Shown here: piece after piece, positions 1 to 64,000 of the stretch | Position numbering within the stretch: position 1 is the first letter of the stretch | How the letters are laid out: every line of letters begins with the position of its first letter | NCBI GenBank assembly: GCA_963790475.1 | Contig: CAWBOS010000013.1 | Location: forward strand, 449,730-513,729 | Direction: 5' to 3' | DNA length: 64,000 nt | Source of the DNA: an uncultured delta proteobacterium | GTDB taxonomy: Bacteria; Desulfobacterota; RBG-13-43-22 | Program-made: the position numbers and the translations under genes | Notes under the pieces: model-generated | Database searches by the model: none | Told to the model about the DNA's origin: nothing | The model's input: only the letters and a program-made list of their open reading frames with translations

Positions 1-152
1 TTATACCCCGGGGCGGGTCAAGTCCTTTTTTTCACATCCTTATTGAAGCCCCGGCAGCCTGCCCCGGTAGACAGAAAAGTATCGGGGGAGACTGTTTTCC
101 AAAAAACCGCTTTGAATTCCTTAAATAAGCTTATGGTGCCTTTGTAAAATGA

Positions 153-848
153 TCAGCCTTGGTGACTTAGGGTTTGAAGAAAATATTCGATCGCTTGGTT
201 GACCTCCTGGGGTTTTTCGGCGAATACCATATGGGTGCCTCCCTTAATGATAACCACCTTGGCATCAGGCATGTGGTCGGCCAGATATTGAGAATATTTA
301 GGCGGGGTCATTACATCCTGATCCCCGCACAGGGCCAGGGTGGGAACATTGATTTGAGCAATTTGGTCCATGATGTCGAATCGATCGCAGGCCTTCATAT
401 CGTTGAGCGCTGCGGCCGGTCCGTTTTCCGCCAACCGGCGTTTGAGAACCGAGGCCAATTCAGGGTCGATATAGTCAAAGGCGGTATTCATTGGGTTTTC
501 AGACCCGGAATCTTTAGTTGCCTTTTCAAGCGCTTCCAGGAACAGGGGATGGACCCGGAGCCGCCCCCCGCTGCCTACGGTTATTATACCCGCCAAATCC
601 TGCGGATACTTTAAGGCATACAACAAGGCGATCCCCCCGCCCAGGGAATGTCCCACCAGGACGACCTGCCGATATCCCGCCTCCTGAACAGTCTTATGAA
701 GCCACTCGACATAGCCTTCTATGGTCGGGTATAATTTTCCAAGGGGATGGCCCGGAAGGTCCAGGGCAATGCTGCCCTTGAAGTATCGGGTCTGGTAAAA
801 CCATGATTCTTTACTGCCACCCCCACCATGAATAAATATCAGTTGCAT
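153..848 (-). CDS. alpha/beta fold hydrolase
   Basis: IHGGGGS, GHSLGG nucleophile elbow, downstream Asp (GDQD) and His (GGTH). Confidence 0.9.
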   Translation of the reverse strand: MQLIFIHGGGGSKESWFYQTRYFKGSIALDLPGHPLGKLYPTIEGYVEWLHKTVQEAGYRQVVLVGHSLGGGIALLYALKYPQDLAGIITVGSGGRLRVHPLFLEALEKATKDSGSENPMNTAFDYIDPELASVLKRRLAENGPAAALNDMKACDRFDIMDQIAQINVPTLALCGDQDVMTPPKYSQYLADHMPDAKVVIIKGGTHMVFAEKPQEVNQAIEYFLQTLSHQG

Positions 849-906
849 AAAAATTTTCTCCTGTTTTTCTCACCCTTCGGCTTTCATCGGCCTGAGATTA
901 TTATGG

Positions 907-1779
907 CTATTCCCACCTGACCTTGATCGGTTGTCCGAGGCACGGTTTTCAGGAATTTAAACTTGGGGTAACCCAGGATCAGGGTATCAAAGACCTTATG
1001 ATCGGGCGGAAGATTAAGTTCCTCCCTTAAGGGGGGATAATATTCTGCGGCCACTTCCAGCAACCCTATGTAGCAGGATTCCAAGCCCATGGTTCGGGCG
1101 GTCAGGGCCATGGTGTGAGCGACCAAGACCGCGTTGTCTTTAGGGGCACTGGTAGGGGCAATGGAATGAAAGATCATCAGGACGGGCGCTTTATGAAATA
1201 TCGGGTCCCGTCCCGATTCTTTGTCTTTAGTCATCCTTTCACCAAGACCGAGCGAACGATAGGTCATCTGATAATCCAGGGTATCCTGCTTGTCCTTCCG
1301 ACTCCAGCCTGGAGATTTTATTCTTTACCCGTTCCCCGATCCAGATAAAATAATCGATGGCCAAATCCGATAATTTCGAGATCTTCACCGGGTCAGTGTA
1401 AACGAAGACCTCCACATTCTGGACATTGCTTCCCGTCGGCGCCCAGCGGCCGGCTTCCATCAGAAGTTCGAGGTCTTTTCGGGGGACCTTTTTATCCAGA
1501 AAATGCCTGTGGCTTCGACGTTCCTTCAGAAAAGTCTATAAACGTCGCTGTTTCAAAATTAACCCCCCGGTCGATTTCCACAAAATCATTGCTCTTCAAT
1601 TTCGAATGGGTGATGGCCCCGGTCGGGCAAAGGGAGACGCAGTGGCCGCAGAGGATGCATTTCTCCTCATTGGAATCGGTCAGGATTTCCCCTTCATGGT
1701 CGGTGAAACACCTGGGACATCGGGTGGCGCAGATGGCGCATCCCGTACATTTTTCTTCATCGATCATAACCCAGCTCAT
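907..1779 (-). CDS. nitroreductase with N-terminal 4Fe-4S dicluster domain, split over three ORFs by frameshifts
   Basis: Two CxxCxxCxxxCP motifs (1492-1779), EAGRWAPTGSNVQ (1239-1460), GLESCYIG..LILGYP (884-1267). Confidence 0.8.
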
Positions 1780-1901
1780 ATCTGCTCCCCATTAGCAATT
1801 TATTTTTTTCAATATTGACAAAAGAGCCAAGAACTCAGACGAGTTAGACGGTACAAGGTCTAAGGTGCACGGCATATGGTTTTTTCTTGAACCTTAAACC
1901 C

Positions 1902-2471
1902 TTATCCCAACCCAATCTCCTCGGCCACTTCCCGCATGCCCAGGATCACATCCTGAATGAGTTCCTCCAAACCAACCCCCAGCATTTGCAGGCCTTTTTC
2001 AATGACTTCCCGGTTGACCCCGGCGGCGAAATTTTTCTGTTTCCATTTCTTCAAAACCGATTTGGCCTCCAGATCCAGCACACTTCTGGAAGGACGGACC
2101 AAAGCGGCGGCCGTTACCAGTCCGGTTAATTCATCAATGGTATACAAATATTTTTCCAATTCCGTTTTCGGTTCCACATCGTTGCATAAGCCCCACCCAT
2201 GAGAGATCACCGCCCGGATATAATCTTCCGGCCAGCCCTGTTCCTCCAGAATGGTTTTGGTTTTATGACAATGTTGTTCGGGAAATTTTTCGTAATCCAG
2301 ATCGTGGATCAGGCCGATGATCCCCCAGAGCTCTTCATCTGCGCCCCTTTTGCGGGCCAAAAAACGCATGACCGCTTCCACGGCCAGGGCATGATGGATC
2401 AAGGCCTCATTTTGGTTGTATTGTCCGAGTAGAGCCAGGGCCTCATCCCTGGTAGGGGAGTTAGGATTCAT
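1902..2471 (-). CDS. HDIG-domain metal-dependent hydrolase
   Basis: HALAVEAVM, GLIHDLDYE, DELTG motifs. Confidence 0.85.
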   Translation of the reverse strand: MNPNSPTRDEALALLGQYNQNEALIHHALAVEAVMRFLARKRGADEELWGIIGLIHDLDYEKFPEQHCHKTKTILEEQGWPEDYIRAVISHGWGLCNDVEPKTELEKYLYTIDELTGLVTAAALVRPSRSVLDLEAKSVLKKWKQKNFAAGVNREVIEKGLQMLGVGLEELIQDVILGMREVAEEIGLG

Positions 2472-2596
2472 CCTTTCGGTCCTTTCGTGCGAAAACATAA
2501 ATATCGAACGTTAAACATAAGGTGGTAATGTCCAATACCTTCAGGCCCTGAAGGGGTCCGGCCATTAGCAACACTCCTTTTTTCTTTCAAAAAAGC

Positions 2597-3601
2597 TTAT
2601 ATGGAAATCCCGAATTTCTTTTCCAGGCGACTCAGGTTTCCCCGGTCTCCCAGGGCGACCAATATGTCCCCCACCTGAATCTTGGCCTGAGGAGAAGGAT
2701 TAAAAATCATCTCCCCGGTTCCTTTTTTGATGGCCACCACAATCAGGTCAAAATCTTTACGAATGGCCGATTCCATCAGGGTGAGGTCTTTGATTTCCGA
2801 TTGTTTCCCAACCATCAATTCTTCCATCTGCAGATCAAGACTGCGATTGTGCATGGCCAGTTCAATGAAGTCAATGACGGTCGGCCGCAGGATGGTGTTG
2901 GCCATACTGCGGGCCCCGATGTCATAAGGGGAGACGACCTTGTCGGCCCCGGCCCGGGTCAATTTTATAATCGAAGATTCTTCCGCAGCCCGGGCCAAAA
3001 TAAATAATCCGGGGTTTAATCCCCGGGCCGTCAAGGTAATATAAACATTATCCGCATCAGACGAGGCTGCCGCCACCAGCCCCTTGGCCCTTAGAATACC
3101 CGCCTTGAGCAGAAATTCTTCCGAGGTGGCCTCTCCCAGGACATATAGAATATTTTTTTCCTGAAAAAGGGGGATGCATCCGGGGTCTTTTTCAATAACA
3201 ACCACTTCTATCGGTTTCTCCCTCAGGAGCTGGCTTACGGTCCGGCCTATACGGCCGAAGCCGCAAACAATATAGTGCCCTTCGATTTGGTTGATCTTTT
3301 TTTCCAACTTCCTCCTCCCAAAGACATCTTTCAGAGTTCCCTCGATCATCATCCCGGTGATACTGCTTAGGAAATATAAGATAAATCCCACTCCGAAGAC
3401 GATCAGGAACATGGTAAAAATTTTTCCGGCCCGGCTTAAGGGGTGGACTTCCTGAAACCCCACCGTAGTGACGGTTATGACCGTCATATACAAGGCCTCC
3501 AGCATATCCCAGCCCTCGATGACGATAAACCCGATACAGCCCCCGATAAGGATTAAGAAAAAAATGAAAAGGTCAAGAATAAAATGGGTAGTGAATCTCA
3601 T
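2597..3601 (-). CDS. potassium channel protein (2TM pore + TrkA-N/TrkA-C)
   Basis: TTVGF selectivity filter, CGFGRIG Rossmann motif, C-terminal RCK-C. Confidence 0.9.
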   Translation of the reverse strand: MRFTTHFILDLFIFFLILIGGCIGFIVIEGWDMLEALYMTVITVTTVGFQEVHPLSRAGKIFTMFLIVFGVGFILYFLSSITGMMIEGTLKDVFGRRKLEKKINQIEGHYIVCGFGRIGRTVSQLLREKPIEVVVIEKDPGCIPLFQEKNILYVLGEATSEEFLLKAGILRAKGLVAAASSDADNVYITLTARGLNPGLFILARAAEESSIIKLTRAGADKVVSPYDIGARSMANTILRPTVIDFIELAMHNRSLDLQMEELMVGKQSEIKDLTLMESAIRKDFDLIVVAIKKGTGEMIFNPSPQAKIQVGDILVALGDRGNLSRLEKKFGISI

Positions 3602-4399
3602 CTAACCTAAAAATAAGGTGCGGTAAGCGGTAGATTGAACCTTTTGGGAACCGACTACCTCAATGGAGACCTGGGTTGAACCAGGGGGCAGCGGCGGAAA
3701 AATGATCATAAAGGGAAGCGTTTTCCCAGGTAAGATTCGGTTATTCATTGAAAACCGGTCGGGTTGAGCCGTTTGAAGCCGACTGATTTCTTCAATGGAA
3801 AGGGTATCCAATTCTTCAGAGGTCAGAGTCCACCCGGCATAGACATCACGATTTAAAGCAACTTTATTTCCGGCCTTCATTAACGAGGCGCGAATTTTAA
3901 TCTTTTCTCGAATGGTGGGATAACCGTTTTTGATATCCCCTTCGATGACCAAAAATTGGCCTATTTTTTCAGTCTCTTTAAAATATTTTTTGATGTTGAT
4001 CAGACTTATTTTTTGGTTTCCTTCCGGGTCCACGGGGAGAAAAAAGACCTTGGACCAGGTATCGGCCATACTCCAATTAGGGTGGCGATACTGGACGTAG
4101 AAAAAACGGGCGGTCAAGGCTATCAGAATTAACACTCCAACGGTTACCAAAGTCCAAAGGATTCTTCTGGGCGGCCGCATTTGCAGGGCCGCCTCTTCCA
4201 CTTCTTCTGAAAAGGGAAGTAATGACTCAGGGTTGGGAATCGATTTCTGGAGGGCGGGGGCTTCTGAAATGGAAAAAGAAGGGGGTTCAACCCAAAAAAC
4301 ATGGCCGCAACGGGTGCAGCGAACCTTGGACCCAAACGGTTCAATGTGCTTTTGATCTAAGTGATAGGTGGTAGCACAATTCTCACAGCGGATTATCAA
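3602..4399 (-). CDS. zinc-ribbon (MJ0042-type) membrane protein, DUF3426-like
   Basis: CENC..CTRC at N-terminus, one TM helix, periplasmic C-terminal domain. Confidence 0.75.
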   Translation of the reverse strand: MIIRCENCATTYHLDQKHIEPFGSKVRCTRCGHVFWVEPPSFSISEAPALQKSIPNPESLLPFSEEVEEAALQMRPPRRILWTLVTVGVLILIALTARFFYVQYRHPNWSMADTWSKVFFLPVDPEGNQKISLINIKKYFKETEKIGQFLVIEGDIKNGYPTIREKIKIRASLMKAGNKVALNRDVYAGWTLTSEELDTLSIEEISRLQTAQPDRFSMNNRILPGKTLPFMIIFPPLPPGSTQVSIEVVGSQKVQSTAYRTLFLG

Positions 4400-4434
4400 G
4401 GGGGACTCCTTCTTTAATTGAAAATAGCCACAGA

Positions 4435-4962
4435 TTAAAAATGCAGATGATAAAGCCCCGGGAGGTGTCGATATTGTTCATCAAAGTCCAACCCGTAACC
4501 GACAATAAATCCTTTGGGGATCGAAAACCCGCAATAATCGACAGTGATCGGGACTTCCCTCCGCTCGGTTTTGTCAATCAAGGCACAAATACGAACCGAT
4601 TTGGGATTTTCTTTGTTCAGGAATTCTTGAAGGAACTTCAGGGTCAGCCCGCTGTCTACGATGTCTTCGACCACCAGAATGTGTTTATCTCTGATCGGGA
4701 GTTCAATGGCTTTGGTAAAGCGAATTTTCCCCTGTCTTTTACTCTGGCTGCCGTAGCTGGCCAGACGGACAAAATCAAGTTTAACGGGGATGGAGAGATT
4801 TCTGGCCAGATCGGCCATGAACACAAAGGCCCCTTTCAAAACCCCGATCAGGATCAACTCCTCCTTTTCGTAATCTTTTGAAATAGAGCCGGCCAGTTCT
4901 TTGACCCTTTTCTGTATCTCTCTCTGGGAGTATAGCCGTTCTTTTTTGGCTGGAAATGGCAT
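4435..4962 (-). CDS. hpt: hypoxanthine phosphoribosyltransferase
   Basis: GVLKGA, VEDIVDSGLT PRPP motif, FIVGYGLD. Confidence 0.95.
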   Translation of the reverse strand: MPFPAKKERLYSQREIQKRVKELAGSISKDYEKEELILIGVLKGAFVFMADLARNLSIPVKLDFVRLASYGSQSKRQGKIRFTKAIELPIRDKHILVVEDIVDSGLTLKFLQEFLNKENPKSVRICALIDKTERREVPITVDYCGFSIPKGFIVGYGLDFDEQYRHLPGLYHLHF

Positions 4963-5237
4963 GGCTTTTCTTCCTTTTTCGAAAAAACATAGTCCAAAGA
5001 TTTAAAAAAGTCAATGATCACTGATCGTTTTTTCTTGAAATGCGAAAAATTTACCCTTATATATGATGGACTCGTAAAAATTAGACCTGCCCATTATCCC
5101 TGCTGCCTGGGCCTGACTTACGGTTTGGTTTATCTGCCGGGAGCGAGGGATCGGATTGGATGAAAAAAAATAGGTTTTCAAAAAACTTTTTAAATCTCAA
5201 TCATAAATAACATAGCCTCTTCAAGGAGACCATTTCT

Positions 5238-6179
5238 ATGAATTCTTACGCCTTTTTGTTTCCCGGGCAGGCCTCCCAGTATGTTGGAATGGGAAAAGAT
5301 ATCCACGACTTGTATCCTTCGGCCCGGGAAATATTTGACAAAGCGGAAGACCTGACCGGAATGCCTTTGAGAAAATTATGTTTTGAAGGACCGATGGAAG
5401 ATCTAACGCTGACCGCCAACTTACAACCGGCCGTAACCACAGTTAATCTGGCGGTTCTGGCCTGCCTGGAAGAAAAAGGGGTGAAACCGGGTTGGGTGGC
5501 CGGACACAGCCTGGGAGAATATTCGGCCCTATATGCCGCCGGGGTGCTTAGCCTGGAGGATACCTTAAGGCTGGTCAAGACCCGGGGGGCCTTAATGGAT
5601 CAGGCGGCCCGGAAAAACCCCGGGGCAATGGCCGCGATTATGGGCCTGGCTCCTGAAACGTTGAAGAAAATTCTTCTGGTACTGGGACAGGAAGGGGCCA
5701 TTGGAGCCGCCAATTATAATACCCCGGACCAGACCGTCATCTCCGGAACAAAGGCACTGATAGACAAAGCCTCCCAACAAGTGACCCAGGCCGGCGGCAA
5801 GGCCGTTCCTCTGGCGGTCAGCGGGGCCTGGCACAGCCCTTTGATGGAGGAAGCCTTGGAAGGTTTTAAGAAAGTCCTTGCTTCCGTTCAATTTAATTCT
5901 CCAATCTGTTCCCTATTGTTAAATGTGACCGGAAAACCGGAAAATGACCCTTTGAAGATAAAAGAAATCATGAGTCAACAAATCGGACAGTCGGTTCGTT
6001 GGACAGAAGTTATTAATAACCTGATGACCCAAGGGGTATCCCGTTTTGTCGAGGTGGGTCCCAAAAAAGTTTTGCTCGGTTTAGTGCGAAAATCCCTGCC
6101 CAAGGATTATCCTTATCAGGCCTATAATGTGGAAGACCTGAAATCCTTGGATGCTTTTTTAGCCGCCGAAAAAAATTAG
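5238..6179 (+). CDS. fabD: malonyl-CoA-ACP transacylase
   Basis: FPGQASQ, GHSLGEY, VSGAWHS motifs. Confidence 0.95.
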   Translation: MNSYAFLFPGQASQYVGMGKDIHDLYPSAREIFDKAEDLTGMPLRKLCFEGPMEDLTLTANLQPAVTTVNLAVLACLEEKGVKPGWVAGHSLGEYSALYAAGVLSLEDTLRLVKTRGALMDQAARKNPGAMAAIMGLAPETLKKILLVLGQEGAIGAANYNTPDQTVISGTKALIDKASQQVTQAGGKAVPLAVSGAWHSPLMEEALEGFKKVLASVQFNSPICSLLLNVTGKPENDPLKIKEIMSQQIGQSVRWTEVINNLMTQGVSRFVEVGPKKVLLGLVRKSLPKDYPYQAYNVEDLKSLDAFLAAEKN

Positions 6180-6267
6180 ATAAGCGATAAAACGTTAGGT
6201 GTTTGAAAAGTTCTTGTTCACCGCAAAGCTTGCTATATTTTAGAAAGTAGTTAAGCCGTACAAAAAA

Positions 6268-6340
6268 GGCTATACTCTTTCTTGATTTGAGGTCCAATTT
6301 GCAAGTTGGTTAAACCCAAACCAAGGAAAGGAGTATAGCC
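6268..6340 (+). promoter_or_regulatory. 5' hairpin occluding the transposase ribosome-binding site
   Basis: GGCTATACTC (6268-6277) / GAGTATAGCC (6331-6340) perfect inverted repeat directly before ATG. Confidence 0.65.
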
Positions 6341-7600
6341 ATGAATAAGATTGAAACAAAAAAACTTAAGAAGGTCAATGAAAAAACCCTTATCGGTACC
6401 GTGGACATAGGCAAAACGACCAATATGGGATATGGCCGCTGTCCAGACCGGACGGAAATCAAACCTTTTGAGTTTTTCAATAATGATCAAGGATTTACGA
6501 AATTTTGGAATCGGATGGTTGAGGCCAAAGAGGCCAATCACTTGGAAGAAATCGTGGTTGGTTTTGAATCCACCGGGTCTTATGGAGAACCCTTGCAACA
6601 TTTTCTGATGAAACGGCCGGTGACACTGGTTCAGGTTAATCCTATGCATACGAAGAAGTTGAAGGAAGTCCAGGGTAACTCGCCCAATAAGACGGATAGG
6701 AAAGATCCCAAAGTCATTGCGGATATTATTGAGCTGGGTCATGCCCTTACCGTGGTCATTCCCGAAGGCGCGGCAGCTGAACTTCGCCGACTGACCCATG
6801 CCAGGGAGAGAGCCATACGAAGACGAACGGGCCTTTTGAACCAGATTCAGGATTTGGTCTTTATTGTCTTCCCCGAGTTTCTGCAAGTGATGAAGAATAT
6901 TAAAACCCGCAGTGCCCAATATCTGTTGCGGCATTATCCGTGCCCGGAAGATATTATCCAATGTGGTCTTGGGACCTTGAGGGCCACGCTGAGACGGGTT
7001 AGCCGAGGGAAGCTGGATAAAGAGCGAGCCCCGGCCCTTTATGCGGCCGCTGGCCATTCCGTAGGTCTTCAAGAAGGCCGCAAGGCGATTCTTTTTGAGA
7101 TACGAGAACTTCTTTCTGAGATTGAATCTTCTGACCAGTTTATTGAGAAGGCGGAACAGGAGATGGCGGCCCTTCTTCCCGAGATCCCCTATAGTCATTC
7201 GATTCTGTCCTTGAAAGGGATAGGAGAGGTTACCACCGCCGGACTGATTGGAGAAGTCGGGGATTTTCGTAAATTTCATACGCTGGCTGAAGTCCTGAAG
7301 TTGGCCGGACTGAACCTCTTTGAAATCAGTTCTGGAAGGCACCAAGGGAATCGTCATATATCCAAAAGAGGCCGGTCGCTTCTTAGGAAAATCCTCTTTT
7401 TTGCCGCTATCAATACGGTTCGAAAAGGGGGAGTGATGCATACGGCCTATCAAAGGCATCTGGATCAAGGAATGCCCAAGATCAAGGCCCTGGTAGCCAT
7501 TGCCCGGAAGCTTCTCGGTGTTATTTTTGCCTTGGTGCGTGATCATAACGAATATATGGAAAATTATTCAAAAGGAGCAACGTTAAAACTGGCTGCTTAG
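6341..7600 (+). CDS. IS110-family transposase/recombinase
   Basis: DEDD residues (VDIGK, FEST, KTDRKD), SSG serine loop, ISKRG, ARKL. Confidence 0.95.
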   Translation: MNKIETKKLKKVNEKTLIGTVDIGKTTNMGYGRCPDRTEIKPFEFFNNDQGFTKFWNRMVEAKEANHLEEIVVGFESTGSYGEPLQHFLMKRPVTLVQVNPMHTKKLKEVQGNSPNKTDRKDPKVIADIIELGHALTVVIPEGAAAELRRLTHARERAIRRRTGLLNQIQDLVFIVFPEFLQVMKNIKTRSAQYLLRHYPCPEDIIQCGLGTLRATLRRVSRGKLDKERAPALYAAAGHSVGLQEGRKAILFEIRELLSEIESSDQFIEKAEQEMAALLPEIPYSHSILSLKGIGEVTTAGLIGEVGDFRKFHTLAEVLKLAGLNLFEISSGRHQGNRHISKRGRSLLRKILFFAAINTVRKGGVMHTAYQRHLDQGMPKIKALVAIARKLLGVIFALVRDHNEYMENYSKGATLKLAA

Positions 7601-7604
7601 ACCT

Positions 7605-7774
7605 TCTTAGCGTGTAAGCGGAGAGATTATCGTTTGCGGCATCTAAGGCGACTAAGTCGACCTTCTCGCAGAGCTTAAATAACTCTCCGCTTGCACCTTA
7701 ACCCCAATAAAGCAAGGTTAGAGCTCTGTTGAGACTCTCAAATTACCAGAGTTGGGCAAGGTGTCACTCTAAGA
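7605..7774 (+). ncRNA. predicted bridge/seek RNA of IS110 element 1
   Basis: Two stem-enclosed loops: TTTGCG/CGCAGAG match the target, AGCAAG/ACCAG match the donor junction. Confidence 0.7.
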
Positions 7775-7828
7775 TAGTTACCAGTTTGTTTAATAATATT
7801 TAAAAAACTCTTGACAACAATAAACCAG

Positions 7829-8007
7829 ACGCAAAGGACGCAGAGAGAATCATTTTTATTCAATCCCGTGAGAGGCGGGATTGAATAAACCTGCTCTGGC
7901 CTCCGGCAAATAAAAACCCGGAGGGTTGTGAAGCTTTTCGATTATCCCGCCAAGGCCAAGGCGGGAAATCGAAGTATTTCTTTGCGCTCTTTGCGCCTTT
8001 GCGGTGA
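7829..8007. repeat. ~185-bp palindromic MITE-like repeat (CACCGCAAAG...CTTTGCGGTG), left tip at 6218-6228, split by IS110
   Basis: Close similarity to 51864-52048; internal hairpins. Confidence 0.85.
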
Positions 8008-8084
8008 AATCAGTCATTTCAAAAAGCTAAATTGATACGATAGCCGGAAATTCCGAAATCAGAAATAGATAGGGGATTTTTATT

Positions 8085-8288
8085 ATGACAAAAGTTATCT
8101 TCCAGGAAGAACGGTGCAAGGGGTGCGGACTGTGTGTCCTGGCCTGTCCAAAAAAAAATATAATTATCAGCGAAAAACTCAATAACCAGGGTTTTACCGT
8201 GGCCTCCATGACCGACGAAGAACGCTGTAATAGCTGCGCCCTTTGCGCTGAAATGTGCCCGGATGTGGTTATTGAAGTCTGGAAATAG
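8085..8288 (+). CDS. 2-oxoacid:ferredoxin oxidoreductase delta subunit (2x 4Fe-4S)
   Basis: Two CxxCxxCxxxCP motifs; first gene of the operon. Confidence 0.9.
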   Translation: MTKVIFQEERCKGCGLCVLACPKKNIIISEKLNNQGFTVASMTDEERCNSCALCAEMCPDVVIEVWK

Positions 8289-8292
8289 AATT

Positions 8293-8369
8293 TAGGCTGA
8301 AGGCTGAAGGTTGAAGGATTAAAAGAAAGCATTTTCTACTTTCAGCTATAAGCTATAAGCTATGAGCTA
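8293..8369. repeat. heptamer arrays (AGGCTGA)n and (AGCTATR)n
   Basis: taggctgaaggctgaaggttgaagg ... cagctataagctataagctatgagcta. Confidence 0.65.
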
Positions 8370-8384
8370 ATATTAGGAGTTGTT

Positions 8385-9434
8385 ATGACAAAACCCAAAA
8401 TGGAATTGGTGAATGGGAACGAGGCGATTGCCCGGGGGGCTTTAGCCGCCGGCTGCAAATTTTATTTCGGATATCCCATTACCCCTCAAAATGAGATCCC
8501 CGAATATTTGTCCAAACATATGCCGGAGGTGGAGGGGACCTTTATTCAGGCCGAAAGTGAAATAGCCTCTATCAATATGCTCCTGGGAGCCGGAGCTACC
8601 GGGGCCAGGGCCATGACCTCGTCTTCCAGTCCCGGAATTTCCTTAAAACAGGAAGGCATTTCTTATATGGCCGGGTGCGAGATTCCCGGAGTCATCGTCA
8701 ACATGAGTCGCAGCGGCCCTGGATTAGGAGGCATTTCCCCATCTCAAGGGGATTATTTTCAGGCCACCCGGGGAGGAGGACACGGAGATTACCGGACTAT
8801 CGTCCTGGCCCCTTTTTCCATCCAGGAAAATTATGATCTGACCATAACCGCCTTTGATCTGGCCGAAAAGTATCGTAACCCGGTGATGGTTCTTGGAGAT
8901 GCCCTGCTTGGCCAGATGAAGGAACCCATCCTCTTACGGCCCTACAAGCCCATGAAATTCGATAAGTCCTGGGCTTTGACCGGGGCCAAGGGGCGCAAAC
9001 CCAGATTTTTAAAAAGCCTCTATTTGAACGAAGGGGACCTGACCCAACATAACTGGAAGTTATTCCAAAAATATCAACAAATGAAGGCTGAAATTGCCTA
9101 TGATACCTATCAAATTGAAGATGCCGATATGGTCGTGGTTTCGTTTGGGTCCGTGGCCCGGATCATCAAATCTTCCATAAAGATGGCCCGGGATCAGGGG
9201 ATGAAAATCGGGCTTTTTCGACCAATAACCTTATACCCTTATCCCGAAGACATGGTTAGGCAGCTATCCCAGAAAGTAAATCATTTTTTTGTGGTGGAAT
9301 TAAATACCGGCCAGATGGTTGAGGACGTGAAGTTGTCGGTCGATAAAGGGGCCAGGGTGGATTTTTACGGCCGGCCTCCCGGCTCGATTCCCACCCCCAA
9401 TGAACTGTTTGACGAGATCGGGAAGGTCTATTAG
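8385..9434 (+). CDS. vorB: 2-oxoacid:ferredoxin oxidoreductase alpha subunit (VorB-like)
   Basis: GYPITPQ, QAESE, TSSSSPG, QATRGGGHGD. Confidence 0.85.
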   Translation: MTKPKMELVNGNEAIARGALAAGCKFYFGYPITPQNEIPEYLSKHMPEVEGTFIQAESEIASINMLLGAGATGARAMTSSSSPGISLKQEGISYMAGCEIPGVIVNMSRSGPGLGGISPSQGDYFQATRGGGHGDYRTIVLAPFSIQENYDLTITAFDLAEKYRNPVMVLGDALLGQMKEPILLRPYKPMKFDKSWALTGAKGRKPRFLKSLYLNEGDLTQHNWKLFQKYQQMKAEIAYDTYQIEDADMVVVSFGSVARIIKSSIKMARDQGMKIGLFRPITLYPYPEDMVRQLSQKVNHFFVVELNTGQMVEDVKLSVDKGARVDFYGRPPGSIPTPNELFDEIGKVY

Positions 9435-9488
9435 CAAAATTTTGAAAAACCATTTTCTGCAAGCTGATCAGCTTGCCGGTGAGGATGT

Positions 9489-10238
9489 ATGAAACAGGTA
9501 TTTACGCGTCCCAAGAGTTTGAAAGATGTTCCTTTTCATTTTTGTCCCGGATGCCATCATGGGATCATTCATCGGCTGGTGGCCGAATGTATAGATGCCT
9601 ATGATCTTCGGGAGAAGACCGTCTGCGCCGCTTCGGTGGGTTGTTCGGTCTTTATGTATGACTATTTTGACATCGATGTCTGTGAGTCCCCCCATGGACG
9701 GGCGGCGGCAGTGGCTACCGGGATAAAAAGGGCCTTGCCGGAATGCTTTGTGTTTACTTACCAGGGTGACGGAGACTTGGCCGCCCTGGGCCTTGCCGAA
9801 GGCATCCATGCTGCCAACCGCGGAGAAAACATCACCATCGTCTTTGTCAACAACACCGTTTATGGTATGACCGGGGGACAGATGGCCCCGACCACGATGT
9901 TAGGACAGACTACGACTACTTCCCCTTTTGGCCGGGATTCCCGGAGGGAAGGATATCCAATCCGGATGGCTGAACTCCTGTCCATGACCGAGGGAACGGC
10001 CTTTTCCGCCCGGGTGGCCGTCAATACACCCAAGAATCTTATGCAGGCCAAGAAGGTCTTGAAAAAAGCCTTTGAGGTCCAGATCCGGAATCAGGGTTTT
10101 TCTTTTGTGGAATTTCTGTCCAGTTGTCCCACCAACTGGAAGATGACCGTGGAACAGGCCAACCAACGAATCCACGACGAAATGATCCCCTATTTTCCCT
10201 TGGGGATTTATAAAGACAAGACGATAGCGGAACATTAA
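9489..10238 (+). CDS. 2-oxoacid:ferredoxin oxidoreductase beta subunit (TPP-binding)
   Basis: FCPGC, GDGD..NN TPP motif, YGMTGGQ, SCPTNW. Confidence 0.92.
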
Positions 10239-10291
10239 TATTTAAAGCCAAAAGCTGATCGCTGAAAGCTGACTGCTATAGGAGTTTCATA

Positions 10292-10843
10292 ATGTACTTC
10301 GACATCATCATTGCCGGTTTCGGCGGACAGGGGGTCCTGTTACTGGGTAATCTTCTAACTTATGGGGCCATGGAAGAAGGCCGCCATGTCACTTACATGC
10401 CTGTTTATGGGGTGGAGATGCGCGGCGGAACCGCCAACTGTACCGTGGTCATATCCGATCAGGATATCGGTTCCCCGGTCATCCATCATCCGGTGACCGC
10501 GGTGGTCATGAATAAGCCGTCCCTATTAAGATTCGGGCCGATGGTCCAACCGGGGGGTTGGCTTTTTGTCAATTCTTCTTTGATCGATGCCCGGGAAGAA
10601 GATTATCCGGAAACCAAAATGATTATGGTTCCCACTATTGAATTAGCCGCCAAAGCCGGGGATCAACGATTGGCCAACATGACTATGCTGGGGGCCGTGA
10701 TTGAAGAAACAAAGGCCATCAGCCAGGAGGCCGTGATCAAGGCCTTTAAACGGGCTATGGATAAACGCTACCATAAAATGATTCCCATCAATACCACTGC
10801 CCTCGAAGAAGGCGCCAGGTTTATCCGGGAAGGAAGAAAATAA
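10292..10843 (+). CDS. 2-oxoacid:ferredoxin oxidoreductase gamma subunit
   Basis: GFGGQG, YGVEMRGG. Confidence 0.92.
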   Translation: MYFDIIIAGFGGQGVLLLGNLLTYGAMEEGRHVTYMPVYGVEMRGGTANCTVVISDQDIGSPVIHHPVTAVVMNKPSLLRFGPMVQPGGWLFVNSSLIDAREEDYPETKMIMVPTIELAAKAGDQRLANMTMLGAVIEETKAISQEAVIKAFKRAMDKRYHKMIPINTTALEEGARFIREGRK

Positions 10844-10968
10844 GTTTTCGGTATAAATCAAAAAAGTGTTCCCCTCCCCCCAACTTCCAGGGGTTCTTAT
10901 CCTAAATGTTGCAAAAGCCGGGAATGCCGCAGATCTGAGGCGGCAAGGGTGATTATACAAAGTTTAGG

Positions 10969-12681
10969 TTATTGTAGCTTGATCTTCAGACTCCGCAGAC
11001 GATTGACAGCCCCCGCGATTTCAAAGATCCGGGGCTTGGTAAGATTCCCTACCTTATAAGGCATCAGAACATCCAACCCTTTCTCCTCGATTTCAGCCAT
11101 CGCCTTTTCCAGACCTTCTGTGAGGCAGGAACTATTTTCTAAATACCGGGTGGCATAGAGGTGAATCAACCGGCCGATGGCCCGGGTCTGTCCGGTTTCC
11201 ACTAATTGTTCCAGGAAAGACAGGTCAATGGACTGTTCCCCGTAAAGGAGTGTCCCCAGGCCTTTGGCATCGATGCGGACCTCCCGGTTCCCCCGGCTGG
11301 GATCAAAGCTGTCCGGCTTGGGTTGACGAGCGGTAATTTCTCCAAAGCCTTCTCCTCCTTCGGCAAGCCGATGAACCGGGAATCTCTGGGCAATCTCCCG
11401 GGCTTGCCCGGTTACAATAAAGGGACGGTAGTTATTCATCCAGATCACAGTGTCGGCCTCTTCAAAATAATCCCCGGACCCTCCCATGACCAGAATGGTT
11501 GAAACTCCCGTATCCTGATAAAGTTGCCGGACCTTGTCGATGAACGGAGTAATCGGCTCATGGGCCTTTTGTACCAGCTCCTGCATACGGCGGTCCCTGA
11601 TCATGAAATTGGTGGCCGAGGTGTCTTCATCGATCAGCAAAACCCCGGCCCCCATTTCCAGGGCTTCCATGATATTGGTGGCCTGGGAGGTGCTGCCGCT
11701 GGCATTGTCGGTGCTGAAATGCAATGTATCCCGAAGCAAAGGAAGGGATTTGATGAAGGGACTGATATTGACCTTCTCTACAAAGCGACCGTCTTCAGCC
11801 CTGATTTTGACCGCTTTCGGATCGGTGGCCACATATTCCCGGCCGTCCCCGGGGATGTGGCTGTAGACCCCCAATTCCAGGGCCCGGAGAAGGGTTGATT
11901 TGCCATGAAAACCTCCACCGACGATCAGGGTCACCCCTTTGGGGAGCCCAAGACCGTTAATCGTTCCTTTGTGGGGGAGTTGAAATGACACCGATAATTC
12001 CTGGGGGGGATAAAAAGGAACGCTTCCCATGGCCAGTGGCCGGGAGCTGATGCCGCTCTCCCTGGGCAGGACCGCTCCTTCAGGGACAAAGGCCGCCAAT
12101 CCTTTGCTTTCCAGGGCCCTCCGCAGCCATTCCTGGTCTTCATGGGCATCTACAAAATGCTTAACCGTAAGACCCATATTGGGAAATTGAAAAACGCCCT
12201 GCTGGACGACCTTAGGCAGGTCTTCGAAAAAAATGGAAACGGCCTCCATCCCCTGAATGGTCCTTCCGGCAGCCGGCAGATCAACCGTCAGACGCAGCTC
12301 CAGAGTTTCTCCCTGGATCACCACCGCCGACCGTTCCAGGATTTCCGGCCCCCCGGCCTCGATGTTGATCTGGTCTCGATTTCCGGCTCCGCGGGGTTTT
12401 GAAGAAAGGTTTCGAATGGCCTGGTGGACCTTTCGGCCGAGAAAATCGCAAAAGGCGATGCGGCGGGTCTTGTTTTCCCAGAGATCGGAAAAAATTTTCC
12501 ATTTCTTTAAGGAGATAAGGGCACGGACCCGGGACGGTGGGGCATAGGGGTCGGCCTGTACCCGATCGATAGACAGTTCATACTGGGAAAAGAGATAAAG
12601 GCCTTCTATATCCTGATAGGCCTTGTAGCCTTTATCGTGAATACGGAACAAGGTCTTTTTTAAGTCATCGGCTGATTTCAT
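10969..12681 (-). CDS. ABC-ATPase domain-containing protein (stand-alone)
   Basis: GGGFHGKST Walker A, ASGSTSQA, LLIDEDTSATNF. Confidence 0.88.
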   Translation of the reverse strand: MKSADDLKKTLFRIHDKGYKAYQDIEGLYLFSQYELSIDRVQADPYAPPSRVRALISLKKWKIFSDLWENKTRRIAFCDFLGRKVHQAIRNLSSKPRGAGNRDQINIEAGGPEILERSAVVIQGETLELRLTVDLPAAGRTIQGMEAVSIFFEDLPKVVQQGVFQFPNMGLTVKHFVDAHEDQEWLRRALESKGLAAFVPEGAVLPRESGISSRPLAMGSVPFYPPQELSVSFQLPHKGTINGLGLPKGVTLIVGGGFHGKSTLLRALELGVYSHIPGDGREYVATDPKAVKIRAEDGRFVEKVNISPFIKSLPLLRDTLHFSTDNASGSTSQATNIMEALEMGAGVLLIDEDTSATNFMIRDRRMQELVQKAHEPITPFIDKVRQLYQDTGVSTILVMGGSGDYFEEADTVIWMNNYRPFIVTGQAREIAQRFPVHRLAEGGEGFGEITARQPKPDSFDPSRGNREVRIDAKGLGTLLYGEQSIDLSFLEQLVETGQTRAIGRLIHLYATRYLENSSCLTEGLEKAMAEIEEKGLDVLMPYKVGNLTKPRIFEIAGAVNRLRSLKIKLQ

Positions 12682-13078
12682 CCCATTACTCCCCCAGAGT
12701 TATTTTTAGAAAAATATCAAAATTTCCCTCTGGTGTCATTAAAGAAATGGTTCTCGGTTGAGGGAGGAAAAGAATCGAATAGATTTTAAAAAATACTTAA
12801 CCGTTTAATACTTCATGTAAAAACCACATTCGCGATTATTTGTCAATGATTTTTTCAATCGGTTAGGGGCCTTTATTAAAGTAAGGTTGATTAATTTATA
12901 TCACTAATAAATAATATAATAATTATTAATTGGACAAATGATTATCGTTTCCTTATTCTTTACCGAAGATAATTCGAAAAGGAATTAAGTTTTCTCAGAC
13001 AAAGACTTTTTATTTGATCTTGAATTAAAGAAAGGGTTCTGTTAGAAATTCACCAACCAATAAAATCTACTCAAGGTT

Positions 13079-13990
13079 ATGAACAAGCCCTTGGAAAAAA
13101 TCGCCTCCATTGATATCGGCTCCAATACCTTACGTTTATTAATCGCTGAGAGAAGGGAAACAGGATTTTGTCCATTGTTCCGGGATCGGGAGATTGTCCG
13201 GCTGGGACGGAATTTTTATCCGAACTGCCTCCTGACTTCACCGGCCATGGAAGCCGCTGTAAAGGTATTGAGACGATTTAAAATCAAGGCCGAAGAAGAA
13301 GAGGTAGCCCAAGTACAGGCCGTCGGCACCGGGGTGCTTCGAGAGTCCCGGAACGTCCTGTTTTTTTTAGAGAGAATTAAAGAGGAAACGGGCCTTTCGG
13401 TGGAAATTATCAATGGGATCGAAGAAGCCGGCCTAATGGCTAAGGGAGTTCTTTCCCTCTTTCCTGCAACTCATGGAAAAGCCATTATTTTTGATATTGG
13501 CGGCGGGAGTACTGAGTTTGTTTTTATAGACAATGGGCAGATGGAAGACAGGGTCAGTATGCCTCTTGGGGTTGTGGGACTCACCGAAAAATTTTTGCAA
13601 ACCGATCCTCCGAAATCCAATGAATTGGATTTACTTAAAGTCCATTGTCGAAATATTTTGAGGAAAAATTCGGCAAACGATGATAAGGTGACTACATTAA
13701 TCGGCACGGCAGGTACGGTCACCACTTTGGCCGCTATGATAAAAAACCTTTTTGAATATGACCCGGATCAGATCAACGGAACGGTCCTGACCGTTGAAAA
13801 TCTTCTTGAATTATCTGAAAAAATCTTGGCCGTGACTTTTGACCGCCGGTCAACATTAACCGGATTGGAACCGGGAAGGGCCGATATCATCAGCGCCGGA
13901 ATTCTTCTGGTTTTAGAGATCATGGATCATTTTTCCCAAAAGGCGCTGCTGGTCAGCGATGCCGGGCTTTTGGAAGGGTTGATCCTATGA
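13079..13990 (+). CDS. ppx: Ppx/GppA phosphatase family protein
   Basis: IDIGSNT, DIGGGSTE, GTAGT, GRADII. Confidence 0.9.
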   Translation: MNKPLEKIASIDIGSNTLRLLIAERRETGFCPLFRDREIVRLGRNFYPNCLLTSPAMEAAVKVLRRFKIKAEEEEVAQVQAVGTGVLRESRNVLFFLERIKEETGLSVEIINGIEEAGLMAKGVLSLFPATHGKAIIFDIGGGSTEFVFIDNGQMEDRVSMPLGVVGLTEKFLQTDPPKSNELDLLKVHCRNILRKNSANDDKVTTLIGTAGTVTTLAAMIKNLFEYDPDQINGTVLTVENLLELSEKILAVTFDRRSTLTGLEPGRADIISAGILLVLEIMDHFSQKALLVSDAGLLEGLIL

Positions 13991-13993
13991 AAA

Positions 13994-15616
<1,623 letters not shown>

Positions 15617-15685
15617 AAAAGACGTTCGTTGTAAATCGTTTGTCGTTCAGCGATATTAACTATTAAATGATTAGTTCGGAGTAAT

Positions 15686-16220
15686 TAGTTCGGAGTTCGG
15701 AGTTCGGAGTAAAAAAATTAAAAATATTTGGAGTTGGGAGTTTATAGAGGGGATCGGAAAGTGGATGGGGAAAAGTTTGATTTTGAGGGTCTGATTGTTT
15801 ATCAAAAAGGGTTGGAATATGTTGATTTTGTCTATGCGATTACTAAAATTTTCCCTAAATCCGAAATCTTTTCTTTGACGGATCAATTTCGAAGAGCCTC
15901 TTCCTCTATATGTTTCAATATTGCCGAAGGAAGTGGCGGGAGCAAAGCAGAATTCAAACAATTTCTTAAAATTGCCAGAAGGTCGGCAAGAGAATGCGTG
16001 GCTATAACGGAAGTTTCCTTTCGACAAAAATATATTACCCAGGAACAAAAAAATAGGTCCAGAAAATATTGTCTGGAACTTTCAAAAATGTTAAATGGGT
16101 TGATAAAATCCATCAAGTAATTTCTTTGAATTCAACAGGTATTTCAGAAAAAAGGACTTAATCCGAACTCCGATCTGAAAATCGGTCAAGGTTTTACTCC
16201 GAACTCTGAACTCCGAACTA
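15686..16220. mobile_element. putative element: 25-bp heptamer-built inverted termini enclosing a four-helix-bundle gene
   Basis: TAGTTCGGAGTTCGGAGTTCGGAGT (15686-15710) and ACTCCGAACTCTGAACTCCGAACTA (16196-16220); same termini at 22545-22619; lies between guaB and guaA. Confidence 0.6.
15761..16120 (+). CDS. four helix bundle protein (23S rRNA IVS protein family)
   Basis: FEGLIVYQK, FPKSE.FSLTDQFRRA, NIAEG, FLKIARRSAREC. Confidence 0.92.
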   Translation: MDGEKFDFEGLIVYQKGLEYVDFVYAITKIFPKSEIFSLTDQFRRASSSICFNIAEGSGGSKAEFKQFLKIARRSARECVAITEVSFRQKYITQEQKNRSRKYCLELSKMLNGLIKSIK

Positions 16221-16285
16221 TATTCGGTAACGGTGATAAATCTCTAAATCTAAAATTTAAATTGTACGCAACAGAGGAACCCCGA

Positions 16286-17845
16286 GTGGACATCCACAGT
16301 CAAAAAGTTTTGATCCTGGATTTCGGTTCCCAGACCACCCAGCTTATTGCCCGGCGGGTCCGGGAGGCCAGGGTGTATTGCGAGATCCATCCCTTTAACT
16401 GGTCTCTGGAAAAAATCAAGGCCTTTGATCCCCAGGGGATTATCCTTTCGGGAAGTCCCGCCAGTGTCTACGATTCCAAGGCCCCGCTTCCGGATCCCAA
16501 GATTTTGAATTTAGGGGTGCCGGTATTGGGGATTTGTTATGGGATGCAATGGATAACCCATCAATTAAAAGGTCAGGTGGGCCGCTCCGGCAAAAGGGAA
16601 TACGGCCGGGTGGAACTCGAGTTTCTGGATTTTCAGGATCTTTTTTCCGGGCTCGACAAAGGGGATAAAAACCGGGGCCGGATCGTCTGGATGAGTCATG
16701 GGGACCGGATCGAACGCCTCCCCAAGGGATTTACGGCCATCGCTCAAAGCTCCAATGCCCCGGTAGCCGCCATGCGTAATTCCGAGAGGACGGTTTTCGG
16801 AGTTCAATTTCACCCGGAAGTAGTCCATACCCCGGCCGGACATCGTATCCTGAAAAATTTCCTGTTCAAGGTCTGTAAACTGAAACCGCTATGGACCCCC
16901 AGTTCCTTTATCAAGCAGACCATTGCCTCGGTTCAACAACAGGTAGGAAAGGAGAAAGTTATCTGTGGTCTTTCCGGCGGGGTGGATTCCTCGGTAGTAG
17001 CCGTACTGCTCCATCAGGCTATTGGGAAGCAGTTGACCTGCATTTTTGTCAACAACGGGGTGTTGCGAAGTGGAGAGGCCGAAAAAGTGATCCGGCTCTT
17101 CCGGGGTCATTACCGTATCCCCTTGATTTATGTGGATGCCTCTCAATCTTTCCTCAAGAAACTGAAGGGGGTGGTTGACCCGGAAAAAAAACGGACTATT
17201 ATCGGTCATGAATTTATCCGTATTTTTGATGCCGAAGCTAAAAGGATCGGACCAGTCCGTTTCCTGGCCCAGGGGACCCTCTACCCCGACGTGATTGAAT
17301 CGGTATCCTTTAAAGGCCCTTCGGCCACCATCAAGACCCACCATAATGTGGGCGGCCTTCCGGCCCGAATGAAATTAAAACTGATAGAACCTCTGCGGGA
17401 ATTATTTAAGGATGAAGGCCGGGAAGTGGGACGAAATCTTGGGTTGCCCGAGGAGATCGTCAGCCGCCAGCCTTTTCCGGGTCCCGGGTTGGCCATTCGC
17501 ATCCTGGGCGAGGTGACCGAAGTCCGGTTAAACATCCTCCGTCAGGCCGATACCATTGTCTGGGAGGAAATGCGGAAGGCCGATTTATATACCAGGGTCT
17601 GGCAGTCCTTTGCCGTTTTGCTGCCTATAAAAACCGTGGGGGTCATGGGAGACGAGCGGACTTACGAAAATGTCATAGCCCTCCGCATCGTGGACAGCCT
17701 GGATGCCATGACAGCGGACTGGAGCCGTATTCCTTATGACCTTCTGGGCCACATGTCCAACCGGATCATCAATGAAGTCAAAGGGGTCAATCGGGTCGTC
17801 TTTGATATTTCTTCCAAACCACCCAGCACCATTGAGTGGGAATGA
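16286..17845 (+). CDS. guaA: GMP synthase (glutamine-hydrolysing)
   Basis: [33 protein letters not shown]. Confidence 0.98.
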
Positions 17846-17855
17846 AAAAAGAACA

Positions 17856-17990
17856 AGTTCTGAGTTCGGAGTTATTAGTTCGTAGTGAAAATCAGATAAT
17901 CTAAAGATATCTCTCTCCGAACTCCGAACTCCGAACTAATTTCGTTGAACGGTTAACACTTTTTTGAACTTTGAACCTTGAACTTTGAAC
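17856..17990. repeat. inverted GGAGTTC/GAACTCC arrays (17856-17938) plus (TTGAACY)n array (17964-17990)
   Basis: agttctgagttcggagt ... ctccgaactccgaactccgaacta; ttgaactttgaaccttgaactttgaac. Confidence 0.75.
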
Positions 17991-17997
17991 GGTTTTT

Positions 17998-20900
17998 ATG
18001 CCCCACGCACCTTTTGTACATCTTCATCTCCACACCCAGTATAGCCTGCTGGATGGAGAGATTCGCCTTAAAGGGTTGTTTGAAAAGGCCCAGGCCTTCA
18101 AACTGCCGGCTATTGCCATGACCGATCACGGCAACCTCTTCGGTATGGTGGATTTTTATAAACAGGCTCAAAAACATGGGTTGAAACCCATTATCGGCTG
18201 CGAAGTCTATGTAGCTCCGGGAAGCCGGCTGCAAAAAGAGACCCATCCCCATCAGGAAAATGCCTTCCACTTGGTCCTGCTTTGCAAGAACGAAAAAGGC
18301 TATCGCAATCTGGTCAAATTAGTCACCCAAGCCTATTTTGAAGGTTTTTACTACAAGCCCCGGATCGACCGGGAGCTGTTGAGGGAACATCACAAAGGCC
18401 TGATCGCCATGACCGCTTGCCTGCATGGAGAGATCCCCCATTATCTTCTCCAAGGTGATTTTGACCGGGCCTTGAAAACCACGCGGGAGCTGGCCGAGAT
18501 ATTCGACCAGGATCGGCTTTACCTGGAACTCCAAAAGAACGATATCCCCGAGCAGGAAATCGTCAACAAAGGCCTGCTGGAAATCCATCGTCAATTGGGC
18601 CTCCCCATTGTAGCCACGAATGATTGCCATTACCTGACTCAGGAAGAGTCCAAGGCCCACGATGTCTTACTTTGTATCCAGACCGGAAAGACGGTGGACG
18701 ACCCCAACCGGCTGCGCTTTTCCACCAATCAACTCTATTTCAAGTCCCCGGAAGAGATGTCCCTGCTCTTTGCCGACCTGCCCGAGGCCCTGGAAAATAC
18801 GGTGCGCATCGCCGATCGATGCAATCTGGAATTGACTTTCGGCCAATCCTTTCTCCCCCGTTACGCCCTGCCTCCGGAAGAAACCATGGATGGGCGTCTC
18901 AAAAATGAGGCCCGGGCCGGTTTGCGAAGAGCGGCTGGCCGTCAAAGAACAGCTGAATCCGGCCTTCCCTCCTTCCCGGCACAAAGAATATCAGGACCGT
19001 CTGGAAAGGGAACTGACGGTAATCACTTCAACCGGATTTTCCGGGTATTTCCTGGTGGTTTCCGATTATGTGCGTTTTGCCAAAGAGAAGGGGATCCCGG
19101 TCGGGCCGGGCCGGGGTTCCGGAGCCGGGAGTCTGGTAGCCTACGCCTTAAAGATTACCGATATCGACCCCCTGGATTACGGGTTGATCTTTGAGCGGTT
19201 CCTGAATGTGGAACGAAAAGAACTGCCGGATATCGATGTTGATTTCTGTGTGGAACGCCGGGATGAGGTCTTAAAATATATCGCCGAGAAATACGGCCAG
19301 GAGTATGTGGCCCAGATCATCACCTTTGGTAAGATGCAGGCCCGGGCCGTCATTCGCGACGTGGGCCGGGCTTTGAACATCCCCTACGGAGAAGTGGATA
19401 AGATCGCCAAACTGATCCCTACAGTATTGAACATTACCTTGAGCGAGGCCCTGGAAATGGAACCCCGGCTCAAGGAACTGAAAGAGTCGGACCCGACCAT
19501 AAAAGAATTGCTGACCATCGCCGAAGCCCTGGAAGGCCTCCCCCGTCATGCCTCCACCCACGCCGCAGGCATAATTATTTCCCCACATCCCATAACCGAT
19601 ACCGTCCCCTTATATAAAGGTCCCAAGGGAGAAACCCTGACCCAGTACGAAATGAAATCGGTCCAGGAAATGGGGTTGATCAAGTTTGATCTCCTGGGCC
19701 TGAACAACCTGACCATTATTCAGTATGCCTTAAGAACTATTGAACGGACTCACAGTCAATTAATTGATTTGACCCGGATCCCTCTCGATGATCCGGCTAC
19801 TTATGAACTGCTGGGCCGGGGAGATACCAACGGTGTGTTTCAATTGGAAAGTTCGGGGATGAAAGAATTGTTGATCAGGATGAAGCCCCAAAATTTTGAG
19901 GACCTCATTGCCATCAATGCCCTTTACCGGCCCGGGCCTTTGAAAAGTGGTATGGTCGATGATTTTGTCCGGAGAAAACACGGGGAAGTGCCGGTCGAGT
20001 ATCCCCATCCGCTCCTGGAAGGGGTCTTGAAAGAAACCATGGGGATCATTGTTTACCAGGAACAGGTCATGCAGATCGGTGCATTATTGGCCGATTATTC
20101 CATGGGAGAGGCCGACACCTTACGAAAGGCCATGGGCAAAAAGATTCCCGAGGTCATGGCCCAGCAACGGACCCGCTTTCTGGAAGGGACCAAGAAAAAA
20201 AGGATCGACCAGAAGAAGGCCGACGACATTTTTGACAAAATGGAAACCTTCGGCGGCTACGGGTTTAACAAGTCTCACAGTGCCGCCTATGCCTTGATCA
20301 CCTACCAGACCGCTTATCTGAAGGCCCATTATCCCCTCGATTTCATGGTAGCCCTGATGACCAGTAAAATGGGCAATTCCGCGGAAGTGACCAAGTGCAT
20401 TGCTGAATGCCGGGAAAAAGGGATTGTGGTCCTGCCCCCGGATGTGAACCTGAGTCACCTGGATTTTACGGTCGTGGAAGACAAAATCCGTTTCGGGCTG
20501 GCGGCGGTAAAAAATGTCGGGGCCGGGGCCATAGAGTCCATCCTGGAGGCCAGGAATAATAGGGGAGAATTTAAATCTCTGATCGATTTTTGTCGTCGGG
20601 TGGATCTGCGCCGGGTGAACCGCAGGGTGGCGGAGAGTCTGATCAAGTGCGGGGCTTTCGATTCCCTGGGGGTGGCCCGTTCCCGGCTGATGGCCTTTTT
20701 GCCCGAAGCCCTGGACATAGGCCAACAACGTCAAAAAGAAGAGTCTGAAAACCAGTTCAGTCTTTTTTCCATGGGAGGAGATTCGGGGTTAACCCGGCCC
20801 GATATTGATCCTCCTATGGTCGAGGAATGGCGGGAGAGCCAAAAACTTTCTTTTGAAAAAGAAATATTGGGTTTTTATATTACCGGTCATCCCTTGACCC

Positions 20901-21520
20901 GCTACGCGGAAAGCCTGCAAGACCTGAAAACCATGGACATCCAATCCTTGTCCGAACTGGAAGATAAAGAAAATGTGCGATTGGCCGGGATGGTGGCCGC
21001 CCTGAAAGAGATTAACAGTAAAAAAGGGGAGCGGATGGCATTTGCCACGATTGAGGACCTGACCGGCTCTTGTGAAGTTATCATTTTCTCCGATATTTTT
21101 CGAAAATGTTCCCAGGTGTTAAAAGAAGAAGGGCCGCTATGGGTCACCGGTATCACGACCAAAGATGAAAAAGGGATTAAAGTCATTGCCAACGATATAC
21201 TCCCTTTGACTGAGGTCGAAGAAAAAATGGCCCTGCAGGCCGTTCTCAAATTGCAGGTCAACGGCTTGACCCGGACTCAACTTTCAGAATTGAAGGATTT
21301 TTTAAAAAATCATACCGGCTCCTGCCCGGTCCGGATTTGCGCCTGCCTTCCGGATAAAAGCCAGGTCGTCTTGAGTCTTCCGGAAACTTTGACTATCCGG
21401 CCTTCGGTTCGGATGCGACGCGAAATGAAGGGGCTTTCCTGCAAACCCTTTCTGGAAGTGGTTTACCCCGATTTTGCAAAAGCCGAGGGCAATGGGGATC
21501 AGAGGCGGCGGGGACAATAA
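17998..21520 (+). CDS. dnaE: DNA polymerase III alpha subunit, one frameshift near 18925 (probable sequence error)
   Basis: HLHLHTQYSLLDG PHP domain in first ORF; GPGRGSGAGS, PDIDVD, YGFNKSH in second. Confidence 0.95.
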
Positions 21521-21694
21521 AAACAAGGTGCAAGGTTTTAGGTAGTAATAGTTCGGAGTTTGGTGTTCGGAGTCCGGAAAAACCTTTGAGTTTTGGTTGA
21601 AAAGAATGGCGGAAAAAGTGGAGGGTCTTATAGGTCTTGATACCTCCCGGTTATAATGGTCACCCATGGACAACGGGTTTTCTAATCTTTTACC

Positions 21695-21799
21695 TTGAAC
21701 CCTGAACCTCGAACCTTGAACCCTGAACCTCGAACCTTGAACCCTGAACCTCGAACCTTGAACCTTAGACCATGAACCTTAAACCTTATACCTCAAACC
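21695..21799 (+). repeat. 15 tandem heptamers (consensus TTGAACC), first 63 bp a perfect 3x21-mer
   Basis: (TTGAACC CTGAACC TCGAACC)x3 then degenerate units; opposite-orientation arrays at about 21525-21577. Confidence 0.9.
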
Positions 21800-21809
21800 T
21801 GAATTTATT

Positions 21810-22538
21810 ATGCCAGAATATCAGGAGCGATTCTACCGCAGCAAAATCAATTCTCCGGACTGGGTCTCTTTTACCATCCAGGTCAAGGAAAGCGACCTCT
21901 GGGTGCGGGCCAGGAAAGATCTTTCGGCTGAAGGCTATGAACGGGTTTTTCAGTACCGTCATTCCCTGGAAATCTATATTCAACAACACCCCGAATTCAA
22001 AGAATCCTTACAGCCCCTTGAATTAGATTCTCTGGCCCCGCCCATTGTGCAAGCCATGCTGCAGGCCGCTAAGACCGCCGGGGTCGGTCCCATGGCCGCG
22101 GTGGCCGGGGCTATCGCCATGTTTGTCGGGCAGGATCTGCTGGCCTTTTCCCCGGATGTTATTATTGAAAACGGTGGGGATTTATTTATCGCCTGCCACG
22201 AGCCCCTGACCGTTGGAATCTACGCCGGAGAGTCATCTTTGAGCGGAAGGTTGGGAATTCAGTTGGCCCCTTCCGGCAGGCCGGTAGGGTTGTGCACTTC
22301 TTCCGGGACCGTGGGCCATTCCTTGAGCTTTGGCCGGGCCGATGCCGTGACTATTTTTTCTCCGTCGGCCACCCTTTCCGACGCCGTGGCCACCGCTGTG
22401 GGCAACCGGGTACAAACTAAAAACGATATCCAACCGGCCCTGGAATGGGCCCAACAGATTCCGGAGGTCGAGGGGGTTTTGATTATTGTTGGAGATCAGG
22501 TCGGGGTTTGGGGGGAGTTGGAGTTGGTGACCTTGTAG
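21810..22538 (+). CDS. UPF0280 / ApbE-like family protein
   Basis: VGPMAAVAGAIA, ENGGD, CTSSGTVGHSLSFG.ADA. Confidence 0.9.
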   Translation: MPEYQERFYRSKINSPDWVSFTIQVKESDLWVRARKDLSAEGYERVFQYRHSLEIYIQQHPEFKESLQPLELDSLAPPIVQAMLQAAKTAGVGPMAAVAGAIAMFVGQDLLAFSPDVIIENGGDLFIACHEPLTVGIYAGESSLSGRLGIQLAPSGRPVGLCTSSGTVGHSLSFGRADAVTIFSPSATLSDAVATAVGNRVQTKNDIQPALEWAQQIPEVEGVLIIVGDQVGVWGELELVTL

Positions 22539-22544
22539 AGCGAT

Positions 22545-22619
22545 TAGTTCGGAGTTCGGAGTTCGGAGTAGAAACTCAACGTGCAGGATCGCTAACTCCG
22601 AACTCTGAACTCCGAACTA
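22545..22619. repeat. empty copy of the 25-bp inverted-termini element
   Basis: Both 25-mers identical to those flanking the four-helix-bundle gene, 25-bp spacer. Confidence 0.9.
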
Positions 22620-22648
22620 TATTTTTATTATAGAAGAGGTACTTCATT

Positions 22649-23521
22649 ATGAAGCTCAGTAGATTTTTCTTTTTGTCAGTGATTATTATTCTCGCTGGTG
22701 TTTGGGGCTGTGGGACGGCTCCGGTGGCCAAAGAACGCAAGGGCCCACCAAAGATTGCCCTGGTCCTGGGGGGTGGGGCAGCCCGGGGATTTGCCCACGT
22801 GGGAGTCATACGGGCTCTGGAGCAGGAAAAGATTCCCATCAGTATGATCGTCGGGACCAGTGTGGGCAGCCTGATTGGAGCCCTTTATGCCTCCGATCCT
22901 AACAGCTTCAATCTGGAATGGTTGTCCTTCACCATAGAAAAAGAGGATATCTTCGATTATTCCGTGATTTATTCCAAGATGGGACCGGTGCAGGGCGAAA
23001 GGCTGGAGAAATTTGTTCAAACCAAGGTCAAAGCGAAAACCATGGAACAGATGAAGATTCCTTTTTATGCCGTAGCCACGGATCTCAACGAAGGAAACAC
23101 CTGGGTCTTTGAAAAGGGTTCGGTGGCCAAAGCCGTACGGGCCAGCTCTTCCATTCCGGGGATTTTCCAACCGCTCGAATTGGGAGGTAAAATGTATGTG
23201 GATGGCGGAGTGACCGACAATTTGCCGGTGGATGTGGCCCGGGCCAAAGGGGCCGATATTATCATCGCCGTCAATATCTCCAAAAATATCCGGAACCCTC
23301 AAATCAACACTTTGATCGATGTCATTATGCAGTCCATCAATATCATGGGCCGGGAACTGTGTACCTACAAGTCAAGGGGGTATGATGTGCTCATTGAACC
23401 CAATGTGGGGGACGTGGGCATGACCGATTTTACCCAAAAGAAGCGTTTAATGGATGCCGGTATCCAGGCCGCCAAACAGGCCATGCCCCGGATTAAGAAA
23501 TTAATTGAAGAAAAATCTTGA
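22649..23521 (+). CDS. patatin-like phospholipase, probable lipoprotein
   Basis: GGGAARG, GTSVG, DGG motifs; signal peptide ending VWGC. Confidence 0.9.
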   Translation: MKLSRFFFLSVIIILAGVWGCGTAPVAKERKGPPKIALVLGGGAARGFAHVGVIRALEQEKIPISMIVGTSVGSLIGALYASDPNSFNLEWLSFTIEKEDIFDYSVIYSKMGPVQGERLEKFVQTKVKAKTMEQMKIPFYAVATDLNEGNTWVFEKGSVAKAVRASSSIPGIFQPLELGGKMYVDGGVTDNLPVDVARAKGADIIIAVNISKNIRNPQINTLIDVIMQSINIMGRELCTYKSRGYDVLIEPNVGDVGMTDFTQKKRLMDAGIQAAKQAMPRIKKLIEEKS

Positions 23522-23596
23522 TTCAATTGCGGAGTTCGGATTGCAGATTATGGAGTATGCATTCCAATCTACCAAGAAGAATATCAATAATAAGAA

Positions 23597-23623
23597 AAGG
23601 GCGAGACCTATAGTCCCGCCCTT
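23597..23623 (+). terminator. GC hairpin, possible intrinsic terminator
   Basis: aagggcgagac...gtcccgccctt downstream of patatin gene. Confidence 0.4.
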
Positions 23624-24105
23624 CAGAGCTTTTATTAATATCCTGCCTATCTAAAAAATATAAGGATAGGTATTGGTCCTATTGGGGTCATTCTGCCGGA
23701 TTATTTACCTGACCTCCAGAAGTAACCGTTATCTGTTTTCCACCGCCTATCACTTCCCCTATGACCAGTCCGGGACTAATCGAAATCTCCCGTTTCGGGG
23801 CTAGAATAATTCCATTTACCATTGTATCGGGGACCCCATTTGTGGTTCCTCCGCTTCTGCGTACCTTCACAGGGGAAACCCTGCCTGGCCCATAAGGCCG
23901 ACGAAGTACTGATTGACAACCCTTTAAACTGGAGCTTTCTTTAACCTGGGTCGTCAATCAGAACCTATCCTTCTGTCTGTTTCTGTCTGCCTTGTCCGTG
24001 GCAAAATAAAGAAATTTTCCCTTTTTTCAAAGAGCTAAATTGATACCGTAAAAAAAGATTGACCCTACACTAACAGTTGTGTTAAGAATTGTGTGGAGGT
24101 TCAAC

Positions 24106-24306
24106 ATGGCTACCAATCTGGCAATTGACGATAAACTCATCATAGAGGCCCAATTAATCGGAGGAACAAAGACCAAAAAGGCCGCCGTTACCGAAGCCCT
24201 GGAGGAGTACATTCAAAGAAGAAAGCAGCTTCAACTCACTTCCCTGTTTGGGAAAATTGAATACGACCCCAAATACGATTATAAAAAAACCCGAACACGG
24301 AAATGA
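24106..24306 (+). CDS. vapB: VapB-type antitoxin
   Basis: MATNLAIDDKL..TKKAAVTEAL RHH pattern; ATGA overlap with PIN gene. Confidence 0.88.
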   Translation: MATNLAIDDKLIIEAQLIGGTKTKKAAVTEALEEYIQRRKQLQLTSLFGKIEYDPKYDYKKTRTRK

Positions 24307-24734
24307 AAGTACTCGTTGATACACCGGTTTGGTCCTTGGCTTTGAGACGATCCGCTTCCCGGTCCCCGGAAGATCGAATTCTGGTAGATGAATTTTATGA
24401 ACTGATCAATGAGACCCGGGTTGTCCTCATTGGTCCTGTTCGGCAAGAGTTGCTGTCCGGCATTCCTAATTACAACCAATTTACTATTTTAAAAGAAAAG
24501 TTGCAGGCCTTTGAAGACTTGTCTCTTAAACGGGAGGCCTATGAAATGGCCGCAGAATTTTACAACACCTGCCGGAAAGCAGGGGTCCAAGGCTCACAGA
24601 TTGATTTCCTAATATGTTCTGCCAGCGTGAGCGCCGGGATCCCGATTTTTACTACCGATAAAGATTTTTCCCTCTACGCCAAACACATCAAGTTATCGCT
24701 CTACCATCCACGTAAGACCAAAGCTGAACATTAA
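24303..24734 (+). CDS. vapC: VapC PIN-domain toxin
   Basis: VLVDT, QELLSG, IDFLI, TTDKDF. Confidence 0.9.
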   Translation: MKVLVDTPVWSLALRRSASRSPEDRILVDEFYELINETRVVLIGPVRQELLSGIPNYNQFTILKEKLQAFEDLSLKREAYEMAAEFYNTCRKAGVQGSQIDFLICSASVSAGIPIFTTDKDFSLYAKHIKLSLYHPRKTKAEH

Positions 24735-24790
24735 TGGATGGATTTGAATTTCCATAACCTTCAATAGGTTGTGGAATTGCCTTAGAAACT

Positions 24791-25702
24791 ATGAAAAAAG
24801 GATTTCACCTCTGGATAGGTCTCGCCTGCCTGTTGATTTTTCAAACCGCCCTGGTTCTCAGGATCGAACCGGTGACCACCTATTTTTATTCCCTGATCTG
24901 GTGGTCCTATATTGTCGTTATCGACGGGTTGGTTTTTCGTCTCCGCGGGAATTCCCTGATCGTCAATCAGACCAGAAAGTTTTTTCTCTTAATCCCCTGG
25001 TCGGTAGCCATTTGGCTGATCTTTGAAGGATTCAATCTGGTTTTGAAAAACTGGCATTATGTCGGTGTGACGAAAGAGATAATGATCCGCTGGCCGGGAT
25101 ATTTTGTAGCCTTTGGTACGGTCCTGCCGGCCATCCTGGAAACGAAAGACTTTTTATCTGCTTTGGGAATTTTTGAGAAAAGTCAAGTGACCCCCATTCC
25201 GGTTCAGGCCTCCTGGTACAAGCCTTTGATTATTACCGGGTCCTTGTGCCTGATACTCCCTTTGCTTTTACCGCAATTTTGTTTTCCTCTGGTGTGGGTG
25301 GGTTTTGTTTTTCTCCTGGAGCCTTCCAATCATCGCGCCGGGAGACAATCCCTGTTAAGGGATCTGCAAGAGGGGAAGTCCGGAAACCTGTTTCAACTTC
25401 TAATGTCCGGCATGATCTGCGGACTGCTTTGGGAATTCTGGAATTTCTGGGCCGTGTCCAAATGGATCTATGCCGTCCCTTTCGTGGGACAAATCAAACT
25501 TTTCGAAATGCCGGTCCTGGGCTTTTTCGGATTTCCACCCTTTGCCCTGGATTGTTTTGTCATGGTCCATTTCCTGCGATTACTGGAATCCCGATCGGAC
25601 GGGAAGCAGAAATTTATCTGGCAGGCCATCCCTTTATGGTTGTTCTTATACGGGGTCATGTTTTCAGCAATTGATTTGTACACGGTCAAATCTTTCGGAT
25701 GA
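24791..25702 (+). CDS. multi-pass membrane protein of unknown function
   Basis: Many TM segments; WEFWNFWA and FEMPVLGFFGFPPF motifs. Confidence 0.75.
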   Translation: MKKGFHLWIGLACLLIFQTALVLRIEPVTTYFYSLIWWSYIVVIDGLVFRLRGNSLIVNQTRKFFLLIPWSVAIWLIFEGFNLVLKNWHYVGVTKEIMIRWPGYFVAFGTVLPAILETKDFLSALGIFEKSQVTPIPVQASWYKPLIITGSLCLILPLLLPQFCFPLVWVGFVFLLEPSNHRAGRQSLLRDLQEGKSGNLFQLLMSGMICGLLWEFWNFWAVSKWIYAVPFVGQIKLFEMPVLGFFGFPPFALDCFVMVHFLRLLESRSDGKQKFIWQAIPLWLFLYGVMFSAIDLYTVKSFG

Positions 25703-25792
25703 TCCTTAATCCGCACGACTTTGGAAAAAGGATTATTCTCAGCAAAGGACTCGGAGATATCAGTCTGTCTATTTGAAAAGGGGAAAAAGTAA

Positions 25793-25979
25793 TTCACCAC
25801 TGAGACACGGAGGACGCAGAGAATTTCTCTTTTTCTTTGGCGGGAGGTACCGCCAAAGAAAAGCCAACCTGTCGCTTCGCGAACAAGAGGTTCACAAAGT
25901 GCCATCGGCAGTCAGGTTTTCAAAAATCGGCACCTCCCGATTTTTGAAAAAATAAATATCTCTGTGGCTCTGTGGTGAA
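25793..25979. repeat. divergent member of the CACCGCAAAG/CACCACTGAG MITE-like family
   Basis: ttcaccactgagacacggaggacgcagaga ... ctctgtggctctgtggtgaa, with internal hairpins. Confidence 0.7.
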
Positions 25980-25991
25980 AAAGAGTGTCCT

Positions 25992-27329
25992 ATGGGGAAA
26001 AAAGTCTATTTTATCAGCCTGGGCTGTGCCAAGAACCAAGTGGACAGTGAAGTGATGCTTCATCAACTATCGTCCGCAGGGTTTTCCATCACCCAGGAAC
26101 CTGAGGAAGCCGAAGTAGTGGTCATCAATACCTGCAGCTTCATCGAATCGGCCACCCAGGAGAGCATCGAAACCATTCTGGAAGCCGCCCGTTTAAAAAA
26201 GGAAGGGGCCTGTCAGGTCCTGGCGGTTACCGGATGTTTCCCCCAACGATATAAAAATCTATTAGTAGAGCAGATGCCGGAGGTGGACCTTTTCCTGGGG
26301 ACTGAATCCTTTTTAGGATTGGCCGAGCACATTTCCACCCTCTTGTCCGGGGGAAAAATCCCCAGGATGATCGTTAATCCTCAACCCGGACTCTGGCAAG
26401 AACCTTATCACCGCCTTCTGACTACCACCCCGGGAACAGCTTATCTAAAAATCGCCGAAGGGTGTTCGAATCACTGTGCTTACTGCACCATCCCTTTTAT
26501 TCGGGGACCTTTTCGCAGCCGGGACCCAAAGGTCTTAATCCGGGAAGTCCTGGCCTTATCTGAGCAGAGGGTCCGTGAGCTCATCTTGATCGGCCAGGAT
26601 ACCACGGCTTACGGGACCGACCTTGAACAACCGATTTCCTTAATCGAATTGATCCAACAATTGCTGAAGATCGATTCTTTTGAGTGGCTGCGTCTGCTCT
26701 ATTTGCGCCCGGAAAGGATTACCCCGGATCTCCTGGATTTGATCGCCGGAGAAGAAAGGATATGTCCCTATCTCGATATCCCGATCCAGCATGTCAGTGA
26801 CCGAATTTTGAAAGCCATGAACCGTCCCTGCGGCCAAAAGTTGTTGCGGGATTTGATCCAAAGGATTAAAAAAGTTGTGCCTCAGGCGGCCCTGCGGACC
26901 ACTCTCATGGTGGGTTTCCCGGGTGAGAAGGACAAGGACTTTCAAGAGTTGATGCGGTTTGTTTCGGAAGTGGAATTCGATCACCTGGGCGTTTTCAGGT
27001 ATTCCCCTGAAGAAGGGACCCCGGCTGCCGGTTTTCCCGACCAGGTCTCGGAAGAGATCAGTCATCGTCGGATGGAACTCTTGATGTCCAGGCAGAAAGA
27101 AATCTCTTTAAAAAAGAATCAAAGCCGGATCGGTTTCTTAGAACCGGTACTGATAACCGGCATCAGTCCGGAAAGCGAGTTGTTGATTCAGGGTCGGACC
27201 CGCTTCCAGGCGCCGGAGGTGGATGGGGTGGTCTTTATTACCGACGGGGAACCGAAAATCGGTGAGATTGTTAAGGTGAAAATCACCGAAGCCCATCCCT
27301 ATGATCTGGTGGGGGTAGCGGTCGAGTGA
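25992..27329 (+). CDS. rimO: ribosomal protein S12 methylthiotransferase
   Basis: SLGCAKNQVDSE, YLKIAEGC..CAYC, QAPEVDG. Confidence 0.95.
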   Translation: MGKKVYFISLGCAKNQVDSEVMLHQLSSAGFSITQEPEEAEVVVINTCSFIESATQESIETILEAARLKKEGACQVLAVTGCFPQRYKNLLVEQMPEVDLFLGTESFLGLAEHISTLLSGGKIPRMIVNPQPGLWQEPYHRLLTTTPGTAYLKIAEGCSNHCAYCTIPFIRGPFRSRDPKVLIREVLALSEQRVRELILIGQDTTAYGTDLEQPISLIELIQQLLKIDSFEWLRLLYLRPERITPDLLDLIAGEERICPYLDIPIQHVSDRILKAMNRPCGQKLLRDLIQRIKKVVPQAALRTTLMVGFPGEKDKDFQELMRFVSEVEFDHLGVFRYSPEEGTPAAGFPDQVSEEISHRRMELLMSRQKEISLKKNQSRIGFLEPVLITGISPESELLIQGRTRFQAPEVDGVVFITDGEPKIGEIVKVKITEAHPYDLVGVAVE

Positions 27330-27492
27330 TTAATCTTCAAGCCGGTTCTGGTCAGAGGAGGCTACGGCTGGCAGCAAAAATAATCCAAAGGAAAGAAGCG
27401 GACCTTGACCCTTATGGCGGCGCCATCGACCTATTGGCCAATACATCCGCAAGCCATTTTCAAAATATATTCTAGGTGTGAGGAGGAAGATA

Positions 27493-29043
27493 ATGAGTAA
27501 ACAGGCAGCCCTTCATGAGTTGAAGAGGCGAAAGGAAGTAACTCAGGCCTTAGGCGGACCAAAGGCCATTGAGAGGCATAGAAAAAGAGGACATCTGACC
27601 GCCAGGGAGCGGCTTGATAAATTGCTGGATGAGGGATCATGGCGGGAGATAGGAGAACTTGAGCAGTTTATCGGACCCGACGGCCGGGAATATCATGTCA
27701 ACAAAATTCACGGATACGGCAAAATAAACGGCCGAACCGTCATTGTCCAGACCGATGACAGCACTATTCTGGCAGGAACCGGGGGCCGTAGTGTTTCAGG
27801 ACTGGCGCGGAGGAAGGGGCTTCACGAGGATTTGCTGCCTGAAAGAAACTTCCCTTACATCAGGCTCGGCGAGAGCGGCGGCGTGCATCTGCAAAGCGTC
27901 ATGGGGTCCACCGGCGTCCTGGCCGTAACCTATCCGGCCACGAGGTTGCTCAATCCGCGACGCGTACCCCGGGTAACCGGTATTATGGGCCTTTGTTTTG
28001 GTGATCCGACTTGGCAGGCCTCCATATCCGACTTCGTGGTGCAGGTAAAAGGGACCTGCATGGCTGTTTCCGGTCCGCGCGTGCTGGAAGTAGCCCTCAG
28101 CGAAAAGATCTCCCCCGAAGAATTGGGCGGTTGGAAATTGCATGCGGAAGTGACCGGACAGGTTGATGCCTTTGCTGAGGATGACGAACACTGTATGCGG
28201 ATCATTCGTGAATACCTATCCTACATGCCGTCCCACTGCGACGAGGAGCCGCCCTATATGGCCACGAAGGACCTCCCTGACCGCAAGACTAATAAATTGA
28301 TGGATATCATTCCCGACGTGTCCACCAGGGCTTACGACATGACCAGGGTCATCAAGGACATAGTGGATGAGGGGAAAATGTTTATCCTGAAGCCCTTTTT
28401 CGGCAAAGCCCTGATCACTTGTCTGGGCCGCCTGAACGGTCGAGTGGTGGGCTTTATTGCCAACCAGGTCCTTTATAACGTAGGAGCGGCCGGGGCCCAG
28501 GAATGTGAAAAGGCGACCAGTTTTATTGTCCTTTGCGATTCCTTCAATATCCCGATCATCAATTTGGCAGACACCCCCGGTTTGTTAGTCGGCAAGGAAG
28601 CCGAAACCAAAAAAATTCCCTCCAAGATTATGAACTGGATGGAAGCCCTGGCCCTGGCCACCGTGCCCAAGATTACCGTAATTATTCGCAAGGCCTACGG
28701 TATGGCTATTTCCAATATGGGAGGTCCGAATTGCGGGACTGATTTTATCGCCGCCTTGACAACGGCTGAAATAAGTTTCATGTCTCCCGAAGCGGCGGCC
28801 AACGTGGTTTGGGCTCAAAAAATCGCCGAAGCCGAAGATCCGGAAGCCGAAAGAAAAAGACTGATCGAAGAAATGCAGTACGGAAGCGCCCCCTGGCAGG
28901 CCGCCGCTGACGGCTGGCTGGATGAAGTCTTGGACCCCAGAGATTTGAGAACCTGGGTAATCGAGCGGCTGGAAATCATGCACAGCCGCAAAAATGGTTT
29001 TATGAGCCTGAAAAAATTGCAGGACTGGCCGACCGGTTATTAA
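27493..29043 (+). CDS. acyl-CoA carboxylase carboxyltransferase (beta) family protein
   Basis: LTARER, EELGG, DTPG, RKAYG. Confidence 0.88.
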   Translation: MSKQAALHELKRRKEVTQALGGPKAIERHRKRGHLTARERLDKLLDEGSWREIGELEQFIGPDGREYHVNKIHGYGKINGRTVIVQTDDSTILAGTGGRSVSGLARRKGLHEDLLPERNFPYIRLGESGGVHLQSVMGSTGVLAVTYPATRLLNPRRVPRVTGIMGLCFGDPTWQASISDFVVQVKGTCMAVSGPRVLEVALSEKISPEELGGWKLHAEVTGQVDAFAEDDEHCMRIIREYLSYMPSHCDEEPPYMATKDLPDRKTNKLMDIIPDVSTRAYDMTRVIKDIVDEGKMFILKPFFGKALITCLGRLNGRVVGFIANQVLYNVGAAGAQECEKATSFIVLCDSFNIPIINLADTPGLLVGKEAETKKIPSKIMNWMEALALATVPKITVIIRKAYGMAISNMGGPNCGTDFIAALTTAEISFMSPEAAANVVWAQKIAEAEDPEAERKRLIEEMQYGSAPWQAAADGWLDEVLDPRDLRTWVIERLEIMHSRKNGFMSLKKLQDWPTGY

Positions 29044-29399
29044 TGGTATTACTCCGGTAAATAAAGTCTTAGATAAGTTCGGATCGAAACTTTGAGAATT
29101 TTAATTTCGTGATTACGTTGTTACTGATAATCTCCTAATGTGTCGTCACCCCTTCTATGTTGAAAAGCAAGTCTTTTTTATTAGAGAATGACTTTTTTTT
29201 GGTTTTTAAGGTTTTTAAGATAAACCTCTTCACGGACGGCTGCCTGGATGATCTCCTGAGGAGGCTGAACTACCTGCGATAGAAACAGGCGACCATCCGT
29301 GAAGAGGTCACTTTTGGCAATTCCTTTTTAACCGCAGGAGATAGCCAAGGAAGCCGATCCGTCGATTAATTGATACCAAACTTGAGGGCTGGACCAATC

Positions 29400-29546
29400 T
29401 TTCAAATCAACCTTCTATCAGCAGACATATCTTGATGGATCGCTGCAGAATCTTGATAATGTTAAAATCGTGGGCACGGAGTCTAGTGAAGAGCAGGCAT
29501 CATCTGCCGATGAGCTGCAGGGGTGACGGACCGTTTATGCCCACGA
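29400..29546 (-). ncRNA. predicted bridge/seek RNA of IS110 element 2 (boundaries approximate)
   Basis: Stem 29468-29476/29538-29546 encloses 10/10 and 7/8 matches to target halves; CTTCTAT (29412-29418) matches donor end. Confidence 0.72.
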
Positions 29547-29582
29547 GCCGATTTATCGGATTGGAAGCACCTCTTCGGGTTA

Positions 29583-30653
29583 TTATTGAACTACACCAGG
29601 CACATATTCCACCTGGTTCTTTAACACATAACGAATGCGGTTGAGCAGTTTCCGGGCGATCTTGATAATGGCCCTGGTTTTCTTCATCCGTTGGCAATAT
29701 TCATTAAAGGCCAAAAGCAGGACCGGGTCCTTGCGGGCCGCCACCCAGGCGGCTTCGATGAGCAAAGCCCTTAATTGGGGGTTTCGCCGGTGGGTTAAGT
29801 TTTTTATATGTTCGGTCTCCCCACTGGATTCGACATCGGGGATTAATCCGACATAACTGGCCAACTTGTCGAGGGAGACAAAGCGGGCCAACTCACCCAG
29901 CTCGGTCAGGAAAATCATGGCCGCCAGGGTACTGATCCCCGGGATCGTTTTTAACAACCGGACCCTTTCGCGATATTCTGCTTCCCGGGCCAGCAAAATG
30001 ATGGACCGGTTTAAAGAAGCGATGATCCGTTTCAGATGATGGAGTTCGTCTAAGTGGGCCTTGAGGGCCATATCGCCACTGGTCCGCTCCATACGAAGAT
30101 TTTCGAGACAGCCAAGAAATTTTTGAGACCAATGGCGGTCAACAACTTCTTCGGGCAGAGTAATCCCATAGAAGTAAAGGAGCGCCTTAATTTGATTTTT
30201 ACACCGGGTTTGCTTTCTCACCATACTTTGGCGGGTTCGAACCAGACTGCGATCCTCCAGCTTCGGACGGCTCGGGACGTAAATCCCTTTCAGTTCCCCG
30301 CTCCGGAGGCTCCTGCCCAGCTTGCGGCTGTCGGTTCGATCCCGCCTAGTGGTCCGTTCTTTATTGGTCGTCGGGACATCGGCCGGGTTGACCACGATGC
30401 AATTCACCCCTTTTTCCTGAAGCTGATCGTGAGCCCAGAAGCCGCTAAACCCGGCCTCATAGGCCGCCTGATAGCTCGCTCCAGGAAAGTTCTTTCGAAG
30501 ATAATGGACCAGTTTGTCTGCTTCTGGAGGTTGGGTAAAAGTCTTATGCTCGCACTGTCTAGAAAAAATGCTCACGCTCCAACTCTTCTTGTGGACATCC
30601 AGTCCCACGTAAATCGATTGACCCGAAAAATCCAATTTGTTAATCTGTACCAC
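29583..30653 (-). CDS. IS110-family transposase/recombinase
   Basis: GLDVHK, YEAG, RDRTD, ESSG, IARKLL. Confidence 0.95.
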   Translation of the reverse strand: MVQINKLDFSGQSIYVGLDVHKKSWSVSIFSRQCEHKTFTQPPEADKLVHYLRKNFPGASYQAAYEAGFSGFWAHDQLQEKGVNCIVVNPADVPTTNKERTTRRDRTDSRKLGRSLRSGELKGIYVPSRPKLEDRSLVRTRQSMVRKQTRCKNQIKALLYFYGITLPEEVVDRHWSQKFLGCLENLRMERTSGDMALKAHLDELHHLKRIIASLNRSIILLAREAEYRERVRLLKTIPGISTLAAMIFLTELGELARFVSLDKLASYVGLIPDVESSGETEHIKNLTHRRNPQLRALLIEAAWVAARKDPVLLLAFNEYCQRMKKTRAIIKIARKLLNRIRYVLKNQVEYVPGVVQ

Positions 30654-30720
30654 GGCAAGTCTCCTTTCGGTTTGTTTTTTTACCCTAAAAAAAGTATATC
30701 CGAAAGCTTCGAGACTTGCC
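30654..30720 (-). promoter_or_regulatory. 5' hairpin occluding transposase RBS
   Basis: GGCAAGTCTC (30654-30663) / GAGACTTGCC (30711-30720) plus CTTTCGG/CCGAAAG. Confidence 0.65.
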
Positions 30721-30741
30721 TTTCTTTTTCAATCATAAGGT

Positions 30742-30810
30742 CTGGTGAAAACCGGGGTCCAGGATTATATCTAATTGACAATTCTGGATTCCGACTTTCG
30801 TCAGAATGAC
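30742..30810. repeat. REP-like palindrome pair, target of IS110 element 2 (left tip at 29145-29153)
   Basis: ..ggtgaaaaccggggtccag ... ctggattccgactttcgtcagaatgac. Confidence 0.75.
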
Positions 30811-30981
30811 AAAAATAGGCTTCCCATGATTTCTTTCCCTAGATCATCCTTGATGGATTCTCGTTATTTTAAGAATTACAATTTTATATATTTTACTGCC
30901 ATAGTAATAGTGGGTGTGCCCCTGCGAATTGTACACCAGAGCATCATTAGCCTTATCGGTTTCGATTTAAAATAAACAGTC

Positions 30982-31009
30982 CGCCCCACCGAAGAGATTA
31001 GGTGGGGCG
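30982..31009 (-). terminator. GC hairpin, probable terminator
   Basis: cgccccacc...ggtggggcg just after the methyltransferase stop. Confidence 0.5.
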
Positions 31010-31024
31010 AAGAAACCCGAATAA

Positions 31025-31870
31025 TTAGTGGTTTGGTTTAATAGCTGCCAGGGATAAATATTCCCAGGGATAAACCAGAAAACCTATATTTGAAATTCCC
31101 CAGGTGATTTTGTGGTTAATAATAAGACTGACCGAATGGGAAAGAACCCATCGGCGAAAATGAGGTTTTACGTAGGCAGTAATGTTTCTATCGTCAATAA
31201 TTTCAAATCCCGCCTCCCGAACCTTCCCGATATAGTCAGCTAAGCCGTGAATGTTGGCCGATGGGATATATAAGTTATCCTGCAAATGGGCTAAAGTAAT
31301 TTTCTCCAAGGCATTCCGGGGCTGATTATACACAATATCCGCCAGCGACAAGATACCGCCAGGCTTCAGTGTTCGAAAGGCCTCCCGGAAGAAATCTTCT
31401 CTTGAATCAAAATGAAAAGCCGATTCCGTACTGATCATTTTGTCGATGGAATTATCGGCAAATTGCAGATCTGTTGCCGACATTTTTGTAATTGTAATTC
31501 GACCTTGCAGATTCTGCCGCGCGATTCTCTCTTTGGATTGTTCAATCTGATACTGCGAAATATTTATGCCGATAACCTTAGGGCAATGAAAATCCGTGGC
31601 GCAGAGAAGCGCCGCATTTCCGAACCCGCAACCAATATCAGCGACAAGATGATCTCTCTCCGACAATCGAGCGTTTTCACATACTAATTGGAAAAGCGCG
31701 TAATTGGAACGGAACAAATTCCTTTTGCCGTTAGAGTTTAGCCCCTTCCAGTATCCCATGTTGACCAGGGAGATATGGGTTCGGGCATCATAGGCAAGGG
31801 GCGCCTTGCCCATAAAATCGTACAGGGCGCCTGCGTCAGGGAAAGTAGCGCTGACCTTATTTTTTTTCAT
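31025..31870 (-). CDS. class I SAM-dependent methyltransferase
   Basis: NMGYW, ADIGCGFG, ESAFHF, LKPGG. Confidence 0.88.
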   Translation of the reverse strand: MKKNKVSATFPDAGALYDFMGKAPLAYDARTHISLVNMGYWKGLNSNGKRNLFRSNYALFQLVCENARLSERDHLVADIGCGFGNAALLCATDFHCPKVIGINISQYQIEQSKERIARQNLQGRITITKMSATDLQFADNSIDKMISTESAFHFDSREDFFREAFRTLKPGGILSLADIVYNQPRNALEKITLAHLQDNLYIPSANIHGLADYIGKVREAGFEIIDDRNITAYVKPHFRRWVLSHSVSLIINHKITWGISNIGFLVYPWEYLSLAAIKPNH

Positions 31871-31893
31871 CAGATACAGAACTCAGAGGCCTC

Positions 31894-33012
31894 TTAAACT
31901 TTTTCTTCCCATTCTTTGCCCGCCAGCGGGTTGTTTTTACAAAGGGGCGCGTCCGGAGGCAATTTACGCTCAAAGGCCGGGGCGAAACAGTTGATACTGC
32001 AGGACTCGCAGGCGATTACTTCTTCAAATCGATTTTCCTTCACTTTTAAAGGCCAGTAAGGGTCGGTGATCAATTGTCGGCCGATGGCCACCATATCCGC
32101 CTGTCCTTTTTCCAGAATCGATTCGGCCACCTCGGGGGTGTTGATTCTACCCACGGCGATCACCGGTATTTTAACCACTTTTTTAATAGGCTCAGCGAGA
32201 TAGACAAAAGTGCCCATCGGTTGTTTTTTGCTGGGGGAGACCGGATTCGGTCCCCAACCGCCGGTAGATATATCCAGGCAATCCACACCGGCTTTCTCCA
32301 ATTCCTGAGCGTAGATCAAACTATCCTGGTGTATTTTACCGATTTCTTCCAAGGCCCCCAGCCGATACAGAATGGGGAAATCCGGCCCCACAAAAGCGCG
32401 CATGGCTTTGACGATATCCAGTCCAAGTTTCATTCTGCCTGCCAAATCACCGCCGAACTGGTCCGTTCGCTGATTGGTCGCCGGGTTGGAAAATTGGGCC
32501 AACAAGTAGGAATGCGCCCCATGGATTTCCACACAGTCAAACCCGGCCTCACGCACATTGCGGGCGCCCTTGGCAAAGCGGTAAATGATGGCGTCAATTT
32601 CGGGGAGGGTCAAAGCCCGCCTATCCCCCGACGCCGAAGGGGCAATACTTTCTCCGCTGTCTGGATCCATTTCTTTGCCGGCGGCTTGTACCCCCTTTCC
32701 CTGTGGAAAGCGGTTCGCCTGCCATAACTGAACCCCGATTTTGCCGCCGGCAGTGTGGACCTCACCGATAAAAACACCCAGTCTTTTGAGAAAATCCTTC
32801 AGGCCTGAGGTCCCGCCCCAGAGGTCTTCGCAGGCAAAGTTATCGATCGCCGTATTGGCCGTTAAAATGAGACCGGCACCTCCCCGGGCGCGCTCACTGT
32901 AAAAAGCCCGCGCCCGCCGGCCGTTCATGCCCATATTCAATTGAATAGCCGGATAGACTATGCGGTTCGGTACGATCATGCTGCGGATGGTAATCGGTTC
33001 GAATAATTTCAT
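31894..33012 (-). CDS. NADH:flavin oxidoreductase (old yellow enzyme family)
   Basis: ERARGGAGL, EIHGAHSYL, NQRTDQFGG, CESCSINC. Confidence 0.9.
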   Translation of the reverse strand: MKLFEPITIRSMIVPNRIVYPAIQLNMGMNGRRARAFYSERARGGAGLILTANTAIDNFACEDLWGGTSGLKDFLKRLGVFIGEVHTAGGKIGVQLWQANRFPQGKGVQAAGKEMDPDSGESIAPSASGDRRALTLPEIDAIIYRFAKGARNVREAGFDCVEIHGAHSYLLAQFSNPATNQRTDQFGGDLAGRMKLGLDIVKAMRAFVGPDFPILYRLGALEEIGKIHQDSLIYAQELEKAGVDCLDISTGGWGPNPVSPSKKQPMGTFVYLAEPIKKVVKIPVIAVGRINTPEVAESILEKGQADMVAIGRQLITDPYWPLKVKENRFEEVIACESCSINCFAPAFERKLPPDAPLCKNNPLAGKEWEEKV

Positions 33013-33234
33013 GAGGGTCCCTTTCTTATTGCTCTTTTAAAAACATATTATTGGATTAAGATCATGGCCCCTTGGAAGGAAAAAAACAATCCTTAAGCGG
33101 CAGCTTGCAACATAGGATACTTGGTTTATGGACAATTATCAATAGCCTTAAATCGAATTCAATAAAGGGATTGACGCTCGATGGGCAAGCTGATAACGTT
33201 CAAAACGTTTCTACCTCAGGAAGGAGTAAAGACC

Positions 33235-33863
33235 ATGAAATTGGATGGAAAAGTTGCCGTTATCACCGGGAGCAGTCGTGGGATAGGCAGCAGATTGCTC
33301 TGACCTTTGCCAAGCACGGTGCGAAAATCGCCGTAGTTGCCCGTACGGAAAAGGAAGGGGCGAGTAAATTACCGGGAACAATTCACCAGGCCGTAGCGGA
33401 AATCCGCGCTCTTGGGGGCACGGCCATACCGGTCAGGACTGACATCACTGTAGATGTCGATATTGAAAATATGGCCAAACGCGTATTGGAGGAGTGGGGT
33501 CAGGTCGATATCCTTATGACCTCCATAGCGGCGAAGCGGCAGGCCCCGCCGGGCGAGGTCTGCTACCGCATCACCAAGGTCGGCATCGAGTATTTTGCCT
33601 GGGGACTGGCGCAGGAGGTAAAGCCGTACAATATAGCCGTCAACGACCTCTACCCCACCGGAGGCGTGACTACGGATGGGTTCAAAAAGGTCTTTGCCAA
33701 ACACCATCTTTCAGACGACATCTTGAAAAGGATGAAGAGCCCGGAGCAGATTGCCGAGGCGGCACTGTGGCTGGCCCTGCAAACGGGTGAGACTATTACC
33801 GGTCACTCCGTGAATGATGATGAGGTACGGTCGCTCAGTGAAAAATCCAATCAGAAATCATAA
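33235..33863 (+). pseudogene. SDR oxidoreductase, frameshifted and internally deleted
   Basis: MKLDGKVAVITGSSRGIG lies in a different frame from the rest; NNAG region missing after VDIL; YRITK motif. Confidence 0.7.
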
Positions 33864-33935
33864 TCAGGAATCAAAGCTCTCCTATTAAATCATATCGGAT
33901 CAGGCATTAGTAATGCCCTTATTATATGATCCCGA

Positions 33936-34862
33936 TTATTCCTTGAAAAGTTCGGTACTCAGGTATCGCTCCCCGGTACTGGGTAAAATGACCACAATCT
34001 GTTTCCCCTTGCTTTCCGGCCGTTTAGCGATTTCGAGTGCCGCGGCCAGCGCCGCACCGGACGAAATGCCGCAGAGAAGCCCTTCCAGCCTGGCGGCTTC
34101 CCGGGCCATCTCAAAGGCTTGTTCATTGGTCACGGCGATGACTTCGTCCAGGATCGCCCGGTTCAGGACCTGGGGCACAAAACCGGTTCCAATGCCCTGG
34201 ATTTTGTGAGGTCCGGGGTTCCCTCCGGAGAGTACCGGCGATGCCGCAGGTTCCACTGCGATAGCTCGGAAAGAAGGTTTGCGTCCTTTGATCACTTCCG
34301 CTACGCCGGTGATGGTTCCGCCGGTCCCCACCCCGGCGACCAGCATGTCTACCCCCCCCTTGGTATCACGCCATATTTCTTCAGCCGTTGTTCGTCGGTG
34401 GATTTCCGGATTAGCCGGATTGCTGAATTGGTCGGGCATATAGGCCTTGGGCGTCCCGGACACAATCTCACGGGCCTTGTTGATGGCCCCCTTAATCCCC
34501 TCCGGCCCCGGGGTGAGAATCAGCTCGGCGCCCAGGTGTTTGAGCAGTTTCCTTCTCTCGATGCTCATCGTTTCCGGCATGGTCAGGATTAAGCGGTAAC
34601 CTTTGACCGCACAGACAAAGGCCAGGGCGATTCCTGTATTTCCGCTGGTGGGTTCCACAATCACGGTGTCGGCCTGAATAAGCCCCTGTCTTTCCGCCGC
34701 CTCAATCATCGCCACTCCGATGCGGTCTTTTACGCTGCCCAAAGGATTCCGAAACTCCAGTTTGGCGATGAGGTCTGCCGGCAACCCTTTGGAGATCTTG
34801 TTCAGACGGACTGAGGGCGTCAACCCCGTCGTTCGGGTAACATTTCCAAAAATTTCATCCAT
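33936..34862 (-). CDS. cysK: cysteine synthase A
   Basis: SVKDR PLP lysine, [22 protein letters not shown]. Confidence 0.95.
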
Positions 34863-34864
34863 CT

Positions 34865-35854
34865 TTAATCCCCTTTCCTCTTCTCTATTGGGTCATGATC
34901 AATTAATTTTCCCTTAAAAACAAGTTCCGGCCTTTTCAGGAAAACATGCATATCCGGTGGTATGGATTCCGTTATCCAAACATTGCCTCCGATCACTGAG
35001 CGCGCGCTAATGACCGTATCTCCGCCTAGAATGGTGGCTCCGGAATAAATAATCACGTCATCTTCGATGGTGGGATGACGTTTCTGTGTCCTGAGCTTTT
35101 CGGTGGCCCCCCTGGGCACGGACAGGGCCCCGAGCGTTACCCCCTGATAAATCCTTACCCGATTTCCAATGACGGAGGTTTCCCCTATCACCACGCCTGT
35201 TCCATGATCGATAAAAAAACTCTCGCCGATTCTGGCCCCGGGATGGATGTCGATCCCCGTCTTGCTGTGGGCATACTCCGCCATAATACGGGGCATAAGA
35301 GGGATGCCCTGCTCAAAAAGCTGGTGGGCCATGCGGTACACGGTGATGGCAAAAAGACCGGGATAGCTGAATATAATCTCATCATAGCTTTTGGCGGCAG
35401 GATCCCCTTCCAGGGCGGCACGAACATCGTTAGAAAGTATGGTGCGCAACCGGGGCAATTCTTTTAAAAATTCTACGGCGAATTCCTGCCCTTTCTCTTC
35501 ACAGTGGGTACAGGGTTGATTGTAGCGGAGACACTCATGCCGGATACACAGGGTGATTTGCTCGGATAGAACTTGAAAAAAGGAGGTTTCTTCCTCGCCT
35601 AAGTAATACTCGAGATTCAGGTCGTCAACCCGGGAAAGGATAAAATAACCCGGGAAGAGGATGCGTCTTGCCCTTTCAATGATATCGACCGTGCAATCGA
35701 GTGAAGGGAGAGGTTCCGGACTGATGTGAGCAAAGCAGTCTTCCCGATAGCAGGTTTTGAGGAGTTCATCCACGAGCGTCGGAATTTCTTTACGATACTC
35801 CCGTATCGCCCCCACCTTCATTTTGCACTGATCTTGTTTGGCTGAATCATCCAT
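34865..35854 (-). CDS. cysE: serine O-acetyltransferase
   Basis: [30 protein letters not shown]. Confidence 0.93.
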
Positions 35855-36314
35855 ATCCGGATAACCTCCTGGCATCGCAATCGATTTAGACAGTTAACCC
35901 GATCAAGGCCGCTTTCCCCAAGTCTGTGGCAGCCGGCGTAATCTTGTGTCCAAGCCGGCCATTCACTAATCAATAAAATTTTATTTTGATGGAAAGAGTA
36001 TAAAACAAGAAAAAGACCGGAGCAAGGAGAAAAGTTGGGTGGAAGGCATAAATACCAAGAAGTCACCTGAAGAAAACGGAACTATGCGGGATATGCCTTT
36101 ACAAATCAGACTACCCCCGCCCCCTTTCAAAAAAACCCTCCGGGTGCTTAAATAATTCCATCTAAAACTCCAGATTTCTGAGGATAATCAACAAACTAAA
36201 CTTCCTATTCTCCAGGAGTATAATCATCAATATGGTTCCTCCCCGACTATTTTTCTTTACTTTTCATGCAGTAATGCTATCATAAACACCAATAAATATT
36301 GGTGGAGGAGAAAT

Positions 36315-36569
36315 ATGGAAACCATAAAATCTGTCGGCCGAAGCGGACAAATTTCTTTGGGAAAAAAATTCGCCGGTCAGACGGTATTGGTAGATCAAAT
36401 CGAATCGGGGGTATGGATTGTCAAAGTCGGGCAGTTTGTCCCTAACAGTGAACATTGGTTGCACCAATCCAAAGTCCGGACCGAAATTGATGAGGCTATC
36501 ACTTGGGCAGAAAAAAATCCACCCCGGAAAAGTGCTTTAAAGACAATCGAGTCCCGGTTAAAAAAATGA
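36315..36569 (+). CDS. putative AbrB-like antitoxin
   Basis: IKSVGRSGQISLGK swapped-hairpin pattern; ATGA overlap with next gene. Confidence 0.6.
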   Translation: METIKSVGRSGQISLGKKFAGQTVLVDQIESGVWIVKVGQFVPNSEHWLHQSKVRTEIDEAITWAEKNPPRKSALKTIESRLKK

Positions 36570-36880
36570 ACCCTTCCACAAAGGATTCAGTCAATCTGGA
36601 TCTAAATAGTCCGGTATTTCAAAGGCGATTATTTAATTTATCTAAACAGGATCAAGGAGAAGTGCTTGGGACATTGCGAAAGCTTGCCAAGATGGATTGG
36701 GACCAGGTTTATTCTGATCGAGGCTTGAAATGGGAGGTTATTTTCTCCCGCACCGGGCCCCATGGGGAAAGATTATACAGTTTTCGGATCGGCAAAGGAT
36801 TTCGGGGGCTGGCTTATCGGGAAGGGGACTGGATGCGAATTTTATCTCTTCATCCCGATCATGATTCCACCTATCAATGA
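36566..36880 (+). CDS. putative RelE-like toxin
   Basis: 104 aa, LYSFRIGKGFR, terminal DHD.TY. Confidence 0.55.
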   Translation: MNPSTKDSVNLDLNSPVFQRRLFNLSKQDQGEVLGTLRKLAKMDWDQVYSDRGLKWEVIFSRTGPHGERLYSFRIGKGFRGLAYREGDWMRILSLHPDHDSTYQ

Positions 36881-36944
36881 ATGGGGCCTGCTTTACCTTG
36901 CTCTAAGAAATGGGGTTTCCCCGGGAACAAACTTAAAATTATCC

Positions 36945-37964
36945 TCACTTCCCAAACGGGCAAACCGGAAAGCGGCATTCAGTGCAGTTGCGGCAGAGAC
37001 CGCCGTGACCCATGAGGGCGATTTCTTTGCGGGTTGGTTCCTCCCCGGCCAGGATCAAAGGCAGGAGCAAATCAAAAAGAGTGACCTTATGATAAAAGAC
37101 ACAGGCCGGCAATCCCAGGAGCGGGATCCCACCCAGACGGGCATAGAGGAACATGGCCCCGGGCAATACCGGGGTGCCGAAAAATATAATCCTGGCCCCG
37201 GCCCGACTGATCCCCTTTCGGGTCACATCATCGGGATCGACCGACATCCCTCCGGTGGTGACAATCAGATCGCATTCTGAATCGATCAAGCTTATTATTG
37301 TCTTGGCGATTATAGAAACCTTGTCCGGGACGGTCTCTTTGCGGATGATTTGACACCCATAGGCCTCCAATTTTTTCCCCACCCATTCTTCAAAACCGTC
37401 TGGCACCCGACCCGTATAAAATTCCGATCCGGTCACGACCACCCCGACCTTTTTTTTGGAAAAGGTCTTGATGGAAACCAATGGCTTCGAACGGGAACAG
37501 ATCTTTTCCGCTTTGAGGATACTTTTTTCATCGATGGTCAAAGGGATAATCCGCGTGGCGGCCACGATATCACCGACCTTGCAGACACTATGATTATGCA
37601 GGGTGGAAACCATGATATTGGGAATTAAATTGAGTCGGGTGAGATCAGCCACCCGGACTTTGAGCAGACCGGAAATTTGAGCGGTCAGACTTATTTTCCC
37701 TTCTACCGGTCCTTGAAGTAAAAGATGATCGCCCTTGAGGGCTTGGGCCAGCCTTCCGGCCGCGTCGTTTTCATGAAGCCGGCCGGGAGGAATGTCCAGG
37801 ACAAAAAGGGTTTCCTTGCCCATATCCAGCAGAATCGGGATGTCCTCCTCTTGGATAATATGACCTTTTTTAAACGCGGCGCCTTTGAAACTGCCGGGAA
37901 CAATTCGCGTCAGATCATGGCCCAGAACCATGCCGACGGCCTTTTGAATCTTCACTCTTTTCAT
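36945..37964 (-). CDS. molybdopterin-binding (MoeA-like) protein
   Basis: GMVLGHDLT, VTGSE, TGGMSVDPDD, GGLCRNCTEC.FPVCPFGK. Confidence 0.85.
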   Translation of the reverse strand: MKRVKIQKAVGMVLGHDLTRIVPGSFKGAAFKKGHIIQEEDIPILLDMGKETLFVLDIPPGRLHENDAAGRLAQALKGDHLLLQGPVEGKISLTAQISGLLKVRVADLTRLNLIPNIMVSTLHNHSVCKVGDIVAATRIIPLTIDEKSILKAEKICSRSKPLVSIKTFSKKKVGVVVTGSEFYTGRVPDGFEEWVGKKLEAYGCQIIRKETVPDKVSIIAKTIISLIDSECDLIVTTGGMSVDPDDVTRKGISRAGARIIFFGTPVLPGAMFLYARLGGIPLLGLPACVFYHKVTLFDLLLPLILAGEEPTRKEIALMGHGGLCRNCTECRFPVCPFGK

Positions 37965-38105
37965 CTCAGATGTTCAATTCCTTTTTGATGATTTTATTCT
38001 GCAACTGAGTTCAAGATAACACATCTCGATCAAGAGTGCTTGGGAAAAAGCTCTTTGTTCATCCCTACCCTTTTGCCCGGACACTCCGAAGACCGGCCTG
38101 CTCGA

Positions 38106-39086
38106 TTAAGGCTTTGTTCGATTCATTCCGGGTACGATCCTGACCTCTTTGTGGGGATTCCTTCTGGCCCTTGATTCGGCTTTGGATCCTGACGTGACGT
38201 AGACCGGTTCCTGCCTCTCTTGGAGCGGTTTCAAGATCCTTTGAATATGTCCTTTCTTGTTTTTGAGGTAGGCCGGTTTGATCTCCTCACCGGCCGGACA
38301 CACGGCCATGCAATAGCTGCACCGGTAACTTATTCTAAACATCAGGGACTGCCACATAAAAGCCGTCTCCCGATCATTGAAATGGGATCGGTATTCTTCC
38401 AGGTCCTTTGAAGTGACCATCGCTTCCACCCAGTTTTGAAATCCCACCATATTGTCCCGGTAGGTGTGGGTGTTGCAGGCCAAGAAATCGAAGGGTTTCC
38501 CTTTGGTGATGGCCCCGGTCGGGCAGACAACCGCGCACAGGTTACATTGGATGCAGGGATTGATATCCAGAGGATGATCATACTCGTCCACTTCAGCATT
38601 GATCAGGATACTGGTCAATTGGATAAAACTCCCGTATTTCGGATGCAGGACCAGCCGGTTGACCCCCATCTGCCCCAGACCGGCTTCCACGGCCACGATC
38701 TTATGACTGACATCCCAGATCTTGCCCGGCCATCGTCCCAAATCCATCGGCCAGGATTTGTTGACAGCTACACCCCGGATGCCTATTCCATTCAAGCGAT
38801 GGACGATCTCTCGAGAAACGCTGGAAATTTTATCCCCGGTGTGATGATATTCTTCGTTGGCCACGTAACGGGCCGAACTCTGAATGTTCTCCCGGTTATT
38901 GACTTTGATGATTGAAATGATGCTCCGGGTGAGAGGATAGACCCGCAAAATACCTTCCCTCTCGGCCTGGAGCGACTCTCGATCGATCTCCACCACCCCG
39001 GCATCATCGGCCCCCGCTTTGAGGCAGATCTCTTTGATCGCTTTGGCTGAATGCGGCTTTTCCGTTCGTCGCTTATTCGGACTCAT
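38106..39086 (-). CDS. 4Fe-4S protein of the QueG/reductive-dehalogenase-like fold
   Basis: SHKIVAVEAGLG..G.N, HPKYGS, CIQCNLC..VCP, CSYCMAVCP. Confidence 0.75.
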   Translation of the reverse strand: MSPNKRRTEKPHSAKAIKEICLKAGADDAGVVEIDRESLQAEREGILRVYPLTRSIISIIKVNNRENIQSSARYVANEEYHHTGDKISSVSREIVHRLNGIGIRGVAVNKSWPMDLGRWPGKIWDVSHKIVAVEAGLGQMGVNRLVLHPKYGSFIQLTSILINAEVDEYDHPLDINPCIQCNLCAVVCPTGAITKGKPFDFLACNTHTYRDNMVGFQNWVEAMVTSKDLEEYRSHFNDRETAFMWQSLMFRISYRCSYCMAVCPAGEEIKPAYLKNKKGHIQRILKPLQERQEPVYVTSGSKAESRARRNPHKEVRIVPGMNRTKP

Positions 39087-39129
39087 GTCTTTTCCTCCCC
39101 AAGGCTCGGAATGTAATTCGATAATTTGT

Positions 39130-39714
39130 TTATTTGGTCTCATAGGGATCTTGTCCCTGGCAAGCCAGGCAAAGACTTCCTGTGGCCACCGGGTAGGTCT
39201 CTCCGCAGGCCGGACAGAGAGCCACAGGTCCCAACTTGTTTTTTCTCAAAATTTCCGGTTTGGCCTGGATCGACTGCCAGGCCAAGATTTCTCCCCCGGC
39301 TTGCTTGATCTGAAGGAGAAGTTCATGGACATCCTGATCCTGTTTGGATTTCCGCTTCATATACCAGGCCGTCAGTTCCGGCCAGGATTCAAGCTTGGCT
39401 TGATCCGGAAAAACCCGTATCCCCTCCCCGGTATTTTTATTAAAAAGACTGAGGGCGAAACGCCCCAAGGATAAAATCCGGAGCCGGCCGTTGCCGATGG
39501 TGCAGGGGGTCAGCATTTGAATGGCATCAGGCAAACATTTCGTCGTCTCAGAAAGGGCTTCATACAGGACGCCTGGAGGTATCAGTTTTTTGGCTTTGCT
39601 GACCATGAATCCCCCCATCAGGAGACCGGGCGCTGCATAACCATGAAAGGTCTCCACCTGTCGGACATACTCTTCAAAAGATGAAGAGGAAATGAAATCA
39701 AATTCCTTTTTCAT
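39130..39714 (-). CDS. FmdE-family protein with C-terminal zinc finger
   Basis: FHGYAAPG, CLPDAIQ..TPCTIGN, CPACGE..CLAC. Confidence 0.85.
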   Translation of the reverse strand: MKKEFDFISSSSFEEYVRQVETFHGYAAPGLLMGGFMVSKAKKLIPPGVLYEALSETTKCLPDAIQMLTPCTIGNGRLRILSLGRFALSLFNKNTGEGIRVFPDQAKLESWPELTAWYMKRKSKQDQDVHELLLQIKQAGGEILAWQSIQAKPEILRKNKLGPVALCPACGETYPVATGSLCLACQGQDPYETK

Positions 39715-39836
39715 AAGGCTCCAACCCGGCAGAGAACCTATCGCAAAGAACACCACTGGTGTGAGAAATCGTTCCCATATTCCCTCCCATGATCTTAAGT
39801 TGGACGCGCAATACTACCGAATAATCAAAGAATAAA

Positions 39837-40259
39837 TTACCGGCTAAATTGGTCCCGAAGTTTCTTAATCAGACTAAGCAGGGTCTGCCTCTCATTTTCC
39901 GTAAAGGCCGACAGGAATTCTTCATTGGCCTTTTCGATAAGCTTACCCGCTTCCCGTCCGATTTCTTTTCCCTTTTTGGTCAGATGGATTTTGACGGAAC
40001 GGCGATCGTCAGGATTGCCTTTGCGTTCGATGAGCTGAGCCGTTTCCAGGCGGTCGAGAATGCCGGTCAGGGTGGCGCTGTCCAACTCAATCTTTTTCCC
40101 CAGTTCGCCGGCCATGATTTGATCCTGATCGAAAAGAAAGGCCATGACCAGGGCCTGGACCGGCGTCAGATTAAGCCTGGACACCTTGGCGTTTAAAAAC
40201 TTGGTCCCAACCTGACTGCCCTTGGCCAGCATGAAAAAAATACAATGGTCGGCTTCCAT
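39837..40259 (-). CDS. MarR-family regulator
   Basis: LDSATLTGILDRLE, DDRRS..HLT.KG. Confidence 0.92.
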   Translation of the reverse strand: MEADHCIFFMLAKGSQVGTKFLNAKVSRLNLTPVQALVMAFLFDQDQIMAGELGKKIELDSATLTGILDRLETAQLIERKGNPDDRRSVKIHLTKKGKEIGREAGKLIEKANEEFLSAFTENERQTLLSLIKKLRDQFSR

Positions 40260-40435
40260 AAATTTCCTTAATTTAGATTGTACACAACTATATTGTACTC
40301 AATTTAAATAGTTGGTCAACTGTTTTTTTTAGCCCCCTTCATTCCTTGAATGATTACCATCTTTATTATTACAAAAATGTTGTTTTATCATCAGGGCTGT
40401 GCTAAGGTGACCTCGATCTAAAAAGGAGAACGGGT

Positions 40436-42004
40436 TTGAAGGAATCATTTTTGAAAAGCAAAGGGATCGACAGCTCGCCCCAGGTGCGGGAGGTGTATTG
40501 TCTTTATGAAATCGCCAAGGCCCTGAATGCTTCCCTGGACCTGAACAAATCTTTGCATGAGATTCTGGGTATCATTTCCAAATTGCTCGGGATGCGGCGG
40601 GCCACCCTGACTATCCTGAATCCGGATACCTCGGAGATATCTATTGAGGTGGCCCACGATCTCTCCCCTGAGGCCAAACGGCGGGGTAAATACCGTTTGG
40701 GAGAGGGGGTTACCGGACGGGTGGTTCAAACCGGCGAACCGGCCATCATCCCCAAGATCAGTGAAGAACCGATGTTTTTAAACCGGACCCGCACCCGAAA
40801 GGATTTGGACAAACAGGATATATCCTTTATCTGCGTGCCGATCAAAATCGGGAAGAACACCATCGGTGCCTTGAGTGTGGACCGGTTGTTTTCCAACGAG
40901 GTCTCCCTGGACGAGGATCTGCGGTTTCTGACCATTATTGCCGCCTTGATTGCCGAAACGGTAAAGAAAGTCCAGTACCTGAACCGGGAAAAGGAACAGC
41001 TTTTAGATGAAAATATCCGGCTTAAAAAAGAATTGGCCGAAAAATATCAGGTCGAAAACATCATCGGCACCAGCCGCCCGATGAGAGAAGTCTACGAGAT
41101 GATCCATAAGGTGGCTAAAAGCAATGCCACGGTCTTGCTCCGGGGAGAAAGCGGCACCGGGAAGGAATTAGTGGCTAATGCTATCCATTATCAGAGCCTT
41201 CGTTCCCGCAAACCCTTTATCAAAGTCAACTGTGCCGCTTTACCGGAAACCTTACTGGAAAGCGAGTTGTTCGGTTATGAAAAAGGGGCCTTTACCGGGG
41301 CCACTTCCCTCAAACCGGGCCGCTTCGAAAGGGCCCAGGGAGGCACCCTTTTCCTGGACGAAATAGGGGATTTGAATCCGAGCATTCAAACAAAATTACT
41401 CCGGGTTATTCAGGAAAAGGAATTTGACCGGCTGGGAGGCCGTCAGCCGATTCAGTCCGATGTGCGGATCATCGCCGCCACCCATCAGGACTTGGAAAAA
41501 ATCGTAGCCGAAAAGAGGTTTCGAGAAGACCTTTATTACCGGTTGAATGTCTTTCCCATCTATCTTCCTCCCTTACGGGATCGGAGGACGGATATTCTCC
41601 TCCTGGCGGAACATTTTCTGGAAAAATTCAATAAAGAGCACCAGAAAAATATCATACGCATCTCCACCCCGGCTATTGACATGCTGATGCAGTATCACTG
41701 GCCGGGCAATGTCCGGGAGCTTCAGAACTGCCTGGAACGGGCGGTACTGATCTGTGAAGGAGAAGCGATCAAGGCCCATCATCTGCCGCCAACGCTTCAG
41801 ACCGCGGAAAGTTCCAATACGCAAAGCAAACTTACTTTTGACCAGGCGGTCGAGGCCGTAGAAAAGGAATTGATTATCGAGGCCCTTAAAAAAACGAATG
41901 GAAACCGGACCCGGGCGGCAGAGGATTTAGGGATTACCCAGCGGATCGTCAATTATAAAATCGACCGTTATGGAATTGAACCCCGGCGGTTTCGGGTAAG
42001 TTAA
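40436..42004 (+). CDS. GAF-domain sigma54 enhancer-binding protein (NifA-like)
   Basis: [26 protein letters not shown]-terminal HTH. Confidence 0.92.
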
Positions 42005-42056
42005 AGACAGGCCATAGTCACTAGATAAAAAATAGTTGTTCAAGGTTCAAAGGAAA

Positions 42057-42102
42057 AATCCCCCCGGCCCCCCCGTTTCCAAAGGGGGAGTGAGGAGGAT
42101 TT
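42057..42102. repeat. short CCCCC/GGGGG palindromic repeat
   Basis: Resembles 46927-47000. Confidence 0.55.
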
Positions 42103-42139
42103 GAAATTTATTTTCGCTGTAAAGAAAGGTTGAATAACA

Positions 42140-43298
42140 ATGAAAAAAGTATTTTCTTTTCAAGGGGCCGGAGAAATTCATTTCGGTTGCGGATTAATCA
42201 ACCAGTTGCCTGATCTGGCTATCCGCTACGAATCAGGTCCGGTTCTGGTGGTCATGGACCCTTTTCTTGCCAGGGGACCCCTCAAGATTCGTATTTTTAA
42301 TGACTTAAAAACCAAGGGATTAACGCCCTTATTATTTGACCAGATTGAACCGGAGCCGTCACCGGCCTCAGCCGAGGCCGGGGCCAGGCTGGCCAAAAGA
42401 AAGGCCTGTTCGCTGGTCATCGGCATCGGCGGGGGGAGCACTATGGATACGGCCAAGGCCGCTGCCATGCTGGCCCTAAATAAAGGAAGGGTCAGTGACT
42501 ATGTCGGGTTGGATCTGGTACCCAATCCGGGACTGCCCACGATTCTGGTCCCGACTTCAGCCGGGACCGGCAGTGAGGTGACCTTCACGGCCGTTTTTAC
42601 CAATAGGGCCACTAAAACCAAAGGCGGGATCAACAGTCGCTTTCTCTATCCCACGGTGGCCTTGCTGGATCCGGAACTGACTTTGAGCCTGCCGCCGCAA
42701 GCCACCGCCCAGACGGGGATGGACGCCTTGACCCACGCCATGGAAGCCTACACTTCCAACAAAGCGAATCCCCTGAGTGATATGGTGGCCGAAAAGGCCA
42801 TTACTCTGTTCGGTCAATTCTTGAAAAAGGCGGTAAAAAACGGTCAGGACCTTGAAGCCCGGGAAGGGATGCTCCTGGGAAGTTTGTTGGCCGGAATGGC
42901 CCTGGCCAATGCCGGGGTAGGAGCGGTCCATGCCATGGCCTATCCCCTCGGGGCCTTGTTCAATATTACCCACGGACTGGCCAATGCGGTCCTTTTACCT
43001 TATGTCCTGGAATTCAACCGGGTCGCCTGTCCGGAACGGTTTGCTCGGATGGAGTATTTATTGGGCGGTTCAGAAGCAGCAGGTTCCACCGAGGGAGGGG
43101 CGAAAAAGTGCATCAAAAGAATCATCAGTCTCTCACAGGCCATTGGTATTCCCGGCGAACCTGAAGGAATTGAAGATTCCCAAAAAGGCCATTCGATCGA
43201 TGGCCGAAGCGGCCATCAAGGTCGCCCGGCCGATCGAAAATAATCCCCGACCGATTACGGTTAAGGATATTATTGGATTATATAATAAAATGTTTTAA
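42140..43298 (+). CDS. iron-containing alcohol dehydrogenase (possible KdnB role), frameshift near 43155
   Basis: GGGSTMDTAK, PTSAGTGSE, DALTHAME, HGLANA; C-terminus NNPRP in a second frame. Confidence 0.85.
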
Positions 43299-43321
43299 TT
43301 GATTTCGGATTTTATGAAGTT

Positions 43322-43380
43322 AACGGTGTAAGGTGTAAGGTATACGGTTTTCCCTTAAACCTTAAACCTTGAACCTTAAA
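43322..43380. repeat. inverted heptamer arrays (AAGGTGT)n ... (AACCTTA)n
   Basis: acggtgtaaggtgtaaggtatacggt ... ccttaaaccttaaaccttgaaccttaaa. Confidence 0.7.
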
Positions 43381-43390
43381 GGAGAAAAAT

Positions 43391-44623
43391 ATGCCCGGTT
43401 ACGAAGTCTTGGGAGAAGAAGAGAAAAAAGAAATCTTGGAGGTCCTGGAAACGGGGGTCCTGTTTCGCTACGGATTTCCGGCCCAACGAAAAGGACGCTA
43501 TAAAGTTGAAGAATTTGAAAAAAAGTTCGCCGAATATACCGGCAGGAAATTTGCCCTGGCGGTTTCCTCCGGAAGCGCGGCCTTAAAAGTGGCCCTGGCG
43601 GCCTTGGGGGTGGGTTTTGGAGATGAGGTCATTACCAGCGGATTCACCTTCGTGGCCACTTGGGAGTCCGTTTTGGAATGCGGGGCCGTCCCGGTATTTT
43701 CGGGAATCGATGATACCTTAAACCTGGACGCCGAAGAGCTGTCAAAAAAAATCACCCCTCGGACAAAGGCCATTATCCCGGTTCATATGCTGGGGGCTCA
43801 AGCCCGGATCGAGGCCATTATGGCCGTGGCCGATCGACACCATATCCCGGTGATTGAAGACACCGCCCAGGCCTGCGGCGGATTTATCAAAGGGAAGGCC
43901 CTGGGTTCCTATGGGGCCATCGGCACCTTCTCTTTTGATTCGGTGAAGACCCTGACTACCGGTGAGGGGGGCATGTTGATCATGGATGATCCGGAACTCT
44001 ACCGCCGAGCCTCGGAATATCACGATCACGGCCATGATCATATCGGACCCGACCGGGGATTGGAAAGCCGAAGCTTTATCGGATTTAATTATCGCATGAT
44101 GGAACTGCAAGGGGCCCTGGGGCTGGCCCAGTTGTCCAAATTAAAGGCCATGATTTCCGCGCAAATGGCCCATAAAGCCCGCTTGAAACAAATCCTGGCC
44201 GGCATTCAAGGGATTCGTTTTCGGGAACTGGTGGATCCTGAAGGGGACACCGCCACCTTCCTGGCTTTTTCCCTGCCCGATCAGGAGAAGACCCGAACCC
44301 TGAAAGATTTAGCCAAAAAGGTGGGACTGGGACTGGTCTATTTTTTTGAAAACGGGTGGCATTATTATCGCAACTGGGAACATCTGCTTTTGCAGAAGAC
44401 CGCCAGCCGCAATGGCTGGCCCTTTCAGGTGGAAGATAACGTCAGGAAGCTGAACTATCCCCGGGACCTCCTGTCCCGCACCGATGAAAGGATGGCCTGC
44501 CTGCTGGTCTTGCCCATAAATATCAGGATGGATGAAGAGGTTTTTAAGAAAGCGGAACAATTAGTTCTGAAGCAAGAATTTCATAACAAACTCTCATGCT
44601 TCTGGAAACATCACGGAGCATGA
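43391..44623 (+). CDS. kdnA: DegT/DnrJ aminotransferase resembling KdnA (Kdo8N transaminase)
   Basis: MPGYEVLGEEEK start, SFDSVKT..GEGG PLP site, DHGHDHIG.DRG motif. Confidence 0.7.
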   Translation: MPGYEVLGEEEKKEILEVLETGVLFRYGFPAQRKGRYKVEEFEKKFAEYTGRKFALAVSSGSAALKVALAALGVGFGDEVITSGFTFVATWESVLECGAVPVFSGIDDTLNLDAEELSKKITPRTKAIIPVHMLGAQARIEAIMAVADRHHIPVIEDTAQACGGFIKGKALGSYGAIGTFSFDSVKTLTTGEGGMLIMDDPELYRRASEYHDHGHDHIGPDRGLESRSFIGFNYRMMELQGALGLAQLSKLKAMISAQMAHKARLKQILAGIQGIRFRELVDPEGDTATFLAFSLPDQEKTRTLKDLAKKVGLGLVYFFENGWHYYRNWEHLLLQKTASRNGWPFQVEDNVRKLNYPRDLLSRTDERMACLLVLPINIRMDEEVFKKAEQLVLKQEFHNKLSCFWKHHGA

Positions 44624-44738
44624 AAATATACGAGGTTTCAAGGGGGGTCAAGGTCCGCAGGGCGGAGTGAACGGCTTGGAATTTAAAACCCTCGAACCCT
44701 TGAACCTTGAACCCTATTTTCTAACAAGGAGACGGCTT

Positions 44739-46572
44739 ATGTGCGGCATTATCGGATACCTGGGTCCCCAGAATCCGGTGGAGGTCATTTTCGAAGGGTT
44801 AAAAAAATTGGAATACCGGGGCTACGATTCGGCCGGGATTGCCCTGATCCAGGACCAACACTTCGAGGTGCGCCGGAGCCAGGGCAAACTAAGTGAATTG
44901 GGCCGGCTTCTTTCCCAAAAACCCTGTTTCCGGCCGGATCGGGATCGGCCATACCCGCTGGGCCACCCACGGCCGGCCTTCGGAGACCAATGCCCATCCC
45001 CACGTGGCCGGACGGATCGCCCTGGTCCATAACGGGATCATCGAAAATTATCTGGATCTTAAAAAACAACTCTCAGCCGAAGGTTGTCAATTTTCATCGG
45101 AAACGGATTCGGAAATCGTCGCCCATTTGATCGACAAATATATAAAAGGCCGCACTCTGGTTAAAGCCGTTCAAATGGCCATGGAAAAGATCCGAGGATC
45201 CTATGCCTTGGTCATCCTGGACAGTCAGGACCCGGATCGGATCGTGGCCGTGCGCAAAGAATGCCCCTTGATTGTGGGAATCGGAGAAAAGGAATTTTTT
45301 ATTGCCTCCGATGTCCTGGCCTTTCTTCATCATACCAACCGGGTTATTTACCTGGATGATGGGGAAATGGCTGTCCTCGAAAAACCCTTTCCCCAGGTTA
45401 TGTCTTCAAAAAAGAGCAAAATTAAAAAAGAGGTCCAAAAAATCACCTGGAGCCCGGTCATGGCCGAGAAGGCCGGCTATAAACATTTCATGCAGAAAGA
45501 GATCTTCGAACAGCCCCAGGCCATCATCGATACCTTTCGCGGCCGGGTTTCACCGGAAAAAGGGGAGGTCCTTTTGCCGGAAATCGGCTTGACCGCCGAG
45601 GAATTGAAAGACATCGATCAGATCCATATCATTGCCTGCGGGACCTCCTGGCACGCAGCCCTGGTCGGCAAGTTTCTTCTGGAAGAATATTGCCGCATCC
45701 CAACGACTGTGGATTATGCCTCGGAATACCGTTACCGGAATCCCATTGTCAATCCCAGGACCCTGTTGATCCTGATTTCCCAATCCGGAGAAACGGCCGA
45801 CACCCTGGCGGCCTTTCGGGAAGGCAAAAAGAAAAAGGCCCGTGTCTTGGCCGTTTGCAATGTTGTCGGCAGCAGCATCGCCCGGGAGGCCGACGGGGTG
45901 ATCTATACCCATGCCGGTCCGGAAATCGGGGTGGCCTCGACCAAGGCCTTTACCACCCAATTAACGGCCCTTTATTCTGTTGACCCTCTATATCGGTCAA
46001 ACCTTAAAAAAGATTACCCGAAAAGACCGGCTGACCATGATTCAGGAACTTTTGCGCATCCCTCATGGAATAGAAGCAGATATTGGAGGAGGAAGGCCAG
46101 ATTCAGGCCATTGCCCAAAGATATTTTCAGGCCCAGGATTTTTTATTTCTGGGCCGGGGCATCCATTACCCCATTGCCCTGGAAGGGGCCTTGAAATTAA
46201 AAGAAATCTCTTATATCCATGCCGAAGGATACCCGGCCGGTGAAATGAAGCATGGCCCAATCGCTTTGATTGACGAAAAGATGCCTACCGTATTTCTGGT
46301 CCCTGCGAACGAAATTCAGGAAAAAGTGCTCAGCAACATGGAAGAGGTCCGGGCCCGCGGCGGGATTATCATCGCCCTGACCGATGGAAAAAAAGGGAGG
46401 GAAAGTCGGACTCAAGGCCAATGATTTGATACAACTCCCCAAGGCCGGCTGGGGATTATCCCCGATTCTATATACCGTCCCCTTGCAATTGCTGGCTTAT
46501 CATGTCGCCGTATTACGGGGAACCGACGTGGACCAGCCGCGCAACCTGGCCAAGAGTGTTATGGTGGAGTAA
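44739..46572 (+). CDS. glmS: glutamine-fructose-6-phosphate aminotransferase, three frameshifts (probable sequence errors)
   Basis: [43 protein letters not shown] over four ORFs. Confidence 0.95.
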
Positions 46573-46575
46573 AAA

Positions 46576-46650
46576 TAGCTTACTGCTCCAAGGTCATAGC
46601 TTATAGGAGAAAAATCCTTTTAACTATGAGCTATCAGCTATGAGCTGACA
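46576..46650. repeat. inverted heptamer arrays (TAGCTYA)n ... (TGAGCTA)n
   Basis: tagcttactgct..catagcttata ... actatgagctatcagctatgagctg. Confidence 0.55.
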
Positions 46651-46666
46651 ACAATGACGCCGGAAA

Positions 46667-46900
46667 GTGAAAACCCCAAAGATGAATATTTCAAACCAAT
46701 GTCCTTCGGACGTTAAAAGAAAACACCCTTGTCCGGATTGTCATTTCTGCCAGGGGTGTTCCCAGGATCGCTGCCGCCTGTGCCGGTCTCCAAAAAAAAC
46801 ACCTCCAAAGAAGCTTTCGATGGCCGAACAGATTGCCTTGTTTGAACGGATCAATAAAAAGAAAGACAAAAAAAGGGAACAAGTTGTTGTAAAAAAATGA
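46667..46900 (+). CDS. small Cys-rich protein
   Basis: KHPCPDCHFCQGCSQDRCRLCR then LSMAEQIALFE. Confidence 0.55.
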   Translation: MKTPKMNISNQCPSDVKRKHPCPDCHFCQGCSQDRCRLCRSPKKTPPKKLSMAEQIALFERINKKKDKKREQVVVKK

Positions 46901-46926
46901 TGTTCATAACCTTATAGTCAAACCCC

Positions 46927-47000
46927 AAATCCCCCTCAATCCCCCTTTTCCAAAGGGGGAATTCCCCCTCCCTTTGACAAAGGGAGGTTGGGAGGGATTT
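46927..47000. repeat. palindromic repeat AAATCCCCCTC...GAGGGATTT with two internal hairpins
   Basis: tcccccttttccaaaggggga; ctccctttgacaaagggag. Confidence 0.7.
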
Positions 47001-47040
47001 TTAAATACACTTTCAATTATACAAAGAAAGAAATAATAGT

Positions 47041-49380
47041 ATGAAACAGGCTTATCCCGACATCTTAAAACTAATCGGCCATACCCCCCTGGTCCGTTTG
47101 AACCGATTGAATCCCAATAAAAAAGTGGCCATCTGGGCAAAAATCGAATCTTTTAATCCCGGCGGATCGGTCAAGGACCGCATCGCCCTGTCCATGATCG
47201 AGGCGGCGGAAAAAAGCGGGGCCCTGACCAGAGACAAGACCATCATCGAGGCCACCTCCGGCAACACCGGAATCGGTCTGGCCATGGTGGCGGCCGTGAA
47301 GGGTTATCCCCTCCTTTTGGCTATGCCCGAATCGGCCAGTGTGGAACGGCAAAAGATCCTTAAGGCTTACGGGGCCAGGCTCCTATTGACCCCGGCCCAC
47401 CAGGGGACCGACGGTTCCATTGAAACGGTTTATCAAATGGCCCGGGAGCATCCGGACCAATACTGCCTTCTCGATCAATTCAACAATCCGGCCAATATAG
47501 CGGCTCACTACCAGGGCACCGGATCGGAAATTTGGGAACAGACCAGGGGCAAGGTGACCATGGTCGTGGCCACCATGGGCACCACCGGAACCCTTATGGG
47601 CCTGACCCGGCGGCTGAAAGAATTGAATCCGGCGATAAAGATCATCGGGATGGAACCTTATTTGGGCCATAAAATCCAGGGGCTCAAAAACATGAAGGAA
47701 TCCTATAAGCCGGGGATTTATGACAAAAGTATCTTAGACGAAGTGGTCCATGTGGAGGACGAGGAAGCCTTTGAAACCGCCCGCAGGATGGCCAGGGAAG
47801 AAGGGCTCCTGGTGGGGATGAGTTCCGGAGCGGCCGTCGCCGCCGCCCTGCATCAGGCCCAGCATCTAAAAAAAGGACTGATCGTGGTCATCTGCCCGGA
47901 CGGAGGCGAACGCTATCTGAGCACCACCCTGTTTGCGGAAAAGGAAAAGGCCGGCTTGTTCTTTTATAATACCCTGACCCGGAAAAAAGAGGCCTTTGTG
48001 CCCATCAAAGAAGGAAAAGTCTCCATCTATTCCTGCGGTCCGACAGTGGACAATCTGATTCATCTCGGTCCCTGCCGACGGTTTGTCATGGCCGACCTTT
48101 TGCGCCGCTATTTGGAATTCAAGGGCCTGGAAGTTTTCCATATCATGAATATTACCGATTTGCATGATCGGACCATTTTTGGAGCCGAGGCCGCCGGGCA
48201 ACCCCTGAGCGAGTTCACCGGTCATTACGCGGAAGAATTTTTGAAGGACATCGATACCCTGCGAATCAAGCGGGCCGCCCATTACCCCAAGGCCAGTGAA
48301 CACGTGGAAGACATGCTGGCCCTGACCCGGACCTTACTGAACAAGGGCTTTGCCTATGAAAAACTCCGCTCATTATATTTTGATATCTCCCGCTTTAAGG
48401 ATTACGGCCGGCTTTCCCGGGTGGATTTAAAACAGATCCAGGTGGGAAAAACCGTGGACCTGGATGAATATGAGAAAGACAACCCCAGGGACTTCACCCT
48501 GCTCAAACGCTCCAACCTGGCGGAATTGAAAAAAGGGATTTATGTGGCCACCGAATGGGGCAATGTCCGTCCGGGGTGGCATATCGAGTGTTCGGCCATG
48601 GCCCAGAAATACCTGGGGGAGACCTTCGACATCCACACCAGCGGCGTGGATCTGATTTTCCCCCATCACGAAAATGAAATCGCCATCAGCGAAGCCGCCA
48701 GCGGGAAAAAGTTCGTCAATTACTGGCTGCACAGCGAATTGGTTACCGTGGACGGAAAGAAGATGTCCCGGGCCGCCGGCAATGTCCGGACCTTGCGCGA
48801 TCTGCTGGACCAGGGCTTTACCGGGCGCGAGGTCCGCTACTGGCTCCTGTCCACCCACTATCGTAAACCCCTGGCCTTTACCCTGAAGTCCCTGGAGGCT
48901 TCACGGAAGACCTTACAACGTCTGGATGAGTTTATTCAAAAACTCTATACGGTTCAGCCCGGCTCGGAGGAAACCGCCGAAGTGGGAGAGGCCCTTTTTC
49001 TTTTCAAGACCAAATTTAAAGAGGCCATGGATGATGATCTGAACATTGCCCTGGCCCTGTCGGCCTTATTCAAACTGGTCCGGGCCATCAATCCCATCCT
49101 GGTGGGAAAAAGGATCTCGGCCTCGGAATTCACGGAAATCGATCAGGTCCTGCGAAAGGTCAATTCAGTATTACAGATTCTGGATTTCCCGGAAACGGGG
49201 TTGCCGGTGGAAGTGCAAAACTTATTAAATCGCCGGGAAACGGCCCGCCGGAAGAAAGAGTTTGTCGAAGCCGATCGGCTCAGGGATCAGATCTGCGCTC
49301 GCGGGTATCGTTTGATCGATCTTAAAGACAAGACCATCTGCACCCAGTGCAGTCAAAAGGAAGACCGATGCCCCGAGTAG
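47041..49380 (+). CDS. cysS: cysteine synthase - cysteinyl-tRNA synthetase fusion
   Basis: N-terminal [18 protein letters not shown]; C-terminal CGPTV, GWHIECSAM, DLIFPHHENE, KMSRA in one 779-aa ORF. Confidence 0.92.
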   Translation: MKQAYPDILKLIGHTPLVRLNRLNPNKKVAIWAKIESFNPGGSVKDRIALSMIEAAEKSGALTRDKTIIEATSGNTGIGLAMVAAVKGYPLLLAMPESASVERQKILKAYGARLLLTPAHQGTDGSIETVYQMAREHPDQYCLLDQFNNPANIAAHYQGTGSEIWEQTRGKVTMVVATMGTTGTLMGLTRRLKELNPAIKIIGMEPYLGHKIQGLKNMKESYKPGIYDKSILDEVVHVEDEEAFETARRMAREEGLLVGMSSGAAVAAALHQAQHLKKGLIVVICPDGGERYLSTTLFAEKEKAGLFFYNTLTRKKEAFVPIKEGKVSIYSCGPTVDNLIHLGPCRRFVMADLLRRYLEFKGLEVFHIMNITDLHDRTIFGAEAAGQPLSEFTGHYAEEFLKDIDTLRIKRAAHYPKASEHVEDMLALTRTLLNKGFAYEKLRSLYFDISRFKDYGRLSRVDLKQIQVGKTVDLDEYEKDNPRDFTLLKRSNLAELKKGIYVATEWGNVRPGWHIECSAMAQKYLGETFDIHTSGVDLIFPHHENEIAISEAASGKKFVNYWLHSELVTVDGKKMSRAAGNVRTLRDLLDQGFTGREVRYWLLSTHYRKPLAFTLKSLEASRKTLQRLDEFIQKLYTVQPGSEETAEVGEALFLFKTKFKEAMDDDLNIALALSALFKLVRAINPILVGKRISASEFTEIDQVLRKVNSVLQILDFPETGLPVEVQNLLNRRETARRKKEFVEADRLRDQICARGYRLIDLKDKTICTQCSQKEDRCPE

Positions 49381-49995
49381 ACGATTTTAAGAACACTCTG
49401 GAAATTGCCAGGGAGGCCTTCAAAGAAAAAGATCCCCGAGATCATATCACTGAACAGCGGGGCGGTTTATCAGGTTGAAACCAATGGGGCTTTCCTTGAA
49501 TTGCCATTTCTCAACCGGAAGATCAAAATCACCTGGCCTGAAGGGGAGGTGATTACTCCTGAAGGCACCAAAGAACTCTCGCTCCAGGAACAGGGACTGA
49601 TCCTGCATTATCTGATTCAGGCCACAGGGGCTCCTCTGGCCAACGCCTGGATCACCTTCCGCGAAATCCCTTCCGGGGAATTTTATTATTCGGCCTTTAC
49701 CAAAAGGGCCAGGGATCCACTGGTTCAGACCTTTGGTCAAAATCCCGGGCTTCTAACTGAACTCGGAACCAAGATGGGCGGAATCAAGCGTGAAGAAGGG
49801 GATGCCTCCTTGTGTTTTCAGGTTTTCCCCAGAATCCCCGTCTGTCTGATTCTCTGGGCCGGAGACGAAGAATTCCCGCCCGACGGCAACCTTCTTTTTG
49901 ATGCCAGCATCTCCAAATACCTGTCAGCCGAGGACATCGCCGTCCTTTCCGGCACCGTCGTTTATCCCCTGATCGGGATGGCTTATAAAAGATAA
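49368..49995 (+). CDS. DUF3786-like protein, frameshift near 49435
   Basis: LILHYL, WITFREIPSG, GDEEFP, LSAEDI; likely start MPRVDDFK in another frame. Confidence 0.75.
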
Positions 49996-50071
49996 ACAGC
50001 CTACCGGAAACCAGGCCCCTTATTTTCGGGCAATGAAAGTCCTGTCTATCGGGAGACCTTTATCCCTTTAT

Positions 50072-50530
50072 TCAGGCCAGGGCCCTGAATATTTCCTCTA
50101 TATCCGGCAACTGACTGATAGGATACACTTTGACGAAAAGGACCCGGTGCTTTTCGTCAAGAACAACATTGGCCCTCTCGGAAAAACCGTCGGCTGGCCT
50201 GAAGAGGCCATAGGCCTTGGCGACCTTGCCGTGAGGCCAGAAGTCGCACAACAACGGAGTATGTTGAATGCCAAGTGTTTTGGCCCAGGCGTTTTTGGAA
50301 GGGACCGTGTCAACACTCAACCCCAGGGCGACCGTGTTAAGAAGAGCAAACCGGTCCTTGTTGGCTTCCAGCGCCTTCATCTGATCGGCACAGACACCGG
50401 TCCAGGCCAGGGGGTGAAAGGAAAGAAGCACCTTCTTCCCCTTAAAACCCGACAATCGGATCTCTTTATCCCGGTTATCCTTAAGTACAAACGGCTTCGC
50501 TTTTTCACCTTTCTCAATCAATTTTTTCAT
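50072..50530 (-). CDS. peroxiredoxin (AhpC/TSA family)
   Basis: FHPLAWTGVC, DFWPHG.VA..YG, SERA. Confidence 0.9.
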   Translation of the reverse strand: MKKLIEKGEKAKPFVLKDNRDKEIRLSGFKGKKVLLSFHPLAWTGVCADQMKALEANKDRFALLNTVALGLSVDTVPSKNAWAKTLGIQHTPLLCDFWPHGKVAKAYGLFRPADGFSERANVVLDEKHRVLFVKVYPISQLPDIEEIFRALA

Positions 50531-50602
50531 GTTCCCTCCTTCACTTTTCTTGGGCCTTTACAGCCTGTGTGGACTGGTTCGTTAATCCATTAATGATCTT
50601 AT

Positions 50603-51022
50603 TCATCTCATGAAAATTGGAACATTCGCCATCTTTGCCGCTTTGATCAATCGACTATCCAGGGTAGCTATGGGAAGGCCTTTCCTCATGGATAGACCGA
50701 GATATGAGGCATCGTAGCTGGAAAGGTTGTTCGCCCTGGCTAAAGCTAAGACATCCGTCATAAATCTTTCCGACCGTTCTTGTTCCACGATGATCGGAAG
50801 TTGAGACAATAAGGTAAGAAACCGGATACTATCCGCTTCCCTAAGGCGCTTTTTACGTTCGGCCACTAATAATACATTAGTCACCTCGAGCGGCCAGATT
50901 GCCGGGACGAAGGCAGTCGCTTCGGAAAGACGTTCCAATACCTTATCGGAATAAGGATTGGCTTCATCTTTGAAACACCATGACATTACGATAGAATTGT
51001 CAACAACAAATGATGTGCCCAC
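50603..51022 (-). CDS. vapC: VapC PIN-domain toxin
   Basis: VVDNS..MSW, WPLEV.N, YDASY, ATLD. Confidence 0.9.
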   Translation of the reverse strand: MGTSFVVDNSIVMSWCFKDEANPYSDKVLERLSEATAFVPAIWPLEVTNVLLVAERKKRLREADSIRFLTLLSQLPIIVEQERSERFMTDVLALARANNLSSYDASYLGLSMRKGLPIATLDSRLIKAAKMANVPIFMR

Positions 51023-51262
51023 TTAGCGCCTCCCATCCTCTATCATTCGGCGAATGGTAAGCCGGCCGAGGCTGTGTTCACTGCGGAATTTCCGAAGTTC
51101 GGCGATCACCGCTTTGGTATCGGCAGATATCTCGGAGACGGCGGGTCGCAATTCCGCTACGGGAATTCCGTGTTTGGTGATGGTGATATGCTCGCCCTTC
51201 AACACCCGCTCCAGCAATTTTGGCAAATGGGTTTTGGCTTCATAGGCGCCGACGGTTTCCAT
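51023..51262 (-). CDS. Phd/YefM antitoxin
   Basis: VGAYEAKTHLPKLLERV..GE.ITITKHG.PVA. Confidence 0.92.
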   Translation of the reverse strand: METVGAYEAKTHLPKLLERVLKGEHITITKHGIPVAELRPAVSEISADTKAVIAELRKFRSEHSLGRLTIRRMIEDGRR

Positions 51263-51355
51263 TTTGGTCTCCTTAGACTAGTTGTTAGACCAGTCTAACA
51301 CCATTAGAAAATTTTTTCAACATAATCTTAGAAATCAGAAGGCCATAACTTTCCG

Positions 51356-51793
51356 TCAATTATTCTGATCATATTTCGGCTTCTCCACATAAACCTTCAT
51401 CAGGATCTTGCCCCATCCTCCCTTTTCCAGGCCGACATCCGTGCACTGGACGATATTGAAGTTGGTAAATTCCGGATCGGATTTTGAGACCAGCCGCTCA
51501 TAAATGGCCGGAAGCTGACTGGACACGGGTCCCAGAGCGAACATACACATCCGCTTCGGGCTCGCTTCGGCGATAAGCTGTCCGCCGGCGGTCATGACGA
51601 ACCGGTCCCCCACCTTATGTTGGGCATGGCAGCCTTGAGATTCGATCACTTCGGCAATAACCCGAGTCTTGACGAACTCGGGGGTCTCAGTGACCATCTT
51701 CACCTTCTTGGGATCGGAACGAAAGAGACGCATCTCCTCATCCGTGTATCCCATGTGCTTCTGAAAACGTTTCCAGATTTCTTCTTTCTCCAT
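51356..51793 (-). CDS. conserved hypothetical Cys-containing protein
   Basis: GCHAQHKVGD, MCMFAL, QCTD.G motif spacing; good RBS. Confidence 0.7.
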   Translation of the reverse strand: MEKEEIWKRFQKHMGYTDEEMRLFRSDPKKVKMVTETPEFVKTRVIAEVIESQGCHAQHKVGDRFVMTAGGQLIAEASPKRMCMFALGPVSSQLPAIYERLVSKSDPEFTNFNIVQCTDVGLEKGGWGKILMKVYVEKPKYDQNN

Positions 51794-51863
51794 GTTTCTC
51801 CTCCTTTTTTTTTTAGAATAAGAAAATTAGTAACACTTTAGCTGTTTGAAAAGAAATATTTTC

Positions 51864-52048
51864 TCACCGCAAAGACGCAAAGGACGCAGAGAGAATCATT
51901 TTTGTTCAATCCCATGAGAGGCGGGATTGAACAACCCGCTCTGGCCTTCGGCCAAATAATTCCCCGGAGGGTAGCGAAGCTATGTGTTTGCCGGCCTCTG
52001 ACGGCAAACACAATTATTCTCTTAGCGCTCTTTGCGCCTTTGCGGTGA
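51864..52048. repeat. intact ~185-bp MITE-like palindromic repeat
   Basis: TCACCGCAAAGACGCAAAG ... CTTTGCGCCTTTGCGGTGA termini, internal hairpins. Confidence 0.88.
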
Positions 52049-52102
52049 AAACAGTTTTTTTCAAAAAACTAAACTGAGACAAAAATTATAATTATTCCCG
52101 CT

Positions 52103-53053
52103 TTACTTCCCCGATTTCCTTCCGGCCCCGAAGAGTTTGGGCATACGGGACAACAAGGAAAAGTCACCCTGGACTTTATACAAACCCTGCATCAGGGCTT
52201 TCGGCCGGTCAATTTCCCCCTTAGCCATTTTGACCCAGACTTCCGCGGAAGACTCAATGGTCAAAGAGGGGTCCGGGATCCGGCCTGGCTTGACCTCACA
52301 TTTCCCTCCGGAAATGGAAAGCACCCATTGTCCTCCATCGTCACCGGAGATAAGAAATTGGATGAAAGCCTGAAGGTTTCCAGCGGCTTCCGGATCGAAA
52401 GCGCCGGGCATTCCCTCAATCAATTCCGAGGCGGAATCAGGAATCTCAGCCGCCGCTGCCGGGTCAACGGGATATTTCTTCCTTAGATAATATTCAGGAT
52501 ATTTCTTGGAAAAAACCAGCCCGATCCCCAGACAGAGGGTAAAGGGAATAATGATCGCATAAAGGGGTTTCCCCTGCCCCCAGGTGCTGGATAGGAAACA
52601 GGCAAAAAAGATACCGCTCCACAAATAGGTGATGTGAAAATTAATAAGGCGAAAATCATCCGTTTCCCAGACCGAAGGGGGTGACCATAGTTTGGCCATA
52701 GCATAGGTAAAAGGATCGTATCCGAAAAGCTGGGGCAGAAAGGTCATCAGGAAAAGGGTGAAATAAAGGATGGACACCGAATGATCCACGAAAAGATGGG
52801 CCGGCCTGGACGGAAGAAGAAAGACCCAAAACGTCCCGACCAAAAGGAAACCCAGAAAGGCCTTTTCCAAATAGGTGTTGGTTTTGAGGACTCTCCTGGC
52901 GGCCACATATTGGATCAGGGCCAGTATGAAGCCGATCAAAACAGCCGCCTTGGCCTGCTCCCAGGTGGCCTGGCCCACCCGGGCGATGGTCTTAAAGGTG
53001 GCCACAGGGATAAACGAGGTGACAAACAGGACCTTATCCAAAGGGAGAGCCAT
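52103..53053 (-). CDS. membrane protein with C-terminal SCP2 lipid-binding domain
   Basis: About 6 TM helices, then FDPEAAG.LQA.IQF..SG, ALMQG.YKVQGD. Confidence 0.8.
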   Translation of the reverse strand: MALPLDKVLFVTSFIPVATFKTIARVGQATWEQAKAAVLIGFILALIQYVAARRVLKTNTYLEKAFLGFLLVGTFWVFLLPSRPAHLFVDHSVSILYFTLFLMTFLPQLFGYDPFTYAMAKLWSPPSVWETDDFRLINFHITYLWSGIFFACFLSSTWGQGKPLYAIIIPFTLCLGIGLVFSKKYPEYYLRKKYPVDPAAAAEIPDSASELIEGMPGAFDPEAAGNLQAFIQFLISGDDGGQWVLSISGGKCEVKPGRIPDPSLTIESSAEVWVKMAKGEIDRPKALMQGLYKVQGDFSLLSRMPKLFGAGRKSGK

Positions 53054-53161
53054 AATTCCTTCCATCAGCCTTTATTCAAAATCCGATTCCGTTTGGGTTG
53101 CGATTCTTACCGGGACTTATCAGGTGTAACGCCGAGGCAAGGATAAACAGCAGACCTTGCC

Positions 53162-53662
53162 TCAAGAATCGGTTGCCTTGGCCTGGTTATGCCGTTTCTT
53201 GGCATAAAAGACTACAAAAATAAAAATACCAGCCAGAATGGCCAAATCGGCCACATTGAAAACGCCAGTCCGTATTGGACCTATACCCATATTCATGAAA
53301 TCGATAACCGCCCCTTGATTCAGGATCCGGTCGATTAAATTGCCCAAGCCGCCGCCAATGATTAGCGCGCTTGATGCTACAGCCAAGAGCTTAAGCTCTT
53401 GGTTGCGAATCACAAAAAACAAAAATCCAACTAGAAATATAGATACCAAAACAACGAATATTGTTTGACGAATATTTTCCGGCAGGCCGGCACCCAAACT
53501 TAGAAAGGCCCCGCTATTCTCGGTGTAACTCAGCCTGAAAAAATCTCCCGGATAGCTCAGGGTCTGCCGCCCTTCCAGGAAATGTTTGGCAGCGTATTTT
53601 GTACCCTGATCACAACCAACACAGATGAATAAAAGAATAAATAACACGAAATATTTTCTCAT
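53162..53662 (-). CDS. lspA: lipoprotein signal peptidase II
   Basis: DQGTK, ENSGAFLS, GGLGNLIDR, VIDF, FNVAD. Confidence 0.93.
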   Translation of the reverse strand: MRKYFVLFILLFICVGCDQGTKYAAKHFLEGRQTLSYPGDFFRLSYTENSGAFLSLGAGLPENIRQTIFVVLVSIFLVGFLFFVIRNQELKLLAVASSALIIGGGLGNLIDRILNQGAVIDFMNMGIGPIRTGVFNVADLAILAGIFIFVVFYAKKRHNQAKATDS

Positions 53663-53718
53663 AAATATTTTCTCTATGCTATAGCTGCGCTGTACGACAC
53701 ACCCGAGTCTCGGCGCTG

Positions 53719-54835
<1,117 letters not shown>

Positions 54836-54969
54836 TGCCTTTTTCGCAGATTACGCATGGTGTCCAATTACCTCAATTTTGATGTCGAATGCCGCGCTTA
54901 ACCCGACGGGCAAGAAAAAAAATTGTTTGACAGTTTTACAAAAGTTCAAAAAACAAAAACTCCTGATAG

Positions 54970-55009
54970 AGCGAACGCCTATCCGGGCTAGTTCAAGCGC
55001 TTGTTCTGC
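54970..55009 (-). other. shortened attC-like site after brnA
   Basis: GCAGAAC...GTTCGCT; near-complement of the cassette start GTTCCGC. Confidence 0.4.
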
Positions 55010-55291
55010 CGGAATGATTTTTGTGTGCTTCTTTGTAAGCCTTAAGCAACGAGTTAATTCGTGTTTGATAACCTGTTCCCTGTTTTTTAAACCATGTTAA
55101 AACATCATCATCTATCCGTAAGGTAACCTGGCTTTTTCGTACCACAGGTTTCAGCCCTTTCTAAGAATAGCTTTTGCAAACATTTCGGGAGTAACCTCAG
55201 GATTATCAGAAAAATCTATTTCATTATCTTGAAGTTTATCAACTCGTTCCCAGTCAGTCTGGGATTTGGGAGAAATATGCTTTTTCTTCAT
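54993..55291 (-). CDS. brnA: BrnA-family antitoxin, frameshift near 55135 (absent from ORF track)
   Basis: MKKKHISPKSQTDWERV..IDFSDNPE then VTLRIDDDVLTWFK..GTGYQTRIN. Confidence 0.8.
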
Positions 55292-55529
55292 ATTTTGTCG
55301 CCTTTCGTATTGAAATAATTCTTATGGAATTTTCGGTTTCTGTGTGAACGACCACAACGACTCTACCATCCAGAATCCCAAATGTAACAAAACGCTCTTC
55401 TCCATAATTAAAGCGATAATCTTCAATTGTAAGAGTATAGCCGGCAAAAATCATTGGAGCATTAATGAAATCAATTCCATGCTTCCTAATATTCGATTTG
55501 CGCTTTATATCATCCCATTCAAAATTCAT
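55254..55529 (-). CDS. brnT: BrnT-family toxin
   Basis: FEWDD.KRKSN.RKHGIDF, YGEER, RIISIRKAT. Confidence 0.93.
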   Translation of the reverse strand: MNFEWDDIKRKSNIRKHGIDFINAPMIFAGYTLTIEDYRFNYGEERFVTFGILDGRVVVVVHTETENSIRIISIRKATKYEEKAYFSQIPD

Positions 55530-55534
55530 ATATT

Positions 55535-55563
55535 ATTGTAGTTACAATTTGTCAATACGTCAA
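55535..55563 (-). promoter_or_regulatory. sigma70 promoter of brnTA with palindromic operator
   Basis: TTGACG-17-TACAAT on minus; ATTGTA-N2-TACAAT palindrome over the -10. Confidence 0.7.
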
Positions 55564-55617
55564 GTGTTATTATTTTATATCATTGACGTCTTAAAGGCAG
55601 AATCGAGGCGCAGTTGC

Positions 55618-55728
55618 GCGGAACAAGTTATTCTAATATTTCTGGATAACTCCATAATCCAGGGGGTTCCTTCAGGACTGTATAAAAGAAATTTCATGTT
55701 GTCTGCCCTGCCCGGGATTTCAGCGAAA
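55618..55728 (-). other. attI-like site copy B (long form)
   Basis: About 105 bp similar to 58504-58612, ending AGAATAACTT-GTTCCGC. Confidence 0.55.
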
Positions 55729-55755
55729 CCAACGACCACACTAGCTTCTCGGGAA

Positions 55756-56388
55756 TCAATCCTCCTCGGAATACTGCGGTGGACTTGCTCCAACTCTTTT
55801 GGTCACTCTGGGATACTCCCCTTTGGGAATTTCCTCCTTGATGGAGATCACATTGATCTGATGCCACCAATCATCTCCAAAGTCGAACCAGTAGCCAAAG
55901 GCCTCATCCACTTTCAATCCTAAAGAGCCTATAGTCGTCTTTTCCACATCTCCCGCCGGCTCTGGCTCACCAAAATCATCCTCCCTCTCCACAGGTAACC
56001 CATAGCGCTTGGCTTCAGGATCTTGAGGACCATTGCCTCCTATCTGAAATTCATACATGTGCTCGTCCTCTCGATCAAAAGCGTCGAAAATCGTCTCATG
56101 GAGCTCTGATAGTGTTTGATCTCCTCGCATCTGTATAGTCCGAGAGATTGTCGGTTTTTTCTTAAGCAATTTCCGAGTCACAGGTCCACCGACGAGGAAC
56201 ACCTCCAAGGTATAGAGGCCTTTTTCTTGCCCCAGAAGTCTCTTTTCATTCTTCTTGGGTTCGGCTTGTAAAGGAGTGGTTTCTGTTTTCTTTGCAGATT
56301 TAGCCGGCTTTTTTGCGGGACTTTCCGCCTTTTTCATAGATTTCTGAGTCTTTTTTTGTGGTTTGGTTTCGGATTTGCTTTTCATCAT
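55756..56388 (-). CDS. plasmid pRiA4b ORF-3 family protein
   Basis: TLSELHETIFDAFDREDEHMYEF, YWFDFGDDWWH, PPQY. Confidence 0.88.
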   Translation of the reverse strand: MMKSKSETKPQKKTQKSMKKAESPAKKPAKSAKKTETTPLQAEPKKNEKRLLGQEKGLYTLEVFLVGGPVTRKLLKKKPTISRTIQMRGDQTLSELHETIFDAFDREDEHMYEFQIGGNGPQDPEAKRYGLPVEREDDFGEPEPAGDVEKTTIGSLGLKVDEAFGYWFDFGDDWWHQINVISIKEEIPKGEYPRVTKRVGASPPQYSEED

Positions 56389-56507
56389 AAACCCCCCTCA
56401 TTCCTACACATTCTTTTTAATTTTTTTACTCCCCAATTATAGAATATGGATTAAACCGATCATCCCAAGATTGTCGAATTATAAATCGACAATACTTTAT
56501 TACAATT

Positions 56508-56584
56508 GCCTAACCCCATTTCCGCAGCTTGAGAGGTGCGAATGTAGCGAATCGGAATGATCCTTCTCAAAGCTGATGTTAGAA
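56508..56584 (-). other. attC site
   Basis: TTCTAAC...GTTAGGC on minus; imperfect palindrome CAGCTTTGAGAAGG/CCTCTCAAGCTG; 3 bp after FRG stop. Confidence 0.75.
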
Positions 56585-56587
56585 AAT

Positions 56588-57412
56588 TCAAATGGTATAC
56601 CTCTCTCTCAATTCCAACCCTAGCCCCTCCAAATCAGGGAAAATCGCTTGACGGCTGATACCAAAACAACGTAATTCTCTCAACACTTCTTGCCTTATAC
56701 CTTTAAAGACGAACTTCCGAATAAAACAAGATTCTCTCTCGGAATGGCCCTCGCAACACTTATCGATAGGGTCTCGCCTTGATCCATGAAGAGTAAACAC
56801 AGAACGTTGAGCGACAATTCTGGGGTCTATTGTTGGTGGAAACATAGCAACAGGATTACAAATATCGGCGGTCCTCCTTTCAGAATCTGTAAACGTTTTT
56901 TTACTAGGATCGAAATTGAGTGGGTGATAAGTATTGACCCAATAATTCAACTTGGGATCGATCGAATCGGGATTGACGACGATATGGGGACCTGGTTGGG
57001 GAGCGTTCCTTTCGTTGAATAAAAGAGGATTGAACATCCATACGCAAGGTTCCCCATTTTTTGTTTGGTCAATTAGAGCAAAGTAAAGAGCCACAAATGC
57101 ATTTTCAGTCCAATCAAGAAGCCTTGTCGGTATTCGGTAATGCTGCATCAAGAAAAATAGTTCCCAACTATTCACATCCCGGCTTAGAAATCCCCTTGCC
57201 CTTTGCTGGAATTCAATAAAAGTCGAGTCTTCCCCATATAGTTTTTTATAAGAAGCGCGGTACTGTCCTGGTATGAGATCATAGGTTGTGTTGCTACCGC
57301 GAAACCAACACATCGGATATCCCTTTGACGTCCAATTTGCCCTAATATCACAAATTAGACTTACCAGATCAGTAAGTTGTGAAAAATCTTGATCAATATT
57401 GTTATGGTTCAT
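56588..57412 (-). CDS. FRG domain protein
   Basis: WFRG, MQHYRIPTRLLDWT..FVALYFA, RIVAQRSVFT, IFPDLEG. Confidence 0.92.
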   Translation of the reverse strand: MNHNNIDQDFSQLTDLVSLICDIRANWTSKGYPMCWFRGSNTTYDLIPGQYRASYKKLYGEDSTFIEFQQRARGFLSRDVNSWELFFLMQHYRIPTRLLDWTENAFVALYFALIDQTKNGEPCVWMFNPLLFNERNAPQPGPHIVVNPDSIDPKLNYWVNTYHPLNFDPSKKTFTDSERRTADICNPVAMFPPTIDPRIVAQRSVFTLHGSRRDPIDKCCEGHSERESCFIRKFVFKGIRQEVLRELRCFGISRQAIFPDLEGLGLELRERYTI

Positions 57413-57423
57413 TTATTCTTGCT

Positions 57424-57486
57424 TTCTAACATGAAGTTCCCCGGGAGCCCGATTTCCGGGCGATCCATTAGAACTACTCGTTGGGT
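57424..57486 (-). other. attC site
   Basis: ACCCAAC...GTTAGAA on minus; central GCCCGGAAATCGGGC palindrome. Confidence 0.7.
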
Positions 57487-57577
57487 GTAGGCTTGCTCGT
57501 TCTATCACTTCTTTCTTGCCAGAATCAATCCAAACAATACAGAAATGACAAACCCGATGATAATTTCGATGGCGAGG

Positions 57578-57895
57578 TCAGCCAAAGCGAGAGATCGCTG
57601 CAGCGGGACAATGCCCACCATGCTTTTCTAGTTCTTCGTCTGAATAGTTCTTCAGACGCCCTTGAAGTCCGGAGCTTGTCTGTGGAGTCTCCTTAGTATC
57701 CGTATTCTTTGGAAAGTGCATCAATTGAAACTTCTGAATTGATGGCCCAAAAAACATTGCGTGTTTTTTGATCGGGAGTTGGTCTCTCACAGAGCGGTCG
57801 ATACTTGTGTTGTAACTATTCCAATAAAACGGTGGATACGACAGAACTGCGACGAGAAGGACAAGAAATATTATTGTTGCAAGTTTCATATTCAT
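57578..57895 (-). CDS. hypothetical membrane-anchored cassette protein (3' end possibly frameshifted)
   Basis: Starts just after a GTTAGGT core; N-terminal hydrophobic helix. Confidence 0.45.
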   Translation of the reverse strand: MNMKLATIIFLVLLVAVLSYPPFYWNSYNTSIDRSVRDQLPIKKHAMFFGPSIQKFQLMHFPKNTDTKETPQTSSGLQGRLKNYSDEELEKHGGHCPAAAISRFG

Positions 57896-57919
57896 CTCTT
57901 TATCACCTAACATTATTTT

Positions 57920-58327
57920 TTATACTGATGCAGTATCTCCCTTATTTTTCCCAAACAATATTCCTATAAGCGAAAAAATAAGTATGGGAACTGCCCAAAC
58001 AGTAAAAGAATAGAGAGGCAGGAATAAAAATATTAATTTGTTTTTTACTTTATTTTGTGATTCGATTGTTACTCCTTTTGCCTTCTTTATTTTTTCAACA
58101 AACTCCTTTTTTGTTAGCACGGTTGGGTAGCCGTCCTTGTCTCTTCCAAAAAGGCCTTCTGCAATCAATGTAATTTTATCTGATATTTTTTCGGGATTTT
58201 TCAATGGAAATGATATAAAATAGTCTTCTTGAATAAATTCTTCCTTCATTATTTGATATGAAATTATAATAATTGAAATGGTGACTATTGACCAGCCAAC
58301 GATAAGATACTTAATCAACGTTTTCAT
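57920..58327 (-). CDS. hypothetical two-TM protein, AT-rich
   Basis: 135-aa ORF with terminal TM helices and RBS. Confidence 0.6.
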   Translation of the reverse strand: MKTLIKYLIVGWSIVTISIIIISYQIMKEEFIQEDYFISFPLKNPEKISDKITLIAEGLFGRDKDGYPTVLTKKEFVEKIKKAKGVTIESQNKVKNKLIFLFLPLYSFTVWAVPILIFSLIGILFGKNKGDTASV

Positions 58328-58429
58328 TTGCCCCCCGAAGCCACAAAGATTAAAATGCTTATCTGTTTAATACAAGAATTATAAAAAACCCCACTTTCCG
58401 TAGAACTTTTGAACGGCGTACGTTTCTGG

Positions 58430-58497
58430 TTCAGCAAATCGGAGCCAGTGTTTCCAGATTCATCGAAGGCAACAACAGGAGAATCGATCATTGTCAT
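58430..58497 (-). pseudogene. 5' remnant of a DUF3800-like gene
   Basis: VVAFDESGNTGSDLL right after attI-like copy C, then truncated. Confidence 0.55.
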
Positions 58498-58503
58498 TGT
58501 GTA

Positions 58504-58612
58504 GCCCAACAAATTATTCTTAAGTTTCTGCCTAAATCCACAACCCAATGGGTTCCTTCAGGTCTTTATAAAAAGAAATTTCACTCTGTCTGCCCCGCCC
58601 GGGTTTCCCGAA
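58504..58612 (-). other. attI-like site copy C (long form)
   Basis: TTAGGCAGAAACTTAAGAATAATTT-GTTGGGC. Confidence 0.55.
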
Positions 58613-58746
58613 ATCTCATATCTTGTAAAAAAATCGGGGTCAGATTTTTCTCCTTGACTTTCGGATGGCTCACACTCCTCATAGAAACATCTTTTTTTCT
58701 TAGAAAAACGGCATACATTATCAAGAATAATGATTTGAAACGCCCC

Positions 58747-59553
58747 CTACAAGACATTCGGGGTCATCTCGCTCAGAAGTGAAATAAAGTTATCAGGATC
58801 GCCCTTTTTTTGTCCCATGATTCCATCAAAAGTACCCGATGCCTGTGCTTGGAGATACCACTTGGGCAAATATTTCAACATAAAAGCTTGGTGGGTATTT
58901 CGCTGATGAAGGACAATCTCGCGGAAAGCCCATCGATGTGGAGTTCCAGACTTCGTCTTCCGGAGATGATAGTAGTGCCTAAGCTCATAGGCCAGAAGGT
59001 CTGCTGCCTGTAGTGCTGGAACATCGCGCATGTTGCGAAAAACGAGCGAACCTATTCGAGTCCTAACGTCGCTATCTTGGCGCATCGCATTCCAGAGTTT
59101 CATCGCCTTAGGACGGAATTCGTCTTGTTGGCTGAATATCAAATTTGCCAGGTAGCCCTCAGGTTCGAAGCTAGCGTTAAGGGCAACACCCCGGACGACT
59201 TCCTGAAAACAAGAGAAGAATGGATCTTGCAGTCTCGATTGGCCGTTGTGATCCAGGGTCTTAAAATCCTCTACTGACATCGCAGCTCCCACGGCAATGG
59301 CATGGATAGAATTGATCGCAGCCACGCACTGGCCGAGTAAAGAATGGCGTTTCTTTTCAGTCCATCCTTCAAACGGTCCACGAAAGTGTGCAAATTCGCG
59401 CATATGTAAGTACGGTGCTCCATTTTGTTTAAGTGCGCTTTGCCATTGTTTATCGAACCGTGTCCATTCCAAGTCATCTGAGACGAATGCCGCCAATGCA
59501 AAGAAGTCAGTCCCTGAAGAATGGCCGCTTTCGTCGAAATATCCAATCAACAC
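58747..59553 (-). CDS. DUF3800 family protein
   Basis: YFDESG, LHMRE, LQAADLLAY. Confidence 0.85.
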   Translation of the reverse strand: MLIGYFDESGHSSGTDFFALAAFVSDDLEWTRFDKQWQSALKQNGAPYLHMREFAHFRGPFEGWTEKKRHSLLGQCVAAINSIHAIAVGAAMSVEDFKTLDHNGQSRLQDPFFSCFQEVVRGVALNASFEPEGYLANLIFSQQDEFRPKAMKLWNAMRQDSDVRTRIGSLVFRNMRDVPALQAADLLAYELRHYYHLRKTKSGTPHRWAFREIVLHQRNTHQAFMLKYLPKWYLQAQASGTFDGIMGQKKGDPDNFISLLSEMTPNVL

Positions 59554-59584
59554 AATGGTACCTCAGCAATGCTCATATTGCGCC

Positions 59585-59654
59585 GCACAACATTCCGCAT
59601 AAGCGGCATTATGCCCTTGGGGCAGACTGTCCCGACTTGATACCGTTGTTATGC
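59585..59654 (-). other. attC site
   Basis: GCATAAC...GTTGTGC on minus; GCATAAC is the exact complement of cassette start GTTATGC at 60714-60720. Confidence 0.72.
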
Positions 59655-59698
59655 GGATGCGATGCGGGTTCACAGCACGAGTTCATCCAGATTGCCCA

Positions 59699-60688
59699 CT
59701 ACGTCCTGAAATGTCTTCTGCAGTAGTCCGTAATCTCCGGTCCCTGCAAGGCCTTGGACGCAGGTCCTACCCGTATGCAAAGCTCAGGGTGGACTGGCCC
59801 GCTCTTTGGGTATAGCCATACTTCACGGTCTGTGGGTGCACATTCAACAACGCACACGCTCCGTCCAGAGTATCTTAGGATTCGGTGCTTCACATTTCCC
59901 AGAGGAGCTGGTTTGAGCTGGTCGCGGACTATGCTACCCAAATGCAACAAGAACCTGTCTTCATTCGCGAATCCGTCCTATTCGATTCCAAGTATGTTGC
60001 CGTTATCTTGAACGCCGATAAGAAGTACTCCCCCCTCAGTATTGCAGAAGGCCGCAATGGTCTTTAATACCGAATCCTCGATTCTACTGTCGTTCTCCCT
60101 AGTTCGAAGGTTTCTGCGTAGAGTAGACTTGAATTCTTGTTTGACGCTTTCGCCACGCGCTATTAGACCAAGTAATTCATTCCCGACTAGACTGAGCTGT
60201 GTTTCGGCGAGTTTCTGAATTTCGTTTGGTTCAAGTAAGGGAACTCTTATCTCCTGAAGATCTGGGATTCTTAACCTCGAAATGTGAAGGCCCATTGTTT
60301 TCCGCGCCGCCTCCTGAAGGAAACGTTCACGCCCCGGTGACGTGTTCAGATAGTCACGTAGAAAGGTGTCTTCTCGTGGCCTAATTACGGCGAGACTGTC
60401 TCCCGCAACTACCCGGGGATCTGACTGCTTAAAGATATATAGCTTCCGCTCGTCGAACAGGGTAGATACGAGGATGTCCCCCTCGCGCAGAACGGATCGC
60501 CGGAAGCTAGGCCGAGTGGACTCTGATACGAAATCGTCATGGTCGAACAGCCGAAGCTCGAGACCCGAGAGATTCCGTCCGGTTAGCAATCTATACAGAC
60601 CCTGCCTGCTTCTTTCCGAGGGTCTTGTACAGTAACCTGGGTAGACATCCGCCAAGCTCTTGATTGAAGCGAGTTTCCTTCTGGTCAT
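59699..60688 (-). pseudogene. restriction TRD-like + Schlafen/AlbA_2 domain protein with in-frame TAG at 59978-59980
   Basis: LREGDILVS..IRVP; EFKSTLR, IAAFCNTEGG.LLIGV; frame continues to IRVGPASKAL. Confidence 0.75.
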
Positions 60689-60713
60689 GTGACCCTCCGG
60701 TGGCTACTGGTAC

Positions 60714-60770
60714 GCATAACAAGCTATTCTAAAGTTTCTGCCTAATCCCAAAACTCAAGTGGTTCCTTTA
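60714..60770 (-). other. attI-like site copy D
   Basis: TTAGGCAGAAACTTTAGAATAGCTT-GTTATGC. Confidence 0.6.
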
Positions 60771-60802
60771 CTATAGGCATTGAGTCCGACCCCCCCTTCA
60801 AT

Positions 60803-61558
60803 TCATGATAGTATCCGCACTATCTCGGCAAGTAAGGCATCTATCTCGGCCGCGAAGTTCACTTGCTGCGGCTCTGGTAGCGTCTCCTTTGCACGAATCG
60901 GTCCATGCAAATATCCGTCAGCAATCTTGCGAGCAGGCTTGTCCAACCGATCCATGGTTTCCTTGAAAGAGCGTACGCCCTTGTAATTATTTGCCACTTG
61001 AGAGAAGGTTAACACTTTGAATATGGGTGGCACGTGGTCGAGGATTGCTCGCGTCAACATGGCAGTGGCCAGAAGGGCACCTCCGGTGTAAGCAATGTTG
61101 ATTTCCTCGCATAAGCGTATGAGCTTGCGAAGGTCGAAGGGAGCAGGGGCGAGCGCTCGCAGTTGAGCAATGCGTGTCTCCGAGACGAACTTGTGAACAC
61201 CCAAGGCAACCGGTTGGATAGGCGAGTACTCGATTCGAACTTCCGGTGGTCGGATACCAGGCGTCTTCTGACGATCTGGTCGAAACTGCCGTTCGATTGG
61301 CAGAAGCTGTGCCTCAATAAATTGGCTTCTTTCGACATACTTCGAAAAGATGCGCTGGATATAGTTCCAGAAGTCCCGGGTGTTCCGGCATTCGATCACA
61401 AAGTCCGGAAGCAGCTCCATGACCTCCTCATCAGTGACCAAATCGTCGCGAAGAGTGCGGTACTCCTCCGCTGCCGAGACTCTCGGCCCTTTCTCGGCGA
61501 TCATAGTCAAAATATCCCGAAACCTAGCTATTTTTTCTGCGCGCTCTGCGTTCTTCAT
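60803..61558 (-). CDS. hypothetical protein, abortive-infection-like N-terminus and HEPN-like C-terminus
   Basis: LPDFV.ECR...FWNYI..F.KY.ER; AMLTRAILDH and RKIAD.YLH. Confidence 0.6.
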   Translation of the reverse strand: MKNAERAEKIARFRDILTMIAEKGPRVSAAEEYRTLRDDLVTDEEVMELLPDFVIECRNTRDFWNYIQRIFSKYVERSQFIEAQLLPIERQFRPDRQKTPGIRPPEVRIEYSPIQPVALGVHKFVSETRIAQLRALAPAPFDLRKLIRLCEEINIAYTGGALLATAMLTRAILDHVPPIFKVLTFSQVANNYKGVRSFKETMDRLDKPARKIADGYLHGPIRAKETLPEPQQVNFAAEIDALLAEIVRILS

Positions 61559-61567
61559 AGTTTGTTG

Positions 61568-61631
61568 GTCCAACGCCTGAATTCACGGACGAACACTCGT
61601 CCGCCCCGTTCGCTCATTTATGCCGTTCTGC
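61568..61631 (-). other. degenerate attC site
   Basis: GCAGAAC...GTTGGAC on minus with imperfect arm pairing. Confidence 0.5.
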
Positions 61632-61749
61632 TTTGACTCCTGTCTGATGCTGGCCACCATGTACTTTTCTGAGGTTCTGCAGCCGTCATGTGTCAACATT
61701 TCAAGAGCGTCCCCGTATACGCTGGATCTCCTAACGCACAAGTCCCTTT

Positions 61750-62124
61750 TTAGACAGGTATTTCTAGAAGAATCTTGGAATAATCTACATGAGGAACGAT
61801 TCGTTTTTTTTCCTTTTCAATTTTTTCCAGGGTAACCAGCCCTACCTCGGCCAGAAGTTTAATGTCCTGGCTGATATTCTTTTGATCTCTGTTGAGAAGT
61901 TTTGCCAGTTCATAAACCGAGCCCGGTTCTTTTTCCTTGATGGTCTTGAGGATCAGGAGTCTTTTATTGGTTAAAGCGGCCCTCATGGCGTCAACCGATT
62001 CAAAATATATTCCTTCCTCTTTTTTAACCTTTTTCCCAGCCTCCAACTTCTTCCAGGTAGCAGCGAAGTCATTCAGGCTTTCTTTGAGACCTTTGATTCC
62101 GATATCAATCTTTTTTATTTTCAT
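61750..62124 (-). CDS. HVO_A0114-like HTH protein (putative antitoxin), copy 1
   Basis: LTNKRLLIL, PGSVYELAKLLNRD.KNI..D. Confidence 0.8.
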   Translation of the reverse strand: MKIKKIDIGIKGLKESLNDFAATWKKLEAGKKVKKEEGIYFESVDAMRAALTNKRLLILKTIKEKEPGSVYELAKLLNRDQKNISQDIKLLAEVGLVTLEKIEKEKKRIVPHVDYSKILLEIPV

Positions 62125-62255
62125 TTTGGAATTCCTTCAATTTTTCAATATCGTCAGATCATTATCCTTGAATGCCGGCTGGATCAATCTCTTCATAGAA
62201 ACACACTGCTCACCGGTGTGGCGATTTAGTTGGCCACCCCCGGTATGGCTATTGG

Positions 62256-62540
62256 CTAAGCCTTCTTTCTCTCTATGAGATATCCGGATACATACTTATG
62301 AATGATGCTGGATACCAGGGTCTGATAAGGAATACCCTCTTGGGCCGCGAGGACCTGCACCTGATCCAGGTCCTTGGACGACATGCGGATATTTATTCTT
62401 TTATCTTTTTGCAAGGTATTCCTGGCGTACTTTCGAATCTTCATTCTTTCATCTTGCGGGTTCTTGCCCGGTATCCATTCTCCAGGCTCAGAGGGTTCAA
62501 TAATATCCCTTTCCTCGTCATCCAAAATCAACTTTTTCAT
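62256..62540 (-). CDS. CopG/BrnA-like RHH antitoxin, copy 1
   Basis: KDKRINIRMS, EGIPYQTLVSSIIHKY. Confidence 0.85.
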   Translation of the reverse strand: MKKLILDDEERDIIEPSEPGEWIPGKNPQDERMKIRKYARNTLQKDKRINIRMSSKDLDQVQVLAAQEGIPYQTLVSSIIHKYVSGYLIERKKA

Positions 62541-62683
62541 TTCCTTGCCCTCTCATACTTATTGGTAGCTTTTCTACTGTGCGAATTCCGGGGATATTGT
62601 TCTAATTTTTCAATGCCCTTAAAATAATTTAGTAACAAACCTTACAATGATCTTCTTAAAATCCAAGCCCAGAATTGCCCTCA

Positions 62684-63058
62684 TTAGACTGGTATTTCCA
62701 AAAGAATCTTGGAATAATCCACATGAGGGACGATCCGTTTTTTTTCCTTTTCAATTTTTTCCAGGGTAACCAGCCCCACCTCGGCCAGAAGTTTAATGTC
62801 CTGGCTGATATTCTTTTGATCTCTGTTGAGAAGTTTTGCCAGTTCATAAACCGAGCCCGGTTCTTTTTCCTTGATGGTCTTGAGGATCAGGAGTCTTTTA
62901 TTGGTTAAAGCGGCCCTCATGGCGTCAACCGATTCAAAATATATTCCTTCCTCTTTTTTAACCTTTTTCCCAGCCTCCAACTTCTTCCAGGTAGCAGCGA
63001 AGTCATTCAGGCTTTCTTTGAGACCTTTGATTCCGATATCAATCTTTTTTATTTTCAT
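62684..63058 (-). CDS. HVO_A0114-like HTH protein, copy 2 (hybrid allele)
   Basis: Protein identical to copy 1. Confidence 0.8.
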   Translation of the reverse strand: MKIKKIDIGIKGLKESLNDFAATWKKLEAGKKVKKEEGIYFESVDAMRAALTNKRLLILKTIKEKEPGSVYELAKLLNRDQKNISQDIKLLAEVGLVTLEKIEKEKKRIVPHVDYSKILLEIPV

Positions 63059-63189
63059 TTTGGAATTCCTTCAATTTTTCAATATCGTCAGATCATTATC
63101 CTTGAATGCCGGCTGGATCAATCTCTTCATAGAAACACACTGCTCACCGGTGTGGCGATTTAGTTGGCCACCCCCGGTATGGCTATTGG

Positions 63190-63474
63190 CTAAGCCTTCT
63201 TTCTCTCTATGAGATATCCGGATACATACTTATGAATGATGCTGGATACCAGGGTCTGATAAGGAATACCCTCTTGGGCCGCGAGGACCTGCACCTGATC
63301 CAGGTCCTTGGACGACATGCGGATATTTATTCTTTTATCTTTTTGCAAGGTATTCCTGGCGTACTTTCGAATCTTCATTCTTTCATCTTGCGGGTTCTTG
63401 CCCGGTATCCATTCTCCAGGCTCAGAGGGTTCAATAATATCCCTTTCCTCGTCATCCAAAATCAACTTTTTCAT
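63190..63474 (-). CDS. CopG/BrnA-like RHH antitoxin, copy 2
   Basis: Protein identical to 62256-62540. Confidence 0.85.
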   Translation of the reverse strand: MKKLILDDEERDIIEPSEPGEWIPGKNPQDERMKIRKYARNTLQKDKRINIRMSSKDLDQVQVLAAQEGIPYQTLVSSIIHKYVSGYLIERKKA

Positions 63475-63617
63475 TTCCTTGCCCTCTCATACTTATTGGT
63501 AGCTTTTCTACTGTGCGAATTCCGGGGATATTGTTCTAATTTTTCAATGCCCTTAAAATAATTTAGTAACAAACCTTACAATGATCTTCTTAAAATCCAA
63601 GCCCAGAATTGCCCTCA

Positions 63618-63992
63618 TTAGACTGGTATTTCCAAAAGAATCTTGGAATAATCCACATGAGGGACGATCCGTTTTTTTTCCTTTTCAATTTTTTCCAGGG
63701 TAACCAGCCCCACCTCGGCCAGAAGTTTAATGTCCTGGCTGATATTCTTTTGATCTCTGTTGAGAAGTTTTGCCAGTTCATAAACCGAGCCCGGTTCTTT
63801 TTCCTTGATGGTCTTGAGGATCAGAAGTCTTTTATTGGTTAAAACGGCCCTCATGGCGTCAACCGATTCAAAATATATTCCTTCCTCTTTTTTAACCTTT
63901 TTCCCCGCCTCCAACTTCTTCCAGGTAGCGGCGAAGTCATTCAGGCTTTCTTTGAGACCTTTGATTCCGATATCAATCTTTTTTATTTTCAT
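63618..63992 (-). CDS. HVO_A0114-like HTH protein, copy 3
   Basis: One A-to-V difference from copies 1 and 2. Confidence 0.8.
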   Translation of the reverse strand: MKIKKIDIGIKGLKESLNDFAATWKKLEAGKKVKKEEGIYFESVDAMRAVLTNKRLLILKTIKEKEPGSVYELAKLLNRDQKNISQDIKLLAEVGLVTLEKIEKEKKRIVPHVDYSKILLEIPV

Positions 63993-64000
63993 TTTGGAAT

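Follow-up and report, generated by a model that had tools for sequence, protein, structure and literature searches.

The window considered here is a stretch of DNA 64,000 nucleotides in length, and positions 6229-7828 on its + strand are very probably an active or recently active IS110-family element with bridge RNA (seekRNA) guidance. The sequence supports an RNA encoded downstream of the transposase gene, whose two loops correspond in sequence to the target and to the ends of the element itself. The original prediction had proposed an RNA-guided insertion sequence of just this type, and the proposal is borne out by covariation in relatives, both within the stems of the RNA and between its guides and the flanks.

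The insertion sequence and its target sites

The element is a 1600-bp insertion sequence, counted with one copy of the AG core, which is present at both borders (6227-6228 and 7827-7828). The genome has ten copies, nine identical and one with a single change (7235 A>G). The copies lie at ten distinct loci and the surrounding repeat sequences are unlike each other, so that the insertions are independent. The junctions are alike in all ten, and orientation and position are constant for the copies located in the repeat. The core is common to the left flank and the right end, and there is no duplication beyond it, the matching empty site (51865-51882) being exact. The anatomy, copy number and flanks of the element are established here. 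Boundaries and copy number were also determined for a second element in the window (element 2, 29142-30822, - strand).

The transposase, or recombinase, is encoded at 6341-7600 (+ strand) and has 419 amino acids. It possesses the N-terminal DEDD RuvC-like domain (PF01548, 2.5e-24) and the C-terminal Transposase_20 domain with a catalytic serine (PF02371, 5.7e-20) that are characteristic of the IS110 family, and it scores 216 bits against the NCBIfam model NF033542 ("IS110 family RNA-guided transposase"), where the cut-off is 140. Residues D22, E76, D119, D122 and S341, the last in an SKRG motif, are invariant across six relatives and align to the IS621 motifs (8wt6); the naming of the DEDD and serine positions as catalytic is taken from the published IS621 account. 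The C-terminal half can also be aligned with the structures of IS621 and ISCro4, where the serine of the SKxG motif is retained, and the relationship to IS621 is a distant one (E = 4e-8, over the C-terminal half only). Among 8000 scored candidates, at least 3952 proteins fall at E <= 1e-30, and these represent a large environmental clade. The closest-relative proteins are named only "transposase" or "IS110 family transposase", and no ISfinder name appears among them.

Insertion is at the AG core within CACCGCAAAG|ACGCAAAG. The left target CACCGCAAAG occupies 6219-6228, with the core at 6227-6228, and the right target ACGCAAAG occupies 7829-7836. Both belong to a host repeat of approximately 250 bp, for which a consensus was built on 25 full copies with flanks. 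The outer part of the interrupted copy lies to the left of the insertion (6187-6228, the outer boundary being approximate) and the remainder to the right (7829-8038); its other arm, at 7989-8006 on the - strand, reads CACCGCAAAG-G-CGCAAAG and is empty. The element was originally placed in a "MITE terminus". The host repeat is confirmed, with "MITE" serving as a label only, but the terminal position is not: the repeat runs approximately 40 nt past CACCGC, and the element therefore falls within the inverted terminal region instead of at the extremity of the repeat. The same prediction had assigned insertion to the AG core and an unoccupied target to the vicinity of 51864, and a pattern search with a chance expectation of 0.01 does recover an uninterrupted CACCGCAAAGACGCAAAG at 51865-51882 (+ strand). 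This permissive site, which has A after the core, lies in an intact repeat copy (approximately 51830-52079) whose other arm (52030-52047, - strand) has G at that position, and it satisfies every requirement of the ten occupied sites, including the A.

All ten sets of flanks fit YACCRCRRAG|ACGCARAG, and the differences between flanks and guides (vide infra) are G.T or U.G wobbles, save one A.C. Nine of the ten copies are in the host repeat. The tenth (G000:C6:14564-16165) interrupts an ATPase-like reading frame at an identical target sequence and has only this 17-nt target in common with the repeat sites. The proposal that the repeat acts as a "safe harbour" is thus upheld as a main tendency and not as an exclusive one. 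An insertion outside the repeat had been named in advance as evidence against RNA guidance; the single one among the ten, at a site with the shared target, speaks rather for targeting by sequence than for recognition of the repeat itself.

The ends and the predicted bridge RNA

The left end (6229-6239, + strand), which is conserved in relatives, begins with CTTGCT (6229-6234), the right donor half-site for the donor loop, and it contains a -10 box, TATATT (6234-6239), that acquires a -35 partner only once the ends are joined. The right end (7811-7828, + strand) contains a -35 box, TTGACA (7811-7816), followed by AATAAACCAG (7819-7828), the left donor half-site plus core. Joining the right end to the left end gives TTGACA-N17-TATATT. 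The right end is conserved and the -35/-10 spacing kept in 45 of the 55 distinct relatives listed, and in the other 10 the pattern found no right end. Excision would form a circle with the junction ..AATAAACC-AG-CTTGCTATATT.., and this junction would assemble the promoter. Circle formation is a predicted step for the element. Among assembled contigs from 20 sequencing runs, which are blind to rare junctions, none bridges the element or connects its right end with its left. Loose contig ends at 7825-7830 were considered as junction evidence and rejected, as they belong to other repeat copies. No end-to-end inverted repeats of 6 nt or more exist between the first and last 60 nt of the element, where the longest shared inverted word is 5 nt. 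In the 5' UTR, 6268-6280 and 6328-6340 form a hairpin (13 nt, 92% complementary) in which the AAGGAG ribosome-binding site, situated immediately upstream of the start codon (ATG, 6341), is paired. The hairpin sequence is also present in two relatives (L029 and L030), and it may have a function involving AAGGAG.

The non-coding region at the 3' end is 228 nt long, as against 112 nt at the 5' end. A fold of this region had been suggested as a check on the prediction; for the single sequence it gives z = -4.96 and two modules, each made up of a stem, an internal loop and a hairpin. These modules form a predicted bridge RNA of approximately 150 nt just downstream of the transposase gene (approximately 7617-7764, + strand). 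The target-binding module (7617-7691) has a stem of 7617-7630 with 7679-7691 and a hairpin at 7645-7664; the stem is thus as predicted, but the comparative consensus is shorter than the 7612-7630/7679-7696 first given. Its 5' strand is TTTGCG (7633-7638), complementary to the right target, and its 3' loop strand, CGCAGAG (7667-7673), reads as the sense strand of the left target and AG core. The donor-binding module (7693-7764) has stems of 7693-7697 with 7760-7764 and of 7702-7706 with 7752-7756 (CCCAA/TTGGG), and a hairpin at 7721-7737. Its 5' strand AGCAAG (7711-7716) is complementary to CTTGCT of the left end, with which it would pair, and its 3' strand ACCAG (7745-7749), the sense of the right end and core, would pair there. 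All four loop motifs and the CCCAA/TTGGG stem were thus found where they had been predicted. The match to the left target needs qualification, as the CGCAGAG guide meets CGCAAAG through a G.T wobble and has an exact CGCAGAG in three of the ten copies.

Covariation supports a further IS110-family trait, a long non-coding end encoding a two-loop RNA complementary to target and donor ends. The consensus over 53 distinct relatives comprises 36 base pairs, and 25 of these show compensatory changes. Of all cells, 97.7% pair; none of 500 shuffles reaches the observed values, and slid controls give 33-49%. An Rfam search of the RNA region returned nothing near the gathering score, and no curated family covers this RNA. 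In the genome, nhmmer detected no orphan copies, all 10 hits being within the 10 copies of the insertion sequence. The + strand of the integrated copy has no sigma-70-like promoter, and promoter and terminator counts are no higher than in shuffles. One metatranscriptome contig covers 7623-7846 with 5 differences; DNA carry-over is possible, and the missing transposase-gene coverage in that run is uninformative. The RNA is presumably produced and bound by the recombinase.

The guides were compared with the flanks in relatives by means of a looser loop pattern, since a strict one missed approximately 30 of 80 loci. False matches of the looser pattern (L034, L039, L041, L043, L053, L077 and L115) were excluded by requiring a 3' guide ending in AG, and 78 of 85 rows were kept. 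Across 28 distinct guides, 4.39 of the 5 variable positions in the 3' target guide are identical in the left flank, and shuffled pairings give 1.62 +/- 0.21, with a maximum of 2.39 over 10,000 permutations; across 39 guides, the longest Watson-Crick run between the 5' target guide and the right flank is 5.77 versus 3.16 +/- 0.16. No permutation attains the observed agreement of guides and flanks. The relatives share ancestry, and these permutation figures, like the Fisher values below, overstate independence. Rare end variants likewise covary with the donor loop: CGTGCT occurs with AGCACG (L031 and L111), ACTAG with ACTAG (L086), and ACAAG with ACAAG (L033, L034, L039, L041 and L043). A donor-loop mismatch to the relative's own left end occurs in two cases (L073 and L030/L063). 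Both the structure and the guide-to-flank covariation are established here.

The target is a direct repeat of CGCAAAG, and the opposite guide assignment can therefore also be written, so that CCGCAAA of the left target would be paired by TTTGCGG, and CGCAAAG of the right target by CGCAGAG. It even gains a nucleotide, as TTTGCGG (7633-7639) is a 7-nt complement of CCGCAAA and only 6 nt are matched on the right. This reversal is nevertheless highly improbable, given that in relatives without internally repeated targets the 3' strand is always the left flank plus AG (L050 GGGGGAG, L088 ATGCGGAG, L064 GCCGCAG) and the 5' strand complements the right flank (e.g., L082, L065 and L093). We consider it every bit as improbable that the protein alone reads the repeat, as sequence or as hairpin, in which case the conserved 3' region would do no more than bind the transposase, terminate transcription or stabilise the mRNA, and its loops would match by coincidence. 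The concentration of nine of ten copies within one repeat family would agree with such a reading, and the RNA here is known from sequence, not from direct observation. However, the loop strands covary with the flanks in 28-39 distinct lineages and the stems stay constant, the coding-region insertion shares nothing but the 17-nt target, and an RNA is experimentally required in relatives of the IS110 family (PMC11208160, PMC11187229).

The constant orientation and position within the repeat could also arise if copies spread as a composite of repeat and insertion sequence, via the repeat's own transposase and not by RNA-guided insertion into existing repeats. This almost certainly did not happen: the copies are identical or one base apart, but the surrounding repeats show many differences, some falling in the 10-nt left target and some in the 30 nt on the right, and one copy has no repeat at all. 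Under RNA guidance, insertion would proceed without duplication at ..CGCARAG|ACGCARAG.., a site found mainly in the inverted terminal region of the approximately 250-bp repeat.

The base after the core

The base directly after the core is A at all ten insertions, and the 50 guide-compatible sites with C, G or T at this position are all empty. By this base, the empty guide-compatible sites of the genome are divided into 6 with A, 25 with C, 17 with G and 8 with T, and the occupied sites comprise 9 with A plus 1 with a left-target mismatch (Fisher 1.6e-7 versus the empty sites). Among 48 distinct lineages of relatives, 44 have a base after ACCAG that matches the one following the core (A/A 8, G/G 35, T/T 1; Fisher 3.7e-7), and the exceptions are L059 and L081 (A vs G), L051 (G vs A), L053 (G vs T) and L093 (T vs G). 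For the second handshake base and the +2 position, the relatives' rows, read by eye, have no consistent relation. It is established here that the handshake base and the +1 position are associated.

A handshake-guide rule has been described for IS621, and by analogy A7750, the base that follows ACCAG, is the proposed handshake guide reading the target base after the core. After strand exchange, A7750 would pair with the target position just after the core, and under the IS621 rule this pairing would limit insertion to repeat copies with A there. C7674/U7675, complementary to the donor, are the corresponding proposed handshake guide in the target module, on the basis of the published account. 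Within the 5' target strand, G7639 mismatches the A at +1, and the 25 empty C-type sites would offer it a better partner; if the distantly related IS621 protein is a fair analogue, the handshake mechanism may account for this mismatch as well. The chances appear evenly balanced that A7750 alone, although outside the guides proper, decides which copies can be occupied among 65 near-identical guide-compatible sites, with the conserved C after the target-loop guide vetoing the C-type sites.

The strict A may instead be read by the protein through a PAM-like contact, or may reflect a tolerated G.A mismatch. Such an explanation would suit a recombinase very different from that of IS621, and also the observation that a purine invariably follows the core in 39 distinct relatives (G 29, A 10), with a looser filter adding two T and no C among 48 lineages. 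We consider it rather unlikely, as a fixed protein contact would not be expected to follow the base after ACCAG in 44 of 48 lineages, and the missing C at +1 is also expected from the conserved C after the target-loop guide under the published rule that cognate pairing locks the complex. If A7750 does have the proposed role, the genome is a natural experiment showing that the IS621 handshake rule extends to target choice in a distant clade whose layout is inverted, and that clade is specialised, across several phyla, on repeats ending in arrays of 8-nt nCGCAAAG-like units.

Comparison with known bridge RNA systems

RNA-guided IS110/IS1111 elements that target REP sequences and transposon inverted repeats have already been published (PMC11208160, PMC11187229). 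Guidance by an RNA that fits both target and ends was described in 2024, and the element exemplifies it well without being a new kind of system. It does provide a well-resolved natural bridge RNA system, with both loops and both ends defined, a long recombinase (approximately 420 amino acids), an RNA downstream of the gene, and a core that reads CT on the strand opposite transcription. For the engineering of bridge recombinases, it is a distant orthologue with clear guide rules and with in-genome evidence that the opposite loop reads the position beside the core. To genome biology, it adds a further insertion sequence that lands mostly, but not always, in dispersed repeats.

The element resembles IS621 (Durrant et al. 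2024, PMC11208160; Hiraizumi et al. 2024, PMC11208158) in having a recombinase with DEDD and Tnp domains, an RNA, predicted for the element, whose target-binding loop precedes the donor-binding loop, a dinucleotide core (AG here, reading CT on the opposite strand, as in IS621), a promoter at the circle junction, likewise predicted for the element, host repeats (REP in the case of IS621) as natural targets, and a handshake base that covaries with the target position adjoining the core. The differences are that the RNA is downstream of the gene in the element and upstream in IS621, that with respect to core polarity the gene and the RNA run the opposite way, and that the protein has 419 amino acids versus the 328 residues of the IS621 chain (8wt6), with E = 4e-8 over the C-terminal half. 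When the element is read on the opposite strand, the layout is equal to that of IS621.

With the IS1111 group and its seekRNAs (ISEc11, ISPa11 and ISKpn4; Siddiquee et al. 2024, PMC11187229), the element shares the position of its long non-coding region, downstream of tnp, a promoter at the junction (predicted for the element), duplication-free insertion, and a top-strand match 5' of the bottom-strand match, so that the "right then left" order of its guides is the published seekRNA order. However, it lacks subterminal inverted repeats of 6 nt or more, which measure 7-17 bp in IS1111, and its 419-amino-acid transposase is, by size, not of the compact 330-350-amino-acid type. The element better fits the IS110 type with a 3' non-coding region, which is mentioned but untested in PMC11187229, and the trees and target lists of that paper may already include members of its clade. 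Other members of the IS110 family have been published whose targets are dispersed host repeats or the terminal repeats of a different mobile element (including PMC12288879), and these differ from the element in target sequences and hosts. ISPpu9 differs in possessing extra solo copies of its small-RNA gene, whereas the genome of the element holds the RNA within the insertion sequence alone.

The element, its junctions and its host repeat

The IS110-family element occupies 1600 bp of the plus strand (6229-7828). Its single long gene, the transposase gene (6341-7600), encodes 419 aa and leaves non-coding ends of 112 nt at 5' and 228 nt at 3'. The protein contains both IS110-family domains, PF01548 (DEDD_Tnp_IS110, 2.5e-24) and PF02371 (Transposase_20, 5.7e-20), and exceeds the threshold of the NCBI model 'IS110 family RNA-guided transposase' (216 bits; cut-off 140). 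Matches to solved structures, namely the IS621 recombinase (8wt6, E = 4e-8) and ISCro4, are weak and restricted to the C-terminal half. The ESTG, NKTDxxD and SKxG motifs align with these structures, and the aligned residues D22, E76, D119, D122 and S341 are invariant in six relatives.

At the left junction, the flank ...CACCGCAAAG is followed by the element start CTTGCT, and at the right junction the element end ...AATAAACCAG is followed by the flank ACGCAAAG. The only sequence common to flank and end is AG, so that conservative exchange at this core (6227-6228 and 7827-7828) would give CACCGCAA-AG-ACGCAAAG. Exactly this predicted empty site stands at 51865-51882, in agreement with the original reading that excision at the AG core would restore an uninterrupted sequence.

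The window's own genome (6.34 Mb, 20 contigs) contains 10 copies of the IS, nine identical and one with a single-base difference (7235 A>G), with the same junctions throughout. The target lies within a dispersed repeat, for which there are 76 BLAST matches to the 183-bp core (43 of at least 120 bp). Full-length copies, 25 in number, measure 183-198 bp; because conservation extends about 35-40 nt past CACCGC on both sides, the repeat unit is about 250 bp. The element had been placed in a MITE terminus; it does lie inside a long inverted terminal region, but not at its tip, and 'MITE' is used only as a label. Nine of the copies adjoin the repeat at a constant position and orientation. Spread of repeat and IS together as one composite is ruled out, since the repeat sequences around these near-identical copies differ at many positions. 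The tenth copy (G000:C6:14564-16165, in contig C6; locus L008, 1501-3102) has no repeat nearby. Its flanks, ACACAGAG|ACGCAAAG, fit the target, and only the 17-nt target sequence is shared. It splits a P-loop ATPase-like reading frame, the upstream piece of which starts MEKGMKNKYGPWVSGDEFFNREIEIKRL..VAPRRVGKTS, and is an off-repeat insertion that broke a gene.

Relatives at several numbered loci (L057, L073, L078, L099, L102, L104 and L095) lie between the first and second units of comparable arrays, built of 8-nt units such as nCGCAAAG, nCACAGAG and nCGCGAAG (compare 51865-51895 in the window); some of these arrays have an inverted copy shortly downstream. The bins concerned are labelled Planctomycetota (Scalindua), Nitrospirota and Desulfobacterota-type. 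Repeats ending in such arrays seem to be a widespread class, on which this IS clade seems to specialise.

A TTGACA sequence (7811-7816) is found 12 nt from the element's right end and a TATATT sequence (6234-6239) 5 nt from its left end, which would place them 17 nt apart in a predicted promoter at the joined ends. Of the 55 distinct relatives listed, 45 retain both boxes and the distance between them. A search within the integrated copy found no plus-strand promoter. The AAGGAG ribosome-binding site of the transposase gene is paired within a 13-bp hairpin (6268-6280 with 6328-6340), which probably curbs translation of read-through transcripts; its arms are the same in L029 and L030, relatives at 66-67% protein identity. 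One metatranscriptome contig, with five differences, covers 7623-7846, which at most hints weakly at transcription.

A predicted two-module guide RNA

The 3' end of the element alone folds at -67.9 kcal/mol (z = -4.96), but the decisive evidence for the predicted bridge RNA (or seekRNA) is comparative. Relatives were detected in 10 of 401 genomes searched from the same phylum (nine besides the window's own; E <= 1e-40), and a search of one genome per species gave 206 confirmed stretches, from which 80 loci at 56-82% identity were kept. The bins of the relatives carry labels such as Desulfobacterota-type, Nitrospirota and Planctomycetota. In an alignment of 53 distinct 3' regions, two hypervariable patches stand out from a scaffold that is otherwise constant. 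RNAalifold folds the alignment into two modules, each with a stem, an internal loop and a hairpin, corresponding on the plus strand to a target module (7617-7691) and a donor module (7693-7764). Compensatory changes are found in 25 of the 36 consensus pairs; 97.7% of cells are paired, none of 500 shuffles reaches any of five measures, and sliding the pairing partners lowers the paired fraction to 33-49%. An Rfam search of the region matched no family. Four copies of a relative in one Nitrospiraceae bin (L088, L090, L091 and L092) are identical for more than 230 nt past the bridge RNA, and no right end can be recognised in this stretch; this relative may carry extra cargo.

Each of the four guide motifs originally proposed falls in one of the four loop strands. 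As the target is a direct repeat of CGCAAAG, this element alone would allow either guide assignment; comparison with relatives decides for right then left, as had been claimed, with the 5' strand matching the right target and the 3' strand the left target plus core. In the relatives, the first loop carries on its 3' strand the left flank plus AG (GGGGGAG in L050, ATGCGGAG in L088, GCCGCAG in L064, TTTGTAG in L115, GGTCAAG in L105), with 4.39 of 5 variable positions identical (28 distinct guides) versus 1.62 +/- 0.21 in permuted pairings (maximum 2.39 in 10,000). In the 5' strand, the right flank appears as its reverse complement and is followed by a C that pairs with the core G (GCAAGAGT-C versus AG|ACTCTTGC in L082; CCCTCCC-C versus AG|GGGAGGG in L065), and the mean longest Watson-Crick run is 5.77 versus 3.16 +/- 0.16 (39 guides). 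These counts leave out 7 of 85 rows, in which the 3' guide does not end in AG and a loose pattern hit the wrong place. Mismatches between guides and the 10 targets in the window's own genome are G.T or U.G wobbles, bar one A.C. The donor loop and element ends are near-constant in the family (AGCAAG with CTTGCT; ACCAG with ..ACCAG), and rare variants covary: CGTGCT/AGCACG in L031 and L111, ACTAG/ACTAG in L086, and ACAAG/ACAAG in L033, L034, L039, L041 and L043. Two lineages, L073 and L030/L063, break this rule.

Selectivity at the base after the core

The base directly after the core in the target (+1) is A in all 10 insertions. Genome-wide, empty sites fitting both guides (wobble allowed) have A in 6 cases, C in 25, G in 17 and T in 8, while the occupied sites comprise nine with A and one further A site with a left-target mismatch (Fisher 1.6e-7). 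The other repeat arms in the window, at 7989-8006 and 52030-52047, have G at +1 and are empty. The guide base facing +1, G7639, would pair with C, and the guides therefore do not explain this choice.

In IS621, the handshake guides are the two bases after the core-pairing part of the right guides; they must not pair with their own DNA, and promote strand exchange by pairing the core-adjacent position of the other DNA (PMC11208158). We infer a comparable handshake in this element. The donor-loop base would be A7750, directly after ACCAG, which could pair with the T opposite the target +1 A. In the target loop, the handshake bases would be C7674/U7675, which are complementary to the donor and would pair with their own target only if +1 were C, giving a 'locked' state. 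Of 48 distinct lineages, 44 have the same base after ACCAG and at +1 (A/A 8, G/G 35, T/T 1), the exceptions being A/G, G/A, G/T and T/G, once each. Beyond these four, L081 gives one more A/G exception. The Fisher value of 3.7e-7 overstates independence, as the lineages are related. In 73 of 78 rows a C follows the target-loop guide; C at +1 occurs in no lineage.

Other IS110 lineages and known systems

An unrelated second IS110-family element, element 2, lies on the minus strand (29142-30822, 1681 bp), with a gene of 356 aa (30653 to 29583) and, 3' of it, about 440 nt of non-coding sequence. Other copies lie at G000:C1:240085-241768 (98.5% identical), in a palindromic site, GGACTCGCAAAAAGTCGCTGA|..|TTTTTGCGAGTCC, and at C12:171419-173098 (88%). 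At least two more IS110-family lineages are present in the genome (G000:C11:182266, C12:1489043, C15:361365; C12:171636; C12:1483205), including a 401-aa type in three copies and fragments related to element 2.

RNA-guided IS110/IS1111 recombination, the two-loop RNA, the junction promoter, REP and transposon-end targets and the handshake rule are already published (PMC11208160, PMC11187229, PMC11208158). The element is a new, well-defined member of this group, from a large, environmental clade with generic names only, and the most interesting additions are the in-genome +1 selectivity and its covariation with the donor loop.

The guide order equals that published for IS1111-type seekRNAs, in which the top-strand match is 5' of the bottom-strand match (PMC11187229). 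However, the subterminal inverted repeats that define IS1111 are absent from the element, and its protein of 419 aa is far longer than the 330-350 aa of that group (PMC11187229); for these reasons it was filed as IS110-type with a 3' RNA, a configuration noted but left untested in the seekRNA paper (PMC11187229). In the IS621 RNA, the target loop comes before the donor loop, with bottom-strand pairing by the left guide and top-strand pairing by the right guide (PMC11208160). Read on the opposite strand, the core of the element is CT and the layout is that of IS621 (PMC11208160), but gene and RNA have the inverse orientation with respect to the core, and the RNA lies 3' of the gene.

Follow-up and report, generated by a model that had tools for sequence, protein, structure and literature searches.

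The guaB-guaA junction of the window (the whole 64-kb stretch of DNA that was analysed) carried a cassette, in which a four-helix-bundle gene of the PF05635 family stood between two inverted arms made of a 7-base word. In some relatives, the same junction was empty or held another gene of the family with another word. We favour, at slightly under even confidence, the reading that such junction cassettes are self-propagating along a DNA route that would be guided by the protein and catalysed by the host. A first-pass annotation had pointed to the gene, its bracketing repeats and an empty twin. Its observation was confirmed, and its interpretation as a mobile unit was partly supported. The features of the locus and of nearby junctions were as follows.

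10238 to 10292, plus strand: solitary right arm from another cassette, with the word AGCGATC; this junction is loaded in G011, G005 and G007
13994 to 14093, no strand assigned: gene-less AGTTCGG hairpin between ppx and guaB; G004 and G005 carry a homologous allele, and further relatives have different words here
14147 to 15616, plus strand: guaB (IMP dehydrogenase, IMPDH; PF00478, E 3.5e-163), host gene upstream, with a stop codon that bounds the exchanged junction on the left
15623 to 15652, plus strand: decayed outer left arm with an older A-type word (CGTTCG-), read from the sequence; intact A-type arms stand there in G010, G001 and G006
15673 to 15710, plus strand: left arm, five AGTNNNN units plus AGT (AGTTCGG; variant unit 2; three perfect units)
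15761 to 16120, plus strand: four-helix-bundle gene of clade A', 119 aa, GTG start, PF05635/TIGR02436
16162 to 16173, plus strand: partial extra right-arm units, read from the sequence
16196 to 16220, plus strand: right arm, the left word in reverse complement, with a TCTG variant in unit 2 counted from outside
16286 to 17845, plus strand: guaA (GMP synthase; PF00958, PF00117), host gene downstream, with a start codon that bounds the exchanged junction on the right
17856 to 17937, no strand assigned: gene-less AGTTCGG hairpin between guaA and dnaE; behind it stands a right arm left over from a different word
21521 to 21800, no strand assigned: nested junction 3' of dnaE, with outer AAGGTNN/NNACCTT arms and a lone AGTTCGG left arm (21549-21578) inside
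22543 to 22623, no strand assigned: empty twin hairpin, 28 + 29 nt identical to the loaded arms, with a loop unrelated to the cassette

In profile searches, the product of the A' gene scored 108.1 bits against PF05635 (cut-off 33.8) and 103.7 bits against TIGR02436 (cut-off 24). The locus matched PF05635 plus a weak bAvd only. The G+C content of the gene was 36%, compared with 49% for the window. The modelled protein (pLDDT 94.7) matched the fold of Xcc0516 (2GSC) with a TM of 0.90 and an rmsd of 1.5, and the BT_0352 fold was also matched. Avd was a distant match (TM 0.79, identity 12%), and the Avd profile score of 23 bits was far under the cut-offs of 80 and 40. We infer from the five chains each in 2GSC and 2RLD that the A' protein would be a homopentamer. 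Close relatives of the gene came from Thermodesulfobacteriota or delta proteobacterium records. The dN/dS of cassette genes was 0.05-0.16 in 16 pairs, and by this measure the gene was shown to be under purifying selection. The 6.34-Mb genome (G000) held 13 PF05635 matches, most with their own inverted word. An Rfam search of window positions 13000-23500 matched nothing, and promoter and terminator scans at the locus stayed at chance level. Among the contigs of four sequencing runs compared with the window, one of run X1, which may be the source sample, crossed guaB into the cassette with 6 differences, and one of run X4 tracked guaB to 15617 and then departed from the window sequence. Arm-to-arm joints in the four runs were rejected as excision, since their sides were shorter than 30 nt and derived from other hairpins.

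The two 25-mers that had been described as bracketing the gene were exact, and each occurred twice in the genome, here and at 22545-22619. The identity between the loaded element and the twin was longer than described, with 28 nt on the left (15684-15711 = 22543-22570) and 29 nt on the right (16196-16224 = 22595-22623). The looser empty copies and the lone left arm that had been noted were all found (13994-14093, 17856-17937 and 21549-21578). The left arm was present as reported, but it started at 15673 and not at 15686, and the older CGTTCG-type units stood outside it at 15623-15652. The 25-mers were not the termini, because the junction comparison gave the entire stretch from guaB stop to guaA start as the exchanged unit. 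Nor had the twin been freshly copied from the loaded element. In G005 and G008, the orthologous site held an AGTTCGG hairpin that also has the TCTG variant, and the twin was therefore inherited. Both a recent copy and a deletion product of the A' cassette were ruled out by this orthologous hairpin and the unrelated loop. The TCTG variant unit also occurred beyond the twin, and 5 genomic elements contained the 22-mer that carries it. Arm sequence may have been converted between the loaded element and the twin. The exact match of their arms may reflect arm exchange within the genome or simply a common family variant.

That all copies share one orientation relative to transcription proved trivial, because an inverted pair is identical on both strands. 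The true asymmetry was in the arms, and the G-rich arm came first in 29 left-right pairs, with 0 right-left pairs. The copies had all been called intergenic; genome-wide, 12 of 83 arms lay inside crude ORF calls. The suggested pairing of the arms in the transcript was borne out by prediction, with a 33-pair stem here and a fold z of -7.55 for the twin. This predicted stem consists of the terminal inverted repeats around an S23p-family ORF.

The repeats formed a family across the genome. Seven was the commonest short period, with 188 runs compared with 6-69 for periods 5, 6 and 8-12. The AGTTCGG word gave 30 arms on contigs C13 and C15 together, and ten permuted heptamers gave 0-6; genome-wide, AGTTCGG arms numbered 83 under one definition and 97 under another. 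Heptamer arrays of all words numbered 375, and 331 were outside crude ORF calls, which cover 80% of the genome. Arrays avoided divergent junctions (13/278 vs 628/3609, p 8e-10), and the median distance from the upstream stop to the start of the 5' arm was 17 nt. In middle units flanked by two perfect units, AGT was kept in 96-100% and TCGG in 38-72% when each of the seven rotations served as an anchor, and the conservation held for 5' and 3' arms taken separately. On these alignments, only the AGT core was shown to be invariant, in both arms. The complementarity of variable units in paired arms was no better than chance (p 0.26; 2 exact mirrors, 0.24 expected). The loops of 32 empty hairpins resembled neither one another nor the cassette. 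Loop pairs scoring at least 20 numbered 3 of 496, compared with 2 in shuffles, and the single strong pair had identical arms and loop on two contigs. A single master empty element was ruled out by these unlike loops. Neighbouring junctions carried the same word in 37 of 143 cases (18.9 in shuffles). In a per-cassette clustering test, 7 of 11 cassettes showed none; each had 0-5 neighbours, so cis action was unsupported by the count. Gains and losses of units between orthologous arrays looked slippage-like.

The link between word and protein was measured at loci of the whole family. The 103 PF05635 hits were reduced to 76 distinct loci, and arms were called matched at 22/28 or better, in a 7-base test that counts genes flanked by 8-9-base units (G000:C6:180900-181600, L101, L111) as unmatched; by this test, matched inverted arms were present at 43 of the 76 family loci, compared with 1 of 118 control ORFs and 4 of 150 swapped pairs. 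Direct-orientation matches occurred at only 7 of 76. A second set of 143 loci gave 115 profile hits and 100 loci with usable distinct flanks, including four repeat genus loci. Matched arms were found at 60 of these 100 (56 of 96 without the genus repeats), compared with 3 of 150 swapped pairs. The expected association of arms with this protein family was upheld by both matched-arm tests. When two proteins were more than 60% identical, their words differed by no more than one mismatch in 73-94% of pairs; below 50% identity, this was so in at most 4%. An identical word surrounded a 70%-identical gene copy in a Candidatus Scalindua record. As far as words and proteins can be compared across loci, the 7-base word was shown to belong to the protein clade. 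Clade A occurred at several unrelated sites, with three A copies in G010. A family-wide residue-to-base code was sought in 64 representatives and none was found (best z 6.6; null 95th percentile 6.0), and the sole feature common to their words was an AG step (51/64, compared with 35 in letter shuffles). Around the genes with 8-9-base units, a complete hairpin stood on each side.

The density of words was then compared between sisters. The carrier of the matching gene had the denser word in 13 of 17 contrasts by share (p 0.025) and in 12 of 17 per Mb (p 0.07), for six words, non-independent kin and rough calls of intact and broken genes; the contrary contrasts, 4-5 of the 17, had ratios of 0.6-0.94. 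AGTTCGG arrays were abundant in G007, G003, G011 and G031, where a matching gene was not found, and A-word arrays likewise in G001 and G002. TGGAT-rich genomes were expected to carry the gene, which was present in G001 and not found in G002. Word density lends weak support to an action of the protein in trans, and abundant arrays could equally attract the gene.

The guaB-guaA site was followed in relatives. We searched 41 genomes with guaA and scored the site in 19 family genomes, which gave A' in 4, A in 4 (one a remnant), B in 5 and an empty hairpin in 6, and G013 was a further A'. The A' gene with AGTTCGG arms was present in G000, G005, G006, G009 and G013. The A gene with CGTTCG arms was present in G004, G010 and G018, with a remnant in G017. 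The B gene (33-36% identity, AAGGTNN arms) was present in G003, G007, G008, G012 and G011. The empty hairpin was present in G001, G014, G015, G016, G019 and G020. In three distant genomes, the junction was just 16-33 nt. The alignment of relatives that the first-pass annotation had called for gave empty sites and replacement. The gene was not fixed and presence/absence polymorphism exists, and none of the contrary outcomes it had named (a fixed gene, arrays unrelated to the family, no polymorphism) was seen. The idea of a loaded and empty element family that lacks a transposase was supported by these site states and by the arm association.

Three sister pairs (100/100 support) were each split between A' and B, on guaA and on genes not touching the cassette. 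Their flanking genes were about 95% identical, and windows up to the junction were 90-99% identical. With these queries, no B carrier yielded A' and no A' carrier yielded B, in genomes that were 76-100% complete. The tree of 300 nt on each side was the host tree, and the AU test rejected a B clade (p 1.6e-11) and an A' clade (p 4.3e-9). The state changed 9 times among 18 genomes. Non-host signal in guaB was confined to the last 7 nt (5 informative sites, all at distance 3-6), and in guaA to the first 45 nt of one pair (7 differences, p 0.0009). Long co-conversion tracts around the junction were looked for and none was found. Same-type alleles shared a site-specific flank, including the ribosome-binding stretch, up to the guaA start. 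The A' and B alleles leaned weakly to the host topology (11:7:7 and 15:8:6 sites), and the cassette dS was near the host dS. By junction comparison, the exchanged unit was shown to be the whole stretch from stop to start. Either replacement was repeated from a pool of related donors or both alleles persisted through several splits. Genes broken by a stop or frameshift were found at the site in G012, G011, G008, G005, G004 and G018, beside the G017 remnant. A unit of about 100 nt (3' untranslated stretch and right arm) was repeated head-to-tail, three times in G013 (L034:1-330, to the contig end) and twice in G009 (L033). At L144:1000-1760, an A'-like gene was followed by a second copy of the upstream flank and left arm and then by the right arm, a partial tandem.

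Turnover was also observed at other junctions. Hairpins were present at all neighbouring junctions of the guaB-guaA operon, and the word differed between relatives. Among the sites listed across genomes were differing cassettes, nested arms, internal-deletion remnants and same-word empties. At several sites, the alignments showed that gene-less hairpins arise via internal deletion of cassettes. The B-type hairpins at ppx-guaB had no clear loop homology across lineages. In 9 of 10 cases, the cassette gene pointed the same way as its upstream neighbour. About 106 kb of G006, picked for being word-rich, were compared with G007, to which they were 95% identical over 80 kb. Of the 35 arrays that could be assessed, 26 lay in alignment breaks (3 of the 26 facing assembly gaps in G007) and 9 were shared, with 10 more arrays left out as unassessable. 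Non-heptamer palindrome families joined the turnover in this region. In L283-L309, palindromes of the GTCATTCC...GGAAT and GTAGGG types swapped with heptamer hairpins at the same junctions. These palindromes are presumably linked to small nuclease or transposase genes.

A second hot spot was located at G000:C13:393259-393480, L036, L081 and L106, between what we take to be a phosphofructokinase-like gene and a tsaD-like gene. G007 had a cassette of CGGATT type there, G010 an A cassette nested between CGGATT arms, and G000 an empty B hairpin. At window positions 8280-8385, a left arm AGGCTGA stood with a right arm of another word (AGCTATA/AGCTATG), as mismatched leftovers. A separate frame was observed at window positions 44587-44730 (G000:C13:494316), and 19 more left ends were present in G000. 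Its hairpin-bearing left end AAACCCTCATG...CATGAAAA and right end TATTTTCG(A/T)ACTAAA enclose a variable cargo of 17-199 nt, which often consists of heptamer arms or other palindromes. The frame was kept and its cargo swapped at one orthologous site (L287:12137 vs L303:1343). A parent gene was sought for this fixed-end frame and none was found.

In the protein-guided, host-catalysed route, the cassette consists of the four-helix-bundle gene and two inverted arms with 3-5 copies of the clade's own word. By comparison of sites, it replaces the whole stop-to-start stretch, often inside or instead of an older hairpin. The protein would most likely form a five-membered ring and read 3-5 invariant bases per unit, with about one unit per subunit, and this recognition would take place on single-stranded nucleic acid at both cassette ends. 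Cutting and joining would be left to host repair or to an enzyme in trans, via very short flanking matches; a catalytic role of the protein was not found. Gene-less hairpins come from internal deletion, as shown at several sites, and would probably also spread with the protein's help. The hairpin leaves the ribosome-binding site and reading frames of the operon intact, and the insert would therefore be tolerated in the operon. A broader claim is offered tentatively. PF05635 proteins may drive enzyme-less mobile elements, in which a clade-specific pentameric ring rewrites operon junctions, evicts rival cassettes with almost no flanking transfer and seeds hairpins. They would then be the source of the long-noted heptamer excess in bacterial genomes and the likely ancestor of rRNA intervening sequences and of DGR Avd.

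The alternative that survived best holds that A', A and B are old balanced alleles swapped by homologous recombination in guaB/guaA. The protein would then be a host-serving RNA regulator acting on heptamer hairpins (processing or stability), with no role in movement. We regard this as possible but doubtful. It too predicts the shared flanks of same-type alleles up to the guaA start, the lean of quartets to the host topology and a cassette dS that tracks host dS, which count against the protein-guided reading. Long-term balance also predicts a foreign signal limited to a few bases at the junction. The position of arrays in transcribed junctions and the cutting of the Coxiella IVS stem by RNase III, described in the available text of PMC4990558, are further points for it. 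The frequent pseudogenes at guaB-guaA (six genomes, and the G017 remnant) argue against old balanced alleles, as do the occurrence of one clade at many unrelated sites and the position of 26 of 35 assessable arrays in junctions rewritten between two 95%-identical genomes. The ppx-guaB hairpins of B type, with no clear loop homology across lineages, also count against it, and the same core was kept in both arms although the transcript presents them as different sequences. The protein-guided reading has further points against it. No family-wide residue-to-base code emerged, arrays abound in genomes where the matching gene was not found, and other palindrome families rewrite the same junctions, so that turnover may be generic.

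Movement via RNA, the route suggested by the first-pass annotation, appears unlikely. An Avd-like protein would hold the cassette RNA and recruit a reverse transcriptase encoded elsewhere, and the cDNA would replace the junction through few matching bases. The structural kinship to Avd is consistent with this, since Avd is described as a pentamer required for cDNA synthesis (PMC6182149 and 10.1101/2023.10.23.563531, in their accessible parts). So are the exchange edges within a few bases of the junction, the depletion of arrays at untranscribed divergent junctions, the co-orientation of cassette genes with the upstream gene and the tandem repeats of the 3' end and right arm in G013 and G009. 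The 9 reverse transcriptase hits in the genome also fit this route. The nearest of them was more than 200 kb from the guaB-guaA cassette, and none was beside any cassette inspected. No Avd over the DGR cut-off was found in 14 genomes, the identity to Avd was just 12%, and the variable positions were unlike the adenine-specific DGR pattern. The least probable reading, which we hold very unlikely, needs no dedicated system (slippage grows arrays, fold-back repair makes hairpins, fragile junctions carry the gene along and some hairpins sit in transposase-driven frames) and agrees with the slippage-like unit changes, the mutual replacement of palindrome families, the variable cargo of the separate frame and 20 Y1 transposase hits in G000, but slippage does not explain position-specific conservation, the match of word and clade at dS near 1 and across phyla, the strict G-rich-first polarity or the purifying selection on the gene, and only 3 of 331 arrays lay directly inside the frame.

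The cassette was compared with known systems. MITEs and insertion sequences have loaded and empty forms with inverted ends. A definition of MITEs is also given in 10.1101/2021.07.10.451892, as far as its available text goes. The cassette family resembles them in having both forms, but it encodes no transposase, has no fixed termini and no visible target duplication, and its empties have no common internal sequence. Transposase or recombinase genes were absent inside the cassette, and candidates elsewhere in G000 were not linked to it. In REPIN-RAYT systems, a single-copy gene is likewise flanked by its own repeat, many extragenic inverted pairs have highly variable spacers, and each protein group is tied to one repeat type (10.1101/2021.07.10.451892). 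The differences are that the cassette encodes a four-helix bundle and not an HUH tyrosine transposase (no PF01797 match at the locus), that its arms are tandem heptamers and not the short palindromes described there, and that its gene changes site and is replaced, whereas the accessible text of that source describes RAYTs as not moving themselves.

The ORF-bearing 23S rRNA intervening sequence shares the S23p family and the position inside a long terminal stem, which is predicted here. In Coxiella burnetii, tandem heptamers (GACAGAT) at its 5' end vary in number and the ORF decays, and Leptospira is also cited (PMC4990558, available text). In contrast, the present cassette lies between the protein-coding genes guaB and guaA and outside rRNA. 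A single genome here holds many clades whose words differ, gene-less hairpins lie throughout it, and unrelated cassettes replace each other at one site. DGR Avd has the same fold, and a pentameric barrel is described among relatives in the accessible parts of PMC6182149, 10.1101/2023.10.23.563531 and PMC10053308. Unlike in a DGR, a linked reverse transcriptase, template repeat or variable repeat was absent at the cassette, whose flanks are guaB and guaA. The A' cassette is not a DGR. According to the available text of PMC3936711, PF05635-family genes occur within cas operons, an observation that agrees with insertion at operon junctions.

Unexplained intergenic heptamer arrays were described earlier, as GGGAATC inverted pairs of Xanthomonas (PMC4692102), arrays of four and five units in Geobacter metallireducens (PMC2700814) and TAACTGA heptamers of Beggiatoa (PMC4679880). 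In the available parts of these sources, they resemble the present arrays in their 7-base units, intergenic position, frequent inverted pairing, G-rich arm close behind the stop codon and strong variation between relatives. The same parts, unlike the present data, contain no tie to PF05635 genes and no account of cassettes exchanged at orthologous sites. PMC4679880 raises the idea that the mobile element may be a protein which binds the repeats. A gene-plus-heptamer cassette outside rRNA was not found described in the literature covered, which comprised main texts free of subscription.

Two old puzzles meet in this cassette, the role of the widespread S23p/PF05635 proteins and the excess of intergenic 7-base tandem repeats, an over-representation noted for bacteria as unexplained in the available text of PMC4692102. 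The cassette reading may account for the 7-base repeats of many bacterial genomes. Should the protein direct exchange, the cassette would be a mobile element that encodes no enzyme, and its protein a programmable reader of repeats. Should the protein bind RNA and do nothing more, operon regulation would have an extensive, unrecognised layer that turns over faster than the adjoining genes. The guaB-guaA site offers matched natural pairs, in which the A' and B proteins each come with a word of their own at a single site, in sister genomes that differ in the junction only.

Two further observations concerned the window itself. An IS110-family transposase (PF02371, PF01548) was located at 29583-30653. 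The dnaE gene was read in two frames (17998-19194 and 18890-21520), and contigs of all four sequencing runs were one base shorter at 18924-18926. The split of dnaE is probably an assembly error in the window.

Follow-up and report, generated by a model that had tools for sequence, protein, structure and literature searches.

Does the 3' end of an IS110-family insertion sequence spell out, in an RNA, the site in which the element resides? The question is raised by an element on the minus strand of the window (the whole 64-kb stretch of DNA analysed here), where it occupies positions 29154-30743 (1,590 bp) inside a REP-like hairpin. The initial annotation had proposed that this is a recombinase of the IS110/IS1111 type whose bridge or seek RNA encodes its own insertion site. 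The other copies of the element in the same genome and 48 distinct guide pairs among its relatives support this proposal. We conclude with high confidence that the locus holds an IS1111-group element of the IS110 family, inserted in a REP-like hairpin, with a gene for a predicted bridge (seek) RNA of about 171 nt placed 3' of the gene encoding a DEDD/serine recombinase.

The insertion sequence and its copies

The transposase has the two domains typical of the IS110 family, DEDD_Tnp_IS110 (PF01548, 3.1e-12) and Transposase_20 (PF02371, 7.9e-21), and scores 198.8 bits against the NCBIfam model NF033542, named "IS110 family RNA-guided transposase" (cut-off 140). Its only relatives of solved structure are the transposases of ISCro4 (E=4.5e-08) and IS621 (8wt6_A, E=1.5e-05), and the residues D19, E66, D105 and D108 are found opposite catalytic acidic residues in the alignment with ISCro4. 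Residues 269-278 read GLIPDVESSG, in agreement with GL-P----S(t)G, the C-terminal motif described for IS1111 transposases (PMC11187229). The protein has 356 aa, against the 330-350 or so quoted for this group.

To delimit the element we queried its own genome with the window positions 29100-30800. This retrieved one copy that is 99% identical (C1), one of 88% (C12a), one of 85-91% with an internal deletion (C12b), and three fragments. A dispersed repeat makes up the first 57 and the last 53 bases of the query, and at two empty sites (C12:340854-340966 and C1:226230-226342) the query bases 57 and 1649 directly abut. On the element strand the junctions read ...CCCCGGTTTTCACC-AG|ACCTTATG... at the left and ...CAACATAGA-AG|GGGTGACGAC... 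at the right. These reads, at the empty sites and in the copies, fix the limits of the insert. Insertion is specific in both site and orientation, the window and C1 copies having the same site word and the same orientation, and only a core of 1-2 nt is common to both junctions, i.e., there is no conventional target duplication. The reading frame is intact in the window and C1 copies and shortened in C12a (266 aa) and C12b (213 aa). The latter two are probably dead, and since their frames are shortened, the agreement between their guides and their sites (see below) is historical.

The architecture is that of the IS1111 group. The sub-terminal inverted repeats, located 8 and 17 nt in from the ends, are 13 nt long, within the 7-17 bp expected of IS1111 elements, and the non-coding DNA is concentrated 3' of the transposase gene (429 nt, 29154-29582, versus 88 nt on the 5' side, 30654-30741). 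Between the predicted RNA and the right end is a spacer of about 215 nt, which is restricted to the copies of this element and its nearest relatives and is absent from relatives of 1.42-1.44 kb. By analogy with the ssr9 RNA of ISPpu9 we searched for free-standing copies of this spacer, and found none outside the copies of this insertion sequence. The features of the locus are collected in Table 1.

Table 1. Features of the element and of its predicted RNA (window coordinates).
Feature	Positions	Strand	Evidence
Insertion sequence as inserted, AGACCTTATG...CAACATAGA	29154..30743	-	Empty sites and alignment of four copies
Left target TTTTCACC, 3' half of the REP-like hairpin arm	30744..30751	-	Dozens of copies of the flanking repeat; 149 arms matched genome-wide
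AG, donor-type core at the left junction	30742..30743	-	AG terminal in 38/38 representatives whose left flank is readable over 12 nt or more, and in 48/48 guide words
Right junction: AG (29153-29152), then right target GGGTGACG (29151-29144)	29144..29153	-	Sequence read-off and copy alignment
Left sub-terminal inverted repeat	30712..30724	-	13 nt, 92% complementary to 29162-29174
Right sub-terminal inverted repeat, overlapping the -35-like TTGCTT at 29165-29170	29162..29174	-	Repeat search and rebuilt junction
Lineage-specific spacer from RNA to right end, with long hairpin (arms 29224-29246 / 29286-29308)	29178..29393	-	Repeat search and fold
Transposase/recombinase gene, 356 aa, GTG start	29583..30653	-	Pfam, NCBIfam, PDB relatives, C-terminal motif
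Predicted bridge/seek RNA, long form, 171 nt; closing helix around two hairpin modules	29394..29564	-	Single-sequence fold, alignment fold, pair counts
Predicted target-binding module, 79 nt	29468..29546	-	Helices 3-6 with 86.8-100% of cells paired and compensatory changes
Predicted donor module: weak right-donor strand AUCAAGAUUCU (29447-29457) and hairpin GCAG...CUGC (29421-29446)	29421..29457	-	Helix 7 98.1% paired; compensatory changes in 5/8 pairs
Putative left-donor guide AUAGAAG, junction strand between donor hairpin and closing helix	29412..29418	-	Same as right-end word in 47/48 representatives
Predicted right-target guide CGUCACCCCU, complement of the top strand of AG+GGGTGACG	29519..29528	-	Read-off, own-genome copies, family comparison
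Predicted left-target guide UUCACUAG, sense of TTCACC+AG, hence bottom-strand pairing	29483..29490	-	Read-off, own-genome copies, family comparison
-10-like hexamer TATGAT in the left end	30732..30737	-	Rebuilt circle junction

A predicted RNA with target and donor modules

We compared the RNA region with that of 80 related loci encoding transposases of 54-87% protein identity, whose record titles name Deltaproteobacteria/Thermodesulfobacteriota, Nitrospirota, Ignavibacteriota, Bacteroidota and other MAGs. The donor-module anchor and enough sequence were available for 73 of them; the remainder lacked the anchor (L032, L039, L044, L057, L100 and L108) or was too short (L099). After 21 duplicates of identical regions were dropped, 52 distinct RNA regions remained, which together with three own-genome copies make an alignment of 55 rows, with 48 distinct guide pairs.

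The predicted RNA is a three-way junction, a structure on which the single-sequence fold (-67.2 kcal/mol, z=-2.94), RNAalifold and the pair counts of a hand-written structure concur. The closing helix (CCAAUC/GAUUGG and AAAUC/GAUUU) spans 29564-29394. In the target module, an outer stem of 9 bp and a 3-bp helix, CGN/N'CG, lead to an internal loop with the two guides, followed by an inner stem GCAG/CUGC capped by a variable hairpin. The N pair of the short helix covaries (CG 25, GC 8, UA 7, AU 2). Over the 35 pairs of the scaffold, 89.1% of the 1,847 cells are paired, versus 34.7-44.2% when partners are slid by one to three columns; 24 of the pairs show compensatory changes on both sides, and none of 500 shuffles equalled the scaffold on any of five measures. 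The weakest part is the closing helix, taken by hand from the single-sequence fold with no RNAalifold prediction for it (65.8-80.8% paired), in part because that region aligns poorly. A scan of positions 28900-31000 against Rfam 15, which may not hold a model of bridge or seek RNAs for this group, gave no match to such a model; the best score was 19.4 bits, against a gathering score of 77, and the microRNA and snoRNA matches were at chance level.

The donor module is read from the ends of the element, which in relatives were placed by a fuzzy match to the conserved termini. The word AUAGAAG had been described as identical to the left donor and located in a second loop. The identity is exact, the word corresponding to the element's right end followed by AG (29158-29152). 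Its location has to be revised, as it is a single strand of the three-way junction and not a second internal loop. One survey predicted bridge RNAs for 93% of IS1111 elements, located in the right end and often with the donor nucleotides in a multiloop (PMC11208160). The five bases of the word that stand in a variable context are the same as the right-end word in 47 of the 48 representatives, in four variants (ATAGA 29, ATAAA 12, ATAGG 4, ATAAG 2); the sole exception is L110, where the call of the end is doubtful.

The other donor strand, 5' of the donor hairpin, has the consensus AUCAAGGU and is complementary to ACCTT, the first bases of the left end. Positions 3-5 form Watson-Crick pairs in 31-36 of 38 distinct rows, and all five left ends with a T at position 2 face a matching A in this strand. 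An A-C mismatch at position 2 is found in 11 of the 38 rows, including the window copy (AAGAU versus ACCTT). Pairing is thus partial, and calling the right-donor guide weak was a fair description.

Joining the ends of the window element in silico produces a promoter-like arrangement, TTGCTT and TATGAT separated by a 17-nt spacer, and the rebuilt junctions of relatives show TTGNNN-17-TATGNT in 39 of 48 cases. In IS1111 elements the seekRNA is reported to be transcribed from a promoter formed at the joined ends, and to co-purify with the transposase in short (70-100 nt) and long (145-170 nt) forms (PMC11187229).

In another reading of the donor module, the 79-nt target module would work alone, the protein would recognise the ends through the sub-terminal repeats, and the match of AUAGAAG would be no donor guide. 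The short form was reported to be sufficient for transposition of ISEc11 (PMC11187229), and both the weakness of the right-donor strand and the conservation of the sub-terminal repeats are consistent with such a role for the protein. However, AUAGAAG changes along with the right-end word through its four variants, the donor hairpin and the closing helix (helices 1, 2 and 7) are kept with compensatory changes, and the A of the right-donor strand follows the T of the left end in five of five cases. We therefore regard the short RNA acting alone as unlikely, and retain the long RNA with its two modules.

The region could also act as DNA, through single-stranded hairpins or protein sites, or as an RNA of the opposite strand, since helices and complementarity are strand-symmetric. 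The helices contain more G·U than A·C oppositions (77 versus 41), but this excess is modest and comes mainly from the poorly aligned closing helix; we rejected it as proof of the strand, the transposase-sense strand being only mildly favoured by it. On the other hand, RNA-seq and co-purification of four IS1111 elements are reported to place the RNA on the transposase strand, downstream of the gene (PMC11187229), and the predicted junction promoter points in that same direction. A DNA or antisense function thus seems very improbable, and we describe the guides below as parts of an RNA of the transposase strand.

The positions given for the stem, for both target guides and for AUAGAAG in the initial annotation were all correct when checked base by base on the plus and element strands. 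The two arms of the 9-bp stem, 29468-29476 (TCGTGGGCA) and 29538-29546 (TGCCCACGA) on the plus strand, are perfect reverse complements. The right guide, whose plus-strand sequence is AGGGGTGACG, reads CGUCACCCCU along the element strand and complements AG+GGGTGACG (29153-29144) at 10 of 10 positions. The left guide, UUCACUAG, agrees at seven of eight positions with the left junction TTCACCAG (30749-30742), and the single difference (U for the target's C) amounts to a G·U wobble, because the U faces a G of the bottom strand. The word AGGGGTGACG occurs twice in the window, once in the flank and once in the guide, versus an expectation of 0.05, and none of 100 shuffles contained two or more matches.

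The initial annotation held that its reading would fail if other copies sat in sites unrelated to their guides. The opposite was found. The C1 copy has the same target word, in a REP copy of its own; it and the window copy have the loop words CGTCACCCCT and TTCACTAG at TTTTCACC-AG...AG-GGGTGACG, and are independent insertions into one word, since their flanks diverge further out. In C12a and C12b the scaffold is conserved (alignment of the 3' ends) and the loop words are different, CGTCATTCCT and TTCGCGAG. C12a, with the guides CGUCAUUCCU and UUCGCGAG, is inserted in the REP subtype that spells exactly these, CCTCCGCG-AG...(A)G-GAATGACG, and C12b in CTTTCGCG-AG...AG-GAAGGATG, where the left guide matches at 8/8 positions and the right at 6/8. 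The fragment C15 has the loop words TGTCATTCCT and TTCGCCAG, with ...GAATGACG on its right.

Guides also follow the flanks among relatives. As a stronger control than the shuffles, we scored each guide against its own flank and against the flanks of all other representatives (swapped pairs), leaving aside, among the 48, three representatives without a readable right flank and ten without a readable left one. The 8 nt of the right guide beyond the core, scored at the best of four offsets for own and swapped flanks alike, matched the own flank at 6.76 positions on average (n=45; 18 at 8/8, 13 at 7/8), versus 4.14 for swapped pairs (n=2115; 44 at 8/8), a value inflated by the GAATGAC-type REP word common to many targets. 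Eight representatives matched their right flank at five positions or fewer (C15, L048, L050, L058, L059, L069, L084 and L110). The left guide gave means of 5.11 (n=38) and 2.34 (n=1786, none at 8/8), respectively. Agreement with the own right flank was 0.80-0.96 at the two core positions and at RT1-RT7, 0.53 at RT8, and at background further out; on the left it was 0.87-0.92 from LT-1 to LT-4, 0.68 at LT-5 and 0.45 at LT-6. The right guide is therefore about 9-10 nt long and the left about 7-8 nt, AG included. Hence, the description of the target guides as long suits the right one (2+7 to 8 nt), whereas the left one is informative over only some 5-6 nt plus AG.

Some relatives are inserted outside REP sequences, with words of their own that match the flank: AGATTACGCA in L051 (AG-ATTACGCA versus flank ATTACGCAGA), AGCATAAAAT in L063 (AG-CATAAAAT versus CATAAAATTA), AGAAAGATTA in L105 (AG-AAAGATTAT versus AAAGATTATG) and AGCGGGGGCC in L101 (AG-CGGGGGC versus CGGGGGCAGC). 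In genomes with many copies, one set of guides goes with one type of site (5/5 in the L051 group and 13/14 in the L070 group, whose fourteenth locus has a mis-called end). Natural reprogramming among relatives was already remarked by Siddiquee et al. (PMC11187229). The two checks on homologues suggested at the outset, covariation and a compilation of other insertion sites, thus both favour the guide RNA: the scaffold varies by compensation, and the guides of the 48 distinct pairs track their own flanks in own-genome copies, relatives and multi-copy groups. That the matches are no guides at all, and merely a REP fragment captured in the 3' end of the element, is extremely improbable: both words do belong to a repeat present about 150 times in the genome, but they occupy the two opposing strands of a single internal loop whose scaffold is conserved, they are replaced by wholly different, flank-matching words at the four non-REP sites, and the comparison of own and swapped flanks contradicts such an origin.

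The AG core and the two junctions

The flank of the element is a REP-like hairpin arm, TGGACCCCGG-TTTTCA-CCGGGGTGAC, of the type with 149 matches in the genome. Uninterrupted arms consist of the left target, a G and the right target, and are thus one base shorter than the AG site spelled by both guides. Such arms include GCTTTCGCCGGAATGAC (47 copies), GCTTTCGCCGGGGTGAC (31), GCCTCCGCGGGAATGAC (9) and GTTTTCACCGGGGTGAC (7), and the REP subtype of the window copy is represented by seven uninterrupted copies of GTTTTCACC-G-GGGTGAC. The natural uninterrupted target in this genome is TTTTCACC-G-GGGTGACG, in which the A of the AG core is missing. The rebuilt 18-nt target of the initial annotation, TTTTCACC-AG-GGGTGACG, does not exist as an uninterrupted site in the genome (no match for TTCAC[CT]AGGGGTGAC).

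The assignment of AG as the core holds in part. AG is present in both guides, at the donor junction, and in four of seven free sites of another genome (G002, below); in contrast, REP arms of the element's own genome lack the A in 149 cases and have it in three. These three are TTCGCC-AG-GGGTGACG at C1:17313 and C6:43952, and TTCGCG-AG-GAATGACG at C13:110986, which matches the guides of C12a and C12b at 16 of 16 positions.

The two junctions differ in this respect. Across the family, the left junction always has AG before ACCTTATG. The right junction comes in a long form, CATAGA-AG followed by the right target (the window copy, C1 and the L051 group), and in a short form, CATAGA-G followed by the right target (C12a and 13 copies in G001, the genome of L070). 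The free sites of G001 all lack the A (13 without, none with), whereas four of the seven in G002, the genome of L051, read exactly left target-AG-right target, the others having GG, AT and a 3-nt spacer in one case each. All junctions are covered by one description: AGACCTT...CATAGA goes in right behind the left target, and the target's own core, either AG or G alone, stays at the right. By this description AG is the donor core of the family and the preferred core of its targets, and REP targets with a shortened core are also used. Again by this description, the window and C1 copies, which have AG at their right, would have inserted into AG-type variants of the GTTTTCACC arm, of which there is no unoccupied copy; AG-type arms may be rare natural variants or the products of earlier excisions. 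None of the other readings tried fits all junctions: a core of G alone (1 nt), a core extended to the last base of the left target, or an origin of the rare AG-type sites from excision footprints.

The asymmetry of the junctions may record the polarity of strand exchange, with the donor's AG retained at the left and the target's own core at the right. The reversed guide order of IS1111 elements would then mean that the unit of RNA and transposase is inverted relative to the polarity of the core. Read on the opposite strand, the core would be CT and the exchange point would lie 3' of CT, as in IS621; the 5' side of the loop would hold CGUCACCC-CU as a left-target guide of the same sense, and the 3' side UUCACU-AG as a complementary right-target guide, again as in IS621. 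Exchange of the CT strand alone would leave the donor core at one junction and the target core at the other, as is seen. In IS621, top-strand cuts are reported 3' of the CT core, whose first base is less constrained (PMC11208158), and a preprint describes integration mainly through top-strand insertion (10.1101/2025.10.25.684509). A simple mirror image of IS621 fits poorly, because the invariant core base is G here (the C of CT) and T in IS621. We put this polarity forward as a tentative possibility. If true, the products would inherit the information of the strand exchanged first and the enzyme would tolerate a core one base short. The asymmetry also offers a small, testable clue to the way in which mismatched cores are resolved.

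Comparison with known systems and a possible mechanism

IS1111 elements are described as having sub-terminal repeats, a seekRNA in the 3' non-coding region, and a top-strand-complementary word located 5' of the bottom-strand word (PMC11187229). The same order is found here, CGUCACCCCU (29528-29519) preceding UUCACUAG (29490-29483) on the predicted RNA strand. Judged by the features described for ISEc11, ISPa11, ISKpn4 and ISPst6 in that work, the present element resembles them in its DEDD transposase with GL-P----S(t)G, the sub-terminal repeats, the long RNA-coding 3' end, the word order, the size classes of about 80 and 150-170 nt and the circle-junction promoter; ISPa11 likewise targets REP sequences (PMC11187229). 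The differences are a slightly longer transposase, the extra hairpin spacer, and an RNA that is predicted here.

IS621 (Durrant et al. 2024, PMC11208160; Hiraizumi et al. 2024, PMC11208158) shares, as far as these accounts describe it, the two-module RNA, the reading of both strands around a 2-nt core, the REP target, the junction promoter and the flexible first core base, and its recombinase is distantly homologous. The RNA occupies the 3' end of the present element but the 5' end of IS621, with the guide order reversed relative to the transposase strand, on which the core is AG here (CT on the other strand) and CT in IS621. Moreover, the donor nucleotides are in the three-way junction here and in an internal loop in IS621, and the present element has long sub-terminal repeats. 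ISPpu9 and ISPpu10 of Pseudomonas putida are also IS110-family elements in REP sequences, and a hybrid promoter arises at the junction of ISPpu10 (Pares-Guillen et al. 2025, PMC12288879). The ssr9 RNA of ISPpu9 is reported to be dispensable for transposition and to form its own circles (PMC12288879), whereas the downstream RNA predicted here holds the target words.

From these precedents, the RNA would be made, bound by the transposase and used to direct recombination as follows. In the target module, the 5' loop strand would pair with the top strand of the right half-target (about 2+7 nt) and the 3' loop strand with the bottom strand of the left half-target (about 5-6+2 nt). In the donor module, the partner of AUAGAAG would be the element's right end, as present in the circular junction, and that of the weak AAG(G/A)N strand would be the initial bases of the left end. 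The recombinase, complexed with the RNA, would then recombine the circle junction, CATAGA-AG-ACCTTATG, with the target DNA directly on the 3' side of the left target, and the union of the two ends would also build a sigma-70-type promoter driving both transposase and RNA.

The 79- and 171-nt modules, the word order, the multiloop position of AUAGAAG and the junction promoter are all published features, so the element is an IS1111-type bridge/seek-RNA recombinase of a known kind: a clean natural example and not a new mechanism. The subfamily may already be catalogued in published compilations of IS110/IS1111 elements. For genome annotation, the match between guides and site explains why the element is restricted to REP-like hairpins. 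Since the solved structures reported are of IS621, from the IS110 group (PMC11208160, PMC11208158), structure-based design rules for IS1111-type systems are not yet at hand. The present elements add a well-resolved natural subfamily to the programmable bridge/seek-RNA recombinases, in which 48 naturally reprogrammed guide pairs share one conserved scaffold. Guide lengths and fixed or free positions can be taken straight from these pairs, a help in engineering IS1111-type systems.

Genomic setting of the element

The studied IS110-family element lies within an intergenic REP between the carboxyltransferase-domain and methyltransferase genes, neither of which is interrupted. In the integrated state, its left end and the flanking REP arm together resemble a weak promoter, with 9 of 12 matches and a spacer of 18 nt, and basal transcription of the transposase and of the bridge RNA could, on this sequence prediction, start there. 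The window also encodes a second, different IS110-family transposase, presumably the IS110 "element 1" of the initial annotation; its match to the Pfam profile DEDD_Tnp_IS110 is found with equal score at ten places in the genome.

Features of the studied element, its surroundings and related sites in the same genome (G000; C1, C6 and C13 are contigs, C13 carrying the window)
Feature	Position	Strand	Description
Promoter-like site, weak	window 30732-30761	-	left-end TATGAT and TGGACC of the flanking REP arm
Carboxyltransferase-domain protein gene	window 27478-29043	+	neighbour of the element
Class I methyltransferase gene	window 31025-31870	-	neighbour of the element
Second IS110-family transposase	window 6401-6874 (G000:C13:456130-456603)	+	428-aa open frame
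Spacer, ~215 nt	window 29178-29393	-	between bridge RNA and right end
5'-truncated copy	G000:C13:444747-445049	-	~4.7 kb before window start
REP-like arms with extra A	G000:C1:17313, C6:43952, C13:110986		left target-AG-right target; all outside the window

The 3' spacer and its distribution

The spacer, which may serve as a terminator, folds into a long hairpin with its arms at 29224-29246 and 29286-29308; UUUAUCUU comes directly after the hairpin. It occurs only in copies of the studied element and its nearest relatives, no free-standing copies being found in the genome, and is missing from relatives of 1.42-1.44 kb. The second-closest relative, L032 (JACQYK010000092.1, 84% protein identity), has kept the target module at its 3' end and lost the donor hairpin with the AUAGAAG word, the sequence continuing straight into the spacer hairpin. 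The truncated copy upstream of the window lacks the spacer; what remains is the 3'-terminal ~110 nt of the transposase gene, the entire bridge-RNA region, with guide words of its own, and the right end, whose junction reads CATAGA-TG-GGGTGACG.

REP-like arms with an extra A

Three REP-like arms in the genome carry the extra A, versus 149 arms without it. One of the three matches perfectly, over 16 nt, the guides of C12a and C12b, two diverged copies of the element on another contig. The extra-A arms may have arisen by excision, or they may be sites at which the element lands preferentially.
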